Shown: piece after piece, positions 1 through 64,000 of the stretch
Layout of the letters: every line of letters starts with the position of its first letter
How positions within the stretch are numbered: the stretch's first letter is position 1
Assembly: GCF_036507355.1 (NCBI RefSeq)
Contig: NZ_AP027877.1
DNA: 64,000 bases
Source of the DNA: Escherichia coli
GTDB taxonomy: Bacteria; Pseudomonadota; Gammaproteobacteria; Enterobacterales; Enterobacteriaceae
Strand: one strand, 5' to 3'
Program-made: the position numbers and the translations under genes
The notes under the pieces: generated by a model
Told to the model about the DNA's origin: nothing
Seen by the model: the letters and a program-made list of their open reading frames with translations, nothing else
The model's database searches: none

Positions 1-1
1 G

Positions 2-61
2 GCGGATCTCGGCGTTAGCGTACGTCCGCGCTGGCCGCTGGCGGAGTTACCGGCTGCGTAA
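2..61 (+). CDS. tsaD: 3' end of tRNA threonylcarbamoyladenosine synthase TsaD (partial, runs off window start)
   Basis: In-frame tail ...ADLGVSVRPRWPLAELPAA ending at TAA 59-61; convergent with ttdT as expected from E. coli gene order; too short for the ORF track; identity recalled, not searched. Confidence 0.5.
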   Translation, partial: ADLGVSVRPRWPLAELPAA

Positions 62-70
62 AACTATTGG

Positions 71-98
71 GTGCCGGAGAGCAATTTCCGGCACCGTC
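71..98. terminator. Hairpin between convergent tsaD and ttdT
   Basis: Inverted repeat gtgccggagagcaatttccggcac in the 42-bp gap between two convergent stop codons. Confidence 0.45.
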
Positions 99-103
99 CT
101 TAC

Positions 104-1567
104 TTAAAGCAACACCACGGGCATCCACAGTAAGCCGGTAATCACCAGCAATACGAGGAATATCAGCCCAAAAATCGCCCCCAGTCGCCAGTAATCCACC
201 GTTGGCAGATAACCACTACCGTAGTAAATCGGACTGGGTCCGGTGGCGTATGGTGTAAGAATGCTCCCCAGACCAATTGCCGCGCCAACCATCAGGCAGA
301 ACACCGGCAGCGGGATTTCCGGCATCGCCAGCGCGGCGGCGATCATCATCGGTGCGAGGGCGGAGGTATACGCCGTGGCGCTGGCGAAAAAGTAGCGCAG
401 TAGATAAAACACCACAATCAACGCCACCATCACCACCGTTGGCGAATAACCGCTTAAGCTGCCTGCTAACAGTTTGCCAAACCAGCTAATAAAACCGGTG
501 TTGTTGAGTCCGGTCGCGAGGGTGATAAGCGAGGCCAGCCAGAAGAAAACGTTCCACGCCGCTTTATTACTGACAATATCGTCCCAACTGATAATGCGCA
601 GAAGCAGCATCAGCGCCACCACGCTGTAACCGACCATCGCGGCATCGATATAATCACCGCCGAAAATCCACAGCACCAGCGCGCCTACCATCAGCCCCAG
701 CATCCGTTTTTCACGCGAACAGAGCGGGCCCATTGCCTGCAGTTCCGTCTCTGCCCAGCGCGGTACCTGATCACCAGACTTCAGTACCGGCGGGTACAGC
801 ACGTAAGCCAGCCAGGGAACCAGCAGAACCAGTAAAATGCTGAGCGGCAACATCCCGAGGAACCAGTCGCCCCAACTCAGCGTGGCGCGAGATGCGCTTT
901 TCATCAGTCCAATTAACAGCAAGTTTGGTGCCATCGCCGTCAGGAAAATGGCGCTGGTCACGCAGTCGGCAACAATCCCCATCCACATGATGTACGAGCC
1001 AATGCTGCGTGAACTGCTGTCGTTTGGTTGTGATTGATAGAGCGGCGGCAGGTTACGGATGATGGGATAGATAATACCCGCACCACGCGCCGAGTTGGAC
1101 GGTGTTACAGGTGCGAGGATCAGCTCGGAGAACATCACCGCATAGCCGAGGAACAGCGTGCGATGCCCCATCTTTTTCACCAGAATCAGCGCGATACGTC
1201 GCCCCAGCCCGGTTTTTTCATAGCCTGTGCCAAACATAAAGGCGGCGAAAATCAGCCAGATAACCGAATTAGAAAAACCGGAAACCGCCCACGAGAGGGA
1301 TTTTGCAGTGAATTTAAAGCCTGGCTGGGCGAGCTGTTCGGGGCTGAACAGCAGCCAGGGAGAGAGTATGGCGATGATGGATATACCCACCATCGCCACC
1401 ACGGCACCCGGCACGGGTTCGAGGATCAGTCCAACGATTACGCCAGTAAAAACGGCAAAGTAGAGCCAGGTATGACTCTCCAGCCCTGCGGGAACCGGAA
1501 TTAGAGCAATAATGGCGATGACCGCCAGCGGCGCAAGGTATCGCCACCATTCAGTGGAAGGTTTCAT
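104..1567 (-). CDS. ttdT: L-tartrate/succinate antiporter (DASS family)
   Basis: 487-aa polytopic membrane ORF immediately downstream of ttdAB; matches TtdT length and hydrophobic profile. Confidence 0.9.
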   Translation of the reverse strand: MKPSTEWWRYLAPLAVIAIIALIPVPAGLESHTWLYFAVFTGVIVGLILEPVPGAVVAMVGISIIAILSPWLLFSPEQLAQPGFKFTAKSLSWAVSGFSNSVIWLIFAAFMFGTGYEKTGLGRRIALILVKKMGHRTLFLGYAVMFSELILAPVTPSNSARGAGIIYPIIRNLPPLYQSQPNDSSSRSIGSYIMWMGIVADCVTSAIFLTAMAPNLLLIGLMKSASRATLSWGDWFLGMLPLSILLVLLVPWLAYVLYPPVLKSGDQVPRWAETELQAMGPLCSREKRMLGLMVGALVLWIFGGDYIDAAMVGYSVVALMLLLRIISWDDIVSNKAAWNVFFWLASLITLATGLNNTGFISWFGKLLAGSLSGYSPTVVMVALIVVFYLLRYFFASATAYTSALAPMMIAAALAMPEIPLPVFCLMVGAAIGLGSILTPYATGPSPIYYGSGYLPTVDYWRLGAIFGLIFLVLLVITGLLWMPVVLL

Positions 1568-1615
1568 CGTGTTATGCCTGCGAAAAAGGAGAGGGGGCGA
1601 GCCTCTCCGGGAGGG

Positions 1616-2221
1616 TTATTTGATGTAATGGACGTGCTCGCAGATCTCTTCCACGATGGGATCGCGGCGTTCGGCGAACAGCTTTTTGTTTTCGGCTATC
1701 AGGTTGTTGCCGTGGGTATCAATAGAGACAATCAGCGGGCCGAACTCTTTGACCCGGCAGACCCACAGTGACTCCGGCATCCCGAGTTCTGTCCAGTGCA
1801 CTTCTTCAATCTCTTCTACCTGGGTTGCCGCCAGCACCGCGCAGCCTGCCGGGAAAATCACATGTAGCGCCTTGAATTTCTGGCAGCCTTCTTCGGTCAG
1901 CGGCCCCATTCCGCCTTTGCCGACCACCAGTTTCACGCCGGTCTGCTCGATAAATTCACGTTCAAAACTTTCCATACGCATACTGGTTGTCGGACCGACG
2001 GAGACCATCTCCCATTTGTCGCCGTTTTTGCGCACGATGGGGCCAGCGTGGAAAATCGCTTTGCCGTTGAGATCGTAAGGGATCGGACGTTTCAGTTCGA
2101 TCAAGCGGCGGTGACAAACGTCACGGCAGGTCACCAGCGTACCGGTCAGGTAGATCACATCGCCGACGCGAATATCTTGCAGATCTTCAGCTTTGATCGG
2201 GGTTGTCAGGATCTTTTTCAT
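1616..2221 (-). CDS. ttdB: L(+)-tartrate dehydratase beta subunit
   Basis: 201-aa ORF overlapping the ttdA stop by 4 nt; fumarase class I C-terminal-domain-like. Confidence 0.9.
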
Positions 2222-3129
2222 AACGCGCTCCGGGTGTGAGACAGATTTTCAAAGGAGAGATCGGCATGAACCAGCAGTGTGCCGCGACGATGCGCCCAGC
2301 AGCCTGTAGAAACAGCAACGCCGATGGTTGACGGATGGCGGGCGGCAGATTCGATATGCACGCCCATCACTGAACTGTTGCCAGTCAGCCCTTGTGGACC
2401 AATCCCCAGACGGTTGAGTCCTTCTTCCAGGCGTAGCTCCAGCTCTGCCGCTTTTGGATTGGGATGGCGGCTGCCAATCGGGCGCAAAATGGCTTTTCGC
2501 GAGAGCACGGCGGCGGTTTCCACCGAGGTGGCGATGCCCACGCCCACCAGTACCGGTGGACAGGCGTTTACGGCGAGGGTGGAGATATTTTCGAAGACGA
2601 ATTTCACTACGCCTTCGTAGCCTTCTGACGGCATTAACACTTTCGAGCGGCCTGGTAGCGTGCAGCCGCCGCCTGCCATGTAAACTTCGATTTCCGCATC
2701 GTCACCGTCGGGGACGATATCCCAGGTGACCCACGGTACGCCGCTGCCGGTATTTTTGCCTGTGTTCACTTCGTCAAAAATTTCTACCGCATTGTGACGT
2801 AGTGGCGCTTTGACGGTTGCCTCTTCCACGGCTTGTTTGAGTATGCTTTGCAGCTCGCCAAGCAGTGGGAAGCGGGAACCGACTTTAACGAAGAACATAA
2901 TCTCCCCGGTGTCCTGACAGGCAGGACGATTCAGGTCAATCGCTTTTTGCATGTTGTCGAACATCGTATGGTAGATAATTTTCCCCATCGACGACGTTTC
3001 GGCATCCTTTAGCTGTTTTAGTTTATCCACCACGTCATCAGGCATTCGGGTAGAAATCATGGCGGTAAAGTTAGCGACAATCTCCGTCAACTTATTCACT
3101 GCCTGTTGCTTATTACTTTCGCTCATCAT
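2218..3129 (-). CDS. ttdA: L(+)-tartrate dehydratase alpha subunit
   Basis: ORF 2218..3183; start placed at ATG 3129 (MMSESNKQQ..., 303 aa); Fe-S hydro-lyase alpha-type sequence. Confidence 0.9.
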
Positions 3130-3335
3130 GGCAACTCCAGTTTTTGTATTTGTCTGGAAAAATTCACCGCCACAAACTACCACTAAAAATGTGGTTTTAT
3201 ATTTTTTGCCACCGTGAATATGTAATTAACAGTTCGTGAATCAACGCGAAAATAAGAATGAATATTGCGCCAGAGCAGGGAATGGCAATGTTTTGCGAAA
3301 TACACTGCGCTTATCACAACTGCGGATAATTAACG
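3130..3335. promoter_or_regulatory. Divergent ttdR / ttdA control region
   Basis: AT-rich 206-bp gap between divergent LysR regulator and its target operon. Confidence 0.5.
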
Positions 3336-4268
3336 ATGCTGAATAGCTGGCCTTTAGCCAAAGATTTGCAGGTACTGGTAGAAATCGTCCACAGCGGGAG
3401 TTTTAGCGCCGCAGCGGCGACCCTTGGGCAAACGCCTGCATTCGTCACCAAGCGGATCCAAATCCTTGAAAATACGCTGGCAACAACGCTGCTGAACCGA
3501 TCCGCTCGCGGCGTGGCGCTGACTGAAAGTGGCCAACGTTGTTACGAACATGCGCTGGAAATCCTCACCCAATATCAGCGACTGGTCGATGACGTCACGC
3601 AAATCAAAACGCGCCCGGAGGGGATGATTCGTATTGGCTGTAGTTTTGGTTTTGGGCGCAGCCATATTGCGCCAGCCATTACCGAACTGATGCGCAATTA
3701 TCCTGAGTTACAGGTGCATTTTGAATTGTTCGATCGACAAATTGATTTAGTGCAGGATAATATTGATCTGGATATTCGTATTAATGACGAAATTCCTGAT
3801 TATTATATTGCGCATCTGTTAACGAAAAATAAAAGAATATTATGCGCAGCACCTGAGTATCTGCAAAAATATCCGCAGCCACAATCCTTACAGGAATTAA
3901 GTCGTCATGACTGTCTGGTGACCAAAGAGCGCGATATGACCCACGGAATATGGGAGTTGGGGAACGGTCAGGAGAAAAAATCGGTGAAGGTTAGCGGGCA
4001 TCTTTCCTCCAATAGCGGCGAGATAGTGCTGCAATGGGCGCTGGAGGGCAAAGGGATTATGCTGCGTTCCGAGTGGGATGTGTTGCCGTTTCTGGAGAGT
4101 GGCAAACTGGTGCGAGTATTGCCGGAGTATGCACAAAGCGCCAATATCTGGGCTGTTTACCGGGAGCCGCTCTATCGCAGCATGAAATTACGTGTCTGCG
4201 TGGAATTTCTGGCGGCATGGTGCCAGCAACGGCTGGGCAAGCCCGATGAAGGCTATCAGGTCATGTAG
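3336..4268 (+). CDS. ttdR: LysR-family transcriptional activator of the ttd operon
   Basis: 310-aa ORF with N-terminal HTH and LysR substrate-binding domain, divergent from ttdA. Confidence 0.9.
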
Positions 4269-4280
4269 ATCCACCAGAAA

Positions 4281-4898
4281 TCACTCGGGATCCTTTTCGC
4301 GCTTTCTTTTGAATTTCGTCCAGATTTTTGTCTCCTGACGACGCCACAGACGCTGGATGTTGTCATGATGACGCAGCAGGATCAGGCAAGAGAGCATCGA
4401 AACCGGGAAGGTGAATTGTGGCTTAAACCACCAGACATAAAACGGAGCAATCAGTGCACTGACAATCGCTCCCAGCGACGAGTATCCGCTCAATAGCACG
4501 GTCAGTAACCAGGTTCCCGCCATTACTCCGGTGAGATCCCAGCCAATGGGTGCGATGGCACCAAAAGCGGTAGCAACGCCTTTTCCTCCTTTAAAACCGA
4601 AGAAAACGGGCCAGATGTGTCCAAGACAGGCGGCGATGGCAATTAAGCCTAGCCAGAAGGGGCTGACACCTAATTCATACGCGCCCCAGACAGGCAACAT
4701 TCCTTTCAGAACGTCGAAAATCAGTACTGCTACGGCTGCTCCCTTGCCACCGATACGTAACACATTGGTTGCGCCAGGATTGCCGGAGCCGCTGGTTCGC
4801 GGATCGGGCAGCCCACACAAGCGGCAAACCAGAATGGCACTGGAAATGGAGCCGCAGAGGTACGCGATGAGGATCATTCCAGGCGCGATTGCACTCAT
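4281..4898 (-). CDS. plsY: Glycerol-3-phosphate acyltransferase PlsY
   Basis: 205-aa membrane protein, PlsY/YgiH family. Confidence 0.9.
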
Positions 4899-5002
4899 AA
4901 GCTGTTCCGTTTTGAAAATTCGTGTTCAACGATGAATCTGTGGATAATACGCACATTTCGCCGGAAGTGGTATCCGGTTAGCCAAAAAGCAGGCAGGACG
5001 TG

Positions 5003-5371
5003 ATGGATATTGTATTTATAGAGCAACTTTCGGTAATCACCACTATTGGTGTTTACGACTGGGAACAGACCATCGAACAGAAGTTAGTGTTCGATATCGA
5101 AATGGCGTGGGATAACCGTAAAGCGGCGAAAAGTGATGATGTGGCGGATTGCCTCAGCTACGCTGACATTGCAGAAACGGTGGTCAGCCACGTCGAGGGG
5201 GCTCGTTTTGCGCTGGTGGAGCGCGTGGCGGAAGAGGTGGCGGAGCTGCTGTTAGCACGCTTCAACTCGCCGTGGGTGCGTATCAAACTCAGCAAGCCAG
5301 GCGCAGTGGCGCGGGCGGCGAATGTTGGCGTAATCATTGAGCGTGGCAATAATCTGAAAGAAAATAATTAA
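5003..5371 (+). CDS. folB: Dihydroneopterin aldolase
   Basis: ORF 5000..5371; MDIVFIEQLSVITTIGVYDWEQ... typical FolB; start at second ATG. Confidence 0.9.
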   Translation: MDIVFIEQLSVITTIGVYDWEQTIEQKLVFDIEMAWDNRKAAKSDDVADCLSYADIAETVVSHVEGARFALVERVAEEVAELLLARFNSPWVRIKLSKPGAVARAANVGVIIERGNNLKENN

Positions 5372-5461
5372 TTTTACAGCTGTTAAACCAAACGGTTATA
5401 ACCTGGTCATACTGCAGTAGTTCGGACAAGCGGTACATTTTAATAATTTAGGGGTTTATTG

Positions 5462-6283
5462 ATGAGCGATATGCACTCGCTGCTGATAGCGGCAATATTG
5501 GGTGTGGTCGAAGGATTGACAGAATTTCTGCCGGTATCCAGCACGGGCCATATGATTATTGTCGGTCACTTGTTGGGGTTTGAGGGCGACACGGCGAAAA
5601 CCTTTGAAGTTGTGATCCAGTTAGGATCAATTCTGGCGGTAGTAGTGATGTTCTGGCGGCGTCTGTTTGGCCTGATTGGCATCCACTTTGGCCGCCCGTT
5701 GCAGCACGAAGGTGAAAGCAAAGGTCGTTTAACGCTGATCCACATTTTGCTGGGGATGATTCCGGCGGTGGTACTGGGGCTGTTGTTCCACGACACGATT
5801 AAGTCATTGTTTAACCCGATAAATGTGATGTATGCGCTGGTCGTTGGCGGTTTGTTGCTGATTGCCGCCGAATGCCTGAAGCCGAAAGAGCCGCGTGCGC
5901 CGGGTCTTGATGATATGACCTATCGTCAGGCGTTTATGATTGGCTGTTTCCAGTGTCTGGCGCTGTGGCCGGGTTTCTCCCGTTCTGGGGCGACCATTTC
6001 AGGTGGGATGCTGATGGGGGTGAGCCGTTACGCTGCTTCCGAGTTTTCGTTCCTGCTGGCGGTGCCGATGATGATGGGCGCAACGGCGCTCGATCTCTAC
6101 AAAAGCTGGGGCTTCCTGACAAGCGGCGATATCCCGATGTTTGCCGTTGGGTTTATCACCGCTTTTGTGGTGGCGCTGATAGCGATTAAAACCTTCCTGC
6201 AATTGATTAAGCGCATTTCGTTTATCCCGTTCGCCATTTATCGCTTTATTGTGGCGGCTGCGGTGTATGTCGTGTTCTTTTGA
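5462..6283 (+). CDS. uppP: Undecaprenyl-diphosphate phosphatase (BacA/UppP)
   Basis: ORF 5459..6283; 273-aa polytopic membrane protein, BacA family. Confidence 0.9.
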
Positions 6284-6289
6284 TTGAGG

Positions 6290-6372
6290 AATAGTGTCGG
6301 ATGCCTGGCGTTGTCCAAGATTGCGTAGGCCGAATAAGGCGTTCACGCCGCATCCGGCAAAATGCCCAATAC
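6290..6372. repeat. REP (repetitive extragenic palindromic) element
   Basis: gccggatgcggcgtgaacgccttattcggcctac-type palindromic unit between uppP and cca. Confidence 0.7.
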
Positions 6373-7611
6373 TCATTCAGGCTTTGGGCAACGTTGTTCC
6401 TTCCAGCTGGCTACCGCCGCAATCCGCCGTCGGGTCAGCTCCTCGCGAATCTCCACACCTTTAAATCCCGCTTCAACGACGGCTTTTGTCGGCACTGACT
6501 GCGCCACTTCCCAGGCTTCGCGCAACCAACGGCCTTGCGGGTAGTCCGCTGATTCAAAACCGGTTCTGCCGCGCACGTCAGCCTCGCTGGTCAGCGCCAG
6601 TTGCTCGACACGCTGCGGTTTACGCCAGGCATCGATGGAATCAAATAATTTGACGATGGTTTTTGGGTTCAGCATTGGGAAGGTGTGGATGAGATCGTGA
6701 AACTCAGCCACCAGTCTGGCTAAATCGCGAATTTCATTTGGCACGCGCAGACGCTGGCATAGTTGTTCCACTAACTTAACACCCGCCGGGCCATGACCAT
6801 GATGACGCGGCCAGAGTTCTGGCGGCGTCAGTCCTTTACCGAGATCGTGGCATAAAGTTGCGAAACGGACATCGACCTGCGGACTCAGCATCGCCGCCAT
6901 TGAGAGCGTCATTAAGGTATGAATACCCGTGTCGATTTCCGGATGCCACTTGGCAGGGGCCGGAACACCAAACAGGGCGTCAATTTCCGGGAATAAAACG
7001 CGCAGTGCGCCGCAATCGCGCAGTACCTGGAAGAACACCTGTGGATTGCGGGTGGTGAGGGCGTTTTCTGTCTCTTTCCATACCCGTTCAGGCGTCAGGT
7101 GTTCCAGTTCACCCGCATGGGTCATCTCGCGCATCAACGCCAGAGTTTCATCGGCAATACGAAAACCGAGGTGGGCATAACGCGCAGCAAAACGCGCCAC
7201 GCGCAATACGCGTAACGGATCTTCGCCAAAAGCGGGGGAAACATGGCGCAACAGACGATTTTGCAGATCGCCCAGACCGTTGTACGGGTCGATAATCTCG
7301 CCGTTATCGTCCTGGGCCAGCGCATTAATGGTCAGATCGCGACGCTTAAGATCATCTTCCAGCGTGACATCCGGTGCGGCATAGCAGGTAAAACCGGTGT
7401 AACCGGAGCCGGATTTCCGTTCGGTACGTGCCAGCGCATACTCTTCATGCGTTTGCGGATGCAGAAACACAGGAAAATCGCGGCCTACCTGCTGGTAGCC
7501 CGCGTCGAGCATCTCCTGTGGCGTAGTGCCGACCACTACCCAATCTCTGTCTTTGACCGGTAGCCCTAACAATGCATCCCGAACAGCACCACCGACCAGA
7601 TAAATCTTCAC
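6373..7611 (-). CDS. cca: CCA-adding tRNA nucleotidyltransferase
   Basis: 412-aa ORF, N-terminal GG.VRD nucleotidyltransferase motif and HD domain (LCHDLGKG). Confidence 0.92.
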
Positions 7612-7674
7612 GCCATCATCCCTTCGTCAAATACACAATTCCTAATAATAAGACAGTGCAACGAAGAAGGCGAT

Positions 7675-8295
7675 TTAGTTCATCCAGCGATCTTTGCGTT
7701 TGCGGCTTGGGATCAGGTGCGGCAGTACCAGACCGAGCAGCAAGCCAAGCCCCAGCACGCCACCGCCATACATAAACCATTGCATGATGATGGTGCGCTG
7801 TTTGTCATCCAGCTGTACGCTGGCGGCATCGACCTTTTTCTGTGCGACAATCAGCTCGTTTTTCAGTTTCTGATTTTCTTCTTTTAACCCGTTGATCACG
7901 CTGTCGCTCTGCGCCACTTTTTGCTGCATTTCTGCGGTGCGCTGATTCCAGGTGTTATCGATATTGGTGAGTTTATCGGTCAGGGTTTTGACCTGATTTT
8001 CCAGATCTGGCACACGGGAGCGCAGGCTTGGCTCAGTGCTAAGTTGTTTCAACGGGATCCAGGCGGTACGGCCAGAGCTGTCTTTCACCTGGGCATAATT
8101 GGTGTTGGCGTCAGTTTGTAATAAGGTCACTTCCTCGCCGGCGTTAACCGTGCCCACGAGGCGATAATGATCTCCCGGACCGCTGCGGACCCAGGTATTC
8201 AGTTCGTCGGAAACATAGCGCGTTTCTTCAGCGTGTGAGACGGCAGTCGCGCTAAGTGCGAGTAAAGTTAATCCGATCAGGCGTAATTTTGGCAT
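7675..8295 (-). CDS. ygiM: SH3-domain protein with signal peptide and C-terminal membrane anchor
   Basis: 206-aa ORF; signal peptide, coiled-coil, C-terminal TM helix. Confidence 0.85.
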   Translation of the reverse strand: MPKLRLIGLTLLALSATAVSHAEETRYVSDELNTWVRSGPGDHYRLVGTVNAGEEVTLLQTDANTNYAQVKDSSGRTAWIPLKQLSTEPSLRSRVPDLENQVKTLTDKLTNIDNTWNQRTAEMQQKVAQSDSVINGLKEENQKLKNELIVAQKKVDAASVQLDDKQRTIIMQWFMYGGGVLGLGLLLGLVLPHLIPSRKRKDRWMN

Positions 8296-8536
8296 CAGGC
8301 TGTCGTTATTGTCATGGAAAGTGGAACGATAGTAGTGGCATCAGTGTCGCTACGCAAAGCATTCGACATCAATCGGAATCCTCTGTGTCAGGTCTTGCCA
8401 CTGCTTCAAACTTTTACGCCCGTCAAATTGCCCGTTGCATGGCAATTTGGCGCAAAATACTATCTACTGACAAAAAAGATCGCATTAAGTTCGCCGTTCA
8501 TCGTCACTTATGTGACATAACCGATAAGTAAAGGCC

Positions 8537-9838
8537 ATGGCTCAGGAAATCGAATTAAAGTTTATTGTTAATCACAGTGCCGTTGAGGCGTTGCGTGACC
8601 ATCTCAATACGCTGGGCGGCGAGCACCATGACCCCGTGCAGTTGCTGAATATTTACTACGAAACGCCGGATAACTGGCTGCGTGGGCACGATATGGGCCT
8701 GCGTATTCGTGGCGAAAACGGTCGCTATGAGATGACCATGAAAGTCGCAGGAAGAGTGACAGGCGGCTTACACCAGCGCCCGGAATATAACGTGGCGTTG
8801 AGCGATCCGACGCTCGACCTGGCGCAGTTTCCCTCGGAAGTCTGGCCGAACGGCGAATTGCCTGCCGATCTCGCTTCCCGCCTACAACCGCTGTTCAGCA
8901 CCGATTTTTATCGCGAAAAATGGCTGGTGGCGGTCGATGGCAGCCGAATTGAAATCGCTCTCGATCAGGGGGAGGTGAAAGCGGGGGAATTTGCTGAATC
9001 TATCTGTGAGCTGGAACTGGAACTGCTTAGCGGCGACACGCGCGCGGTGCTGAAACTGGCGAACCAACTGGTATCGCAAACCGGATTACGCCAGGGCAGC
9101 CTGAGCAAAGCGGCGCGTGGCTATCATCTGGCGCAGGGCAATCTGGCGCGTGAAATCAAACCGACCACCATTTTGCATGTTGCGGCAAAAGCCGATGTGG
9201 AACAGGGGCTGGAAGCGGCGCTCGAGCTGGCGTTAGCGCAATGGCAGTATCATGAAGAACTGTGGGTACGCGGCAACGATGCGGCGAAAGAACAGGTGCT
9301 GGCAGCCATTAGCTTGGTCCGTCATACGCTGATGCTGTTCGGTGGTATTGTGCCGCGTAAAGCGAGCACTCACTTACGTGATTTGCTGACCCAATGCGAA
9401 GCGACCATTGCTTCTGCGGTTTCTGCCGTGACGGCGGTCTACTCTACCGAAACGGCAATGGCGAAGCTGGCGTTGACCGAATGGTTGGTAAGCAAAGCAT
9501 GGCAGCCATTTTTAGATGCCAAAGCGCAGGGCAAAATCAGCGACTCCTTCAAACGCTTTGCCGATATCCATCTTTCCCGCCATGCCGCTGAACTGAAAAG
9601 CGTTTTCTGCCAGCCGTTAGGCGATCGCTACCGTGACCAGTTGCCACGCCTGACGCGTGATATTGACTCAATACTGTTGCTGGCGGGTTACTATGATCCT
9701 GTCGTCGCGCAAGCCTGGCTGGAGAACTGGCAGGGGCTGCATCACGCTATTGCGACCGGGCAACGCATCGAAATTGAACATTTCCGTAATGAGGCAAACA
9801 ATCAGGAACCGTTCTGGTTGCACAGCGGAAAACGTTAA
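8537..9838 (+). CDS. ygiF: Inorganic triphosphatase (CYTH domain)
   Basis: 433 aa; N-terminal EIELKF CYTH signature. Confidence 0.9.
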
Positions 9839-9860
9839 TCAGGCAAGGATAAAATCGCTT

Positions 9861-12701
9861 ATGAAGCCGCTCTCTTCACCGTTACAGCAGTACTGGCAGA
9901 CCGTTGTTGAGCGGCTGCCAGAGCCTTTAGCCGAGGAATCACTTAGCGCACAGGCGAAGTCAGTACTTACTTTTAGTGACTTTGTGCAGGACAGCGTGAT
10001 TGCGCATCCAGAGTGGCTGACGGAACTGGAAAGCCAACCGCCGCAGGCCGACGAATGGCAGCATTACGCGGCATGGTTGCAGGAGGCGCTCATTAATGTG
10101 AGTGACGAAGCCGGGTTAATGCGCGAGCTGCGGCTGTTCCGTCGGCGCATCATGGTACGTATCGCCTGGGCGCAAACGCTGGCACTGGTTACTGAAGAGA
10201 GCATATTGCAGCAGCTCAGCTATCTGGCGGAGACGCTGATTGTTGCGGCGCGTGACTGGCTATATGACGCCTGCTGCCGCGAGTGGGGAACGCCGTGCAA
10301 TGCGCAGGGCGAAGCGCAACCGCTGCTGATTTTAGGCATGGGTAAGCTGGGCGGCGGGGAACTGAATTTCTCCTCTGATATCGATCTGATTTTTGCCTGG
10401 CCGGAACATGGTTGTACGCAGGGTGGACGCCGGGAACTGGATAACGCGCAGTTTTTTACCCGCATGGGGCAGCGGCTGATTAAAGTGCTGGATCAACCAA
10501 CGCAGGATGGCTTCGTCTATCGCGTGGATATGCGGCTGCGTCCGTTTGGCGAAAGTGGCCCGCTGGTGCTGAGCTTTGCGGCGCTGGAAGATTATTACCA
10601 GGAGCAGGGGCGCGACTGGGAGCGTTACGCGATGGTCAAGACGCGGATTATGGGCGATAGCGAAGGCGTCTATGCTAACGAGTTGCGTGCGATGCTGCGC
10701 CCGTTTGTTTTCCGTCGTTACATCGATTTCAGTGTGATTCAGTCGCTGCGCAACATGAAAGGAATGATTGCCCGTGAAGTGCGTCGACGCGGTTTGACCG
10801 ACAACATCAAACTTGGCGCGGGTGGCATTCGCGAAATTGAATTTATCGTCCAGGTGTTCCAGCTCATTCGCGGTGGGCGTGAACCGTCGCTGCAATCGCG
10901 CTCTTTACTGCCAACGCTCAGCACCATTGCCGCGCTGCATCTGCTTTCTGAAAACGATGCCGAACAATTACGAGTCGCATATCTGTTCCTGCGGCGTCTG
11001 GAAAACCTGCTGCAAAGCATTAACGACGAACAAACCCAGACGCTTCCTTCTGATGAGCTTAACCGTGCGCGGCTGGCGTGGGCGATGGACTTTGCTGACT
11101 GGCCGCAATTGACCGTGGCGCTGACCGCACATATGACCAATGTGCGCCGGGTGTTTAATGAATTGATTGGCGACGATGAAAGTGAAACTCAGGAAGAGTC
11201 GCTGTCGGAACAGTGGCGTGAGCTGTGGCAGGATGCGTTGCAGGAAGATGACACCACGCCAGTGCTGGCACATCTTAGCGAAGATGATCGCAAACAGGTG
11301 CTAATGCTGATTGCTGATTTCCGCAAAGAGCTGGATAAGCGCACAATCGGGCCGCGAGGACGTCAGGTGCTCGACCATCTGATGCCGCATCTGCTAAGTG
11401 ATGTCTGTGCGCGTGAAGACGCTGCTGTCACGTTGTCGCGCATTACCGCCTTGCTGGTGGGGATTGTTACCCGCACAACCTATTTAGAATTGCTCAGTGA
11501 ATTCCCTGCGGCGCTTAAGCATTTGATTTCTCTGTGTGCCGCATCGCCGATGATTGCCAGCCAGCTAGCGCGTTATCCATTATTGCTGGATGAACTGCTC
11601 GATCCAAACACGCTCTACCAACCGACGGCAACCGATGCTTACCGTGATGAGTTGCGCCAGTATTTGCTGCGCGTGCCGGAAGATGACGAAGAACAACAGC
11701 TTGAGGCGCTGCGTCAGTTCAAACAGGCGCAGCTGTTACGCATCGCCGCAGCGGATATCGCCGGTACGCTACCGGTGATGAAAGTGAGCGATCACTTAAC
11801 CTGGCTGGCGGAAGCTATGATAGATGCCGTCGTTCAGCAGGCGTGGGTTCAAATGGTGGCCCGCTACGGTAAGCCAAATCACCTCAACGAACGCGAAGGG
11901 CGTGGTTTTGCGGTGGTCGGCTACGGCAAGCTGGGCGGCTGGGAGTTAGGCTACAGTTCCGATCTTGACCTGATCTTCCTCCATGATTGCCCAATGGATG
12001 CGATGACTGACGGCGAGCGGGAAATCGACGGACGACAGTTTTATCTGCGTCTGGCGCAACGCATTATGCACCTGTTCAGCACGCGAACCTCTTCCGGCAT
12101 TTTGTACGAAGTGGATGCGCGGCTGCGCCCGTCCGGGGCGGCGGGAATGCTGGTGACATCCGCAGAAGCATTTGCCGATTATCAGAAAAACGAGGCCTGG
12201 ACGTGGGAACATCAGGCGCTGGTGCGTGCGCGTGTAGTGTACGGCGATCCGCAGCTCACCGCGCACTTTGACGCGGTGCGTCGTGAGATTATGGCGCTGC
12301 CGCGCGAAGGCAAAACCCTGCAAACAGAAGTGCGGGAAATGCGCGAGAAAATGCGCGCTCATCTCGGCAATAAACATCGCGATCGCTTTGATATCAAAGC
12401 CGATGAAGGCGGAATTACCGATATCGAATTTATTACCCAATATCTGGTGTTGCGCTACGCTCATGAAAAACCGAAGTTAACGCGCTGGTCAGACAACGTG
12501 CGCATTCTGGAACTGCTGGCGCAAAACGACATTATGGAAGAGCAGGAAGCGATGGCGCTGACCCGTGCTTACACGACGCTTCGCGATGAACTTCATCATC
12601 TGGCATTACAGGAATTGCCGGGCCATGTGTCGGAGGATTGCTTCACCGCAGAGCGTGATTTGGTGCGGGCAAGCTGGCAGAAGTGGCTGGTGGAAGAATG
12701 A
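9861..12701 (+). CDS. glnE: Glutamine synthetase adenylyltransferase / adenylyl-removing enzyme
   Basis: ORF track starts at 9657 but start placed at ATG 9861 ([13 protein letters not shown], 946 aa); two nucleotidyltransferase motifs GKLGG.EL..SD.DL. Confidence 0.92.
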
Positions 12702-12748
12702 AGTATGGTATTATCGCGCGCAAATTTTGAATCTCTCAGGAGACAGGA

Positions 12749-14182
12749 ATGAAAGTAACGCTGCCAGAGTTTGAACGAGCAGGAGTGATGGTGGTTGGTG
12801 ATGTGATGCTGGATCGTTACTGGTACGGTCCCACCAGCCGTATCTCGCCGGAAGCGCCGGTGCCCGTGGTTAAAGTGAATACCATCGAAGAACGCCCGGG
12901 CGGCGCGGCTAACGTGGCGATGAATATCGCTTCTCTCGGTGCTAATGCACGTCTGGTCGGGTTGACGGGCATTGACGATGCAGCGCGCGCGCTGAGTAAA
13001 TCTCTGGCCGACGTCAACGTCAAATGCGACTTCGTTTCTGTACCGACGCATCCGACCATCACCAAATTACGGGTACTTTCCCGCAACCAACAGCTGATCC
13101 GTCTGGATTTTGAAGAAGGTTTTGAAGGTGTTGATCCGCAGCCGCTGCACGAGCGGATTAATCAGGCGCTGAGTTCGATTGGCGCGCTGGTGCTTTCTGA
13201 CTACGCCAAAGGTGCGCTGGCAAGCGTACAGCAGATGATCCAACTGGCGCGTAAAGCGGGCGTTCCGGTGCTGATTGATCCAAAAGGTACCGATTTTGAG
13301 CGCTACCGCGGCGCTACGCTGTTAACGCCGAATCTCTCGGAATTTGAAGCTGTTGTCGGTAAATGTAAGACCGAAGAAGAGATTGTTGAGCGCGGCATGA
13401 AACTGATTGCCGATTACGAACTCTCGGCTCTGTTAGTGACCCGTTCCGAACAGGGTATGTCGCTGCTGCAACCGGGTAAAGCGCCGCTGCATATGCCAAC
13501 CCAAGCGCAGGAAGTGTATGACGTTACCGGTGCGGGCGACACGGTGATTGGCGTCCTGGCGGCAACGCTGGCAGCGGGTAATTCGCTGGAAGAAGCCTGC
13601 TTCTTTGCCAATGCGGCGGCTGGTGTGGTGGTCGGCAAACTGGGGACGTCCACGGTTTCGCCGATCGAGCTGGAAAACGCTGTACGTGGACGCGCAGATA
13701 CCGGCTTTGGCGTGATGACCGAAGAGGAACTGAAGCTGGCTGTAGCGGCAGCGCGTAAACGTGGTGAAAAAGTGGTAATGACCAACGGTGTCTTCGATAT
13801 CCTACATGCCGGACACGTCTCTTATCTGGCAAATGCCCGCAAGCTGGGTGACCGCTTGATTGTTGCCGTCAACAGCGATGCCTCCACCAAACGGCTGAAA
13901 GGGGATTCCCGCCCGGTAAACCCACTCGAACAGCGTATGATTGTGCTGGGCGCACTGGAAGCGGTCGACTGGGTAGTGTCGTTTGAAGAAGACACGCCGC
14001 AGCGTCTGATCGCCGGGATCCTGCCAGACCTGCTGGTGAAAGGCGGTGACTACAAACCGGAAGAGATCGCCGGGAGTAAAGAAGTCTGGGCCAACGGCGG
14101 CGAAGTGTTGGTGCTCAACTTTGAAGACGGTTGCTCGACCACTAACATTATCAAGAAGATCCAACAGGATAAAAAAGGCTAA
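12749..14182 (+). CDS. hldE: Bifunctional D-beta-D-heptose 7-phosphate kinase / heptose 1-phosphate adenylyltransferase
   Basis: 477 aa; N-terminal ribokinase-like domain and C-terminal cytidylyltransferase motif [12 protein letters not shown]. Confidence 0.93.
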
Positions 14183-14261
14183 CCGGAAAGCGGTTCACAG
14201 ATCTCGCTTCGTACATGGCAGGCCTATTGACGCTGTTGTTTTTTCAACCTAGAGTAAAGGA

Positions 14262-14410
14262 ACAAGGGTAAGGGAGGATTTCTCCCCCCTCTGATGAGTT
14301 GTTAGTAAGTCGGGAAACTTAACAGTAACAACACAACCAGTATGATGACGAGCTTCATCATAACCCTTTCCTTCTATAAGGCCCCTTCCTCGGGAGGGGC
14401 TTTCCCGTTT
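14262..14410 (+). ncRNA. sibE: Sib-family antisense sRNA (antitoxin), copy proximal to hldE
   Basis: Promoter TTGACG(14227-32)-17 bp-TAGAGT(14250-55); terminator hairpin gcccctTcc/ggaggggc + U-tract at 14380-14410; fully antisense to the ibs ORF; ends approximate; D/E naming by synteny only. Confidence 0.7.
14302..14361 (-). CDS. ibsE: Ibs-family type I toxin, 19 aa (MMKLVIILVVLLLLSFPTY)
   Basis: Hand-translated minus-strand ORF, ATG 14361 to TAA 14302-04; hydrophobic 19-mer typical of Ibs; below ORF-track size cut-off. Confidence 0.75.
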   Translation of the reverse strand: MMKLVIILVVLLLLSFPTY

Positions 14411-14637
14411 CAGCCCCTTGCTGTCTCCCCGATTGTTGATGAGCGCCGGACCCCGCGCAACGCTTTCCCTGAAGCAGTTTTGCCTTCCCCGAGCGGTCAC
14501 GCAAAACGCTGCAACGTCCTGAGCATTTGCACCTTTTAGCGGAACGCAGATATAAAAAATCCCCGGCTTTTTGGGCCAGGGATATGTGTTAATGAAACCT
14601 TCTTGACGCTGATTTTTTTTCAACCTAAAGTAAAGGA

Positions 14638-14786
14638 ACAAGGGTGAGGGAGGATTTCTCCCCCCTCTGATTGGCTGTTAATAAGCTGCGAAACTTACGA
14701 GTAACAACACAATCAGTATGATGACGAGCTTCATCATAACCCTTTCCTTCTGTAAGGCCCCTTCCTCGGGAGGGGCTTTCCCGTTT
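14638..14786 (+). ncRNA. sibD: Sib-family antisense sRNA (antitoxin), copy proximal to yqiK
   Basis: Promoter TTGACG(14603-08)-17 bp-TAAAGT(14626-31); same terminator hairpin at 14756-14786; antisense to second ibs ORF. Confidence 0.7.
14678..14737 (-). CDS. ibsD: Ibs-family type I toxin, 19 aa (MMKLVIILIVLLLVSFAAY)
   Basis: Hand-translated minus-strand ORF, ATG 14737 to TAA 14678-80; paralog of the copy at 14302..14361. Confidence 0.75.
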   Translation of the reverse strand: MMKLVIILIVLLLVSFAAY

Positions 14787-14929
14787 CAGCCCTTTGCTGA
14801 CTCCCCGATTGTTGATGAGCGCCGGACCTCGCGCAACGCTTTCCCTGAAGCAGTTTTGCCTTCCCCGAGCAGTCACGCAAAACGCTGCAACAGCCTGATC
14901 ATTTGCACCTTTTAGCGGAACGCAGATAT

Positions 14930-14965
14930 AAAAAATCCCCGGCTTTTTGTGCCAGGGATGTTCAT
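14930..14965 (-). terminator. Intrinsic terminator downstream of yqiK
   Basis: Minus-strand hairpin cccuggc/gccgggg followed by AUUUUUUAU directly after the yqiK stop; a near-identical copy lies at 14555-14590. Confidence 0.6.
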
Positions 14966-14975
14966 AGCTGAAAAT

Positions 14976-16637
14976 TTATTCTACGTTTTCGGCGACGGGA
15001 GTTGTTGAGGTTAAGGGTGAAGTCAATGCAGCCAGTGAGCCGCCTGAAACGCCAATTTCATTGAGCAAGGAGTCAATCAGTGGTGCCTGTGTGCGGTAAG
15101 AGAGTGCGGCTGATAATGCTTGTTCCGCCAGGTTTCCGCCCCCCACATTACCCGTGTTTGCATCCCCCGCAGTACCACCACGATTCAGTCCATCGACCTG
15201 TATGATCTTAATACCATCGATCGACTTCATCGGCTCAACGGATTTCTCAATTACCGCAGGCAGCGCCTGCAATAATGCCAGTTTGAATTTAAGGCTGGTT
15301 TGTTCATCAGAAAGTACGTTGATAGCATCGTTCAGCGCACGTTGCGCTTCTGCTTCCGCCAGACCCTTTTTACGTGTAGCTTCGGCTAACTCAACGATAG
15401 CCGCCGCCTGCATCTCTGCGGCTTCTTTTTCTGCTTTTGCCCGCACGGTCAGTTCAACCGCTTTGGTTTCTGCATCCTGCGCGGCAGCGATTAGGGCAAC
15501 TTGTTTAGCACGATCGGCTTCTGCGGTCTGGCGAGTGGTTCCAACGTTTTGTTGGGCGCTTACTGCTTCTGCGAGTGCAAGGTTAGCACGCGCTTCTGCC
15601 TGGGACTGTTGTTCCGATTTGGCGGCAATAGCGATCGATTTCGTCTGGTTAGCGATTTCGGTGACCTGCTGCTGTTCGATCTCTTTAATGCGAACTTCAC
15701 GTTCAGCTTCAACTTTTCTTGAGCGGACGGCCTGTTCGCGGTCGATTTCTGTTTCCTGAATCTGTCGTTCAGCCAGAATTCGCGTCTGCTCTGCTTCACG
15801 ACGACGTTCAGCTTCAAAAGCCGCAATTTTCGCATTCTGCTCAGCGGTACGGGTTTTAACCTGCTGCTCCTGCTCAAGCGTCATAAACGCTTCTTGTTGT
15901 TCAATCTCCAACTTGCGCGAAAGTGCATCACGGTTTTTCTCACGCACCGCAACTTCTACATCCTGTTCAACTTCGTTACGCTCGCGGCGACGGCGCTCCG
16001 TCTCCTGAGTCAGTTTGGTTAAACCTTCGGCGTCAAAGGCATTGTTCGGATTGAAATGTTCTTTCGAGGTCTGGTTAAAGTTGGTAAGTGAAACGCTTTC
16101 CAGTTCCAGGCCGTTTTTCGACAGATCTTCAGCTACGGTATTTTGTACTCCCTGCACGAAGTTCTCGCGGGTATCCTGTAACTCATGCATGGTCATTTGT
16201 GCAGCTGTTGCACGGAGGGCATCGACGAATTTATCTTCAACCAACATACGTAAATCTTCTGGTGATAGCGTGCGTTGCCCCAACGTTTGGGCAGCGGTGG
16301 CAATCCCTTCTACTGAAGGTTTTACCCGCACAAAGAAAGCGACTACTACATCGACGCGCATACGATCTTTCGTAATCAGGCTATCAATGGTTGAGCGGCT
16401 GACTTCCAGCTTCAGAGTATTCATATTGATGGGGATTATTTCATGAAAGATCGGCATCACGATTGCGCCACCGCTCATTACCACTTTTTGCCCACCTAAA
16501 CCAGTACGAACAAAAGCTTGCTCTGCCGAAGCTCGACGATAGAGCCTGGCGAAAATAATTCCAATAATAAACAGAATGCATACGGCAATAATCGCGGTAA
16601 ACATCCAGGAGGGCACAGAATTAACAATATCATCCAT
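14976..16637 (-). CDS. yqiK: Flotillin-like SPFH/band-7 family membrane protein
   Basis: 553 aa; N-terminal TM helix, SPFH domain, long Ala/Glu/Lys/Arg-rich coiled-coil. Confidence 0.9.
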   Translation of the reverse strand: MDDIVNSVPSWMFTAIIAVCILFIIGIIFARLYRRASAEQAFVRTGLGGQKVVMSGGAIVMPIFHEIIPINMNTLKLEVSRSTIDSLITKDRMRVDVVVAFFVRVKPSVEGIATAAQTLGQRTLSPEDLRMLVEDKFVDALRATAAQMTMHELQDTRENFVQGVQNTVAEDLSKNGLELESVSLTNFNQTSKEHFNPNNAFDAEGLTKLTQETERRRRERNEVEQDVEVAVREKNRDALSRKLEIEQQEAFMTLEQEQQVKTRTAEQNAKIAAFEAERRREAEQTRILAERQIQETEIDREQAVRSRKVEAEREVRIKEIEQQQVTEIANQTKSIAIAAKSEQQSQAEARANLALAEAVSAQQNVGTTRQTAEADRAKQVALIAAAQDAETKAVELTVRAKAEKEAAEMQAAAIVELAEATRKKGLAEAEAQRALNDAINVLSDEQTSLKFKLALLQALPAVIEKSVEPMKSIDGIKIIQVDGLNRGGTAGDANTGNVGGGNLAEQALSAALSYRTQAPLIDSLLNEIGVSGGSLAALTSPLTSTTPVAENVE

Positions 16638-17298
16638 TATTAAATTTCCTTTTGATTAATAAATTACAATATTTGGGGCCAGGGATTGTTTTCCGCCAAA
16701 TATCGCGTTGCAGAAAGTCGGCAAATAATTAACACTTTGTCTCCTTTAGTGAAAATTTTTCCTTCTTCAGGCTCCAGTAGTAAATAATGTATTTGGCCAA
16801 ATTGATCGGTGAGTTTTCCTTCGCAGGGATTACCTGAAGTGGCTTGATGACCGGTAATTAATGCCATGCTACCAATATATTCTTCTTCTGTAATAGCTGA
16901 ACTATGGTCGCGTGGAATCCAGGGCGCAACTATTTTACCGGTATAATGCACCGCAATAATCGTAAACAGTAAACTGACAGGAACCACGAACAGGTTCGAC
17001 AGTGGTGATTGCCAGACCATGATGCAGGCATGCTGCAACAGGATGCCAATAAGACCAAAAAAACCAGCCAGCAAGCAGAGAACGACGAGAGCTGGCAATC
17101 TTCCGATATTGAGATAATGAAGTGCCTGGCTAATATGACCTGTGGTTATGGAATCATAATGGTCAAGATGTGCATCAAGAGCACCGGAGAGCATGTGACC
17201 GCAGATAAGCGCTAAAATTTCTAAAAGGCCGATCAACAGTACAGGTGATGCTGCCAACTTACTGATTTAGTGTATGATGGTGTTTTTGAGGTGCTCCA

Positions 17299-17574
17299 GT
17301 GGCTTCTGTTTCTATCAGCTGTCCCTCCTGTTCAGCTACTGACGGGGTGGTGCGTAACGGCAAAAGCACCGCCGGACATCAGCGCTATCTCTGCTCTCAC
17401 TGCCGTAAAACATGGCAACTGCAGTTCACTTACACCGCTTCTCAACCCGGTACGCACCAGAAAATCATTGATATGGCCATGAATGGCGTTGGATGCCGGG
17501 CAACAGCCCGCATTATGGGCGTTGGCCTCAACACGATTTTACGTCACTTAAAAAACTCAGGCCGCAGTCGGTAA
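17299..17574 (+). CDS. insA: IS1 InsA (transposition repressor, zinc-finger/HTH)
   Basis: 91 aa, [40 protein letters not shown]... Confidence 0.95.
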
Positions 17575-17996
17575 CCTCGCGCATACAGCCGGGCAGTGAC
17601 GTCATCGTCTGCGCGGAAATGGACGAACAGTGGGGCTATGTCGGGGCTAAATCGCGCCAGCGCTGGCTGTTTTACGCGTATGACAGGCTCCGGAAGACGG
17701 TTGTTGCGCACGTATTCGGTGAACGCACGATGGCGACGCTGGGGCGTCTTATGAGCCTGCTGTCACCCTTTGACGTGGTGATATGGATGACGGATGGCTG
17801 GCCGCTGTATGAATCCCGCCTGAAGGGAAAGCTGCACGTAATCAGCAAGCGATATACGCAGCGAATTGAGCGGCATAACCTGAATCTGAGGCAGCACCTG
17901 GCACGGCTGGGACGGAAGTCGCTGTCGTTCTCAAAATCGGTGGAGCTGCATGACAAAGTCATCGGGCATTATCTGAACATAAAACACTATCAATAA
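17493..17996 (+). CDS. insB: IS1 InsB' frame (made as InsAB' transposase by -1 frameshift)
   Basis: 167-aa ORF in the -1 frame relative to insA; A6C slippery motif at 17550-17556. Confidence 0.9.
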
Positions 17997-18339
17997 GTTG
18001 GAGTCATTACCAACAGTACAAAGGAAATAGCGAAAAGATAAGGGGTATTATAGTCGGCGAATAAAATCATATGTCACTCCAATGTCCATTTAGTGACGCA
18101 ATATTTACTTTGGGATAGTTTCCTTGCTTGCATTTATCTTTGTTAATAATAACATATGTTAGAGAAGTTCTGGAAGAGAAAGTCTTTTAATATGGTTTTT
18201 TTATTTTTCACTAAAAAGTGTGATCGGGGACAATATATTTACGCACGTTATGTTTAAAGGCACTACACTGATTGGGGAATACTGAAATCAGAAAAAGCAT
18301 ATGGCCTTAAAAGGTATGCGATAACCGGAGGATGTGCTT

Positions 18340-18540
18340 ATGGATCATAGTCTTAATTCTTTAAATAATTTCGATTTCCTGGCGCGTAGTTTTGCCAGAA
18401 TGCACGCAGAAGGTCGCCCGGTCGATATTCTGGCCGTTACTGGTAACATGGATGAAGAACATAGAACCTGGTTTTGCGCACGTTATGCCTGGTATTGCCA
18501 ACAGATGATGCAAACCAGAGAACTTGAATTAGAACACTGA
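18340..18540 (+). CDS. glgS: GlgS (surface composition regulator, formerly glycogen synthesis protein)
   Basis: ORF 18334..18540; start at ATG 18340 gives the 66-aa [27 protein letters not shown]... protein. Confidence 0.9.
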
Positions 18541-18574
18541 TATGACGGGCCGTCTGGCCCGTTTTTGTGTTGCT
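18541..18574. terminator. Terminator hairpin between convergent glgS and ubiK
   Basis: cgggccgtctggcccg stem-loop followed by TTTTTG. Confidence 0.6.
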
Positions 18575-18874
18575 TTATTCTGCTTTATCAATAGGCGGGA
18601 TAGCCGGAGGAGATTGAAGATCTGCTATCGAATTATTGCGCGCTTCCAGTTCACTGATGCGCTGCTCCAGTAACGCCAGTTTTTCACGAGTCCGTAACAG
18701 GACTTGCGTCTGTACGTCGAATTCTTCGCGGCTCACCAGATCGAGACGCGTCAGCTGCGCTTGTAGGGTTTGGCGGATTTTTTTCTCCACATCTTCCCCG
18801 AACTCCCTGATTCCTTTAGGCATTGATTCGTGAACCTGGCGAGCGATTTGCTCAATTTTTTTCGGGTCAATCAT
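18575..18874 (-). CDS. ubiK: Ubiquinone biosynthesis accessory factor UbiK (YqiC)
   Basis: ORF 18575..18934; start at ATG 18874 ([21 protein letters not shown]...), coiled-coil BMFP family. Confidence 0.85.
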
Positions 18875-18989
18875 TGTAGTTTCCCTGTACTGATAGGTGT
18901 TGAGTGCCATTGTAGTGCGATAAGGGTAAGTCATAAACCAGAATTATGTGAAGCTATGCGTTGCTGCCGCTAATCATTAGCGTTATAGT

Positions 18990-19247
18990 GAATCCGCTTA
19001 TTCTCAGGGCGGGGCGAAATTCCCCACCGGCGGTAAATCAACTCAGTTGAAAGCCCGCGAGCGCTTTGGGTGCGAACTCAAAGGACAGCAGATCCGGTGT
19101 AATTCCGGGGCCGACGGTTAGAGTCCGGATGGGAGAGAGTAACGATTCTGTCGGGCATGGACCCGCTCACGTTATTTTGGCTATATGCCGCCACTCCTAA
19201 GACTGCCCTGATTCTGGTAACCATAATTTTAGTGAGGTTTTTTTACC
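18990..19247 (+). promoter_or_regulatory. ribB 5' leader with FMN riboswitch (RFN element / sroG)
   Basis: Conserved RFN segments aggGCGGGGCGAAATTCCCCACCGGCGGTAAA ... GCCCGCGAGCGC ... CAGCAGATCCGGTGTAATTCCGGGGCCGACGGT ... AGTCCGGATGGGAGAGAG directly upstream of ribB; ends approximate. Confidence 0.8.
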
Positions 19248-19901
19248 ATGAATCAGACGCTACTTTCCTCTTTTGGTACGCCTTTCGAACGTGTTGAAAA
19301 TGCACTGGCTGCGCTGCGTGAAGGACGCGGTGTAATGGTGCTTGATGATGAAGACCGTGAAAACGAAGGTGATATGATCTTCCCGGCAGAAACCATGACT
19401 GTTGAGCAGATGGCGCTGACCATTCGCCACGGTAGCGGTATTGTTTGCCTGTGCATTACTGAAGATCGCCGTAAACAACTCGATCTGCCAATGATGGTAG
19501 AAAATAACACCAGCGCCTATGGCACCGGTTTTACCGTGACCATTGAAGCGGCTGAAGGTGTGACTACCGGTGTTTCTGCCGCTGACCGTATTACGACCGT
19601 TCGCGCAGCGATTGCCGATGGCGCAAAACCTTCTGATCTGAATCGCCCGGGCCACGTTTTCCCACTCCGCGCTCAGGCTGGTGGTGTACTGACGCGTGGC
19701 GGTCATACTGAAGCAACTATTGATCTAATGACGCTGGCAGGCTTCAAACCGGCTGGTGTGCTGTGTGAGCTGACTAATGACGATGGCACGATGGCGCGTG
19801 CACCAGAGTGTATTGAGTTTGCCAATAAACACAATATGGCGCTCGTGACTATTGAAGACCTGGTGGCATACCGTCAGGCACATGAGCGTAAAGCCAGCTG
19901 A
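19248..19901 (+). CDS. ribB: 3,4-dihydroxy-2-butanone 4-phosphate synthase
   Basis: 217 aa, [10 protein letters not shown] signature motif. Confidence 0.93.
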
Positions 19902-19933
19902 AAACCGCTGCTTAATTTACTGCCTTAATCAAG

Positions 19934-19970
19934 AAACCGAAGTTGTAGCAGGCTTCGGTTTTTATTTTTC
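19934..19970 (+). terminator. ribB intrinsic terminator
   Basis: aaaccgaag/cttcggttt hairpin followed by T-run. Confidence 0.7.
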
Positions 19971-20162
19971 CCTGCTATGCAAGATGTTAATTCCGCTTCT
20001 CTTTCTATGAGAAAATTTCATTAATATCAGGCATTCTTTTTCATTATGATCAAAATCATATAATTGTTCCGTTATTATGCGACCATATGAATATATCCGA
20101 AAAAGGATATGTGAAATTTATGCGCTAAATGTTTAGTATTGTTAAATATTAAGGGTAAAAGG

Positions 20163-20333
20163 ATGTTTATCGCCTGGTACTGGATTGTATTGATTGCTCT
20201 TGTTGTGGTGGGTTATTTCCTGCATTTGAAACGTTATTGTCGGGCGTTTCGCCAGGACAGAGACGCACTGCTTGAAGCGCGGAACAAATACTTAAACAGT
20301 ACGAGAGAAGAGACAGCCGAAAAGGTAGAATAA
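20163..20333 (+). CDS. Small single-TM membrane protein (possibly YqiD)
   Basis: ORF 20139..20333; start at ATG 20163 gives MFIAWYWIVLIALVVVGYFL + charged tail; identity not confirmed. Confidence 0.4.
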   Translation: MFIAWYWIVLIALVVVGYFLHLKRYCRAFRQDRDALLEARNKYLNSTREETAEKVE

Positions 20334-20390
20334 GGCTTTAGTGAAGCTAGCAGAAGTTGTCCATGCGCTGGACAACTTCTGATGTTGCTT

Positions 20391-21164
20391 TTAACCAATT
20401 CCCGCCGTTTGTAGCAGCACTAAACTGAATCCCATCACTGACATTCCACATAGTACGCCATAGCTGGGGTTATTATTAGGGTCAATCTCTTTGGCGAGCG
20501 GCATTAATTCATCAACCGAGAGCGCCACCATAATTCCTGCAACCGCCGCCATGATTGCCGCCATGACCACGGGGGAAATCATGCTACCGAGGATTAACCA
20601 CGCCAGCACACCACCAAGAATTTCTGCTAGTCCAGAAATCCCCGCCCACAGAATCGCCGTGCGTTTAGACCCCGTTGCTGCGTAAACCGGGCCTGCCACT
20701 GCCAGACCTTCAGGAATATTGTGCAACGCTACGGCCAGAGCGATGCCAAATCCCAGCTCCAGGTTGCTGCTCGCCGTGACAAAGGTGGCAATCCCTTCCG
20801 GGAAGTTATGCAGACTGATGCCGAGAGTGAGCAGAATGGCTGTGCGCTTGATCGATTTTGGCAACGGCTGCACCGATTTTTGCATTAAATCCTGCGGATG
20901 CGCATGTGGCAACATGCGGTCCAGGCCAAAATAGCCAAGCAGACCGAAGATAAACATTCCATAACCCAACACAGGCGACATTCCTTCAGCTGCTAGTGCG
21001 GCAGGAAGCATTTCCATTAATGAGATGAGCAACATGATCCCCGCCGCAAATCCTAGCGAAAACGCCAGTAAGCGGTTCGAGGGTTTTTGCCCGAGAACGC
21101 CGAGAAACGCGCCAATAAACGTGGCTGCCCCCGCCAGTATGGTCAGAATGAGAGGTACTGACAT
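20391..21164 (-). CDS. zupT: Zinc transporter ZupT (ZIP family)
   Basis: ORF 20391..21206; start at ATG 21164 ([16 protein letters not shown]..., 257 aa) with AAGGAG RBS. Confidence 0.9.
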
Positions 21165-21279
21165 CGACAACTCCTTATAAATCTTCACCTTCAGGCAGAT
21201 CGTCAAAATAACTGATGATCATCATCATTGTTATCCGGGTTCTTACTCCGCCGAACAAGCGTATTGTGAGGATATCAAA

Positions 21280-22095
21280 ATGACACCTTTAGTTAAGGAT
21301 ATCATCATGTCTTCAACACGTATGCCAGCATTGTTTTTAGGTCACGGTAGTCCGATGAACGTGCTGGAAGATAATTTGTATACCCGCAGCTGGCAGAAGT
21401 TGGGGATGACATTGCCACGCCCGCAAGCGATTGTGGTGGTTTCGGCTCACTGGTTTACCCGTGGAACAGGAGTGACCGCGATGGAGACGCCGCCCACGAT
21501 TCATGACTTTGGTGGCTTCCCGCAGGCGCTATACGATACACATTATCCTGCTCCGGGTTCGCCTGCGCTAGCACAGCGTCTGGTTGAGCTGTTAGCGCCG
21601 ATCCCGGTGACGCTGGATAAAGAAGCCTGGGGCTTTGACCACGGTTCCTGGGGCGTGCTGATTAAGATGTATCCTGACGCGGATATCCCGATGGTGCAGT
21701 TGAGTATCGACAGTAGCAAACCTGCCGCCTGGCATTTCGAAATGGGGCGCAAACTCGCGGCGCTGCGAGATGAAGGAATAATGTTGGTCGCCAGCGGTAA
21801 CGTGGTGCATAACCTGCGCACAGTGAAGTGGCACGGTGATAGTTCACCGTATCCGTGGGCGACGTCGTTTAATGAGTATGTGAAAGCGAATCTGACGTGG
21901 CAAGGGCCGGTAGAGCAGCATCCTCTGGTGAATTATCTCGACCATGAAGGTGGCGCGTTATCGAACCCAACGCCAGAGCACTATCTGCCGTTGTTGTATG
22001 TGTTAGGTGCGTGGGATGGGCAGGAGCCAATTACCATTCCGGTCGATGGTATAGAAATGGGCAGTTTAAGTATGCTGTCGGTGCAGATAGGTTAA
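21280..22095 (+). CDS. ygiD: Extradiol ring-cleavage dioxygenase family protein (DOPA 4,5-dioxygenase-like)
   Basis: 271-aa ORF; alternative start ATG 21307 (MSSTRMPALFLGHGSPMN) would give 262 aa. Confidence 0.85.
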   Translation: MTPLVKDIIMSSTRMPALFLGHGSPMNVLEDNLYTRSWQKLGMTLPRPQAIVVVSAHWFTRGTGVTAMETPPTIHDFGGFPQALYDTHYPAPGSPALAQRLVELLAPIPVTLDKEAWGFDHGSWGVLIKMYPDADIPMVQLSIDSSKPAAWHFEMGRKLAALRDEGIMLVASGNVVHNLRTVKWHGDSSPYPWATSFNEYVKANLTWQGPVEQHPLVNYLDHEGGALSNPTPEHYLPLLYVLGAWDGQEPITIPVDGIEMGSLSMLSVQIG

Positions 22096-22132
22096 CAATT
22101 ACCGGATGGCGAATGCCATCCGGCATCATTGA

Positions 22133-23293
22133 TTACTCAACAAAAATATGTGGATAAAACCGAGACATATCCTGGGTGATCAATGCACGGTCTTCACGAA
22201 TGCCAATTCCGGCGGGTTGATCGTTCACCAGCCAGCTACCAATCAGCATATAGCTGTCGCCGAATTTCGGTAACGGGTGGAATTGCTGAACAATCATCCC
22301 TTCTTCGCCATACGGACCTTCCGCTGCTTCAATGGTTTTGCCGTTTTCAATGATCGACACGTTTGCGCCTTCACGGGAGAAGATCGGTTTAACCACATAT
22401 TTTTCCATTTGCGGATGATCATCTTCCGCAAAATAAGCGGGCAGCAGGTTCGGGTGATTCGGGAACATCTCCCACAGTAGCGGTAGAAGTGCCTTGTTGG
22501 AGATAATGCTCTTCCACGCCGGTTCCAGCCAGCGTACGCCTGCATCCTCCAGCTTGGTGGAAAACATCTCACGCAACATAAATTCCCACGGATACAGCTT
22601 GAACAGGTTGGAAATTACCTGATCCTGTAAATCCGTGAACTGACCTTTTTCACCTAACCCGATATCGTCAATGTAGAGGAACTCGGTAGCGATTTCAGCT
22701 TCCGTCGCGCAGTCCTGCAAATACTGAATGGTTCCGCGATCTTCCACCGTGTCGCGACAGCAGGTGAGATGCAGCAACTGGAAGCCATACTGTTCACGCA
22801 GCTCAACGAAGCGATCGATCAGTTTTTCTTGCAGACTGTTAAACTGGTCGCTGCCCTCCGGCAAGTTACCGGCGTTAAGCTGATCTTCCAGCCAGATCCA
22901 CTGAAAGAACGCCGCCTCGTATAGTGACGTTGGCGTATCGGCGTTATTTTCCAGAAGTTTAGGTTCGCCAGTGCCATCCCACGCCAGATCAAGACGCGAA
23001 TAAAGCGATGGCTGGTGCGTCAGCCATGACTGGCGCACAAAACTCCAGGTGTGTTTTGGAATGCGGAATTTGGTCATCAGCTCATCGCTGGCGATCACTT
23101 TTTCCACCACTTTCAGGCACATCTGGTGCAGTTCGGCGGTGACTTCTTCCAGCTTTTCAACCTGGGCGAGGGTCAACTTGTAGTAAGCATCTTCACACCA
23201 GTACGGCTCGCCGTACATGGTGTGAAAATTGAAACCGTATTCGTGGGCTTTCTCACGCCAGTCCGGGCGCTCGGTAATACTGACTCTTTCCAT
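22133..23293 (-). CDS. ygiC: Glutathionylspermidine synthase-like ATP-grasp protein
   Basis: 386 aa, homologous to the Gss synthetase domain. Confidence 0.88.
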
Positions 23294-23298
23294 CGGTA

Positions 23299-23970
23299 TC
23301 AGCCACCCATTGAACGAGAAGAGGTGCCGGTTGCGCTACGCTGCATAGTGCTTTGTTTGGCAACAGATTCACCAAAACCGCCACGGGTAATGGTAGTGGT
23401 GGTCGCCGGTTTTGGTGCCATTGCCGTCTTCGGTACGGTCATGGTGCGGCCTGGCTGGGCTGCGCCATAGTTTTTACCCGTCGCGTCGGTATATTTACCG
23501 TAAGCCGGACTGGCTGGGTTTTTCGAGGAGAACAGCGGCTGCTGTGCAAATCCCGCGCCGCCGCCCATCAGACGCCCCATCATGTAACCGGCCATCAGCG
23601 GCATCCAGAAACTCCCGCTGGATTGCTGAGCCTGCGCCTGGTTTTCTGGTGCCATGCCAGCCTGGGCTGGTGCTTGCTGGCACTGACCTTCACCAAATTC
23701 AGCAACACAGTCTTCACGGGTGGCGTATTTCGGCGCAGTACGTTCGGCTTCCTTCAGCGCATTGTTGTACGCGGTGGTACATTCGGCGCTTTTGCCTGGG
23801 TTTGCAGCTGAACAGTCGTCAGCATTTTGATAGAGAGACACTGTTTCATCACTCTTTTCACAGCCAGCCAGCATAAAAACAGTGGCAACCGCGAGAGCGA
23901 CTGGTGTCAGATGGCGTGCGCTCCAGTTTTTGCGGAACGATGCGTGGCGTATGGATTTTGTCCGTTTCAT
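23299..23970 (-). CDS. ygiB: DUF1190 lipoprotein-like protein
   Basis: ORF 23299..24003; start at ATG 23970 ([15 protein letters not shown]...); adjacent to ygiC. Confidence 0.85.
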
Positions 23971-24117
23971 TTTTGTCTTCCGGGACCAGTGGTAAATACC
24001 CATCAGAATAGAGGATGGCTGGTCGAAATTGAAGCGAGAAGGGGGAAGAATGCGGCAGATAACCCGTATCTTTACGTTGCCTTACGTTCAGACGGGGCCG
24101 AAGCCCCGTCGTCGTCA

Positions 24118-25599
24118 TCAGTTACGGAAAGGGTTATGACCGTTACTGGTGGTAGTGCGTGCGGATGTTTGCTGAACGACGGGTGCCGGGCTATCAGGCG
24201 CATAACCATCAGCAATAGCATTCTGTTCCGGCGTTTGCGGGGCAACGTTTTCCGGATTAGTGGAAACCGGTTTGCTCAGCGCATTGTTCAGTGCCAGCAG
24301 ATCCTGCTCGTTCAACGTACCCAGGGCTGACTTAATATTCAGCTGATTAATCAGGTAGTTATAACGCGCATTCGCCAGCTCTTGCTTGGCGTTGTACAGC
24401 GTGGTGGTCGCATCCAACACATCAACAATGGTACGCGTACCGACCGAGTAGCCCGCTTCCATCGCGTCTAATGAGCTTTGAGCGGAAACTACGGCTTGTT
24501 TGTAGGCGTTAATACTACTGATAGAAGCATTAATGTTGTTGAAGGAGGAACGTACGGTTTGCACGACGCTACGATGCGCGCTTTCCAGTTGCTCGCTGGC
24601 ACCAACAAAGTTGTACTGTGCCTGTTTCACCTGCGAGTTAACCATTCCGCCCTGATAAATCGGCAGCGAGAAGCTCAGGCCAACTTTGTTCTGGCCCATA
24701 TTGCTATCGTCATACTGGGTACCAGCGGCACCACGGGTTTTCGAACCGCTATAAGAGGTGTCAGAAATCCCGGTAGAAGCCGTTAAATCCAGCGTCGGTA
24801 AGTGACCATCCTGCGCCTGGCGAATTTGCTCGCGCGCCAGGTCCTGGCTCAAGCGTGCCTGTAACAGCGACAGGTTGCGTTTTTCGGCTTCTTTCAGCAG
24901 CGCGTTAACCGGCTGTGGTTTGTCGGTTTTAAAGTTTTCGACATTCAGCGCCGCCAGTTCCGGATAGTAGTTACCGGTGATCTGGCGCAGCTGCTCTACC
25001 GCGTTATCAAGGTTATTACGTGCGGTCACTTCGTTCGCCAGCACGGTATCGTACTGCGCGCGGGCGTTCTGCACGTCGGTGATCGCTACCAGGCCCACGT
25101 TAAAACGTTGGGTGGTTTGATCTAATTGACGGTAGATCGCTTCTTTTTGTGCCTGTGTATAGGAAAGAACGTCAATAGCATTCAACACGTTGAAATAAGC
25201 GGTCGCGGTGTTGAGGATCAAGGTTTGCTGATCGGTCTGATATGTGACGTCCTGAATCCCTGCTGCTTTTTCCTGCAGCGTTAACGCACGCCATTTCGAC
25301 ATATCAAAAATGGATTGAGTTAACTGCAGGGACGCACTGGTCGCGTTAGAGTTGATGCCGTTCGCGTCGCGGTAGCCGTTGCTATAGGTGTAATCTGCAC
25401 CTAAACCTAGCTGTGGCAGTAATGGACTGCGCGCTTCATTAATTTTTTCAAAGGCAGCATCACGATCGGCGGCAGACTTACGCAATTCCGGGTTACTAAG
25501 GCGTGCTTGCTGATAAACTTGCATCAGGTTCTCGGCCTGGCTCAACGAACTGAACCCAGAAAGGCTCAGGCCGATAAGAATGGGGAGCAATTTCTTCAT
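24118..25599 (-). CDS. tolC: Outer membrane efflux channel TolC
   Basis: ORF 24118..25638; start at ATG 25599 (MKKLLPILIGLSLSGFSSLSQAENLMQVYQQA..., 493 aa). Confidence 0.95.
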   Translation of the reverse strand: MKKLLPILIGLSLSGFSSLSQAENLMQVYQQARLSNPELRKSAADRDAAFEKINEARSPLLPQLGLGADYTYSNGYRDANGINSNATSASLQLTQSIFDMSKWRALTLQEKAAGIQDVTYQTDQQTLILNTATAYFNVLNAIDVLSYTQAQKEAIYRQLDQTTQRFNVGLVAITDVQNARAQYDTVLANEVTARNNLDNAVEQLRQITGNYYPELAALNVENFKTDKPQPVNALLKEAEKRNLSLLQARLSQDLAREQIRQAQDGHLPTLDLTASTGISDTSYSGSKTRGAAGTQYDDSNMGQNKVGLSFSLPIYQGGMVNSQVKQAQYNFVGASEQLESAHRSVVQTVRSSFNNINASISSINAYKQAVVSAQSSLDAMEAGYSVGTRTIVDVLDATTTLYNAKQELANARYNYLINQLNIKSALGTLNEQDLLALNNALSKPVSTNPENVAPQTPEQNAIADGYAPDSPAPVVQQTSARTTTSNGHNPFRN

Positions 25600-25803
25600 T
25601 TGCATTCCTTGTGGTGAAGCAGTATTTAGCGCGATCAAACTGTAAAATTATTGCGGATTCTAGCAGAAGCCGCTACCGCAAAAGGTTGGCGTTACGTGCC
25701 ATAGGGCGTTAATGTGCCTCAATTTAACACATGACTGCTCAAACGGCAGTCAAACGTCGCTGAAATTCACATTTAATTCACTATTAGTGCCAGGACATTA
25801 ACA

Positions 25804-26433
25804 ATGCTTAAGCCAGACAACCTGCCCGTTACATTTGGCAAAAACGATGTAGAAATTATTGCACGAGAAACACTTTATCGCGGCTTTTTTTCATTAGATC
25901 TTTATAGATTTCGTCATCGTCTATTCAACGGGCAAATGAGTCATGAGGTACGGCGGGAAATTTTTGAGCGCGGTCACGCCGCAGTCTTGCTACCCTTTGA
26001 CCCAGTGCGTGATGAAGTTGTGCTGATTGAGCAGATTCGAATTGCCGCGTACGACACTAGCGAAACCCCCTGGCTACTGGAGATGGTTGCCGGGATGATT
26101 GAAGAGGGTGAAAGTGTGGAAGATGTTGCCCGTCGCGAAGCGATTGAAGAGGCGGGGCTGATAGTCAAACGGACCAAACCGGTGTTAAGTTTCTTGGCAA
26201 GCCCGGGGGGCACCAGTGAGCGTTCGTCAATTATGGTGGGCGAAGTGGACGCCACGACCGCAAGCGGTATTCACGGTCTGGCTGATGAAAACGAAGATAT
26301 TCGCGTTCATGTGGTAAGCCGGGAACAGGCATACCAGTGGGTAGAAGAGGGGAAAATCGACAACGCAGCGTCGGTCATCGCTTTGCAATGGCTGCAGCTG
26401 CATCATCAAGCGTTAAAAAATGAGTGGGCATAA
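25804..26433 (+). CDS. nudF: ADP-ribose pyrophosphatase (Nudix)
   Basis: 209 aa with Nudix box ([22 protein letters not shown]). Confidence 0.92.
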
Positions 26434-26856
26434 ATGAAGCGTTACACACCTGACTTTCCTGAAATGATGCGCCTGTGCGAGATGAACTTTTCACAATTGC
26501 GCCGTTTGTTACCGCGCAATGACGCACCCGGCGAAACTGTAAGCTATCAGGTGGCAAACGCACAATATCGGCTGACGATTGTGGAATCGACCCGATACAC
26601 TACCCTGGTGACAATAGAACAGACTGCGCCCGCGATCAGTTACTGGAGCCTTCCGTCAATGACGGTGCGTCTGTATCATGACGCGATGGTGGCTGAAGTG
26701 TGTTCAAGCCAGCAGATTTTTCGCTTCAAAGCGCGGTATGATTATCCTAATAAAAAGTTGCATCAACGCGACGAAAAGCATCAAATTAACCAGTTTTTAG
26801 CGGACTGGTTGCGATACTGTTTAGCACATGGAGCGATGGCGATTCCGGTTTACTAG
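26434..26856 (+). CDS. yqiB: DUF1249 family protein
   Basis: 140-aa ORF starting immediately after the nudF stop. Confidence 0.85.
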
Positions 26857-26880
26857 CGTCGTGAAACCTAAGGACACCAT

Positions 26881-27708
26881 TTGGAAAGCCTGTTAACCCT
26901 TCCTCTGGCTGGTGAGGCCAGAGTCAGGATTTTACAAATTACCGATACTCACCTGTTTGCACAAAAGCACGAAGCCCTGTTAGGGGTAAACACCTGGGAA
27001 AGCTACCAGGCGGTGCTGGAGGCGATTCGTCCACACCAGCACGAATTCGACCTGATTGTCGCGACAGGTGATTTAGCGCAGGATCAATCCTCTGCGGCCT
27101 ATCAGCATTTCGCTGAAGGCATCGCAAGTTTTCGTGCGCCCTGCGTCTGGCTGCCGGGCAACCACGATTTCCAGCCCGCGATGTACAGCGCGTTACAGGA
27201 TGCGGGTATCTCCCCGGCGAAGCGGGTATTTATTGGTGAGCAATGGCAAATCCTATTGCTGGATAGCCAGGTGTTTGGCGTGCCGCACGGTGAGCTAAGC
27301 GAGTTTCAGCTTGAGTGGCTGGAACGTAAACTGGCTGATGCGCCAGAGCGCCATACGTTGCTGCTGCTGCATCATCATCCGCTACCTGCGGGTTGTAGTT
27401 GGCTTGATCAACACAGCCTGCGTAACGCGGGCGAACTGGATACCGTGCTGGCGAAGTTTCCGCACGTCAAATACTTGCTGTGCGGTCATATTCATCAGGA
27501 GCTGGATCTCGACTGGAACGGTCGCCGCCTGCTGGCAACGCCGTCGACCTGTGTGCAGTTTAAGCCGCACTGTTCCAACTTTACGCTGGATACTATCGCG
27601 CCCGGCTGGCGTACTCTCGAGTTACATGCTGATGGCACGCTGACCACCGAGGTGCATCGCCTGGCGGACACACGTTTCCAACCTGATACCGCTTCAGAAG
27701 GCTACTGA
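26881..27708 (+). CDS. cpdA: 3',5'-cyclic AMP phosphodiesterase (calcineurin-like metallophosphoesterase)
   Basis: 275 aa; motifs TGDLAQD, GNHD, CGHIH. Confidence 0.92.
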
Positions 27709-28289
27709 TGTCTACGCTTCTTTATTTACACGGTTTCAACAGCTCGCCGCGCTCTGCAAAAGCGAGCTTGTTAAAAAACTGGCTGGCGGAACATCACCCT
27801 GACGTTGAGATGATCATTCCGCAGTTGCCGCCGTATCCTTCCGACGCGGCAGAGCTGCTGGAATCCATTGTCCTGGAACATGGCGGCGATTCGCTGGGTA
27901 TTGTCGGTTCGTCACTGGGGGGATATTACGCCACCTGGTTGTCACAATGTTTTATGCTGCCCGCAGTGGTGGTAAACCCGGCTGTGCGCCCGTTTGAACT
28001 GCTGACGGACTATCTCGGTCAGAACGAGAACCCCTACACCGGGCAGCAATATGTGCTAGAGTCACGCCATATTTACGATCTTAAAGTCATGCAGATTGAC
28101 CCGCTGGAAGCGCCGGATTTGATCTGGCTGCTGCAACAGACGGGAGATGAAGTGCTGGATTACCGCCAGGCGGTGGCGTACTACGCTTCCTGCCGCCAGA
28201 CTGTCATAGAAGGCGGCAACCACGCATTCACGGGCTTCGAAGATTATTTCAACCCGATCGTCGATTTTCTTGGTCTGCACCATCTCTGA
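27708..28289 (+). CDS. yqiA: Esterase YqiA (alpha/beta hydrolase)
   Basis: 193 aa, GSSLGG nucleophile elbow; ATG overlaps cpdA stop (TGATG). Confidence 0.9.
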
Positions 28290-28314
28290 CGATCAACTCG
28301 AATTGCTAACTTAA

Positions 28315-30210
<1,896 letters not shown>

Positions 30211-30257
30211 AGGAAAGAACATTGCCCGGTCAGGATGGCCGGGCAAACAAGGCAGGT

Positions 30258-30572
30258 TTAAATCCCCGGTTGCAGGATGCGGATATTCATCTCCAGCACG
30301 TCACCTTTTACGGCTTCGCTATACGCCTTCATGTGCGGGGTTTGCAGATGCGCTTCAAGGTGCGCGATGCTTTCCCACTGCTCAATCATCACGATAGAAT
30401 CCGGTGCCATAGACTGGAAACTCACGCCAGCAGCGCAATCCACCATTGGCGCATAGCCGTGGCAACCTTCTTCTTTCAGTACGGTTGGAACGATTTTAGC
30501 AAACTGATCCAATACCGCTTGACGGTGATGTTGACCAGGACGAGTACGGATTTCTGCGATTACGGTAAGCAT
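30258..30572 (-). CDS. ygiN: Quinol monooxygenase (ABM family)
   Basis: 104 aa, MLTVIAEIRTRPGQHHRQAVL... Confidence 0.88.
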   Translation of the reverse strand: MLTVIAEIRTRPGQHHRQAVLDQFAKIVPTVLKEEGCHGYAPMVDCAAGVSFQSMAPDSIVMIEQWESIAHLEAHLQTPHMKAYSEAVKGDVLEMNIRILQPGI

Positions 30573-30602
30573 GGTTAACTCCTTCTAAAGCCTGAGCTCT
30601 AG

Positions 30603-31184
30603 TTAACCAAAAATTTCCACAAGATGCTTGCGATATTCTTCAGTATAGCGGGGAACATCAGGCATTTTTATCACGTCATTAGCGATAAATGTCGGCAGCG
30701 GTTCCATACCGAGGAATTGGTTTGCTTTATGGAACGGCAGATACACACCGTCGACGCCAACGCCGTGGAAGAATTGATCTTTTTCGGTGAAGGCTTCCAT
30801 TGGTGCGTTCCAGGTCAGAGAAAGCATATATTTTTTGCCCTGTACCAGGCCGCCGGAACCGTATTTTTTTGACGGATCTTTGCGGGTACGGCCATCGCTG
30901 GCATACAGCGTCCCATGACCTTCGGTGAATACATCATCAATATATTTTTTCACTGTCCACGGCGCGCCCATCCACCAGCCTGGCATCTGCCAGATCACCA
31001 CATCAGCCCAGAGAAAGTTTTGTACTTCCGCTTTGACATCGTAGTCGCTGTCGGCGCGAACGATGCGAACATCATGCCCGAGGTCGCGCAGTGTGCCATC
31101 CGCGACTTCGGTCAGGGTGTCGTTCAGTTGACCATTGGAGTGGGCGAATTTTTTCGCGCCGTTGATAATCAGGATGTTGCTCAT
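30603..31184 (-). CDS. mdaB: NADPH:quinone oxidoreductase MdaB
   Basis: 193 aa flavodoxin-like fold, MSNILIINGAKKFAHSNGQLN. Confidence 0.9.
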   Translation of the reverse strand: MSNILIINGAKKFAHSNGQLNDTLTEVADGTLRDLGHDVRIVRADSDYDVKAEVQNFLWADVVIWQMPGWWMGAPWTVKKYIDDVFTEGHGTLYASDGRTRKDPSKKYGSGGLVQGKKYMLSLTWNAPMEAFTEKDQFFHGVGVDGVYLPFHKANQFLGMEPLPTFIANDVIKMPDVPRYTEEYRKHLVEIFG

Positions 31185-31293
31185 TTTTTAACCTCAAGGT
31201 GAGACGTTTGCCGACTATAGTACGTCACAGAGCGGTACGGTGAAATTAGCAAAATGTGCAAAGTCTTTTGCGAATTTAGCAAAAGTCTTACCC

Positions 31294-32643
31294 TTACCAG
31301 CTTACTTTCGCCTCAAATCCACCTTGTTCCGCATTCCCAAACTCAACATTCATGCCATGCAGCTTGGCGATTCGCTGGACAATCGATAGCCCAAGTCCAC
31401 TGCCGGTAGCGGTTTGTCCGGGTGGGCGATAGAAGCGTTCGCCAATTCGCGCTAGTGCCTCTGGCGTCACACCGGGGCCGTTATCCCTCACGATGAAATT
31501 ATCGGCATTCAGCGTGACGTCTACCACGCTGCCCTGTGGACTGTAGCGCACGGCGTTATCCAGCAAATTTCGCACCAACAAACTTAGCAATAGCGGTTGC
31601 CCGGTGCGTTTGATGCTGTGGGCATTTAGTGTCAGTCGCACGTCAATTTTCGCCTGCTGCGCCGTGTGGTAAATATCCATCACCGACGATTGCAGGAGAT
31701 CTTCAAGCGGGATCTCCGCGACGTCCTGAAGGTTATCCAGTGAGTCCAGCCGCGATAGCGTGAGCAGTTGATCAACCAGACGAGTAGCGCGATCGATCCC
31801 GGAATGTAATTGGAGCAGTGCTTTTTTCCGCGCCTGCGGATCATCGTCAGAGAGCTGCGCAACTTCGGTTTGCACTTTCAGCGCCGTTAACGGGCTACGA
31901 AGTTCGTGAGCTGCGTCAGAGGTAAAGCGTCGTTCACGAACCATCATCGCATGTGTGCGGGCGAACAGTTGATTTAGCGACTCAACCAGTGGTCGCACTT
32001 CGCTGGGTACGCCAGTCGCGTTTAGTGGTTTTTCCGAGTCAGGGTCACGCATACGTAGTGCCAGCGCCAGTTTGTTCAGCGGCGCGAGTTCACGACCCAG
32101 TAGTACCATCATGATGATTAACATAATCGGCAGTGCGACCAACCACGGGATCAATTGCCCGGCAACAATCGCCAGCGCCATGTCTTCACGGTATTCCCAT
32201 TCCTGACCAACAACGATGCGATATTTGCCATCAGGTGAGGTCATCCAGACAAAACGCCATTGATCTTTATCGCCCACCAGTTGCCCGTCAGCAAAACCTT
32301 CCCGTTGATAGCTATAGGGAATATCTTCTCCGTTATCGCCATCGTTAAGGACCATTCTGCCGTCGTGGGTAAAGATGGCAAAGGTCAGCGCATCGTCATC
32401 AACATGACCGTGTTTTAATTTATTTGGCGTCTGTGCCATGCGATCCGCCGCGTTGATTTCGTTGAGATCGAGCGTACTTAACCGCTTGGCAAACAGCATC
32501 AGTTGGGTGTCGAACAATTCATCGACGTTATCCGTTGTTTGTTTCCAGGCGACAAAGCTGGAAAGCAGCCAGGTCACCGAGGCCAGAATTAAAAAGATTA
32601 GCGTCAGCCTGACGCGCAGACTAAGACGTTGGGTAAATTTCAT
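31294..32643 (-). CDS. qseC: Two-component sensor histidine kinase QseC
   Basis: 449 aa; two TM helices, H-box AHELRSPL, HATPase domain. Confidence 0.92.
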
Positions 32644-33299
32644 TTCTCACCTAATGTGTAGCCAATACCATGCACGGTACGAATAAAATCACTACCGAGT
32701 TTGCGTCGCAGATGATGCACATGCACTTCAACGGCATTACTGGTGACCTCTTCGTCCCAGGTATACAGTTTCTCTTCAATCAGTTTGCGCGGCAGTACCC
32801 GACCAGCGTTACGCATCAGTAATTCCAGCAGGGCAAATTCTTTTGGTTTCAGTGTTAAGGGTTCGCCAGCCAGCGTGGCGATACGTTTGCCGGGGTCGAG
32901 CATGACGTTACCGTGGCGCAGCTCGTTGCTGGCCTGGCCGTTGGTTCGGCGCATCAGAGCTTCCAGCCTGGCGGCGACTTCTATCAACGCAAAAGGTTTA
33001 CACAGATAATCGTCAGCTCCCAGACGCAGCCCTTCTACACGTTCCTCCAGCGCATCGCGCGCGGTCAGGATCAGTACCGGCTCACGCTGACCTTTTTCTC
33101 GCCATTCGCGCAAAATATCGCGACCATCCATGCCTGGTAAGGTTAAATCCAGGATCACCGCATCATAAGGTGCGCTATAAAGCGCCTCTTTTCCCTGACG
33201 ACCTTGTGTAAACCAGTCGACGCTAAAACCCATTTTACTAAGGCCCGTTTTGATGCCGTCGCCAATCAGCATGTCATCTTCTATCAGTAAAATTCGCAT
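32640..33299 (-). CDS. qseB: Two-component response regulator QseB (OmpR family)
   Basis: 219 aa; receiver domain (MRILLIEDD) plus winged helix; 4-nt overlap with qseC. Confidence 0.92.
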
Positions 33300-33450
33300 T
33301 TTTTCATCCCTGCGATAACCGTATTTGCTGCCAGTAAACCGTGTTGTAACGCGCTCTGTACAGCACTAAATTTTATTTTTTTCCCTTAAGAAGTTGTTAA
33401 GGACTATCTTGTTAAATGCTCGGAAACAGACATTAAAGGGAGTAATAAAC

Positions 33451-33843
33451 ATGAAAAAATTCGCAGCAGTAATCGCAGTAATGGCCCTGTGCAGCGCACC
33501 GGTGATGGCAGCAGAGCAGGGCGGTTTTTCTGGCCCATCGGCAACGCAAAGTCAGGCCGGAGGATTCCAGGGGCCGAACGGCAGCGTAACGACTGTAGAA
33601 AGCGCAAAATCCCTGCGTGACGACACCTGGGTAACCCTGCGCGGCAATATCGTTGAACGCATCTCTGACGATCTCTACGTGTTCAAAGATGCCAGCGGTA
33701 CTATCAATGTTGATATCGACCACAAACGCTGGAACGGCGTGACGGTGACGCCGAAAGATACGGTTGAGATTCAGGGTGAAGTCGATAAAGACTGGAATTC
33801 TGTTGAAATTGACGTCAAACAGATCCGCAAAGTAAATCCGTAA
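33451..33843 (+). CDS. ygiW: BOF/YgiW family periplasmic OB-fold stress protein
   Basis: ORF 33394..33843; start at ATG 33451 (MKKFAAVIAVMALCSAPVMA signal peptide). Confidence 0.88.
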   Translation: MKKFAAVIAVMALCSAPVMAAEQGGFSGPSATQSQAGGFQGPNGSVTTVESAKSLRDDTWVTLRGNIVERISDDLYVFKDASGTINVDIDHKRWNGVTVTPKDTVEIQGEVDKDWNSVEIDVKQIRKVNP

Positions 33844-33895
33844 TTGTTACCGCTCCCGGGATGCGTTCCCGGGAATAATTTCGCAGGGAGGCAAA

Positions 33896-34378
33896 ATGAC
33901 AAACCTGACACTGGATGTAAACATTATCGATTTCCCATCAATCCCTGTGGCGATGTTGCCGCACCGCTGTAGCCCTGAGTTGCTCAACTACAGTGTGGCG
34001 AAATTTATCATGTGGCGTAAAGAGACGGGGCTTTCTCCTGTTAACCAAAGCCAGACTTTTGGCGTCGCCTGGGACGACCCTGCCACCACCGCACCGGAAG
34101 CGTTTCGCTTTGATATCTGCGGCAGCGTTAGCGAACCGATTCCCGATAATCGTTATGGTGTGAGCAATGGTGAACTTACCGGTGGACGTTATGCCGTGGC
34201 CCGCCACGTTGGCGAGCTGGACGATATTTCACACACGATATGGGGCATTATTCGCCACTGGCTGCCTGCAAGCGGCGAGAAAATGCGTAAAGCACCGATT
34301 CTGTTTCACTACACCAATCTTGCCGAAGGGGTGACGGAGCAGCGACTGGAAACGAATGTTTATGTGCCGTTAGCGTGA
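33896..34378 (+). CDS. ygiV: GyrI-like domain transcriptional regulator
   Basis: 160 aa, AraC-effector/GyrI-like fold. Confidence 0.85.
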   Translation: MTNLTLDVNIIDFPSIPVAMLPHRCSPELLNYSVAKFIMWRKETGLSPVNQSQTFGVAWDDPATTAPEAFRFDICGSVSEPIPDNRYGVSNGELTGGRYAVARHVGELDDISHTIWGIIRHWLPASGEKMRKAPILFHYTNLAEGVTEQRLETNVYVPLA

Positions 34379-34486
34379 TGGGGAATCTTTACCGGAGTGT
34401 GAGCCAAATCACTCGCGATAAGTTTGAGCGAACAATGCCACAGGCGTATTGTTGTTGGGCTTATAATTTCTCCGGTAAGGAATACC

Positions 34487-36094
34487 ATGTATACGCGAAA
34501 TTTATTATGGCTGGTCAGCCTGGTAAGTGCGGCTCCTCTCTACGCTGCTGACGTTCCCGCCAACACACAGCTCGCCCCGCAACAAGTCTTTCGTTACAAC
34601 AATCATAGCGACCCAGGTACGCTCGACCCGCAAAAGGTGGAGGAGAATACTGCTGCGCAGATTGTGCTGGATCTGTTTGAAGGTCTGGTATGGATGGACG
34701 GTGAAGGCCAGGTGCAGCCCGCTCAGGCTGAACGCTGGGAGATACTGGACGGCGGCAAGCGCTATATTTTCCATCTGCGTAGCGGTTTGCAGTGGTCCGA
34801 CGGTCAGCCTCTGACGGCAGAGGATTTTGTCCTCGGCTGGCAGCGCGCGGTTGACCCGAAAACGGCAAGCCCTTTTGCTGGCTATCTGGCACAGGCGCAC
34901 ATTAACAATGCCGCGGCTATTGTTGCGGGTAAAGCAGATGTTACATCGCAGGGTGTCAAAGCGACGGATGATCGTACTCTTGAAGTTACGCTTGAGCAGC
35001 CGGTTCCTTGGTTCACGACGATGCTCGCCTGGCCGACGCTGTTCCCGGTTCCTCATCATGTCATCGCTAAACATGGCGATAGCTGGAGTAAGCCAGAGAA
35101 CATGGTTTACAACGGTGCCTTTGTGCTTGATCAGTGGGTAGTTAACGAAAAGATTACTGCACGCAAAAATCCAAAGTACCGCGATGCGCAACATACAGTA
35201 TTGCAACAGGTTGAGTATCTGGCGCTGGATAATTCGGTCACCGGCTATAACCGCTATCGCGCGGGAGAGGTCGATCTCACCTGGGTTCCGGCGCAGCAAA
35301 TTCCCGCCATTGAAAAATCACTGCCTGGCGAGCTACGAATTATTCCGCGTCTGAACAGCGAATATTACAACTTCAACCTTGAGAAACCGCCATTTAACGA
35401 TGTGCGAGTGCGTCGGGCGCTATATCTTACGGTTGATCGACAGCTTATTGCGCAAAAGGTACTGGGGTTGAGAACGCCCGCAACCACGCTGACGCCGCCA
35501 GAGGTAAAAGGCTTTAGCGCGACGAGGTTCGATGAACTGCAAAAGCCAATGAGTGAGCGCGTCGCGATGGCAAAAGCCTTGCTGAAACAGGCGGGATACG
35601 ACGCCTCTCATCCGCTACGCTTTGAGCTGTTCTACAACAAGTACGATCTGCATGAAAAGACCGCGATAGCGTTGTCTTCCGAATGGAAAAAATGGCTGGG
35701 TGCACAGGTGACGCTGCGCACAATGGAGTGGAAAACCTATCTTGATGCCCGACGAGCCGGTGATTTCATGCTGTCTCGGCAGTCGTGGGATGCGACGTAC
35801 AATGATGCTTCCAGCTTCCTGAACACGCTCAAAAGCGATAGTGAAGAAAACGTCGGTCACTGGAAAAATGCGCAGTATGACGCCTTACTAAACCAGGCCA
35901 CGCAGATCACTGATGCGACAAAGCGTAATGCGTTGTATCAGCAGGCAGAAGTGATCATCAACCAGCAGGCACCGCTGATTCCTATCTACTATCAGCCGTT
36001 AATCAAACTGCTTAAACCCTACGTTGGCGGTTTTCCGCTGCATAATCCCCAGGATTATGTCTACAGCAAAGAGTTGTATATCAAGGCACATTGA
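34487..36094 (+). CDS. ygiS: Periplasmic solute-binding protein (ABC substrate-binding family 5)
   Basis: ORF 34424..36094; start at ATG 34487 with signal peptide MYTRNLLWLVSLVSAAPLYA. Confidence 0.88.
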   Translation: MYTRNLLWLVSLVSAAPLYAADVPANTQLAPQQVFRYNNHSDPGTLDPQKVEENTAAQIVLDLFEGLVWMDGEGQVQPAQAERWEILDGGKRYIFHLRSGLQWSDGQPLTAEDFVLGWQRAVDPKTASPFAGYLAQAHINNAAAIVAGKADVTSQGVKATDDRTLEVTLEQPVPWFTTMLAWPTLFPVPHHVIAKHGDSWSKPENMVYNGAFVLDQWVVNEKITARKNPKYRDAQHTVLQQVEYLALDNSVTGYNRYRAGEVDLTWVPAQQIPAIEKSLPGELRIIPRLNSEYYNFNLEKPPFNDVRVRRALYLTVDRQLIAQKVLGLRTPATTLTPPEVKGFSATRFDELQKPMSERVAMAKALLKQAGYDASHPLRFELFYNKYDLHEKTAIALSSEWKKWLGAQVTLRTMEWKTYLDARRAGDFMLSRQSWDATYNDASSFLNTLKSDSEENVGHWKNAQYDALLNQATQITDATKRNALYQQAEVIINQQAPLIPIYYQPLIKLLKPYVGGFPLHNPQDYVYSKELYIKAH

Positions 36095-36231
36095 TGCCTT
36101 TATCGCCGTCGGAGCACGTCCGGCGGCGCTATTCACGCTGATCTCCTGTGACTCGACGCGGCAGATAATGTAGTATCTCCGGCAATATTGCCCCTTTGAA
36201 GGCTGGCGAATAAGTTGAGGAATCAGAATTA

Positions 36232-38490
36232 ATGAGCGATATGGCAGAGCGCCTTGCGCTACATGAATTTACGGAAAACGCCTACTTAAACTACTCCATG
36301 TACGTGATCATGGACCGTGCGTTGCCGTTTATTGGTGATGGTCTGAAACCTGTTCAGCGCCGCATTGTGTATGCGATGTCTGAACTGGGCCTGAATGCCA
36401 GCGCCAAATTTAAAAAATCGGCCCGTACCGTCGGTGACGTACTGGGTAAATACCATCCGCACGGCGATAGCGCCTGTTATGAAGCGATGGTCCTGATGGC
36501 GCAGCCGTTCTCTTACCGTTATCCGCTGGTTGATGGTCAGGGGAACTGGGGCGCGCCGGACGATCCGAAATCGTTCGCGGCAATGCGTTACACCGAATCC
36601 CGGTTGTCGAAATATTCCGAGCTGCTATTGAGCGAGCTGGGGCAGGGGACGGCTGACTGGGTGCCAAACTTTGACGGCACTTTGCAGGAGCCGAAAATGC
36701 TACCTGCCCGTCTGCCAAACATTTTGCTTAACGGCACCACCGGTATTGCCGTCGGCATGGCGACCGATATTCCACCGCATAACCTGCGTGAAGTGGCTCA
36801 GGCGGCAATCGCATTAATCGACCAGCCGAAAACCACGCTCGATCAGCTGCTGGATATCGTGCAGGGGCCGGATTATCCGACTGAAGCGGAAATTATCACT
36901 TCGCGCGCCGAGATCCGTAAAATCTACGAGAACGGACGTGGTTCAGTGCGTATGCGCGCGGTGTGGAAGAAAGAAGATGGCGCGGTGGTTATCAGCGCAT
37001 TGCCGCATCAGGTTTCAGGTGCGCGCGTACTGGAGCAAATTGCTGCGCAAATGCGCAACAAAAAGCTGCCGATGGTTGACGATCTGCGCGATGAATCTGA
37101 CCACGAGAACCCGACCCGTCTGGTGATTGTGCCGCGTTCCAACCGCGTGGATATGGATCAGGTGATGAACCACCTCTTCGCTACCACCGATCTGGAAAAG
37201 AGCTATCGCATTAACCTCAATATGATCGGTCTGGATGGTCGTCCGGCGGTGAAAAACCTGCTGGAAATCCTCTCCGAATGGCTGGTGTTCCGCCGCGATA
37301 CCGTGCGCCGCCGACTGAACTATCGTCTGGAGAAAGTCCTCAAGCGCCTGCATATCCTCGAAGGTTTGCTGGTGGCGTTTCTCAATATCGACGAAGTGAT
37401 TGAGATCATTCGTAATGAAGATGAACCGAAACCGGCGCTGATGTCGCGGTTTGGCCTTACGGAAACCCAGGCGGAAGCGATCCTCGAACTGAAACTCCGT
37501 CATCTTGCCAAACTGGAAGAGATGAAGATTCGCGGTGAGCAGAGTGAGCTGGAAAAAGAGCGCGACCAGTTGCAGGGCATTTTGGCTTCCGAGCGTAAAA
37601 TGAATAACCTGCTGAAGAAAGAACTGCAGGCAGACGCGCAAGCCTACGGTGACGATCGTCGTTCGCCGTTGCAGGAACGCGAAGAAGCGAAAGCGATGAG
37701 CGAGCACGACATGCTGCCGTCTGAACCTGTCACCATTGTGCTGTCGCAGATGGGCTGGGTACGCAGCGCTAAAGGCCATGATATCGACGCGCCGGGCCTG
37801 AATTATAAAGCGGGTGATAGCTTCAAAGCGGCGGTGAAAGGTAAGAGCAACCAACCGGTAGTGTTTGTTGATTCCACCGGTCGTAGCTATGCCATCGACC
37901 CGATTACGCTGCCGTCGGCGCGTGGTCAGGGCGAGCCGCTCACCGGCAAATTAACGTTGCCGCCTGGGGCGACCGTTGACCATATGCTGATGGAAAGCGA
38001 CGATCAGAAACTGCTGATGGCTTCCGATGCGGGTTACGGTTTCGTCTGCACCTTTAACGATCTGGTGGCGCGTAACCGTGCAGGTAAGGCTTTGATCACC
38101 TTACCGGAAAATGCCCATGTTATGCCGCCGGTGGTGATTGAAGATGCTTCCGATATGCTGCTGGCAATCACTCAGGCAGGCCGTATGTTGATGTTCCCGG
38201 TAAGTGATCTGCCGCAGCTGTCGAAGGGCAAAGGCAACAAGATTATCAACATTCCATCGGCAGAAGCCGCGCGTGGCGAGGATGGTCTGGCGCAACTGTA
38301 CGTTCTGCCGCCGCAAAGCACGCTGACCATTCATGTTGGGAAACGCAAAATTAAACTGCGTCCGGAAGAGCTACAGAAAGTCACTGGCGAACGTGGACGC
38401 CGCGGTACGTTGATGCGCGGTTTGCAGCGTATCGATCGTGTTGAGATCGACTCTCCTCGCCGTGCCAGCAGCGGTGATAGCGAAGAGTAA
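36232..38490 (+). CDS. parC: DNA topoisomerase IV subunit A
   Basis: 752 aa; GyrA-like with catalytic AAMRYTE motif. Confidence 0.95.
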
Positions 38491-38723
38491 TATGCCGGGG
38501 AGGGCGCTGTTTCCTCCCGCTTGCAAGGAACGCCGGATGAAACGTTAAGTCGTCATCCGGCAGCGTATTCAACCCCCGGAAACGATAAAAATTCCCTTGA
38601 AACCGTTGTTTATTCATGCGTTGCGATTAACAATACGCTTTTCCAGAGAGCGGCTTTTAACAATGCCCTAACCTGATTTCAGGTGACGTACAATGCCAGT
38701 CTCTCAGACCTTCAGAGGGTGTT

Positions 38724-39461
38724 ATGCTATATATCTTTCGTCTTATTATTACCGTGATTTACAGCATCTTAGTCTGTGTATTCGGCTCCATTTACTGCCT
38801 TTTTAGCCCGCGTAACCCGAAACATGTGGCCACCTTTGGGCATATGTTTGGTCGTCTTGCGCCGCTGTTCGGCCTGAAAGTTGAGTGCCGCAAACCTGCA
38901 GATGCTGAAAGCTACGGCAATGCTATCTATATCGCTAACCACCAGAACAACTATGACATGGTGACAGCATCGAACATTGTGCAACCGCCGACGGTGACGG
39001 TAGGTAAAAAGAGCTTGCTGTGGATCCCCTTCTTCGGGCAGTTGTACTGGTTAACCGGCAACTTATTGATCGACAGAAACAATCGCACTAAAGCTCACGG
39101 CACTATTGCGGAAGTAGTGAATCATTTCAAAAAACGCCGTATTTCCATTTGGATGTTCCCGGAAGGAACCCGCAGCCGTGGTCGCGGCCTGCTACCGTTC
39201 AAGACTGGAGCATTTCACGCGGCAATTGCAGCAGGCGTCCCGATTATTCCCGTGTGCGTCTCTACAACTTCGAATAAGATTAATCTTAATCGACTGCACA
39301 ACGGTCTGGTGATTGTCGAAATGCTGCCGCCAATTGACGTCAGTCAGTATGGCAAAGATCAGGTTCGTGAGCTGGCTGCCCATTGTCGTTCGATAATGGA
39401 ACAAAAAATCGCCGAGCTCGATAAAGAAGTCGCAGAACGCGAAGCCGCCGGAAAAGTTTAA
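38724..39461 (+). CDS. plsC: 1-acyl-sn-glycerol-3-phosphate acyltransferase
   Basis: 245 aa; acyltransferase motifs NHQNNYD and FPEGTR. Confidence 0.93.
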   Translation: MLYIFRLIITVIYSILVCVFGSIYCLFSPRNPKHVATFGHMFGRLAPLFGLKVECRKPADAESYGNAIYIANHQNNYDMVTASNIVQPPTVTVGKKSLLWIPFFGQLYWLTGNLLIDRNNRTKAHGTIAEVVNHFKKRRISIWMFPEGTRSRGRGLLPFKTGAFHAAIAAGVPIIPVCVSTTSNKINLNRLHNGLVIVEMLPPIDVSQYGKDQVRELAAHCRSIMEQKIAELDKEVAEREAAGKV

Positions 39462-39535
39462 GTCGGCAATCTGTATTTTTGCGGGGAACACTTTCCTGCA
39501 CGGTATTACTTTAGCCAGTTTTACATGGAGCAAAT

Positions 39536-40948
39536 ATGTCACTCAGTCGGCGTCAGTTCATTCAGGCATCGGGGATTGCACTTTGTGCAGGCGCTGTTCC
39601 CCTGAAGGCCAGCGCAGCCGGGCAACAGCAACCGCTACCCGTTCCGCCGCTGCTTGAATCTCGCCGTGGGCAACCGCTGTTTATGACTGTACAACGTGCG
39701 CACTGGTCATTTACGCCAGGGACACGCGCGTCGGTCTGGGGAATCAATGGTCGTTACCTGGGGCCGACTATCCGCGTCTGGAAGGGCGACGATGTTAAGC
39801 TTATTTACAGCAACCGCCTGACAGAAAATGTCTCAATGACGGTGGCCGGGCTACAGGTACCAGGTCCGCTGATGGGCGGTCCGGCACGGATGATGTCGCC
39901 AAACGCTGACTGGGCACCCGTACTGCCTATTCGCCAGAACGCAGCTACTCTGTGGTATCACGCCAATACTCCCAACCGCACGGCTCAGCAGGTCTATAAC
40001 GGCCTTGCCGGAATGTGGCTGGTGGAAGATGAAGTCAGCAAGTCGCTGCCTATCCCCAACCATTATGGTGTGGATGATTTTCCGGTCATTATCCAGGATA
40101 AACGGCTGGATAACTTTGGTACGCCAGAATACAACGAACCGGGAAGCGGCGGCTTTGTTGGTGATACGCTGCTGGTTAACGGTGTACAAAGCCCGTACGT
40201 TGAAGTCTCGCGTGGCTGGGTGCGCTTGCGACTGCTGAACGCGTCGAACTCTCGTCGCTATCAACTACAGATGAGCGATGGTCGCCCGTTACATGTGATT
40301 TCTGGCGATCAGGGATTCCTGCCTGCTCCTGTATCGGTGAAGCAACTTTCGTTGGCACCGGGCGAGCGCCGCGAGATTCTGGTGGATATGAGCAACGGTG
40401 ATGAAGTGTCGATCACCTGTGGCGAAGCGGCGAGCATTGTTGATCGTATTCGTGGCTTCTTTGAGCCATCCAGCATTCTGGTTTCTACCCTGGTGCTAAC
40501 GCTGCGCCCAACCGGCCTTCTGCCGCTGGTCACAGACAGTCTTCCGATGCGCCTGCTGCCAACTGAAATCATGGCCGGTTCGCCGATTCGCAGTCGCGAT
40601 ATCAGTCTGGGTGATGACCCGGGTATTAATGGACAACTGTGGGACGTCAACCGTATTGATGTCACCGCGCAGCAAGGAACGTGGGAACGCTGGACGGTAC
40701 GCGCGGACGAGCCGCAAGCGTTCCATATTGAAGGCGTGATGTTCCAGATCCGTAACGTGAATGGTGCGATGCCGTTCCCGGAAGACAGAGGCTGGAAAGA
40801 TACCGTTTGGGTTGACGGACAAGTGGAGCTGCTTGTTTATTTCGGTCAGCCTTCCTGGGCGCACTTCCCGTTCTACTTCAACAGTCAGACGCTGGAAATG
40901 GCGGACCGTGGCTCGATTGGGCAACTGTTAGTCAATCCGGTACCGTAA
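39536..40948 (+). CDS. ftsP: Cell division protein FtsP (SufI), multicopper-oxidase-like, Tat-exported
   Basis: 470 aa; twin-arginine signal MSLSRRQFIQASGIALCAGA. Confidence 0.93.
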   Translation: MSLSRRQFIQASGIALCAGAVPLKASAAGQQQPLPVPPLLESRRGQPLFMTVQRAHWSFTPGTRASVWGINGRYLGPTIRVWKGDDVKLIYSNRLTENVSMTVAGLQVPGPLMGGPARMMSPNADWAPVLPIRQNAATLWYHANTPNRTAQQVYNGLAGMWLVEDEVSKSLPIPNHYGVDDFPVIIQDKRLDNFGTPEYNEPGSGGFVGDTLLVNGVQSPYVEVSRGWVRLRLLNASNSRRYQLQMSDGRPLHVISGDQGFLPAPVSVKQLSLAPGERREILVDMSNGDEVSITCGEAASIVDRIRGFFEPSSILVSTLVLTLRPTGLLPLVTDSLPMRLLPTEIMAGSPIRSRDISLGDDPGINGQLWDVNRIDVTAQQGTWERWTVRADEPQAFHIEGVMFQIRNVNGAMPFPEDRGWKDTVWVDGQVELLVYFGQPSWAHFPFYFNSQTLEMADRGSIGQLLVNPVP

Positions 40949-41058
40949 TCTTCATACTCGCCCGAGGAGGGCGAGTATGGAATACTTTTCGATTTCTCTT
41001 TCGTTCCGGCTTATAATCCCCGGCCTTTGATTATTTTTTTATCATTTCTGGAAGCAAA

Positions 41059-43278
41059 ATGAGCTCTATCTCCCTGATCCAACCGGATCGCGACCTGTTC
41101 TCCTGGCCGCAGTACTGGGCCGCCTGTTTTGGACCGGCACCGTTTTTGCCGATGTCTCGTGAAGAGATGGATCAACTTGGCTGGGATAGCTGCGACATCA
41201 TTTTGGTTACTGGCGACGCGTATGTCGATCACCCAAGCTTCGGGATGGCGATTTGCGGTCGTATGCTGGAAGCGCAGGGCTTTCGCGTTGGGATCATCGC
41301 TCAGCCAGACTGGAGCAGCAAAGACGACTTTATGCGTCTGGGTAAACCGAATCTGTTTTTCGGTGTTACTGCTGGCAACATGGATTCGATGATCAACCGT
41401 TATACCGCCGATCGCCGTTTACGTCATGACGATGCCTACACGCCGGATAACGTCGCGGGTAAGCGCCCGGATCGCGCCACACTGGTTTATACCCAGCGTT
41501 GTAAAGAGGCGTGGAAAGATGTACCGGTGATCCTCGGTGGTATTGAGGCTAGTCTGCGCCGTACCGCGCATTATGATTACTGGTCCGATACCGTGCGCCG
41601 TTCCGTGCTGGTGGATTCGAAAGCCGACATGCTGATGTTTGGTAACGGTGAGCGTCCGCTGGTGGAGGTGGCGCACCGTCTGGCGATGGGCGAGCCAATT
41701 AGCGAAATCCGCGATGTGCGTAATACTGCGATTATCGTAAAAGAGGCGTTGCCAGGCTGGAGCGGTGTGGATTCTACTCGTCTTGATACCCCTGGGAAAA
41801 TCGACCCGATCCCGCATCCGTATGGCGAAGATTTGCCGTGTGCGGATAACAAACCGTTGGCCCCGAAAAAGCAGGAAGCTAAAGCTGTAACTGTGCAGCC
41901 GCCGCGCCCGAAACCGTGGGAAAAAACCTACGTATTGCTGCCTTCTTTCGAGAAAGTGAAGGGCGATAAAGTCCTGTACGCTCATGCTTCGCGCATTCTG
42001 CACCACGAAACCAACCCAGGCTGCGCCCGCGCATTGATGCAAAAACACGGTGACCGCTATGTGTGGATCAACCCGCCTGCTATCCCGCTTTCTACCGAAG
42101 AGATGGACTGCGTTTTTGCGCTGCCGTACAAGCGCGTGCCACATCCGGCCTATGGCAATGCCCGTATTCCGGCTTACGAAATGATCCGTTTTTCGGTCAA
42201 CATTATGCGCGGCTGCTTTGGCGGCTGCTCTTTCTGTTCTATCACCGAGCACGAAGGGCGCATTATTCAGAGCCGTTCCGAAGATTCGATCATTAATGAG
42301 ATCGAAGCGATCCGCGACACCGTTCCAGGTTTTACGGGCGTAATTTCCGATCTCGGTGGGCCAACTGCCAACATGTATATGTTGCGCTGCAAATCGCCAC
42401 GCGCTGAACAAACCTGCCGTCGTTTGTCCTGCGTTTACCCGGATATTTGTCCGCATATGGACACTAACCACGAACCGACGATCAACCTCTATCGCCGCGC
42501 TCGCGATCTGAAAGGCATTAAAAAGATTCTGATTGCCTCAGGCGTACGTTATGACATCGCCGTGGAAGATCCGCGCTATATCAAAGAACTGGCGACCCAT
42601 CACGTCGGCGGTTATCTGAAGATTGCTCCGGAACATACCGAAGAAGGGCCGTTGTCGAAGATGATGAAGCCGGGCATGGGCAGTTATGACCGCTTTAAAG
42701 AGCTGTTCGATACCTACTCGAAACAGGCAGGTAAAGAGCAGTATCTGATCCCGTATTTCATCTCTGCGCACCCCGGTACGCGTGATGAAGATATGGTGAA
42801 TTTGGCGCTGTGGCTGAAAAAGCATCGTTTCCGTCTCGACCAGGTACAGAACTTCTACCCATCGCCACTGGCTAACTCGACCACCATGTATTACACCGGG
42901 AAAAACCCGCTGGCGAAGATTGGTTATAAGAGTGAAGACGTCTTCGTACCGAAGGGCGACAAACAGCGTCGTTTGCATAAAGCGTTGTTGCGTTACCACG
43001 ATCCGGCAAACTGGCCGTTAATCCGTCAGGCGCTGGAAGCAATGGGTAAAAAGCATCTGATTGGCAGCCGTCGCGATTGCTTAGTGCCTGCGCCAACCAT
43101 TGAAGAGATGCGTGAGGCTCGTCGTCAGAACCGCAATACTCGTCCAGCGTTGACGAAACATACGCCGATGGCGACCCAGCGTCAGACGCCTGCTACGGCA
43201 AAAAAAGCGTCGTCTACGCAATCTCGTCCGGTGAATGCTGGGGCGAAGAAACGCCCTAAAGCGGCGGTTGGACGTTAA
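41059..43278 (+). CDS. ygiQ: Radical SAM protein YgiQ (UPF0313)
   Basis: 739 aa; CFGGCSFC radical-SAM cysteine motif; Lys/Ala-rich C-terminal tail. Confidence 0.9.
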
Positions 43279-43320
43279 AAAAAATCCCCGGCAACTGACA
43301 TACTGCCGGGGATTTTTTTA
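43277..43320. terminator. Bidirectional intrinsic terminator between ygiQ and yqhH
   Basis: aaaaaaaatccccggca ... tgccggggatttttttat perfect hairpin with A-tract / T-tract flanks. Confidence 0.8.
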
Positions 43321-43578
43321 TCATTCTGCGTACATACGCAAGCAGCGCAGGCAATCAAAATAGTCCTGTGCATCAAGACGCGTATTGGCTCTGTTAGCTT
43401 CGGATTTGGCAGCATAGATTTGTGGGCGTAGTGCTTTCATATCCTGCTCAAGCCGGGCGATTTTGGCATTTAATGTTTGTACATTGCTCGCCAGTTGATT
43501 GACCTTTTGCTCATTGACGCAGCCACTGAGCAAGCAGGTTGCCAGAACAACAGCTCCCACGGTGAAAATCGTTTTCAT
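43321..43578 (-). CDS. yqhH: Lpp-like outer membrane lipoprotein
   Basis: 85 aa; lipobox LLSGC, heptad coiled-coil like Braun lipoprotein. Confidence 0.85.
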
Positions 43579-43628
43579 ATAGTGTTCCCTTTTATTTATT
43601 GTTCCGGCTAATTGTTATTTAATTCAGC

Positions 43629-44555
43629 TCATTGCTTTAATCTGGCGGCGGTTTTTGCCTCAATCTGCTTAAGTAGGCTGCCGCTGTTCGGGCGGATAAA
43701 ATCAGCGATTTCCCACTTACCTTCGCGCCGCTGTAAAACCAGTTCTTGTTCTTCGTTGTTGCCATTGGTCAGCGTAAAACGAACATGAATGCGGGCGGAA
43801 TCGGCGGTTTTCTCCAGGACACGAATTTCATCAACGCGTGAAAATAGCGACTCTTCGCCAAAACAGATCGGATTGTCGTAAATAAATTGCCGTTCTATTT
43901 GCATATCTTCTTCGGGATTGTTGGCCGTCTTGAAGGTGGTTTTATAGAAGGCGTTAACCGCCTGGCGGTAAGAGTCGGAAACCACCCACGTCCACGGCCA
44001 GCTATAATCGGCAATATGTTCAAAGAGTTCGGCAACAAAGGCTTCCGGCTGTTCTTTTTGCAACGAAGCTAAAGCGGCCAGCGTTTTTTCATTCTCGTTA
44101 TTAACTGCTTGTAAGACGCTGCCATGATTGCTGACAATATCGTCAATGACCCAACGACCATTTTCCGCCACCATTTTCAGTGTCTGCGTGGTCTTTTCTT
44201 TATCATCTTTAAAGATACGAAAGCGCACAACGGCATCGGCATGATCGGCGTCAGTTTGAGTTATCGCTACGCTTTCTAGCACCAGATCGCCAAAATCCTG
44301 ACAATCACAAACCGGATCATAATCCAGCCAGCCAATATTGCCCGGCAGCGTAAGATTGTCGTTCAGGGTAAGCGCCTGTTGAATACGCACAGAAGTTATC
44401 GCCCGCTCTCCGGTTTCACCAAAATAAGGGGCAGTGGCATCTGATTTATAGTTCTGATAAATATGCCGGACTGTTTGTTCTACGGTCTGTGAGGGGGGCT
44501 GTGCGTGTACGGTAAAACTTGCCAGGGCTGCTAAAAACAGAAGTATTATTTTCAT
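43629..44555 (-). CDS. yqhG: DUF3828 periplasmic protein
   Basis: 308 aa; signal peptide MKIILLFLAALASFTVHA. Confidence 0.85.
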   Translation of the reverse strand: MKIILLFLAALASFTVHAQPPSQTVEQTVRHIYQNYKSDATAPYFGETGERAITSVRIQQALTLNDNLTLPGNIGWLDYDPVCDCQDFGDLVLESVAITQTDADHADAVVRFRIFKDDKEKTTQTLKMVAENGRWVIDDIVSNHGSVLQAVNNENEKTLAALASLQKEQPEAFVAELFEHIADYSWPWTWVVSDSYRQAVNAFYKTTFKTANNPEEDMQIERQFIYDNPICFGEESLFSRVDEIRVLEKTADSARIHVRFTLTNGNNEEQELVLQRREGKWEIADFIRPNSGSLLKQIEAKTAARLKQ

Positions 44556-44754
44556 CTGTTTTTCACCTCTCCGTTGCGTTTATCCCGGATATAGATGAGT
44601 TGTTCTTTTAAGAGCTTCCGGCTCTGCATGATGATGTCCTTATATTTGGTATTCCTGAACAAGGAAGAGTAACAACGGGCGGGACGCGAGGGGAATAAAT
44701 GATTTCTGAAAAGTCCGGTAGCGGAACATTACCGCCACCGGGAGAATTTGCACG

Positions 44755-45582
44755 TTAGCCGCCGAACTGGTCAGGATCGGGACCGAGACGCTTGCCCTGA
44801 TCGAGTTTTGCAATTTCGCCGAGTTCGTCTTTGTCGAGACGGAAATCCCAGACATCAAAGTTTTCGGCAATACGTGAAGGTGTGACCGATTTCGGGATCA
44901 CCACCAGGCCGCTATCCAGATGCCAGCGGATAACAATCTGCGCCGGGGTTTTGCCGTATTTATCTGCCAGATCGCGAATGACTTTCTGATCGAAAACGCC
45001 TTTCCCTCCTTGCGCTAATGGGCTCCAGGATTCGGTCTGGATTTTGTGTGTCGCGTTCCAGGCGTGTAGCTGGCGTTGTTGCATCAGCGGATGAAGTTCG
45101 ATCTGGTTTATCACAGGCGTCACGCCAGTTTCATCAATCAGGCGTTGCAGGTGATGGATCTGGAAGTTGCACACGCCGATGCTTTTGATTAATCCCTCTT
45201 TTTGCAATTCGATCATGCCTTTCCATGCTTCGACATAATGGTCGATAGCGGGAACGGGCCAGTGCATTAAGTAGAGGTCGATATAATCAAGCTGTAGTTT
45301 TTTCAGGCTGTCGAGCAGGGCTTCGCGGGGGCGCTTGTGGTCGTCGTTCCACAGCTTAGTGGTGATGAACAGTTCTTCTCTGTTGACTGAGGCATTTTTC
45401 AGGGCTTTGCCGACACCTTCTTCGTTCTTATAGGCCGCGGCGGTATCAATCGAGCGATAACCCACTTCTAACGCTTTTTGAATGGCGGTGATTACTTCCT
45501 CATTACTTGCTTGCCAGACGCCCAGTCCCAACTGGGGCATGACATTGCCATCCTGTAGCTTAATAACGGTTGGATTAGCCAT
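44755..45582 (-). CDS. dkgA: 2,5-diketo-D-gluconate reductase A (aldo-keto reductase)
   Basis: 275 aa AKR-family sequence. Confidence 0.92.
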   Translation of the reverse strand: MANPTVIKLQDGNVMPQLGLGVWQASNEEVITAIQKALEVGYRSIDTAAAYKNEEGVGKALKNASVNREELFITTKLWNDDHKRPREALLDSLKKLQLDYIDLYLMHWPVPAIDHYVEAWKGMIELQKEGLIKSIGVCNFQIHHLQRLIDETGVTPVINQIELHPLMQQRQLHAWNATHKIQTESWSPLAQGGKGVFDQKVIRDLADKYGKTPAQIVIRWHLDSGLVVIPKSVTPSRIAENFDVWDFRLDKDELGEIAKLDQGKRLGPDPDQFGG

Positions 45583-45686
45583 ACGTTCCTCCTTTATATG
45601 AACTCACCGGAGCAGGCTCCGGTGAGGTGTTGTGAACTTAAGTCTGGACGAAATGCCCGAAAACGAAAGTTTGAGGCGTAAAAAGC

Positions 45687-46850
45687 TTAGCGGGCGGCTT
45701 CGTATATACGGCGGCTGACATCCAGCGTAATGTCATGATTTTCGCCCAGTTGGGTCATGCCGTGCTCTTCCAGTTTTTTCAGCAAAGCCGGGATGGAGCT
45801 GCCGTCCAGACCGTAGTCGGAGAGGTGGGTCGGCACGCCTAATTGCTCAAAGAAATTGCGGGTTGCGGCAATCGCGGCGTCAATACGCTCATCGTCGGAA
45901 CCTTCAGTGATGTTCCAGACGCGTTCAGCATATTGCAGCAGCTTAGCGCGCTTGGTATCGCGTTTTTCATTCCACAGTGCAGGCAGGACGATAGCCAGTG
46001 TTTGCGCGTGATCCAGACCGTGCATCGCAGTCAGTTCGTGGCCCAGCATATGCGTTGCCCAGTCCTGCGGTACGCCAGCGCCAATCAAACCGTTCAGCGC
46101 CTGAGTCGCCGCCCACATGACGTTGGCGCGCACATCGTAGTTTTCTGGCTCTTTCAGGGCTTTCGGACCATCTTCGATCAGCGTCAGCAAAATGCCTTCT
46201 GCGAAACGGTCCTGAATTTTGGCATCAACCGGTTTGGTAACATACTGTTCCACGGTGTGTACAAAGGCGTCCACTACGCCGTTAGCCACCTGACGCGGCG
46301 GCAGGGTGTAGGTATAAACCGGATCGAGCACGGCAAATACGGGCTGAACATGGGCAGAATGGAACGCCTGCTTATCGCCTGTGGTTTTACGGGAGATCAC
46401 CGCACCGGCGTTGGATTCTGAACCGGTTGCTGGCAGCGTCAGCACACAGCCCATCGGGATGGCGCTTTTAATCTCTTTACCACCCGTTTGCAGAATGTGC
46501 CACGGATCGATATTTTCCGGATAGTTAGCCGCTGCGGCGATAAATTTGGTGCCGTCCAGTACAGAACCGCCGCCAACCGCCAGCAGGAAAGTCACTTTCT
46601 GTTCGCGAACCAGTTTCACGGCGTTCATCAGCGTTTCATAAGCCGGGTTTGGCTCAATACCGCCAAATTCCAGCACGTCCATGCCTTTCAGGGCATCCAG
46701 AACTTGATCGAGAACGCCGGTTTTTTTCACGCTGCCGCCACCGTAGGTAATCAATACGCGAGCATCGTGAGGAATTTGTTCGCGTAAACCAGCGATTGCG
46801 CCTTTACCAAACAGAATGCGGGTTGGGGTGTGCAGATTAAAGTTGTTCAT
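45687..46850 (-). CDS. yqhD: NADPH-dependent aldehyde reductase (iron-containing alcohol dehydrogenase family)
   Basis: ORF 45687..46874; start at ATG 46850 ([22 protein letters not shown]..., 387 aa). Confidence 0.92.
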
Positions 46851-46986
46851 TACTTGCTCCCTTTGCTGGGCCAATATGAGGGCAGAGAACGATCTGCCTG
46901 ATGTTTTTCATTGTGATCGCCAGCGCCCTGGCTCTCAATGCTCATTTCTGCCAATGTCTTGCCTATTTCTCCAGAGTGCTGGAGAA
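46851..46986. promoter_or_regulatory. Divergent yqhD / yqhC control region
   Basis: 136-bp gap between divergent AraC-type regulator and its target reductase operon. Confidence 0.5.
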
Positions 46987-47943
46987 ATGCTACAAAATTG
47001 CGCACAATCAAATTGCCGCATTATTCCTAAGAAATTACGCGATATGAAACGTGAAGAGATTTGCCGCTTGCTGGCGGATAAAGTTAATAAACTGAAAAAT
47101 AAAGAAAATAGTTTGTCAGAACTGTTGCCCGATGTGCGTTTGTTGTATGGCGAGACGCCTTTCGCACGTACACCGGTGATGTACGAGCCTGGCATCATAA
47201 TTCTCTTTTCCGGACATAAAATCGGTTATATCAATGAACGCGTGTTTCGTTATGATGCCAATGAATACCTGCTGCTGACGGTGCCGTTGCCGTTTGAGTG
47301 CGAAACCTATGCCACGTCAGAGGTGCCGCTGGCAGGGTTGCGTCTCAATGTCGATATTTTGCAGTTACAGGAACTGTTGATGGACATTGGCGAAGATGAG
47401 CATTTCCAGCCGTCGATGGCAGCCAGCGGGATTAACTCCGCCACGTTATCAGAAGAGATTTTATGCGCGGCGGAGCGGTTACTCGACGTGATGGAGCGAC
47501 CACTGGATGCGCGTATTCTCGGCAAACAGATCATCCGCGAAATTCTGTACTACGTGCTGACCGGACCTTGCGGCGGCGCGTTACTGGCGCTGGTCAGTCG
47601 CCAGACTCACTTCAGTCTGATTAGCCGCGTGCTGAAACGGATTGAGAATAAATACACCGAAAACCTGAGCGTCGAGCAACTGGCGGCAGAAGCCAATATG
47701 AGCGTATCGGCGTTCCACCATAATTTTAAGTCTGTCACCAGCACCTCGCCGTTGCAGTATTTGAAGAATTACCGTCTGCATAAGGCGCGGATGATGATCA
47801 TCCATGACGGCATGAAGGCCAGCGCAGCAGCGATGCGCGTCGGCTATGAAAGCGCATCGCAATTTAGCCGTGAGTTTAAACGTTACTTCGGTGTGACGCC
47901 GGGGGAAGATGCGGCAAGAATGCGGGCGATGCAGGGGAATTAA
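46987..47943 (+). CDS. yqhC: AraC-family transcriptional activator of yqhD-dkgA
   Basis: ORF 46816..47943; start at ATG 46987 (MLQNCAQSN..., 318 aa); C-terminal AraC HTH. Confidence 0.88.
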
Positions 47944-47982
47944 ATACGTTCCCGGTACAGCAGCCGGGAACGGGGAAAATCG

Positions 47983-48642
47983 TCAGGCGTTACAGTATTT
48001 TTTTTTAATCACCACAAACAGCGTGCCTAACAAGCCAGCGGTTAACAAGGCAATTGGCAGGATCATCAGGAACGTCATTACCTGATCTTCATGGCGTTTA
48101 ACGAACGGAATCATACTTAAGGCATAGCCGAAACTGGTTACCACGCTGACCCACAGCAATCCGCTTAACCAGTTGAAAAACTGGAAACGGCGGTTTGGCA
48201 GACCGGAAATTCCCGCCATGGTTGGCAGCAGCGTACGGACAAATGCAAGAAAACGTCCAGCCAGCAGCGCCAGCAGACCGTGGCGGTCAAACATGCAGGT
48301 GGCGCGCTGATGATATTTAGCAGGAAGCTGTGCCAGCCAGCCTTTCACCGTTTTGGTATTCCCTAACCAGCGCCCCTGAATATAACTTAGCCAGCAGCCC
48401 AGACTTGCTGCGGCGGTCAGAATCGCAATCGTAGGCAGAAAATCCATAACCCCCTGGGCAATCAATGCGCCTGCCAGTATCAACAAGCTGTCGCCTGGCA
48501 AAAATGAGGCGGGCAGCAGGCCGTTTTCTAAAAACAGCGTGGCAAACATGACAAAGTAAACAACGCTAACAATATGAGGATCCGCCAGCGCGGCAAAGTC
48601 GTGTTGCCAGAGAGCAGCGATGATATCTTGAATAACAGCCAT
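47983..48642 (-). CDS. yghB: DedA-family inner membrane protein
   Basis: 219 aa polytopic membrane protein. Confidence 0.9.
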
Positions 48643-48781
48643 GGACTTTCCTGTGGAACAGCGTTTAAGCCTTTATCTGCCTATTGTACTCCTGAATCGT
48701 CCGGGACGCCTTGATCCCGGACGCAACAATTTAAGACTTTTCACAATAAAATGTCTGCAAAATTGTCCAAAAGTGGCAATG

Positions 48782-49969
48782 TTATACAATCCGCGCAAAA
48801 CCGGCGTCCAGATCGGCAATCAGATCGTCGACATCTTCCAGACCAATATGCAGGCGAATCAAGGTCCCGCTAAAATCGATCTCGCCTTGTGGGCGAATGG
48901 CGGCGATATGTTCTGGTTGATTTGCCAGGATCAACGATTCATACCCGCCCCACGAGTAGGCCATGCTGAATAAACTGAAGTTATCCAGATAGTTCGCCAG
49001 CTCTTCATCATTGAGTTTTTTCTTAAGCACAAAGGAAAATAGCCCGCTGCTGCCTGTAAAGTCTCGTTTCCAGAATTCGTGTCCTTTACTGCCTGGCAGG
49101 GCAGGGTGGTTAACTCGCGCAACTTGCGGATGTTCTGCCAGCCATTCGGCCACTTTCAGACTGCTTTCATGATGTTGACGCAAACGCACACCTAATGTGC
49201 GCAGGCCACGGCTGGTTATATAGGCGGTATCAGCATCGACCATTTGGCCCATCAGATAGGCATTTTCCCGTAGCTGCTCCCAGCAACGGGCATTGCACAC
49301 CGCAGTGCCAATCATCGCATCTGAATGCCCAACCAGATATTTGGTGGCGGCCTGAATAGAAACATCGATGCCAAAATCCAGCGCCTTAAACAGCACACCG
49401 GCTGCCCAGGTGTTGTCGATCATAATGATGGCATCCGGCACCACACTGCGCACGGCGGCAACAATCGCCGGAACGTCGTGGACTTCCATAGTGATGGAAC
49501 CCGGCGATTCCAGAAATACGATTTTAGTGTTTGGCTGCAGATGCTTAACGATATCGGCACCAATCAGCGGATCAAACCATGATGTCGTTACGCCCAGTTT
49601 GCTGAGGATTTTGCTACAGAAATCCTGACTCGGTTCATAGGCGGTGTTGGTCATCAACACATGATCGCCCTGTTCGACAAAAGCAAGAATCGAATTAGCA
49701 ACCGCTGCCGCCCCGCAGGGAAATAGCGCGCAGCCTGCGCCACCTTCCAGTTCACACATCGCTTGTTGTAAGGAAAAATGGGTTAACGTTCCGCGCCGTC
49801 CATAGAACAACTCGCCATTGGCGCGATTGCGCGTCGCGTGCTTTTTGGCTTCCATACTGTCAAATACCAGCGAAGAAGCGCGCTGAATCACGCTATTTAC
49901 CGCGCCGAGAGTGTATTTTTTGCTGCGTCCTGCATTCACCAGTTGAGTATCAAGCTTTTTGTCCGCCAT
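48782..49969 (-). CDS. metC: Cystathionine beta-lyase
   Basis: ORF 48782..50104; start at ATG 49969 ([25 protein letters not shown]..., 395 aa); PLP-dependent Cys/Met metabolism family. Confidence 0.93.
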
Positions 49970-50220
49970 GTCGGGATTCCTGTTTTTATACGTCTGGATG
50001 TCTAAACTAGCATGAATATTCGCGGGCGCATCCTGAAGAATTGGCATAAAGCAGAAAATTTTCGCAAATGGCGTGCTGGTGACTTTTTTACTGCGTAAAC
50101 GCAAGGAAAAGAAAGCAAAGGTACGGCAGTATGCAAATAGTAATGAGAACGACTATCAATTCGACGTCGTTTTGATATTATTATGCGCAGATTTTGTGAC
50201 TTGCGTCCTGGAGATACACA

Positions 50221-50955
50221 GTGGGTAATAATTTAATGCAGACGGACCTTTCCGTCTGGGGTATGTATCAGCACGCCGATATTGTCGTTAAGTGCGTGAT
50301 GATTGGGCTTATTTTGGCCTCCGTAGTCACCTGGGCAATCTTCTTCAGTAAGAGCGTAGAGTTCTTCAATCAGAAGCGTCGCCTTAAGCGCGAGCAGCAA
50401 CTGCTGGCTAAAGCGCGTTCCTTAAACCAGGCCAACGATATCGCCGCTGATTTTGGTAGCAAAAGCTTAAGCCTGCATTTGCTCAATGAAGCGCAGAATG
50501 AGCTGGAACTGTCAGAAGGCAGCGACGATAACGAAGGTATTAAAGAACGTACCAGCTTCCGTCTGGAGCGTCGGGTCGCCGCAGTAGGTCGTCAAATGGG
50601 CCGCGGTAACGGCTATCTGGCAACCATCGGCGCGATTTCGCCGTTCGTTGGGCTGTTTGGTACGGTCTGGGGCATCATGAACAGCTTTATTGGTATCGCG
50701 CAAACGCAGACCACTAACCTGGCAGTCGTTGCGCCGGGTATCGCAGAAGCTCTGTTAGCAACGGCAATCGGTCTGGTGGCAGCGATTCCGGCGGTCGTTA
50801 TCTATAACGTATTTGCACGCCAGATTGGCGGCTTTAAAGCGATGCTGGGTGATGTTGCAGCGCAGGTATTGTTGCTGCAAAGCCGTGACCTGGATCTGGA
50901 AGCCAGCGCCGCTGCGCATCCGGTTCGTGTCGCACAAAAATTACGCGCAGGATAA
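50221..50955 (+). CDS. exbB: TonB-system energizer ExbB
   Basis: 244 aa, MotA/TolQ/ExbB family. Confidence 0.95.
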   Translation: MGNNLMQTDLSVWGMYQHADIVVKCVMIGLILASVVTWAIFFSKSVEFFNQKRRLKREQQLLAKARSLNQANDIAADFGSKSLSLHLLNEAQNELELSEGSDDNEGIKERTSFRLERRVAAVGRQMGRGNGYLATIGAISPFVGLFGTVWGIMNSFIGIAQTQTTNLAVVAPGIAEALLATAIGLVAAIPAVVIYNVFARQIGGFKAMLGDVAAQVLLLQSRDLDLEASAAAHPVRVAQKLRAG

Positions 50956-50961
50956 TGTCCG

Positions 50962-51387
50962 ATGGCAATGCATCTTAACGAAAACCTCGACGATAACGGC
51001 GAAATGCATGATATCAACGTGACGCCGTTTATCGACGTGATGTTGGTTCTGCTGATTATCTTTATGGTGGCGGCACCGTTAGCGACGGTAGATGTGAAGG
51101 TTAACTTGCCTGCTTCTACCAGCACGCCGCAGCCGCGCCCGGAAAAACCGGTTTATCTGTCGGTGAAGGCAGACAACTCGATGTTTATCGGTAACGATCC
51201 GGTCACCGATGAAACAATGATTACGGCGTTGAATGCGTTAACCGAAGGTAAGAAAGACACCACCATCTTCTTCCGAGCGGACAAAACCGTCGATTACGAG
51301 ACGTTGATGAAGGTAATGGATACGCTGCATCAGGCGGGTTATCTGAAGATAGGCCTGGTCGGCGAAGAAACCGCTAAAGCGAAGTAA
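50962..51387 (+). CDS. exbD: TonB-system energizer ExbD
   Basis: 141 aa, single N-terminal TM helix. Confidence 0.95.
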   Translation: MAMHLNENLDDNGEMHDINVTPFIDVMLVLLIIFMVAAPLATVDVKVNLPASTSTPQPRPEKPVYLSVKADNSMFIGNDPVTDETMITALNALTEGKKDTTIFFRADKTVDYETLMKVMDTLHQAGYLKIGLVGEETAKAK

Positions 51388-51396
51388 AGTAGAATT

Positions 51397-51615
51397 GCCT
51401 GATGCGCTACGCTCATCAGGCCTACAAAATCTATTGCAACATGTTGAATCTTCGTGCGTTTGTAGGCCGGATAAGGCGTTCACGCCGCATCCGGCATTAG
51501 GTGCTCAATGCCTGATGCGCTACGCTTATCAGGCCTACAAAATCTATTGCAACATGTTGAATCTTCATGCGTTTGTAGGCGGATAAGGCGTTTTCGCCAC
51601 ATCAGGTAAGAGTGA
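51397..51615. repeat. BIME-type REP cluster: two tandem ~113-bp units
   Basis: gcctgatgcgctacgctYatcaggcctacaaaatctattgcaacatgttgaatcttcRtgcgtttgtaggc... repeated at 51397 and 51510. Confidence 0.85.
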
Positions 51616-51625
51616 ATTCACAATG

Positions 51626-51662
51626 ATGCCCGGTTGCTTTTCACAACCGGGCATTTTTTTAA
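51626..51662. terminator. Bidirectional terminator between exbD and yghA
   Basis: atgcccggttg/caaccgggcat hairpin followed by T7; overlaps the yghA stop codon. Confidence 0.75.
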
Positions 51663-52543
51663 CCTAAATGCTCGCCGCCGCACACGCCGTGCACTTCTGC
51701 GGTGACGTAGCTCGACTCCTGACTTGCCAGATAAACATATACAGGGGCCAGTTCCGCCGGTTGCCCCGCACGCTTCATCGGCGTTTTCTGACCAAACTGC
51801 GGGATCTTATCCTGCGTTTGTCCGCCGGAAATTTGCAGTGCTGTCCAGATCGGGCCTGGCGCGACAATATTCACCCGAATACCTTTCTCTGCGACCTGTT
51901 TTGCCAGGCCACGGCTGTAGTTCAGAATTGCCGCCTTCGTAGCTGCATAGTCCAGTAAATGCGGGCTTGGCTGGTATGCCTGGATTGACGAAGTGGTGAT
52001 GATACTTGCACCTTTCGGTAGCAGGGGTATCGCTTCCTGGGTTAGCCAGAACAGTGCGAAAACGTTAATGGCAAAGGTCTTTTGAAACTGTTCGCTGGTG
52101 AGGTCTGCAATATCAGGAATGGCAACCTGTTTCCCGGCGACCAGCGCCATAATATCCAGCCCACCTAAGGCCTTATGCGCTTCGTGAACCAGCGAACGGG
52201 CAAATTTCTCATCGCTTAAATCGCCTGGCAGCAGAACGGCTTTGCGTCCGCATTCTTCAATGATCTTTTTCACATCCTGAGCGTCTTCTTCTTCTACGGG
52301 AAGATAACTGATCGCCACGTCAGCCCCTTCACGCGCGTAAGCGATGGCGGCAGCGCGACCGATTCCGGAATCGCCCCCTGTCACCAGGGCTTTACGATCT
52401 TTCAGGCGACCGCTACCAACATAGGTTTTCTCGCCGCAATCCGGTACCGGTGTCATCTTCGCCTGGATGCCTGGCGTCGGTTGTTTCTGTTTGGGATATT
52501 CACCAGTGTAATACTGCGTGGTCGGGTCTTTTAAATGAGACAT
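51659..52543 (-). CDS. yghA: Short-chain dehydrogenase/reductase
   Basis: 294 aa; [10 protein letters not shown] Rossmann motif. Confidence 0.9.
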
Positions 52544-52664
52544 CGTTTTTCTCCCTTCAGGTTCAACGTCCTTTAAGGGTAGACGCTCTCGATGCGTTGA
52601 TAAGGGAACCAGGAAGATCCCTAACCCTCAGAATTATGCGACAAAGATTTAACGGATATGTTGA

Positions 52665-53228
<564 letters not shown>

Positions 53229-53267
53229 TCTGATTCGGGCGCGGTTCTCGCGCCCGTTATTAACAGG

Positions 53268-54308
53268 TCATTTATCGGAAGACGCCTGCCACAGATTCAG
53301 CTCGCCATCGGCGATATGCTGATCGATCTGCGCCAGCTCCTCGGTGCTAAATGTCAGATTATTCAGCGCCTGCACGTTCTCCTCAAGTTGCTCCGCGCGG
53401 CTGGCACCAACCAATACCGACGTCACTCGCTCATCTTTCAGCAACCAGCTTAACGCCATTTGCGCCATTGATTGTCCACGCTGCTGTGCCATGTCATTCA
53501 ATAATCGCAGGCTGTTGAGGTTGGCTTCGGTGAGCATTTTCGGCGTCAGACCACGAACTTTATTCCCTTCACGATGCATCCGTGAATCTTGCGGAATGCC
53601 GTTGAGATATTTTCCGGTCAGCAATCCCTGAGCCAGAGGAGTAAAGGCAATGCAGCCCACGCCGTTATTTTGCAGGGTATCCAGCAGGCCGCTTTTATCC
53701 ACCCAGCGGTTCAGTAAATTGTACGAAGGTTGATGAATTAACAGCGGAATTTTCCACTCGCGCAGTAACTCGACCATTTTTTGCGTCCGCTCTGGCGAGT
53801 AAGAGGAGATCCCGACATACAGCGCCTTACCGCTTTGTACCGCATGAGCCAGCGCAGAGGCGGTTTCTTCCATCGGCGTATTTTCATCGACGCGATGAGA
53901 GTAAAAGATATCGACATACTCAAGCCCCATACGCTTCAGGCTTTGGTCGAGGCTGGCGAGCAGGTATTTACGTGAACCGCCAGAGCCGTAAGGGCCGGGC
54001 CACATATCGTAGCCAGCCTTGGTAGAGATAATCAGTTCATCGCGATAAGCGGCAAAATCCTCCCGCAGCAGGCGACCAAAGTTCTCTTCTGCGCTTCCTG
54101 GAGGCGGCCCGTAATTGTTGGCTAAATCAAAGTGCGTAATGCCCAAATCAAACGCTTTGCGCAGGATCGCACGCTGTGGTTCCAGCGCGTTAACGTGACC
54201 GAAATTGTGCCATAAACCGAGCGATAACGCGGGCAGGCGTAAACCGCTTTTTCCGCAATAGCGGTATTGCATCTGCCCGTAACGTTCGGGATTCGCTAAC
54301 CAGACCAT
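53268..54308 (-). CDS. yghZ: L-glyceraldehyde 3-phosphate reductase (AKR family, Kv-beta-like)
   Basis: 346-aa aldo-keto reductase. Confidence 0.9.
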   Translation of the reverse strand: MVWLANPERYGQMQYRYCGKSGLRLPALSLGLWHNFGHVNALEPQRAILRKAFDLGITHFDLANNYGPPPGSAEENFGRLLREDFAAYRDELIISTKAGYDMWPGPYGSGGSRKYLLASLDQSLKRMGLEYVDIFYSHRVDENTPMEETASALAHAVQSGKALYVGISSYSPERTQKMVELLREWKIPLLIHQPSYNLLNRWVDKSGLLDTLQNNGVGCIAFTPLAQGLLTGKYLNGIPQDSRMHREGNKVRGLTPKMLTEANLNSLRLLNDMAQQRGQSMAQMALSWLLKDERVTSVLVGASRAEQLEENVQALNNLTFSTEELAQIDQHIADGELNLWQASSDK

Positions 54309-54464
54309 GACCTCTCCTTTCCACCGTTCAATTTCGAAACAATGTTTCTAGTTTAGCGATTCGCCAGCGCGTATCCCGTAGTCTGGCTCACAGAGTGACG
54401 AAAAACTGGGCAAAAACACGTGCTTATGCTTTGCTTAAAAAAACACCAACTGAGGAGTGCAACG

Positions 54465-55352
54465 ATGCCGCGTTTAACCGCCAAAGATTTCCCACAAGAG
54501 TTGTTGGATTACTACGACTATTACGCTCACGGGAAAATCTCGAAACGTGAGTTCCTCAACCTGGCGGCGAAGTATGCGGTGGGCGGGATGACGGCATTAG
54601 CGTTGTTTGATTTGCTCAAGCCAAATTATGCGCTGGCGACTCAGGTAGAGTTTACCGACCCGGAGATTGTTGCTGAGTACATCACGTATCCTTCGCCAAA
54701 TGGTCACGGCGAGGTACGGGGTTATCTGGTGAAACCCGCAAGGATGAGCGGCAAAACGCCAGCCGTGGTGGTGGTGCATGAGAATCGTGGACTGAATCCG
54801 TATATCGAAGATGTGGCACGGCGAGTGGCGAAGGCGGGGTATATCGCCCTGGCACCTGACGGCTTAAGTTCCGTTGGAGGTTATCCGGGAAATGATGATA
54901 AAGGTCGTGAGCTGCAACAGCAGGTTGATCCAACCAAACTGATGAATGATTTTTTTGCCGCAATTGAGTTTATGCAACGCTATCCGCAAGCGACAGGCAA
55001 AGTGGGTATTACCGGATTTTGCTATGGCGGTGGCGTATCGAACGCGGCGGCTGTCGCGTATCCGGAACTGGCCTGCGCGGTGCCGTTTTATGGTCGTCAG
55101 GCACCCACTGCCGATGTGGCGAAGATTGAAGCGCCTTTACTACTCCACTTCGCGGAACTGGACACCCGAATCAACGAGGGCTGGCCTGCTTACGAGGCGG
55201 CGTTGAAAGCCAATAATAAGGTTTATGAGGCGTATATCTATCCGGGGGTTAATCACGGATTCCATAATGATTCCACGCCCCGTTATGACAAATCTGCCGC
55301 CGATCTTGCCTGGCAAAGGACACTGAAATGGTTCGATAAATATCTCTCCTGA
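54465..55352 (+). CDS. yghX: Dienelactone hydrolase family protein, intact
   Basis: ORF 54420..55352; start at ATG 54465 behind GAGGAG RBS; GFCYGG nucleophile motif; putative signal region SKREFLNLAAKYAVGGMTALALF...ALA. Confidence 0.8.
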   Translation: MPRLTAKDFPQELLDYYDYYAHGKISKREFLNLAAKYAVGGMTALALFDLLKPNYALATQVEFTDPEIVAEYITYPSPNGHGEVRGYLVKPARMSGKTPAVVVVHENRGLNPYIEDVARRVAKAGYIALAPDGLSSVGGYPGNDDKGRELQQQVDPTKLMNDFFAAIEFMQRYPQATGKVGITGFCYGGGVSNAAAVAYPELACAVPFYGRQAPTADVAKIEAPLLLHFAELDTRINEGWPAYEAALKANNKVYEAYIYPGVNHGFHNDSTPRYDKSAADLAWQRTLKWFDKYLS

Positions 55353-55470
55353 TAGGTTTATCTCTTACGGGATTACGTCTTAAACAAGCATGAAAAAATA
55401 GCGTGCGCAAAAGTCGTTCTTTGCCTAAAATATCGCTATATATGACAATATATAGTGAATGAGGTGAACG

Positions 55471-55758
55471 ATGAATAACCATTTTGGTAAAGGCTTAATG
55501 GCGGGATTAAAAGCAACGCATGCCGACAGTGCGGTTAATGTGACAAAATTCTGTGCCGATTATAAACGCGGTTTTGTATTAGGCTACTCACACCGGATGT
55601 ACGAAAAGACCGGAGATCGCCAGCTTAGCGCCTGGGAAGCGGGTATTCTGACGCGCCGCTATGGACTGGATAAAGAGATGGTAATGGATTTCTTTCGTGA
55701 GAATAATTCCTGTTCTACGTTGCGCTTTTTTATGGCCGGTTATCGCCTCGAAAATTGA
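55471..55758 (+). CDS. yghW: DUF2623 family small protein
   Basis: 95-aa ORF upstream of the hyb operon. Confidence 0.8.
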
Positions 55759-55946
55759 TCAAACATACGTATTATCTTGCTTTAATTAATTACACTAATG
55801 CTTCTTCCCTTCGTTTTAGCGCCCCGCCGCAGTATCATGATATCGATAACCATAATAAATGTGTGGTAAATGGCGCATCGATCGCATTATTGATTTTGCG
55901 ATTGAGGCAAAATATATGCCAGGTCTTCGCAACGGAATAACTATAA

Positions 55947-57065
55947 ATGACTGGAGATAACACCCTCATCCATTCTCACGGCATTAACCGTCGTGATTTC
56001 ATGAAGCTTTGTGCAGCATTAGCCGCCACCATGGGGTTAAGTAGCAAAGCCGCTGCAGAGATGGCCGAATCGGTTACTAACCCGCAGCGTCCGCCAGTTA
56101 TCTGGATTGGCGCTCAGGAGTGCACCGGTTGTACGGAATCTCTGCTTCGTGCAACGCATCCAACGGTAGAAAATCTCGTGCTGGAGACTATCTCTCTGGA
56201 ATATCACGAAGTGCTTTCCGCCGCCTTCGGTCATCAGGTCGAAGAGAACAAACATAACGCTCTCGAGAAGTACAAAGGGCAGTATGTGTTAGTGGTGGAT
56301 GGTTCCATCCCATTAAAAGATAACGGTATTTATTGCATGGTTGCCGGTGAGCCGATTGTGGATCACATCCGCAAAGCGGCGGAAGGCGCAGCAGCCATTA
56401 TCGCTATCGGTTCCTGCTCCGCGTGGGGCGGTGTTGCCGCAGCTGGAGTTAACCCAACTGGCGCAGTCAGCCTGCAAGAAGTTCTGCCAGGCAAAACCGT
56501 TATCAATATTCCGGGCTGCCCGCCGAACCCGCACAACTTCCTCGCGACCGTTGCGCACATCATCACTTACGGCAAACCGCCGAAACTGGATGACAAAAAC
56601 CGTCCGACCTTCGCCTATGGCCGTCTGATTCACGAACACTGCGAACGTCGCCCGCACTTCGATGCTGGTCGTTTTGCCAAAGAGTTCGGTGATGAAGGCC
56701 ACCGCGAAGGCTGGTGCCTGTACCACCTCGGCTGTAAAGGGCCAGAAACTTACGGCAACTGCTCAACGCTGCAATTCTGCGATGTTGGCGGTGTGTGGCC
56801 GGTGGCGATTGGTCACCCGTGCTATGGCTGTAACGAAGAAGGTATCGGCTTCCATAAAGGCATCCATCAGCTTGCCAACGTCGAAAATCAGACTCCGCGT
56901 TCACAGAAACCGGATGTTAACGCTAAAGAGGGCGGCAACGTCTCTGCAGGCGCTATTGGTTTGCTCGGCGGTGTGGTTGGGCTGGTTGCCGGTGTCAGCG
57001 TGATGGCGGTGCGTGAACTGGGTCGTCAGCAAAAGAAAGATAACGCTGACTCACGGGGAGAATAA
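55947..57065 (+). CDS. hybO: Hydrogenase-2 small subunit (Tat signal)
   Basis: 372 aa; twin-arginine signal [16 protein letters not shown]; Fe-S cysteine clusters; C-terminal TM anchor. Confidence 0.95.
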
Positions 57066-57067
57066 CC

Positions 57068-58054
57068 GTGAACAGACGTAATTTTATTAAAGCAGCCTCC
57101 TGCGGGGCATTGCTGACGGGCGCGCTGCCGTCTGTCAGTCATGCGGCTGCTGAAAACCGCCCGCCAATTCCGGGATCGCTGGGGATGTTGTACGACTCGA
57201 CCTTGTGCGTAGGCTGCCAGGCTTGCGTCACCAAGTGTCAGGATATCAACTTCCCTGAACGTAACCCGCAAGGGGAACAGACCTGGTCGAACAACGACAA
57301 ACTGTCGCCGTATACCAATAACATCATTCAGGTGTGGACCAGCGGCACAGGGGTCAACAAAGACCAGGAGGAGAACGGCTACGCGTACATTAAGAAACAG
57401 TGTATGCACTGCGTCGATCCGAACTGTGTCTCTGTGTGCCCGGTCTCTGCACTGAAAAAAGATCCGAAAACCGGCATTGTCCATTACGACAAAGACGTGT
57501 GCACCGGTTGCCGTTACTGCATGGTCGCCTGTCCGTACAACGTGCCGAAGTACGACTACAACAACCCGTTTGGTGCGCTGCATAAGTGCGAGCTGTGCAA
57601 CCAGAAAGGTGTGGAACGTCTCGATAAAGGCGGTCTGCCTGGCTGCGTAGAAGTGTGCCCGGCGGGCGCGGTGATTTTCGGTACGCGTGAAGAGCTGATG
57701 GCGGAGGCGAAAAAACGTCTGGCGCTGAAGCCTGGCAGCGAATACCACTATCCGCGTCAGACGCTGAAATCTGGCGACACTTACCTGCATACGGTGCCGA
57801 AATATTATCCGCATCTGTACGGCGAGAAAGAGGGCGGCGGTACTCAGGTTCTGGTACTGACGGGTGTGCCTTATGAAAATCTCGACCTGCCGAAACTGGA
57901 CGATCTTTCTACCGGTGCGCGTTCCGAAAATATTCAACACACCCTGTATAAAGGCATGATGCTACCACTGGCTGTGCTGGCGGGCTTAACCGTGCTGGTT
58001 CGTCGCAACACCAAAAACGACCATCACGACGGAGGAGACGATCATGAGTCATGA
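57068..58054 (+). CDS. hybA: Hydrogenase-2 4Fe-4S ferredoxin-type subunit
   Basis: 328 aa; several C..C..C...CP ferredoxin motifs. Confidence 0.95.
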
Positions 58055-59222
58055 TCCACAACCGCTGGGCGGCAAAATCATCAGTAAACCGGTCATGATT
58101 TTTGGACCGTTAATCGTCATCTGTATGCTCCTGATTGTGAAGCGTCTGGTGTTCGGTCTGGGCTCTGTCTCCGACCTGAACGGCGGCTTTCCGTGGGGCG
58201 TGTGGATCGCGTTTGACCTGCTGATCGGCACCGGCTTTGCCTGTGGCGGCTGGGCGCTGGCGTGGGCGGTATACGTCTTTAACCGTGGGCAATACCATCC
58301 GCTGGTGCGTCCGGCGCTGTTGGCGAGTCTGTTTGGTTACTCACTGGGTGGCTTGTCGATCACTATCGACGTGGGTCGCTACTGGAACCTGCCGTACTTC
58401 TACATTCCGGGTCACTTCAACGTGAACTCGGTACTGTTCGAGACGGCGGTCTGTATGACCATCTACATCGGCGTGATGGCTCTGGAGTTTGCTCCGGCAC
58501 TGTTTGAACGTCTGGGCTGGAAGGTGTCGCTACAGCGTCTGAACAAGGTGATGTTCTTCATCATCGCGCTCGGTGCGCTGCTGCCGACCATGCACCAGTC
58601 TTCAATGGGGTCGCTGATGATCTCGGCGGGCTACAAGGTGCATCCGCTGTGGCAGAGCTATGAAATGTTGCCGCTGTTCTCGCTGCTGACGGCGTTCATC
58701 ATGGGCTTCTCGATTGTCATCTTTGAAGGTTCACTGGTGCAGGCGGGTCTGCGTGGCAACGGTCCGGATGAAAAGAGCCTGTTCGTCAAGCTGACCAACA
58801 CCATCAGTGTGTTGCTGGCGATTTTCATCGTGCTGCGCTTTGGCGAGCTTATCTATCGCGACAAGCTGTCGTTAGCGTTTGCCGGTGACTTCTACTCCGT
58901 GATGTTCTGGATTGAAGTCCTGCTGATGCTCTTCCCGCTGGTCGTTCTGCGTGTGGCGAAGCTGCGTAATGATTCCCGCATGCTGTTCCTGTCAGCACTG
59001 AGCGCACTGTTAGGTTGTGCAACCTGGCGTCTGACCTATTCGCTGGTGGCATTCAACCCGGGCGGCGGTTACGCCTACTTCCCGACCTGGGAAGAACTGT
59101 TGATTTCTATTGGTTTTGTGGCTATTGAGATTTGCGCTTACATCGTACTCATTCGTCTACTGCCGATACTTCCTCCTTTAAAACAAAACGATCATAATCG
59201 TCATGAGGCGAGCAAAGCATGA
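58044..59222 (+). CDS. hybB: Hydrogenase-2 integral membrane subunit
   Basis: 392-aa polytopic membrane protein; overlaps hybA by 11 nt. Confidence 0.93.
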
Positions 59223-60922
59223 GCCAGAGAATTACTATTGATCCGGTAACCCGTATTGAGGGGCATTTACGCATCGATTGCGAAATCGAAAATGGCGTCG
59301 TTTCGAAAGCATGGGCTTCCGGTACCATGTGGCGCGGCATGGAAGAGATCGTGAAAAACCGCGATCCGCGCGATGCATGGATGATTGTGCAACGTATCTG
59401 TGGCGTATGTACTACCACTCACGCGCTGTCTTCCGTTCGTGCGGCAGAAAGTGCGCTGAATATCAACGTTCCGGTTAACGCGCAATACATCCGTAACATC
59501 ATTCTGGCTGCGCACACCACGCATGACCATATCGTTCATTTCTATCAGCTTTCGGCGCTGGACTGGGTGGACATCACTTCTGCACTGCAAGCTGACCCAA
59601 CCAAAGCCTCCGAAATGCTGAAAGGCGTTTCGACCTGGCATCTGAACAGTCCGGAAGAGTTCACTAAAGTTCAGAACAAGATCAAAGATCTGGTTGCCAG
59701 CGGTCAGTTGGGTATTTTCGCCAATGGCTACTGGGGTCACCCGGCGATGAAACTGCCGCCGGAAGTGAACCTGATTGCGGTAGCGCACTACCTGCAGGCG
59801 CTGGAGTGCCAGCGTGACGCTAACCGCGTCGTGGCGCTGCTGGGCGGTAAAACGCCGCACATTCAGAACCTGGCGGTAGGTGGTGTCGCGAACCCGATCA
59901 ACCTCGACGGTTTGGGCGTGCTGAACCTTGAGCGCCTGATGTACATCAAGTCTTTCATCGACAAGCTGAGCGACTTTGTTGAACAGGTTTATAAGGTTGA
60001 TACCGCAGTTATTGCCGCGTTCTACCCGGAATGGCTGACGCGCGGTAAAGGTGCGGTGAACTACCTGAGCGTGCCGGAATTCCCGACCGACAGTAAAAAC
60101 GGCAGCTTCCTGTTCCCGGGCGGCTACATTGAGAATGCGGATCTGTCCTCGTATCGTCCGATCACTTCTCATTCCGATGAATACCTGATCAAAGGCATTC
60201 AGGAAAGCGCGAAGCACTCCTGGTATAAAGACGAAGCGCCGCAGGCACCGTGGGAAGGTACCACCATTCCGGCTTATGATGGTTGGTCTGACGACGGGAA
60301 ATATTCCTGGGTGAAATCACCGACTTTCTACGGCAAAACGGTAGAAGTGGGTCCGCTGGCTAATATGCTGGTGAAACTGGCGGCAGGTCGCGAATCTACC
60401 CAGAACAAACTGAATGAAATCGTTGCGATTTATCAGAAACTGACTGGTAACACGCTGGAAGTGGAGCAACTGCACTCTACGCTGGGCCGTATTATTGGTC
60501 GTACCGTTCACTGCTGTGAATTGCAGGATATCCTGCAAAACCAATACAGTGCACTGATCACCAATATCGGCAAAGGCGATCACACCACCTTTGTGAAGCC
60601 GAACATTCCGGCAACGGGTGAGTTCAAAGGTGTTGGCTTCCTCGAAGCGCCGCGCGGTATGCTCTCTCACTGGATGGTTATTAAAGACGGTATCATCAGC
60701 AACTACCAGGCGGTTGTTCCATCAACCTGGAACTCTGGTCCGCGTAACTTCAATGATGACGTCGGTCCTTACGAGCAGTCGCTGGTGGGTACACCGGTTG
60801 CCGATCCGAATAAACCGCTGGAAGTGGTGCGTACCATTCACTCCTTCGACCCGTGCATGGCCTGTGCGGTACACGTAGTGGATGCTGACGGCAACGAAGT
60901 GGTTTCAGTGAAGGTTCTGTAA
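59219..60922 (+). CDS. hybC: Hydrogenase-2 large subunit [NiFe]
   Basis: 567 aa; N-terminal RIEGH...CGVC and C-terminal DPCMACAVH Ni-binding motifs. Confidence 0.96.
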   Translation: MSQRITIDPVTRIEGHLRIDCEIENGVVSKAWASGTMWRGMEEIVKNRDPRDAWMIVQRICGVCTTTHALSSVRAAESALNINVPVNAQYIRNIILAAHTTHDHIVHFYQLSALDWVDITSALQADPTKASEMLKGVSTWHLNSPEEFTKVQNKIKDLVASGQLGIFANGYWGHPAMKLPPEVNLIAVAHYLQALECQRDANRVVALLGGKTPHIQNLAVGGVANPINLDGLGVLNLERLMYIKSFIDKLSDFVEQVYKVDTAVIAAFYPEWLTRGKGAVNYLSVPEFPTDSKNGSFLFPGGYIENADLSSYRPITSHSDEYLIKGIQESAKHSWYKDEAPQAPWEGTTIPAYDGWSDDGKYSWVKSPTFYGKTVEVGPLANMLVKLAAGRESTQNKLNEIVAIYQKLTGNTLEVEQLHSTLGRIIGRTVHCCELQDILQNQYSALITNIGKGDHTTFVKPNIPATGEFKGVGFLEAPRGMLSHWMVIKDGIISNYQAVVPSTWNSGPRNFNDDVGPYEQSLVGTPVADPNKPLEVVRTIHSFDPCMACAVHVVDADGNEVVSVKVL

Positions 60923-61416
60923 TGCGTATTTTAGTCTTAGGGGTCGGCAATATTTTGCTGACCGATGAAGCCATCGGTGTGCGGATTGTCGAAGCGTTAG
61001 AGCAACGATACATTCTGCCGGATTATGTTGAGATCCTCGATGGCGGCACGGCGGGAATGGAGCTGCTTGGCGACATGGCAAATCGCGATCATCTGATTAT
61101 TGCGGATGCCATTGTGTCGAAGAAGAGCGCGCCGGGAACGATGATGATCCTGCGGGATGAAGAAGTTCCGGCGTTGTTTACCAACAAAATCTCTCCGCAT
61201 CAGCTTGGCCTGGCCGACGTCTTGTCGGCCCTGCGCTTCACCGGCGAGTTTCCGAAAAAGCTGACCCTGGTCGGCGTAATTCCGGAATCGCTGGAGCCAC
61301 ACATCGGCTTAACGCCGACGGTTGAAGCAATGATTGAACCTGCGCTTGAGCAGGTTCTGGCTGCGCTGCGCGAATCAGGCGTGGAAGCCATCCCACGGGA
61401 GGAAGCTCATGACTGA
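60922..61416 (+). CDS. hybD: Hydrogenase-2 maturation endopeptidase
   Basis: 164 aa, MRILVLGVGNILLTDEAIG. Confidence 0.93.
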   Translation: MRILVLGVGNILLTDEAIGVRIVEALEQRYILPDYVEILDGGTAGMELLGDMANRDHLIIADAIVSKKSAPGTMMILRDEEVPALFTNKISPHQLGLADVLSALRFTGEFPKKLTLVGVIPESLEPHIGLTPTVEAMIEPALEQVLAALRESGVEAIPREEAHD

Positions 61417-61897
61417 AGAGATAGCAGGCTTCCAGACCTCCCCGAAGGCGCAAGTACAGGCAGCATTTGAAGAAATTGCCCGGCGTTCGATGCACGATCT
61501 CTCTTTTCTGCATCCTTCAATGCCGGTGTATGTTTCTGATTTTACGCTGTTCGAAGGTCAGTGGACGGGGTGTGTGATCACCCCGTGGATGCTGAGTGCG
61601 GTTATCTTCCCCGGCCCGGATCAACTCTGGCCGCTGCGCAAAGTGAGTGAAAAAATTGGTCTGCAACTGCCGTATGGCACCATGACCTTTACCGTTGGCG
61701 AACTGGACGGTGTTTCGCAATACCTCTCCTGTTCGCTGATGTCACCGCTTTCGCACAGTATGTCGATTGAAGAGGGCCAACGCCTGACGGATGACTGCGC
61801 ACGAATGATCCTTTCACTGCCAGTCACGAATCCGGATGTACCACACGCAGGGCGTCGCGCCCTGCTGTTTGGTCGCAGGAGTGGCGAAAATGCATGA
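61409..61897 (+). CDS. hybE: Hydrogenase-2 operon chaperone HybE
   Basis: ORF 61334..61897; start at ATG 61409 (MTEEIAGFQ..., 162 aa), overlapping the hybD stop. Confidence 0.88.
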   Translation: MTEEIAGFQTSPKAQVQAAFEEIARRSMHDLSFLHPSMPVYVSDFTLFEGQWTGCVITPWMLSAVIFPGPDQLWPLRKVSEKIGLQLPYGTMTFTVGELDGVSQYLSCSLMSPLSHSMSIEEGQRLTDDCARMILSLPVTNPDVPHAGRRALLFGRRSGENA

Positions 61898-62231
61898 GTT
61901 GTCGCTTTGCCAGAGTGCCGTTGAAATTATCCAACGGCAGGCGGAGCAGCACGATGTTAAGCGCGTCACCGCCGTGTGGCTGGAAATTGGCGCGCTCTCC
62001 TGCGTTGAGGAGAGCGCCGTCCGTTTTAGTTTTGAAATTGTCTGCCACGGAACGGTGGCGCAAGGGTGCGATTTACATATCGTCTATAAACCCGCCCAGG
62101 CCTGGTGCTGGGATTGCAGCCAGGTGGTGGAGATTCATCAGCACGATGCGCAGTGTCCGCTCTGTCACGGCGAGCGGTTGCGTGTCGATACCGGCGATTC
62201 GCTGATCGTCAAAAGTATTGAAGTTGAATAA
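61890..62231 (+). CDS. hybF: Hydrogenase nickel-incorporation protein (HypA paralog)
   Basis: ORF 61836..62231; start at ATG 61890 (MHELSLCQSAVEII..., 113 aa); CxxC...CPLCHG zinc motif. Confidence 0.9.
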   Translation: MHELSLCQSAVEIIQRQAEQHDVKRVTAVWLEIGALSCVEESAVRFSFEIVCHGTVAQGCDLHIVYKPAQAWCWDCSQVVEIHQHDAQCPLCHGERLRVDTGDSLIVKSIEVE

Positions 62232-62243
62232 CCGGAGTTAACA

Positions 62244-62492
62244 ATGTGTATTGGCGTTCCAGGCCAGGTGCTGGCTGTCGGTGAAGATATTCACCAGCTT
62301 GCGCAGGTTGAAGTATGTGGTATCAAGCGCGACGTGAATATCGCCCTGATTTGTGAAGGTAACCCTGCCGATCTACTGGGCCAGTGGGTGCTGGTACACG
62401 TCGGATTTGCCATGAGCATCATCGACGAAGATGAAGCCAAAGCCACATTAGACGCACTGCGCCAAATGGATTACGACATTACCAGCGCGTGA
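62244..62492 (+). CDS. hybG: Hydrogenase maturation chaperone (HypC paralog)
   Basis: 82 aa beginning MCIGVPGQV. Confidence 0.92.
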
Positions 62493-62499
62493 TGATTAG

Positions 62500-62610
62500 C
62501 TTTCGTAGGTCTGATAAGACGCGGCAGCGTCGCATCAGGCATTGTGCTCGATTGCCGGATGCGGCGTGAACGCCTTATCCGGCCTGGATGGCTTGCTGCG
62601 ACGAACGCTA
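62500..62610. repeat. REP element(s) between hybG and yghU
   Basis: gtaggtctgataagacgcggcagcgtcgcatcaggc and gccggatgcggcgtgaacgccttatccggcc palindromic units. Confidence 0.75.
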
Positions 62611-62614
62611 ACCC

Positions 62615-63481
62615 TTACCCCTGACGCTTATCTTCCGTATTCGTCTCAAAATCACTGGCGTCATGGCGCTCATGCAACTGCTCGTTCAGCGGCCCGTTGG
62701 TGCGGTTAACAATACGCCCACGTTTCACCGCCGGACGTTCGCCCACTTCTTTTGCCCAGCGTTGCACATGCTTATAACTGCCCGCATCAAGAAACTCTGC
62801 GGCATCATATACGCCGCCTAATACCACATTGCCAAACCACGGCCAAATCGCCATATCCGCAATGGTGTACTCATCGCCCGCAACAAACTTATGCTGCGCC
62901 AGTTGCTTATCCAGCACGTCGAGCAGACGTTTGGCTTCCATGGTAAAGCGATTGATGGCGTACTCAATTTTCACCGGCGCGTAATGGTAAAAGTGACCAA
63001 AACCACCGCCGAGGAACGGCGCGGCACCCTGTAGCCAGAACAGCCAGTTCATTGCTTCAGTACGTTTAGCCAGATCCTGCGGCAAGAAGTAGCCAAATTT
63101 TTCTGCCAGATAAAGCAGGATCGAACCAGACTCAAACACGCGGATCGGCGGATTATGCGTATGATCGCGCAGCGCCGGGATCTTCGAGTTTGGGTTCACT
63201 TCGACAAAGCCGCTGGAGAATTGATCGCCATCGCCTATGCGTATCAGCCAGGCGTCGTACTCTGCACCAGTAACGCCCAGCGCCAGCAGCTCCTCAAGCA
63301 TAATCGTTACTTTCTGACCGTTCGGCGTTCCCAGCGAATAAAGTTGCAATGGATGTTTGCCAACGGGCAGCGTTTTTTCATGCGTCGGACCAGAAACCGG
63401 GCGATTGATATTGGCGAACGCGCCGCCAGCGGATTTATCCCACGTCCAGACTTTCGCGGGCTGATAAGTATTGTCTGTCAT
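62615..63481 (-). CDS. yghU: Glutathione S-transferase-like disulfide reductase (Nu class)
   Basis: ORF 62615..63529; start at ATG 63481 (MTDNTYQPAKVWTWDKSAGG..., 288 aa). Confidence 0.9.
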   Translation of the reverse strand: MTDNTYQPAKVWTWDKSAGGAFANINRPVSGPTHEKTLPVGKHPLQLYSLGTPNGQKVTIMLEELLALGVTGAEYDAWLIRIGDGDQFSSGFVEVNPNSKIPALRDHTHNPPIRVFESGSILLYLAEKFGYFLPQDLAKRTEAMNWLFWLQGAAPFLGGGFGHFYHYAPVKIEYAINRFTMEAKRLLDVLDKQLAQHKFVAGDEYTIADMAIWPWFGNVVLGGVYDAAEFLDAGSYKHVQRWAKEVGERPAVKRGRIVNRTNGPLNEQLHERHDASDFETNTEDKRQG

Positions 63482-63685
63482 AGTGAGTTGCCTTCTGAGT
63501 GGTAGTGTTGAAGCAGTGTAGCAGGTCACTTGCTGTACAGAATGTGAATTTTTTAACCCTTTGCGCCAGCCGCTGCGATGAGGTGTATGATTAGTCTGAC
63601 CTCTGTCCGGTTAATGTCGCTGAGCAGGTAATCAGAGCACAACAATTACGCCAACTGCTTAGGTTGTATTGTTAAAGGTAAAGTG

Positions 63686-64000
63686 ATGAGCAAAGGAACG
63701 ACCAGCCAGGATGCCCCGTTCGGGACATTATTGGGCTACGCCCCAGGTGGGGTAGCAATCTACTCTTCAGATTACAGTTCTCTCGATCCGCAGGAATACG
63801 AAGATGACGCCGTATTCCGTAGCTATATCGACGACGAATATATGGGCCACAAATGGCAATGCGTTGAATTTGCTCGCCGTTTTCTCTTTCTGAACTACGG
63901 TGTGGTCTTTACTGACGTGGGTATGGCGTGGGAGATTTTCTCGCTGCGCTTCCTGCGTGAAGTGGTTAATGACAACATCCTGCCATTGCAGGCATTTCCT
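63686..64000 (+). CDS. gss: Bifunctional glutathionylspermidine synthetase/amidase, 5' part (runs off window end)
   Basis: ATG 63686, MSKGTTSQDAPFGTLLGYAPGGVAIYSSDY...; CHAP-type amidase domain N-terminus; divergent from yghU. Confidence 0.88.
   Translation, partial: MSKGTTSQDAPFGTLLGYAPGGVAIYSSDYSSLDPQEYEDDAVFRSYIDDEYMGHKWQCVEFARRFLFLNYGVVFTDVGMAWEIFSLRFLREVVNDNILPLQAFP

What the first reader, a model, noticed from the sequence alone, without database searches (positions are those of the whole stretch)
54465..55352. Intact dienelactone-hydrolase yghX with a KR-variant twin-arginine-like signal region
The ORF is uninterrupted here, whereas I recall yghX as a frameshifted pseudogene in K-12 MG1655. 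The N-terminus has a long polar n-region, then SKREFLN (resembling the Tat consensus S/T-R-R-x-F-L-K but with Lys-Arg), a moderately hydrophobic stretch, and an AxA site (YALA). If real, this would be a periplasmic hydrolase exported through an atypical KR Tat signal.
Basis: partly seen in the sequence, partly recalled or inferred. Interest (0 to 1): 0.35.

Follow-up and report, generated by a model that had tools for sequence, protein, structure and literature searches.

The report
Intact yghX hydrolase with Tat-like leader
This is the ordinary intact form of the E. coli yghX hydrolase gene (broken in K-12), and its 58-residue leader is the Lys-Arg version of a family-wide twin-arginine-type export signal that is unusually long, deeply conserved and predicted to be folded, although export has never been tested.

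Summary
Window 54465-55352 (+) is an uninterrupted 295-aa yghX ORF with a GAGGAG ribosome-binding site. It has a dienelactone-hydrolase domain with a Cys186/Asp233/His264 triad, and its N-terminus reads SKREFLN, then a charge-free stretch, then KPNYALA. K-12 is frameshifted by a 2-bp deletion in codon 37 and a 1-bp deletion near codon 157. That allele occurs in only about 1,200 of 5,426 complete E. coli genomes, so an intact gene is the norm. Residues 60-294 are already solved as PDB 4ZV9.

The Tat reading is partly supported by comparison. Among 50%-identity family representatives the same position reads RR in 64 and KR in 12. Arg28 and Phe30 are near-invariant, and small residues sit at -3/-1 a fixed 30 residues after the motif. 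Some relatives carry plain Tat signals or lipoboxes.

The E. coli leader itself fails the RR-based tests: the TatP default pattern, and TIGR01409, which neighbouring HybO passes at 29 bits. I found no experimental export data.

The first 36 residues form a Pfam family (YqhI-like) that survives in K-12 as the small protein YqhI. AlphaFold2 predicts the whole leader as a confident three-helix module (pLDDT 91-95, pTM 0.93). Modest interest; a new member of a known kind.

The parts
54452..54457 (+). Shine-Dalgarno GAGGAG, 7 nt upstream of the yghX ATG
   Evidence: Read directly from the sequence. The same start is annotated in strain F9792, and YqhI is translated from this ATG in K-12 (PMC6001520).
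54465..55352 (+). yghX coding sequence, 295 codons plus stop; intact
   Evidence: ORF list and sequence. NF041440 scores 586 bits. 99.8% DNA identity to annotated yghX of strain F9792.
54465..54572 (+). Residues 1-36: conserved n-region, Pfam PF23678 'YqhI-like'. It has an amphipathic helix and the motif Y17-D18-x-Y20-x-H22-G23. The same 36 residues form the in-frame part of the K-12 small protein YqhI.
   Evidence: Pfam hit at E 1.5e-21, 75.9 bits against a cut-off of 27. YqhI sequence from PMC6001520. Column statistics.
54540..54560 (+). S26-K27-R28-E29-F30-L31-N32: the Lys-Arg form of the twin-arginine consensus S/T-R-R-x-F-L-K
   Evidence: Sequence. Homologues have RR in 64 and KR in 12. 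R28 is invariant in A3.
54573..54574 (+). Site of the 2-bp (TA) deletion that frameshifts K-12 yghX at codon 37
   Evidence: Alignment of the window, K-12 and F9792. The exact K-12 junction is present in 1,248 of 5,426 genomes.
54573..54617 (+). Residues 37-51, YAVGGMTALALFDLL: the moderately hydrophobic stretch (candidate h-region). Residues 37-48 are charge-free across the family.
   Evidence: Kyte-Doolittle maxima comparable with the HybO signal. A 12-column charge-free run in 40 diverse sequences.
54618..54638 (+). Residues 52-58, KPNYALA: candidate c-region with a basic residue, a Pro and an A-x-A signal-peptidase motif. The putative cleavage is A58|T59.
   Evidence: A56 in 155 of 172 and A58 in 148 of 172 sequences, always 30 residues after the RR/KR. 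Non-helical in the model from residue 57.
54639..55349 (+). Residues 59-295: alpha/beta-hydrolase (dienelactone hydrolase) domain
54933..54934 (+). Site of the 1-bp (C) deletion, the second K-12 frameshift, near codon 157
   Evidence: Alignment. The exact K-12 allele is present in 1,197 genomes.
55020..55022 (+). Cys186 codon (TGC) in G-F-C-Y-G-G, the nucleophile elbow
   Evidence: Sequence. G184, F185, G188 and G189 are nearly invariant. Assignment is by alignment to DLH-family structures and established knowledge of the Cys-His-Asp triad of ClcD.
55161..55163 (+). Asp233 codon, triad acid
   Evidence: D233 is at least 90% conserved.
55254..55256 (+). His264 codon in N-H-G-F-H-N-D, triad base
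   Evidence: Sequence and alignment A2. The assignment is by family knowledge, that is, by inference.

Best explanation
yghX encodes a Cys-nucleophile dienelactone-hydrolase-family esterase or lactonase made as a precursor with a 58-residue N-terminal leader. The leader is most likely a twin-arginine-type export signal in which the first Arg is Lys.

Proposed steps:
1. The protein folds in the cytoplasm.
2. The K27-R28-x-F30-L31 motif and the charge-free stretch 37-51 are recognised by TatBC.
3. The enzyme crosses the inner membrane.
4. Signal peptidase I cuts after A56-L-A58.
5. This releases a soluble periplasmic enzyme, residues 59-295, which is the part crystallised as 4ZV9.

The leader is atypical in two ways beyond the Lys. 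Its first 26-36 residues are a deeply conserved amphipathic region (Pfam YqhI-like). The whole leader is also predicted to fold into three short helices positioned on the enzyme, so in the precursor it probably contacts the folded domain.

Shown: the intact ORF, the family membership, the K-12 frameshifts, the RR/KR homology, the leader's composition and the structure of the catalytic domain. Inferred: export itself, its Tat dependence, the cleavage site and any leader-enzyme contact. The substrate is unknown.
For: 1. Position-specific homology to RR. Among representatives with this leader, 64 have RR and 12 have KR. R28 and F30 are essentially invariant.
2. KR is stable, not decaying. All 120 nearest clusters have it, as do clusters down to about 50% identity (P0125, P0144, P0196).
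3. Signal-like anatomy. There is a 12-column charge-free run at 37-48; the only longer one in the protein is the buried strand-elbow 180-193. Hydrophobicity equals that of HybO's proven Tat signal. K52 and P53 precede A-x-A at a fixed 30 residues from the motif. Flanking charges favour an N-in/C-out orientation.
4. Relatives of the same catalytic domain carry plain Tat-type signals or lipoboxes followed by long Pro/Thr linkers, which only makes sense for exported proteins. P0162 has lost the RR and the A-x-A together.
5. Tat-signal HMMs reach or approach threshold on RR relatives: TIGR01409 gives 16.7, 16.4, 15.8 and 15.7 bits against a cut-off of 16.7.
6. The catalytic domain folds without the leader (4ZV9 lacks residues 1-59).
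7. Single Arg-to-Lys Tat motifs work in SufI and TorA and occur naturally in TtrB (PMC1182353).
Against: - No experiment on localisation or processing was found.
- The E. coli leader gives no hit to TIGR01409 or Pfam TAT_signal, even with an in-silico K27R change, while HybO scores 29.2 bits.
- It fails TatP's default pattern.
- Its uncharged run is 12 residues. HybO has 13, and the TATFIND minimum is 13 as I recall it.
- A dienelactone hydrolase has no known cofactor that would explain use of Tat.
- AlphaFold2 gives the leader pLDDT 91-95 with pTM 0.93 in E. coli. It gives 84-96 with pTM 0.92 in an RR alpha-proteobacterial homologue. The hydrophobic stretch is broken into loop plus short helix. 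This is unlike what I expect for a free signal peptide, though no control prediction on a proven Tat precursor could be run.
- Spacing from motif to A-x-A is invariant, which suggests a structural constraint.
- Neighbouring genes of homologues encode cytoplasmic aldehyde-detoxification enzymes.
Confidence: 0.55

Rival explanations
1. Cytoplasmic enzyme with an N-terminal three-helix cap. Residues 1-58 are a permanent structural or regulatory sub-domain packed on the hydrolase. The RR/KR-x-F-L plus A-x-A resemblance is vestigial, an ancestral signal co-opted as a cap, or coincidental. The protein is neither exported nor cleaved.
For: - AlphaFold2 gives pLDDT 91-95 for residues 1-60 with pTM 0.93, and the same fold in the RR homologue P0137. 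With about 20% of residues unplaced, such a pTM would not be expected (inference).
- Spacing is fixed with no indels between the motif and residue 58.
- H22, Y20, D18 and F30 are conserved like functional residues.
- The leader occurs only on this hydrolase domain.
- Tat HMMs do not recognise the E. coli leader.
- Neighbouring genes are cytoplasmic: gpr in E. coli, GFA and glyoxalase-like genes elsewhere.
Against: - The catalytic domain folds and crystallises without residues 1-59.
- Close relatives replace the leader by plain Tat signals or carry lipoboxes and long disordered linkers between leader and enzyme.
- A 12-residue run with no charged residue in any of 40 diverse sequences is hard to explain for an appended surface element.
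- Small residues at -3/-1 are conserved.
- No solved structure shows such a cap on a DLH fold.
Confidence: 0.25
2. Uncleaved signal anchor. The leader inserts into the inner membrane (N-in, C-out) and stays attached, tethering the hydrolase to the periplasmic face, as with Rieske proteins that keep their Tat signal.
For: - The charge distribution favours N-in/C-out: K24, K27, R28 and K36 lie before the stretch, and D49, E62, D65 and E67 after it.
- There are weak sub-threshold hits of homologues to the Rieske Tat-signal model PF10399, 17.7 bits against a cut-off of 24.
- High conservation of the whole leader would fit a retained element.
Against: - The hydrophobic stretch is short and weak for a stable transmembrane helix: the Kyte-Doolittle 19-residue maximum is 1.41, and the stretch contains G40, G41, T43 and D49.
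- A-x-A is strongly conserved.
- Lipobox variants imply cleavage in some relatives.
Confidence: 0.1
3. Sec- or SRP-dependent export. The leader is a long general secretory signal and the KR is simply the positive n-region.
For: It has a positive charge before a hydrophobic stretch and an A-x-A site. Most KR-x-hydrophobic candidates in B. subtilis proved Sec-dependent (PMC1182353).
Against: - The hydrophobicity is low and Gly/Thr-rich, like HybO's Tat signal.
- A basic residue (K52) sits in the c-region.
- RR-x-F-L is near-invariant in the family, which Sec signals do not require.
- The 26-residue acidic/aromatic n-extension has about zero net charge.
Confidence: 0.05

Closest known systems
E. 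coli yghX / YghX family hydrolase (NCBIfam NF041440; PDB 4ZV9 from O157:H7 Sakai; pseudogene in K-12)
   Same: It is the same gene. It shares 99.8% DNA identity with annotated yghX of strain F9792 and has the same neighbours: yqhA, gpr, yghW and hybO. It scores 586 bits against NF041440. Residues 60-294 are 98% identical to 4ZV9.
   Different: Nothing of substance. The window carries the common intact allele, not the K-12 allele with its two frameshifts. 4ZV9 lacks the leader, so the leader has no experimental structure.
YqhI, the 47-aa small protein of E. coli K-12 (Pfam PF23678 'YqhI-like')
   Same: Residues 1-36 are identical to YghX residues 1-36 (PMC6001520). It uses the same start codon and ribosome-binding site.
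   Different: YqhI is the orphaned front of the leader plus 11 out-of-frame residues, created by the 2-bp deletion. Here the same residues continue into the full hydrolase. YqhI is induced by low Mg2+ independently of PhoQP, is described in that study as a putative soluble protein, and its deletion phenotype was not complemented (PMC11429745).
Natural and engineered Lys-Arg twin-arginine signals (Salmonella TtrB; SufI and TorA R-to-K mutants)
   Same: Lys replaces the first Arg in an otherwise consensus S/T-R-R-x-F-L context. The TatP default pattern rejects them unless Lys is allowed (PMC1182353).
   Different: Those signals were shown to be Tat-dependent; YghX has not been tested. YghX's leader is much longer (58 residues), has a conserved n-region, and precedes a protein with no known cofactor.
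Tat signals of HybO and FtsP/SufI encoded in the same window
   Same: The layout is comparable: motif, then a moderately hydrophobic Ala/Gly/Thr-rich stretch, then A-x-A. Hydrophobicity is comparable with HybO. The FtsP signal is also about as conserved as its mature domain, 0.84 versus 0.86.
   Different: HybO passes TIGR01409 at 29.2 bits and YghX gives no hit. From the RR to the cleavage site, HybO and FtsP span about 21 residues and YghX spans 30. YghX also has 26 residues before the motif.
Dienelactone hydrolase ClcD (PDB 1DIN) and other cytoplasmic DLH-family enzymes
   Different: About 26% identity. ClcD has no N-terminal leader and acts in cytoplasmic chlorocatechol degradation. YghX's substrate is unknown.

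Membership tests
Dienelactone hydrolase family (Pfam PF01738) | Profile match above the gathering score | tested here: met
   163.9 bits against a cut-off of 21, residues 85-294
Dienelactone hydrolase family (Pfam PF01738) | Alpha/beta-hydrolase fold of DLH type | tested here: met
Dienelactone hydrolase family (Pfam PF01738) | Cys-Asp-His catalytic triad | tested here: met
   C186 lies in GFCYGG, and D233 and H264 are present. D233 and the flanking Gly residues are at least 90% conserved. The residue roles are assigned by alignment, not by assay.
Dienelactone hydrolase family (Pfam PF01738) | Hydrolysis of dienelactone or another ester/lactone | not testable with these tools
   No activity data found. 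A Neptunicella protein annotated as YghX-like had no PETase activity (PMC12366299).
YghX family hydrolase (NCBIfam NF041440) | Score at or above the curated cut-off of 460 bits | tested here: met
   586.5 bits over profile positions 1-292
YqhI-like N-terminal region (Pfam PF23678) | Profile match above the gathering score of 27 bits | tested here: met
   75.9 bits, residues 1-36
Twin-arginine (Tat) signal peptide | Two consecutive arginines in S/T-R-R-x-F-L-K | tested here: not met
   The sequence is S-K-R-E-F-L-N, with Lys at the first Arg and Asn at the last position. It fails the TatP default pattern RR.[FGAVML][LITMVF] and passes only if K is allowed, as was done for TtrB (PMC1182353).
Twin-arginine (Tat) signal peptide | Match to the Tat-signal profile TIGR01409 (cut-off 16.7 bits) or Pfam TAT_signal | tested here: not met
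   No hit at E up to 10, even with an in-silico K27R change. The positive control HybO scores 29.2 bits. RR relatives score 12.7-16.7 bits.
Twin-arginine (Tat) signal peptide | Moderately hydrophobic, uncharged h-region after the motif | tested here: inconclusive
   Hydrophobicity is comparable with HybO (1.85 versus 1.99 over 11 residues). The uncharged run is 12 residues against 13 in HybO. It is charge-free in all 40 diverse homologues.
Twin-arginine (Tat) signal peptide | c-region with small residues at -3/-1, often with a basic residue | tested here: met
   K52-P-N-Y-A56-L-A58. A56 occurs in 155 of 172 and A58 in 148 of 172 sequences.
Twin-arginine (Tat) signal peptide | Orthologues or homologues carry the canonical RR at the same position | tested here: met
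   64 RR against 12 KR among representatives with the leader. R28 is invariant in A3.
Twin-arginine (Tat) signal peptide | Export depends on TatABC and is blocked by KK substitution | not testable with these tools
   No experimental report found

The most novel reading that the evidence does not exclude
The 58-residue leader is a dual-purpose element. It is a Tat signal whose conserved n-region (YqhI-like) and hydrophobic stretch fold into a three-helix module docked on the already folded hydrolase in the cytoplasmic precursor. The module could act as an inhibitory propeptide or as a built-in folding sensor, until export and cleavage release the active periplasmic enzyme. K-12's 'small protein' YqhI would then be the orphaned front half of this module.
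Probability: 0.2. Interest if true: 0.7.

Novelty: new member of a known kind. Interest (0 to 1): 0.35.

Why it matters
If export is confirmed, YghX would add a natural Lys-Arg signal to the E. coli Tat substrate list. It would have been missed because the reference strain K-12 carries a pseudogene and because RR-based predictors reject it. It would also be a cofactor-less hydrolase using Tat.

The finding reframes the K-12 small protein YqhI. YqhI has been studied as a Mg2+-stress-induced small protein, but it is the remnant of a signal leader rather than a dedicated gene product.

The leader is deeply conserved and predicted to be structured. If that is real, it would be a tractable case for asking how a Tat signal interacts with its own folded passenger.

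For genome annotation the result is ordinary: a known gene in its common, intact form.

Tried and rejected
1. Conservation argument. I expected a cleavable signal to evolve faster than the mature part and found the YghX leader more conserved (0.907 versus 0.863 identity). The control with the proven Tat substrate FtsP/SufI from the same window showed signal and mature part about equally conserved (0.84 versus 0.857; 0.77 versus 0.75). The argument does not discriminate, so I dropped it.

2. Search for the leader on other catalytic domains. A profile of 30 N-termini returned only short fragments of the same hydrolase genes. This gives no evidence for a portable module.

4. Literature. yghX appears almost only as a neutral integration site in K-12 engineering. 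The 'dienelactone hydrolase' over-represented in O157 culture supernatants is a pO157 plasmid protein, not YghX.

5. Promoter and terminator scan of 54250-55520. It found nothing on the + strand beyond chance.

6. Gene neighbourhoods of distant homologues. They gave no conserved operon, only an anecdotal recurrence of aldehyde-detoxification genes.

7. Upstream GTG start. The GTG at 54420 was rejected in favour of the ATG at 54465, based on the ribosome-binding site, the RefSeq annotation and the YqhI tagging data.

Full report
**What is there.** Window 54465-55352 (+) is an uninterrupted ORF of 295 codons. It lies between gpr/yghZ (53268-54308, minus strand) and yghW (55471-55758), followed by hybO (55947-). 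This is the K-12 yqhA-gpr-yghX-yghW-hyb neighbourhood. A GAGGAG box sits 7 nt upstream of the ATG. RefSeq annotates the same start in the 99.8%-identical strain F9792. The K-12 small protein YqhI, verified by chromosomal epitope tagging, starts at this ATG (PMC6001520).

The protein matches Pfam DLH over residues 85-294 (E 5e-48) and Pfam PF23678 'YqhI-like' over residues 1-36 (E 1.5e-21). It scores 586 bits on NCBIfam 'YghX family hydrolase', cut-off 460. The G-F-C186-Y-G-G elbow, D233 and H264 are present, so the Cys-Asp-His triad of the family is intact. Residues 60-294 have been solved as PDB 4ZV9, an 'uncharacterized protein' from E. coli O157:H7 Sakai. My model superposes on it at 0.7-1.0 Å. 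O157 has Thr59, so the crystallised chain is a three-residue tag followed by Gln60 onward.

**The pseudogene claim.** K-12 MG1655 yghX is annotated 'frameshifted'. Aligned to the window it lacks TA at ORF nt 109-110 (codon 37) and one C at nt 469/470. Translation of the K-12 allele gives MPRL...LAAK followed by CGRRDDGISVV and a stop. That is exactly the published 47-aa YqhI.

The locus is present in 5,425 of 5,426 complete E. coli genomes. Probes spanning each K-12 junction match exactly in 1,248 and 1,197 genomes. Roughly 22-23% of sequenced genomes, including many laboratory K-12 derivatives but also clinical and animal isolates, therefore carry the broken allele. The intact gene seen here is the rule.

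**The N-terminus in its family.** All 120 nearest protein clusters (Enterobacteriaceae, at least 85% identity) have K-R at positions 27-28. An exhaustive search of 1.84 billion cluster representatives found 604 relatives at E below 1e-30.

Among the best 150, those carrying the leader show the pattern [YF]-D-x-[YF]-x-H-G-x-[IL]-[SD]-R-R-x-F-L. RR occurs in 64, KR in 12, and RK, RQ and RT once each. R28 is invariant and Y20 and F30 nearly so in an alignment of 30 diverse N-termini. KR is therefore a clade-level variant of a family-wide RR. It has been stable down to about 50% identity (P0125, P0144, P0196), which argues against recent decay.

After the motif come two turns with basic residues, then twelve columns (37-48) without a single charged residue in 40 diverse sequences. 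The only longer charge-free run in the protein is the buried strand and nucleophile elbow 180-193. Next comes x-L-L-(K)-P-N-Y-A-x-A, with Ala at -3 in 155 of 172 sequences and Ala at -1 in 148 of 172, always 30 residues after the motif.

Hydrophobicity of the stretch equals that of the adjacent, proven Tat signal of HybO: 1.85 versus 1.99 over 11 residues, and 1.55 versus 1.46 over 15.

Other relatives of the same catalytic domain have short, canonical Tat-type signals (P0152, P0166, P0177, P0195, P0248). Others have a related n-extension followed by RR, a lipobox (ILAAC or LLAAC) and long Pro/Thr-rich linkers (P0204, P0214, P0228; P0257 has a lipobox too). One relative, P0162, has lost the RR and the A-x-A together. 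These comparisons are the main support for an export signal.

**What speaks against a simple Tat signal.** The E. coli leader gives no hit to TIGR01409 or Pfam TAT_signal at E up to 10, even after changing K27 to R in silico. HybO, as a positive control, scores 29.2 bits against a cut-off of 16.7. RR relatives hover at the threshold, 12.7 to 16.7 bits.

The TatP default pattern requires RR. TtrB, the known natural KR case, is predicted only when Lys is allowed (PMC1182353). The uncharged run is 12 residues against 13 in HybO.

AlphaFold2, with a 44-sequence alignment, predicts the leader with pLDDT 91-95 as three short helices (11-21, 27-37, 44-51) at pTM 0.93. An alpha-proteobacterial RR homologue gives the same picture, pLDDT 84-96 and pTM 0.92. 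A pTM this high with 20% of the chain unplaced would be surprising, so the models probably dock the leader on the enzyme. This is an inference: I could not see coordinates or PAE, and no control on a proven Tat precursor could be run. No solved structure contains such a module.

I found no localisation or processing data in the literature.

**A control that removed one argument.** The leader is slightly more conserved than the catalytic domain among close relatives, 0.907 versus 0.863. The Tat signal of FtsP/SufI, encoded at 39536-40948 in this same window, is also about as conserved as its mature part, 0.84 versus 0.857. Conservation at this depth therefore does not separate the hypotheses. 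What remains unusual is the depth of conservation of the n-region, which is recognisable from gamma- to alpha-proteobacteria and in altered form in Actinobacteria, together with the fixed spacing.

**Verdict.** The best-supported reading, at about 0.55, is a precursor with a Lys-Arg Tat-type signal. It would be cleaved after A58 to release a periplasmic Cys-hydrolase of unknown substrate. The leader would be atypically long, conserved and probably structured.

The main rival, at about 0.25, is a cytoplasmic enzyme whose N-terminal three helices form a permanent cap derived from, or merely resembling, a Tat signal. An uncleaved anchor (about 0.1) and Sec export (about 0.05) are less likely.

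The gene, its K-12 pseudogene state, its catalytic-domain structure and YqhI are all known. The KR Tat-like leader does not appear in the literature I could search, so I rate the finding a new member of a known kind, of modest interest.

The most novel reading not excluded is that the leader doubles as a docked propeptide or folding sensor, with K-12's YqhI as its orphaned front half.

Noticed in passing
window 54465-54572; K-12 locus L001 1666-1809: The K-12 small protein YqhI (47 aa; induced by low Mg2+ independently of PhoQP; deletion phenotype not complemented) is the first 36 residues of the YghX leader plus 11 out-of-frame residues created by the 2-bp deletion. The Pfam family 'YqhI-like' is therefore the n-region of a hydrolase leader, not an independent small-protein family. 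Profile hits to it were all fragments of hydrolase genes.
   Followed up: yes
window 39536-40948 (+): This is ftsP/sufI, the model Tat substrate (MSLSRRQFIQASGIALCAGAVPLKASA|AG). Across Enterobacterales its signal peptide is about as conserved as its mature domain (0.84 versus 0.86), contrary to the usual assumption that signals drift faster.
   Followed up: partly
window 55947-57065 (+): This is hybO, the hydrogenase-2 small subunit, with a canonical Tat signal ([25 protein letters not shown]). It scores 29.2 bits on TIGR01409 and served as the positive control. Two proven Tat substrates thus lie within 16 kb of yghX, which I take to be coincidental.
   Followed up: partly
loci L003/L004 (P0137) and L007-L009 (P0126); window 53268-54308: Distant YghX homologues sit next to a glyoxalase-like gene (same strand) or a glutathione-dependent formaldehyde-activating (GFA) gene (divergent; seen on three contigs). 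E. coli yghX is divergent from gpr, an aldo-keto reductase. This loose recurrence of aldehyde-detoxification neighbours might hint at the substrate, but they are cytoplasmic enzymes and there is no conserved operon.
   Followed up: partly
proteins P0162, P0195, P0263, P0143 (alignment A2): Some family members lack the nucleophile Cys (GLGWGG, GFRWGG, GFAWGG) and/or the triad His. These may be inactive pseudo-enzymes. P0162 has also lost the RR and the A-x-A.
   Followed up: no
window 54420-54464 (+): The reading frame is open upstream to a GTG at 54420, which would add 15 residues (MLMLCLKKHQLRSAT). No ribosome-binding site or annotation supports it.
   Followed up: partly
E. coli genome collection: The two K-12 frameshifts occur in nearly the same number of genomes (1,248 and 1,197), including human, duck and calf isolates. 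This suggests a single old pseudogenisation inherited by a lineage rather than a laboratory artefact. Co-occurrence in the same genomes and the phylogroup were not checked.
   Followed up: partly

Follow-up and report, generated by a model that had tools for sequence, protein, structure and literature searches.

Translational coupling of neighbouring genes has been described for the pairs trpBA, atpHA, menDH and astDB, to which termination-reinitiation or RNA-unfolding models are applied. Like these pairs, the genes of the hydrogenase-2 operon hyb are co-directional, are spaced in or near the range of -8 to +6 nt (negative values denote overlaps, positive values gaps), carry the Shine-Dalgarno sequence (SD) inside the upstream gene and encode products that belong to a heteromeric complex or are interacting partners, whereas for hyb we infer coupling. 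It was shown that short overlaps are 4.5-fold enriched among the subunits of heteromeric complexes (PMC10666635), and overlaps of -8 and -11 nt were reported to couple less efficiently than spacings of -4 to +3 nt (review PMC12548453).

Close systems for comparison are the paralogous hydrogenase operons hya, hyc, hyp and hyf of E. coli. The junctions of hya (-4, +18, -4, -4, -4), hyc (-4, +2, +17, +9, -1, -4, -8) and hyp (+3, -10, -1, -4) belong to the same overlap classes as those of hyb. In hyf, the junctions run -1 ... -11, +9, -4, -8, and its pair hyfHI (-4) is among the four coupled pairs out of five native E. coli pairs with a 4-nt overlap that were tested (PMC6728339). Compared with these four operons, hyb has the longest unbroken run, with five overlaps in a row, or six consecutive junctions no wider than +2, and it has three longer overlaps (-8, -8 and -11).

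The hyb Operon

The window analyzed here, a stretch of 64,000 nt of E. coli DNA, contains the canonical hydrogenase-2 operon hybOABCDEFG at positions 55947–62492 of the plus strand. All hyb genes are co-directional, every gene length is divisible by three and each gene ends with one terminal stop codon, as determined by a script run on the window. The first cistron, hybO (55947–57065), encodes the hydrogenase-2 small subunit of 372 aa (PF01058 and PF14720). It is followed by hybA (57068–58054) for an Fe-S protein of 328 aa, the N-terminus of which, MNRRNFIK, is a twin-arginine signal; the Tat signal of HybA is also stated in the literature (PMC5902676). The genes hybB (58044–59222) and hybC (59219–60922) encode the NrfD-type membrane subunit of 392 aa and the large subunit of 567 aa, respectively, and residues 2–552 of HybC are visible in its crystal structure (PMC5902676). 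The HybC-specific maturation endopeptidase HybD (164 aa) is encoded at 60922–61416, and the chains of PDB entries 1cfz and 2kml begin at its MRILVLG. The remaining genes encode the Hyd-2 assembly chaperone HybE (61409–61897, 162 aa), the HypA-type nickel metallochaperone HybF (61890–62231, 113 aa) and the HypC-type chaperone HybG (62244–62492, 82 aa). In the order hybO-A-B-C-D-E-F-G, the eight products matched the Pfam families for the small subunit, a 4Fe-4S protein, the NrfD-type membrane subunit, the NiFe large subunit, the HycI-type protease, HybE, HypA and HypC. The annotation of matching E. coli records agreed with these identities, and the gene names proposed in the initial annotation were borne out by curated annotation.

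The operon was found in 5,418 of 5,426 genomes. Compared with complete E. coli genomes, the region is 99.4% identical, and over 6.6 kb none of these genomes comes closer to the strain than a difference of 0.6%. K-12 possesses the same eight genes (b2997–b2990, RefSeq) with the same order, lengths and junctions (+2, -11, -4, -1, -8, -8, +12). HybO, HybB, HybE, HybF and HybG of both strains are 100% identical, while 98–99.7% identity was obtained for HybC, HybD and, leaving aside the first residue encoded by GTG, HybA. The flanks are also those of K-12 MG1655 and of strain XJ34, with yghW upstream and yghU and gss downstream; the neighbouring gene yghX, a pseudogene in K-12, is intact in this strain.

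It is known that hybOABCDEFG is transcribed as a single long transcript with one lifetime (PMC4332155). Promoter-like and terminator-like sites within the operon showed no excess over shuffled sequences, and the number of terminator-like hairpins inside hybE and hybF (11) was not above that of shuffles (7.8 ± 2.8). The RNA fold of positions 61836–61905 was not significant (z = -1.6), and no Rfam family was found within the operon.

Junctions Between the hyb Genes

Between hybO and hybF, no stop codon is farther than 11 nt from the start codon of the next gene. The GTG start codon of hybA follows the hybO stop codon after a gap of 2 nt (+2). The genes hybA and hybB overlap by 11 nt (58044–58054, ATGAGTCATGA), hybB and hybC by the 4 nt ATGA (59219–59222), and hybC and hybD share the single base 60922 within TAATG (60920–60924). 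Two overlaps of 8 nt follow, namely hybD/hybE at 61409–61416 (ATGACTGA) and hybE/hybF at 61890–61897 (ATGCATGA); in the latter, the hybE stop codon TGA lies inside the hybF codons for His2 and Glu3. The gene hybG is separated from hybF by a gap of 12 nt containing the SD GGAG (62234–62237). Thus, the five overlap lengths given in the initial annotation (11, 4, 1, 8 and 8 nt, with ATGA and TAATG) proved exact when recomputed by script. The annotations of K-12 MG1655 (b2990–b2997, RefSeq) and of strain XJ34 (PGAP) give identical gene lengths and overlaps. The overlaps are, hence, the ordinary and already known layout of tightly packed genes; their description has little importance beyond quality control and introduces no new kind of element.

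No stop codon has the form NAT or GNN, so that, for genes starting with ATG, the smallest overlaps are of 1 or 4 nt in one of the two relative frames and of 8 nt in the second. Of the hyb overlaps, four fall into these smallest slots (the first two of one frame, the first of the other), and hybA/hybB falls into a second slot. Of all unidirectional gene pairs in E. coli, only 24% (707 of 2,987) are spaced between -8 and +6 nt (PMC10666635). Based on this figure, on the use of the ATG slots and on the conservation of the geometry across 80 species, the hyb layout is non-random, yet it follows a well-known genome-wide pattern.

Start Sites of hybE and hybF

The list of open reading frames gave longer versions of two genes, hybE from TTG 61334 (187 aa) and hybF from ATG 61836 (131 aa). 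The initial annotation had preferred the shorter forms, starting at ATG 61409 and ATG 61890, and had argued that the overlaps fix these starts. The starts themselves stand, but the argument is circular: only once a start has been chosen is the overlap defined. Judged by sequence evidence independent of the overlaps, 61409 and 61890 are the correct starts: they match the curated annotation, the SD strengths, the HypA-type MHE N-terminus, the distribution of in-frame stop codons and the substitution pattern.

Alternatively, the longer frames might be used, either for the main products or for N-terminally extended isoforms. Both are open in the window, and some close relatives also have the ATG at position -54 of the hybF frame. 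However, the long hybE frame was closed by an in-frame stop codon in 43 of 83 related loci, with 27 loci lacking an upstream in-frame start, and the long hybF frame in 30 of 72, with 24 lacking such a start. Moreover, no SD is present at the long starts (-2.8 kcal/mol at 61334 and +0.1 kcal/mol at 61836). The pattern of wobble-position substitutions switches frame at each junction, and upstream of the short starts substitutions hit the third codon position of the upstream gene, which would correspond to second positions if the extension were translated. The stretch from -75 to -22 upstream of hybE evolves in the hybD frame only.

At the protein level, 16 HybE homologues from Enterobacterales start at most one residue from the aligned Met, with P0060 being 5 residues longer. 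The HybE Pfam profile begins 11 residues into the short form and cannot alone decide the start; hence, for hybE the decision was made by the comparative DNA tests (in-frame stop codons and substitution pattern). For hybF, position 1 of the Pfam HypA profile matched residue 19 in the translated long ORF, i.e., the MHE start, and the HypA chains of PDB entries 3a43 and 6g81 start at MHE in alignment with the HybF start. In the HypA family, the N-terminal amine and His2 of MHE bind Ni(II) (PMC7055735). ATG 61890 encodes MHE as HypA/HybF nickel metallochaperones require, whereas the extension would bury the Met1 amine and the MHE nickel site, which is essential in this family. Use of the longer frames is, therefore, highly improbable and close to refuted. 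Calling ORFs from the first start after a stop over-extended hybE by 25 and hybF by 18 codons, and the curated starts are right. No Hyb protein was among the entries of the TRAINSPOTTER N-terminomics supplements, probably because the operon is expressed anaerobically.

The 8-nt overlaps place the downstream gene in the +1 relative frame, and it was considered whether they serve programmed frameshifting that yields HybD-HybE or HybE-HybF fusions. Predicted fusion proteins of both kinds are present in public assemblies. However, only one 1.3-kb contig, derived from one sample, carried the HybE-HybF fusion, which arose there because the A4 run preceding the ATG had lost 1 nt. The '101-member' cluster of the fusion was a mixture of ordinary fragments, and fusion would deprive HybF of its free N-terminus. 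We consider programmed frameshifting exceedingly improbable. The fusions were also rejected as a population variant, since they were traced to this one contig with its 1-nt deletion and to the heterogeneous cluster.

Shine-Dalgarno Sequences and Accessibility of Initiation Regions

From hybA to hybF, the SD motif of each downstream start is embedded in the 3' end of the upstream gene. The motifs of hybA (GGGGAG at 57055–57060, -8.1 kcal/mol), hybB (GGAGGAG at 58031–58037 within hybA, -9.5 kcal/mol), hybE (GGGAGG at 61397–61402, -10.3 kcal/mol) and hybF (AGGAG at 61877–61881, -7.0 kcal/mol) are all in the top 2% of the start-like triplets of the operon. The SD-like GAGG of hybC (59205–59208, -5.6 kcal/mol) is moderate, and the AAGG of hybD (60911–60914, -3.5 kcal/mol) is weak and no better than background. 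Averaged across species, SD strength was -5.5 kcal/mol at the -1 and -4 junctions, -8.5 kcal/mol at the +2 junction and -8.2 kcal/mol at the -8 and -11 junctions. Strong SDs at four junctions would equally permit independent initiation, an observation that speaks against coupling.

The hyb genes could, then, be compacted without being coupled: each cistron would be initiated independently at its own SD, and the overlaps would be a neutral by-product of stop-codon drift and packing. The strong SDs upstream of hybA, hybB, hybE and hybF fit this explanation, and so does bioBF, the one of the five tested E. coli pairs with a 4-nt overlap that was initiated de novo (PMC6728339). On the other hand, the other four native pairs tested in that study were coupled, and the predicted accessibility of the initiation regions differs between hybO and the internal genes. 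When naked RNA was folded in silico, opening positions -18 to +5 of hybO was predicted to cost 3.85 kcal/mol, which is in the 1st percentile of the operon. Across 29 species, hybO was at the median 4th percentile and below the 25th percentile in 26 of 29. The internal starts were at median 22nd–62nd percentiles and, by prediction, did not exceed random coding sequence in openness. Consistently over these species, hybO is the only hyb gene with a predicted open initiation region, which argues against independent initiation of the internal cistrons.

Conservation of the Junctions

The junctions were compared in 80 species representatives, reaching down to about 48% HybE identity. The -1 junction of hybC/hybD (TAATG or TGATG) was present in 79 of 79 loci, the -4 overlap of hybB/hybC in 71 of 76, the +2 gap of hybO/hybA in 70 of 76 and the -8 overlap of hybE/hybF in 65 of 72, and the GTG start of hybA was kept in all 72 loci. 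The motif ATGCATGAR was found at hybE/hybF in 64 of 65 loci (CAT GAR for His2-Glu3, with MHE kept).

Two junctions were variable. While hybA and hybB overlapped in 75 of 76 related loci, the length was -8, -11, -14 or -17 nt. The hybD/hybE spacing ranged from -17 to +26 nt, with -8 in 50 of 83 loci, -11 in 11 of 83 and short gaps in distant genera. Since the hybA/hybB length and the hybD/hybE spacing drift among genera, the exact overlap lengths are not all under selection. That the downstream start stays put at both junctions while the spacing changes is in line with compaction alone. Synonymous-site conservation may fit it as well: in the region from -20 to -1 of the junctions it was raised only at hybO/hybA (0.75 vs. 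0.51), and without a general rise only the SD core columns stood out elsewhere. However, compaction alone does not readily account for the near-constant hybB/hybC and hybO/hybA spacings, nor for the invariant -1 junction of hybC/hybD despite a background-level SD. The combination of such an SD with an invariant TAATG or TGATG at hybD is as termination-reinitiation predicts. Taken with the predicted accessibility, compaction without coupling appears rather unlikely.

Probable Coupling Along the Operon

For the junctions of this canonical operon, translational coupling is the most likely function, and we regard it as probable. The initial annotation had called the overlaps consistent with translational coupling, a fair statement that fits the conserved geometry, the embedded SDs and the prediction that the initiation region is open at hybO but not at the internal genes. 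A survey of the searchable literature returned no experiment on hyb coupling. Regarding spacing, +2, -4, -1, -8 and -8 are inside the range of efficient coupling (about -8 to +6, best -4 to +3), and hybA/hybB at -11 is just outside.

In the mechanism that we infer, de novo ribosome loading would occur mainly at the open initiation region of hybO, and a ribosome ending one cistron would reinitiate at the adjacent start. Alternatively, the terminating ribosome may unfold the mRNA locally and thereby give a new 30S subunit access to the embedded SD. Coupling of either kind would tie the output of the structural subunits HybO, HybA, HybB and HybC to that of the maturation factors HybD, HybE and HybF.

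A more detailed and tentative scheme is graded coupling, in which overlap length and SD strength would be set jointly at each junction. The -1 and -4 junctions with weak SDs would then operate by pure reinitiation and the +2 and -8/-11 junctions with strong SDs, together setting the proportion between structural subunits and maturation factors, and the hybE stop codon would be locked in the invariant hybF codons for His2-Glu3. The run of overlapping hyb cistrons is a clean and comparatively well-supported example, and it may be suited to testing how the output of enzyme subunits relative to their dedicated maturation factors depends on overlap length together with SD strength. If the graded scheme is true, an essential protein motif, His2-Glu3 of HybF, would fix an overlap. 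The K-12 gene hypA, which has no upstream neighbour, uses CAC where hybF has CAT.

Gene Junctions of the hyb Operon

Eight co-directional genes were delineated at 55947-62492 (plus strand) from the ORF list, the sequence and a coordinate script. The Pfam domains of their products are, in order, NiFe-hydrogenase small subunit, 4Fe-4S protein, NrfD-type membrane subunit, NiFe large subunit, HycI-type protease, HybE, HypA and HypC, which, judged by domain content, is the set expected of a hydrogenase-2 operon. Matching database records label the stretch hybOABCDEFG and place it between yghW at one end and yghU plus gss at the other. By megablast, 5,418 of the 5,426 complete E. coli genomes carry this 6.6-kb stretch, at no more than 99.4% identity over 55900-62500, and the set is without a close representative of the source strain; HybE is 100% identical to that of Escherichia whittamii and Escherichia sp. 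MOD1-EC7003. The dienelactone-hydrolase-like gene yghX (about 54465-55352, plus strand) is uninterrupted here, as it is in strain XJ34, but is annotated as a pseudogene in K-12 MG1655. Directly downstream of hybG, in a REP-like palindromic spacer ahead of yghU, 62508-62584 (minus strand) matches Rfam naRNA4 (RF02564, a REP-derived nucleoid-associated ncRNA; 84.8 bits).

On the plus strand, hybA and hybB overlap by 11 nt (58044-58054), hybB and hybC by ATGA (59219-59222), hybC and hybD at 60922 (TAATG), hybD and hybE at 61409-61416, and hybE and hybF at 61890-61897 (ATGCATGA). Gaps of 2 nt and 12 nt separate hybO/hybA and hybF/hybG, respectively. All five overlaps had been reported in the initial annotation and were reproduced exactly by the coordinate script. 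Since gene lengths and junctions are identical in the curated K-12 and PGAP records, the finding restates standard annotation.

The sequence of an ATG start by itself restricts the possible overlaps: one relative frame allows the upstream stop codon to share 1 or 4 nt with the downstream gene, but NAT and GNN are never stop codons, so that the minimum in the other frame is 8 nt, followed by 11 nt. Therefore, every hyb overlap occupies the first or second available slot. If stops in the upstream frame came at random (3/64 per codon), our crude calculation would place about 9% of junctions in these slots, and all five overlaps with a probability of about 6e-6. Among unidirectional E. coli gene pairs, 24% lie at -8 to +6 (negative values, overlaps; positive values, gaps in nt), and the commonest overlaps rank -4 > -1 > -8 (PMC10666635). 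Thus, the pattern is non-random, yet a known genome-wide phenomenon. The paralogous hydrogenase operons behave likewise: hya (-4, +18, -4, -4, -4), hyc (including -1, -4, -8), hyp (+3, -10, -1, -4) and hyf (including -1, -11, +9, -4, -8). The hyb overlaps were correctly and well read, but are ordinary: they belong to a well-described class and are fully contained in curated annotation.

Start Codons of hybE and hybF

The initial annotation had noted longer ORF calls for hybE (TTG 61334) and hybF (ATG 61836), in agreement with the ORF list, and had taken the overlaps to fix the shorter starts. This argument is circular, but the same starts are backed independently by Shine-Dalgarno (SD) pairing, the family N-terminus, closed frames and substitutions. 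SD pairing was -10.3 kcal/mol at ATG 61409 versus -2.8 at TTG 61334 for hybE, and -7.0 kcal/mol at ATG 61890 versus +0.1 at ATG 61836 for hybF. Position 1 of the Pfam HypA profile falls on the Met of MHE, which is residue 19 in the long hybF ORF, and the HypA chains of structures 3a43 and 6g81 also start at MHE. In the HypA family, nickel is bound through His2 and the N-terminal amine, at a site that changes when one residue is inserted behind Met1 (PMC7055735); an 18-residue extension should therefore destroy this site. The long hybE frame was closed by an in-frame stop in 43 of 83 related loci and lacked an upstream in-frame start codon in a further 27; for hybF, the figures were 30 of 72 and 24.

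Identity by codon position was 0.89/0.53/0.82 at -75 to -22 before hybE (hybE frame) and 0.78/0.39/0.66 at -54 to -22 before hybF. Thus, conservation was lowest at third codon positions of the upstream gene, which would serve as second positions in the hypothetical extension. Past the overlap, the minimum shifts to the third position of the downstream gene, and the same switch was seen at hybA/hybB, hybB/hybC and hybC/hybD. Annotated starts also agree with the aligned Met of Enterobacterales HybE homologues, with HybC residues 2-552 visible in the crystal structure (PMC5902676) and with HybD structures beginning MRILVLG. PDB 2kc5 is the 162-aa HybE form, but its construct follows annotation and is not independent evidence. 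Use of the long starts is thus nearly excluded.

Conservation of the Junctions across Species

Eighty species-representative loci were fetched via HybE alignment (Escherichia, Citrobacter, Salmonella, Trabulsiella, Morganella, Providencia, Budvicia, Kosakonia, Phytobacter, Serratia, Brenneria and Aeromonas), and the eight genes were mapped per locus by tblastn and ORF logic. Exact length was kept at hybC/hybD (-1 in 79/79 loci), hybB/hybC (-4 in 71/76), hybO/hybA (+2 in 70/76) and hybE/hybF (-8 in 65/72, -1 in 5). It drifted at hybA/hybB, overlapping in 75/76 loci by 8, 11, 14 or 17 nt, and at hybD/hybE (-8 in 50/83, -11 in 11, short gaps in distant genera). Closeness of the genes is therefore conserved everywhere. 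The GTG start of hybA was kept in 72/72 loci.

In ten Aeromonas loci (L069, L071, L073, L075-L079, L081 and L082), no hybF homologue adjoining hybE was found; hybD and hybE do not overlap but lie +14 to +26 nt apart, and HybE appears longer at its N-terminus (MAQSHLSE...). Morganellaceae, Budviciaceae and Serratia loci, among them L052, L044 and L070, carry 0.9-1.4 kb between hybF and hybG, encoding a histidine-rich HypB-type GTPase (N-terminal MCSTCGC motif; CobW/HypB/UreG domain). Their order is hybF-hypB-hybG, whereas E. coli hypB lies in the separate hyp operon.

Probable Translational Coupling

Translational coupling is the best-supported, though inferred, reading of the hyb junctions. 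It is favored by the conserved geometry and by SDs of downstream genes embedded in upstream genes. TAATG/TGATG before hybD is invariant though its SD is no better than background, which would be the signature expected of termination-reinitiation. In silico, only hybO, the first cistron, had a low predicted cost of opening -18 to +5 (1st percentile in the window; median 4th over 29 species, below the 25th in 26/29), with medians at the 22nd-62nd percentile for internal starts. The SD of hybO itself (55926-55946) is weak (-3.5 kcal/mol, background level), yet this is the most open predicted initiation region of the operon. The operon acts as one long transcript (PMC4332155), four of five native E. 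coli pairs tested with 4-nt overlaps were coupled, including hyfHI (PMC6728339), and complex subunits are enriched in short overlaps (PMC10666635).

A literature search found no direct experiment on hyb coupling. Overlaps longer than 4 nt reportedly couple less well (PMC12548453), spacing drifts at hybA/hybB and hybD/hybE, and synonymous-site conservation showed no general rise near hyb starts. Strong SDs at four of the junctions could also support independent initiation; combined with neutral compaction of the genes, this is the less probable reading. Mean SD pairing was weaker at -1 and -4 junctions (-5.5 kcal/mol, n=145) than at -8 or longer overlaps (-8.2, n=188) and at +1 to +3 (-8.5, n=81), a lead rather than a result because the samples are phylogenetically non-independent.

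The hybE/hybF Junction

Counts of terminator-like sites did not exceed those of shuffles, and the local fold of 61836-61905 gave z = -1.6. Two GC-rich terminator-like hairpins lie in coding sequence (plus strand), one at the hybE 3' end, 25 nt ahead of the hybF ATG (61847-61865; encoding conserved AGRRALL), the other within hybF (61992-62017).

A programmed frameshift fusion at the hyb overlaps was not supported. The 273-aa HybE-HybF fusion protein P0003 is a singleton from one 1.3-kb contig (L087, Logan ERR4561010), and its cluster is heterogeneous. In that contig, GAAAATG has become GAAATG (equivalent to 61886-61892), a single-A deletion joining hybE and hybF in frame that is probably a sequencing error or rare mutation.

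Of 65 species loci, 64 encode hybF His2 (61890-61898) as CAT, whose T also belongs to the TGA stop of hybE, whereas the codon is CAC in K-12 hypA, which heads its own operon (L085, 11648-11656). This suggests that the synonymous site may be constrained by the overlap, but CAT was also retained in six loci with the hybE stop elsewhere.

Follow-up and report, generated by a model that had tools for sequence, protein, structure and literature searches.

Introduction

The closest described relatives of the element analysed here are the Y- and Z2-type REPs of Escherichia coli and the composite arrangements in which such units occur, namely BIME-2, in which Y and Z2 units alternate in orientation, and REPINs, in which two inverted REPs with outward-facing tails are able to form one long hairpin. 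The E. coli REP transposase TnpA_REP strictly needs the GTAG motif and tolerates no change in it. Its cognate RAYT/TnpA_REP gene, yafM, is present in E. coli K-12, and BIME-2 elements have been reported to bind DNA gyrase strongly (Nunvar, 2010). REP325, the BIME-2 between the tandem genes yjdM and yjdN, comprises 12 units and is the source of naRNA4, an RNA whose role in the nucleoid has been questioned (Harris, 2026, preprint).

At the RNA level, Rho-dependent transcripts have been found to have their steady-state ends just past stable hairpins without a U-tract; the hairpins shield the RNA from PNPase and RNase II, and REPs coincide with 24% of these ends (Dar and Sorek, 2018). REP325 lowers transcription downstream of it some 8- to 10-fold, partly via Rho, and stabilises the mRNA upstream, and REPs are present in about 30% of the convergent gaps of E. 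coli (207/704), where both flanking genes are more expressed; the bidirectional terminators that have been defined by sequence between convergent genes contain 78 REPs (Harris, 2026, preprint). REPs also serve as landing sites for IS621, a bridge-RNA recombinase element whose natural target in REPs is ATCAGGCCTAC, with the core CT (Durrant, 2024).

Here we describe the REP pair between hybG, the last gene of the hyb (hydrogenase-2) operon, and the convergent gene yghU in a 64,000-nt stretch of E. coli DNA (the window), together with its alleles, its occupation by IS621 and its probable part in shaping the 3' ends of the two transcripts.

Materials and Methods

The gene names hybG and yghU follow the RefSeq annotation of E. 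coli O145 RM9872 and K-12 MG1655. In the 322 bp compared (window 62393-62714), RM9872 and the window have the same sequence. K-12 3138208-3156000 runs colinearly with the window, in reversed orientation and at 98.7% identity; MG1655 coordinates were obtained as 3202208 minus the window coordinate. REP units were scored against Y and Z2 consensus sequences that agree with Table 1 of Nunvar (2010) and with the methods of Durrant (2024). The Rfam model RF02564 (naRNA4) represents one Y+Z2 pair of REP325 and in effect recognises any Y+Z2 pair.

Published evidence on transcript ends was taken from Adams (2021; PMC7815308), Supplementary file 2 of which gives K-12 DirectRNA-seq with and without bicyclomycin as counts in 800-nt windows. 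No paper naming both hybG and yghU was found among the papers searched, and neither gene is mentioned in the supplements of the TERMITe paper, in those of the REP preprint of Harris (2026) or in the 200 supplementary files of Durrant (2024).

Alleles were surveyed in 5,426 complete E. coli genomes. BLAST coverage cannot single out the four-unit allele, as genomes with two units also reach 80%. Matches labelled as plasmid were mostly in records of 0.8-4.9 Mb, which look chromosomal, and were not taken as evidence of plasmid-borne copies.

Results

Architecture of the gap

The two genes converge on a gap of 122 bp from stop to stop (62493-62614), which has the same length in K-12; coordinates and length had been given exactly in a preliminary description of this DNA, as the ORF list confirms. 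The features of the locus are collected in Table 1.

Table 1. Features of the hybG-yghU locus, in coordinates of the window
Feature	Coordinates	Strand	Basis or remark
hybG CDS, last gene of the hyb (hydrogenase-2) operon	62244-62492	+	ORF list; RefSeq annotation (RM9872, K-12)
hybG stop codon TGA	62490-62492	+	ORF list
Spacer, 12 nt, from the hybG stop to the GTAG tail of the Z2 unit	62493-62504	.	sequence
Z2-type REP unit, GTAG/CTAC tail toward hybG	62505-62541	-	consensus match, half-site scans
Linker TTGTGCTCGAT, 11 nt, head-to-head	62542-62552	.	sequence
Y-type REP unit	62553-62587	+	consensus match, half-site scans, inverted repeat
Spacer, 27 nt, before the yghU stop	62588-62614	.	
yghU stop codon TAA	62615-62617	-	
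yghU CDS, 288 aa, convergent with hybG	62615-63481	-	ORF list; RefSeq annotation
C-rich, G-poor stretch past the REPs on the hyb strand, holding ~62678	62588-62937	+	C/G 1.3-2.3 per 100 nt
Stretch with C>G past the REPs on the yghU strand, holding ~62239	62105-62404	-	C/G about 1.4-1.6

Two REP units lie in the gap, which bears out the earlier report of two REP-like palindromes here. The first, read on the minus strand, is TGCCTGATGCGACGCTGCCGCGTCTTATCAGACCTAC and agrees with the Z2 consensus at 35 of 37 positions; the second, read on the plus strand, is TGCCGGATGCGGCGTGAACGCCTTATCCGGCCTGG and agrees with the Y consensus at 33 of 35. Both units are extragenic, wholly between the stops of hybG and yghU, and face each other head-to-head with their tails outward. 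Including the linker, the pair accounts for 83 bp of the gap (62505-62587) and, contrary to the earlier claim, does not fill it entirely but leaves the 12 and 27 nt of the two spacers. A scan for the REP consensus, which the preliminary description had suggested as a check, thus returned one Z2 and one Y unit at levels above chance: scans of the 64-kb window with the head and tail half-sites gave 5 matches each, where 0.71 and 0.50 would be expected, and none of 100 shuffles yielded as many.

The GTAG tail is kept on the Z2 unit (GTAGG at 62505-62509), which otherwise carries CAGACC where CAGGCC is usual. The Y unit is without its CTAC tail both in the window and in K-12 (CCTGG, not CCTAC), owing to a 10-bp deletion relative to the alleles of strains EcN and DG351-2. 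With this tail lost, the Y unit is probably immobile and no longer a substrate of TnpA_REP; the gene yafM itself is outside the 64-kb window. When each unit was folded on both strands, the single-unit hairpins had energies of -15.4 to -21.3 kcal/mol, depending on the strand, and in each fold two stems are separated by an internal loop (2x2 or 1x1), the typical REP bulge. An alternative fold of the plus strand pairs both units in one long hairpin of -45.4 kcal/mol, and the z-scores for folding of a 151-nt region were -2.9 and -2.8 on the two strands. Base pairing in the Z2 hairpin begins at 62509, 16 nt past the hybG stop.

In the 27-nt spacer, GCTTGCTGCGACG (62591-62603) matches the Z2 head at 11 of 13 positions; it may be a decayed REP fragment, the remnant of a third unit, or a chance match. 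A 55-aa ORF with a TTG start (62542-62709, plus strand), which begins in the linker and extends antisense into yghU, was taken as spurious, and a promoter scan found none in the hybG-yghU gap. The K-12 RefSeq record has no REP features in the gap; this silence is uninformative, because the control locus REP325 is likewise unannotated there.

Comparison with described repeat families

Judged by its sequence, the element is an ordinary Z2+Y REP pair, BIME-2-type or REPIN-like, and of a kind that is already known; the repeat to which it belongs is the most abundant dispersed one in the E. coli genome. With the Y and Z2 REPs of E. coli it shares the sequence, the bulged imperfect palindrome, the extragenic position in a 3' UTR and the high copy number, the median E. 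coli genome having at least 36 such places; it differs from them in the tail-less Y unit and in the CAGACC of the Z2 unit. The alternating orientation of Y and Z2 and a number of units that varies among strains (1, 2 or 4) are common to this locus and BIME-2. REP325, in comparison, has 12 units where there is one pair here, and stands between genes in tandem rather than between convergent genes. The 11-nt linker is conserved among the E. coli alleles and diverges in sequence from the linker of REP325/naRNA4.

The full length of RF02564 (model positions 1-77 of 77) was matched at 62508-62584 on the minus strand, with 84.8 bits against a gathering threshold of 59.5 and an E-value of 1e-13; the plus strand, with 57 bits, was below threshold. 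As in REPINs, two inverted REPs with tails outward are able to form one long hairpin, the differences being that one terminal CTAC is deleted here and that the arms are of unlike REP types (Z2 and Y). In strains EcN and DG351-2 both ends of the element are REPIN-like (GTAG...CTAC).

Three REP loci are present in the 64-kb window. A single Y-type unit lies at 6325-6358 on the minus strand (GTAGGCCGAATAAGGCGTTCACGCCGCATCCGGCA). The exbD-yghA gap (51323-51600) holds a larger BIME, built from Z1 and Y units that a long linker (AAAATCTATTGCAACATGTTGAATCTTC...) joins tail-to-tail, and similar to the BIME-1 type with its IHF site; a naRNA4 match of 68.1 bits lies within it at 51465-51535 (+). Other RNA families matched in the window were two tandem SIB RNA antitoxin genes (RF00113; 14227-14376 and 14603-14752, both +; 141 and 147.7 bits), an FMN riboswitch (RF00050; 18996-19144, +; 120.9 bits) and the ES173 sRNA (RF02753; 45621-45684, -; 99 bits).

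Transcript ends and Rho dependence

Both REP hairpins lack a following U-tract, whichever strand is read, and the scan for terminators gave no site in 62493-62614; for these two reasons the REP pair is not an intrinsic terminator. Over a wider region (61800-63700) the scan returned 6 terminator-like sites against 2.4 expected. A hairpin resembling a terminator, at 61992-62027 (+), is inside the coding sequence of hybF; its stem has 10 bp and its tail is rich in T (GCGCTCTCCTGCGTTGAGGAGAGCGC CGTCCGTTTT).

Regions of Rho-dependent termination have been reported for K-12 on both strands (Adams, 2021; PMC7815308). The one on the hyb strand is at MG1655 3139530 (-), which corresponds to ~62678 in the window, 64 nt inside the antisense of yghU; reads upstream and downstream were 95/24 in untreated cells and 160/135 with bicyclomycin (Rho score 3.34, p = 7.8e-7). 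On the yghU strand the region is at MG1655 3139969 (+), or ~62239 in the window, past hybG at the hybF-hybG junction, with 52/21 reads untreated and 39/66 with bicyclomycin (Rho score 4.19, p = 8.7e-6). Both positions thus lie beyond the gap, by 64 nt on the hyb strand and by about 250 nt on the yghU strand. Calculated from the same counts, the read density past the REPs on the hyb strand of K-12 is ~25% in untreated cells and ~84% with Rho inhibited, in 800-nt windows that leave the exact termination point unfixed and with downstream reads that may stem from other promoters. The stretches past the REPs are richer in C than in G on both transcript strands (Table 1), which is consistent with Rho loading, although the antisense strands of genes are C-rich in general.

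These data bear on the proposal in the preliminary description that the hyb transcript probably has its 3' boundary at the REPs, against which it had set hyb transcripts that read through into antisense yghU. Such read-through is published for K-12, at the densities given above. As the site of termination, the proposed boundary agrees poorly with Rho regions that lie beyond the REPs and with the missing U-tract; as the place of the steady-state 3' end, it is plausible. Term-seq, which the same description had named as a check, does not give an end for hyb at the REPs either: the curated Term-seq list has no 3' end in MG1655 3139400-3139999 (Adams, 2021; PMC7815308; aerobic growth, uniquely mapping reads). 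This is a weak negative, as aerobic cells express little hyb and reads from REPs that mapped to several places had been removed.

Natural alleles of the locus

At least two contiguous units are present in 3,839 of the 5,426 genomes, and a single-unit allele in 830. The one-unit allele, exemplified by strain S10EC, has the Y unit only, in a gap of 69 bp. Two units are found in K-12 and in the window (122 bp), and also, with intact tails, in EcN (141 bp). Strain DG351-2 has four units in 231 bp, alternating as Z2, Y, Z2, Y.

In 689 of the 5,426 genomes the Z2 unit contains IS621, with a junction that reads ...CTTATCAGGC-CT followed directly by IS621, i.e. at ATCAGGC-CT-AC of the unit. The 11-mer in the Z2 unit that forms the target is the one common to natural IS621 targets in REPs; it is exact in K-12, while the window differs by one mismatch (ATCAGACCTAC, ATCAGaCCTAC) and is empty. 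A simple insertion of IS621 between hybG and yghU was seen in 4 of 5 further genomes sampled. In IS621-bearing alleles, as read from strain ZYS9073, the end of the element provides a strong 8-bp stem, ACAGCGCC-GTCA-GGCGCTGT, followed by TTTTTTT (1386-1412 of that strain's own stretch). This hairpin with its run of seven T is terminator-like, lies on the hyb strand 79 nt past the hybG stop, and supplants the REP pair as the first structure past the hyb operon.

A more extensive rearrangement is found in strain H3, in which a segment of ~11 kb from hybG to yghA is inverted between oppositely oriented copies of IS621, with the flanks exchanged (3357-17141 of its own stretch). The inverted segment contains hybG-hybO-yghW-yghX-gpr-yqhA-yghA. 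One of the two IS621 copies is in the Z2 unit between hybG and yghU, the other in a Z1 unit of the BIME between yghA and exbD (~51.4-51.6 kb of the window). The H3 arrangement is common to 13 complete genomes from several hosts. In strain NWU_1, a larger rearrangement has its breakpoint at the hybG-yghU REP locus: yghU with its REPs adjoins ybiT instead of hybG, and the annotation shows no IS in between.

The gap in related species

The convergent arrangement of hybG and yghU is kept in Escherichia, Citrobacter, Salmonella enterica subsp. arizonae and Kosakonia, and every convergent gap examined in 13 related species has at least one GC-rich palindrome. Z2 and Y stand head-to-head in E. albertii and in E. 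whittamii, in the latter with uncompensated changes in the Y stem. Several Citrobacter species have two REPs tail-to-tail; a single short hairpin is found in C. sedlakii, C. braakii and K. sacchari, and a hairpin followed by T5 in C. amalonaticus. In Escherichia sp. E1V33 an unrelated GC-rich palindrome (…CCCTCTCCCCGAAGGGGCGAGGGG…) takes the place of the Y unit and looks like another repeat family. Gap contents as diverse as these fit a turnover of repeats in a permissive site, on which there may be weak selection for some 3' structure; there is no sign in the sequences compared that the Z2+Y element itself is conserved across species.

Discussion

The reading that we consider best, with a probability of roughly 0.6, is that the REP pair acts as a two-way exonuclease barrier and possibly as a Rho-assisted attenuator, with Rho terminating both transcripts beyond it. 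It starts from the identity and architecture of the repeats and the missing intrinsic-terminator signature, as determined here, and from the Rho-dependent read-through past the gap published for K-12. It draws support from REP325, which attenuates transcription and also stabilises the mRNA upstream, from the higher expression of convergent pairs with REPs (Harris, 2026, preprint) and from the GC-rich palindrome in the gap of every convergent relative examined. The pair would be transcribed as the tail of both the hyb and the yghU mRNA, in a shared 3' UTR, a usual place for such repeats. RNA polymerase would pass the REP hairpins, which, having no U-tract, would not by themselves stop it, and Rho would terminate both transcripts in the C-rich antisense RNA just past the pair. 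The hairpins would most likely bar the way of the 3'-to-5' exonucleases PNPase and RNase II, so that at steady state the hyb and yghU mRNAs would end at the base of a REP stem; possibly the hairpins also add pausing that aids Rho. Trimming back to the REPs and a stabilising effect at this locus are what we infer from the likeness to the protective 3' ends of Dar and Sorek (2018), with which the locus shares a stable hairpin without a U-tract, a C-rich downstream sequence and bicyclomycin-sensitive read-through nearby; there the ends were mapped, whereas stabilisation at the hybG-yghU REPs would follow by analogy. Against this reading stands that the pair is dispensable in nature, as 830 genomes have a single unit and 689 a Z2 unit split by IS621. 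Also against it are the drift-like changes in the Y stem of E. whittamii, the curated Term-seq list without an end in the gap, and the 800-nt windows of the Rho data, with which a stop at the REPs themselves would be compatible.

That the pair is itself the site of termination, a bidirectional and partly Rho-dependent attenuator and hence the true boundary of hyb, appears rather unlikely to us. The behaviour of REP325, with its attenuation of about 8- to 10-fold and partial dependence on Rho, and the 78 REPs within sequence-defined bidirectional terminators between convergent genes (Harris, 2026, preprint) argue for it, as do BIMEs reported to attenuate transcription (Espeli, 2001, as cited by Dar and Sorek, 2018), and the counts of Adams (2021), made in 800-nt windows, leave room for a drop at the REPs. 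Yet the best-scoring Rho positions are 64 nt and about 250 nt past the gap, the read density that passes the REPs is 84% with bicyclomycin and about 25% without, and the C-rich stretch sits downstream of the REPs, which are themselves poor loading sites for Rho because their C and G contents are roughly equal. We regard it as very improbable that the pair is a classical Rho-independent bidirectional terminator: the two GC-rich hairpins are stable on both strands (-15 to -21 kcal/mol), but no T-run follows the stems, the scan found no site between the two stops, and the read-through is sensitive to bicyclomycin.

A further reading takes the pair for a selfish or neutral REPIN-like repeat, once spread by the REP-associated transposase, settled in a permissive convergent gap and of no meaningful effect on the expression of hyb or yghU. 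Much of the variation described above speaks in its favour, namely a number of units of 1, 2 or 4 among strains with 830 single-unit genomes, disruption of the locus by IS621 in 689, a Y unit without the GTAG/CTAC tail strictly required by the E. coli transposase, the turnover suggested by other REP types and orientations in other genera (tail-to-tail in Citrobacter), and the stem-breaking substitutions in E. whittamii, which are not compensated and look like drift rather than selection on the hairpin. Set against these are the presence of at least one stable GC-rich hairpin in 13 of 13 convergent relatives, even in gaps of 33-50 bp, which fits some selection, and the genome-wide higher expression of convergent pairs that bear REPs (Harris, 2026, preprint), so that we consider neutrality possible but somewhat unlikely. 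A role at the level of DNA or the nucleoid, as a BIME-2-type gyrase site or as a naRNA4-like HU-binding RNA from the yghU 3' UTR, seems improbable. The Y+Z2 composition is that of BIME-2, a reported strong gyrase binder (Nunvar, 2010), and the naRNA4 match on the yghU strand is above threshold; however, the Rfam model accepts any Y+Z2 pair, the linker differs, and a single pair is the smallest possible BIME, with gyrase binding putative.

REPs close to a stop codon have been reported to interfere with translation termination, and the Z2 hairpin might accordingly hamper termination at the hybG stop and lower the output of HybG. The REP unit begins 12 nt and its first paired base 16 nt past the stop, which would favour such an effect; however, 16 unpaired nt probably place the hairpin just outside the footprint of the terminating ribosome, and alleles exist that have an extra 9 bp (EcN) or no Z2 unit at all. 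We hold this reading to be quite improbable.

The natural variation could be given a joint interpretation, in which REP polymorphism tunes the 3' ends of hyb and yghU and thereby hydrogenase-2, and in which paired IS621 landing sites, the Z2 unit here and the BIME between yghA and exbD, allowed the 11-kb inversion of the whole hyb region in some lineages. If so, the one-, two- and four-unit alleles and the IS621 alleles would differ in mRNA 3' ends, stability and antisense read-through, and, in this regulatory interpretation, would differ in hydrogenase-2 levels as a result. Taken as a whole we find this interpretation doubtful and give it little weight.

The REP pair alone matters little, the REP family having been a subject of study since the 1980s. 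Where two genes converge on a REP, the repeat should not be taken for the terminator, because the available K-12 data suggest that Rho acts past it on both strands. Mildly notable are only two points, the allele series and the inversion linked to IS621. The natural series of alleles with 1, 2 and 4 units and with the Z2 unit split by IS621 is a ready test of whether REPs tune the stability of 3' ends, and the occupancy by IS621, together with the 11-kb inversion, exemplifies how REPs serve as hot spots of recombination near an operon of metabolic importance.
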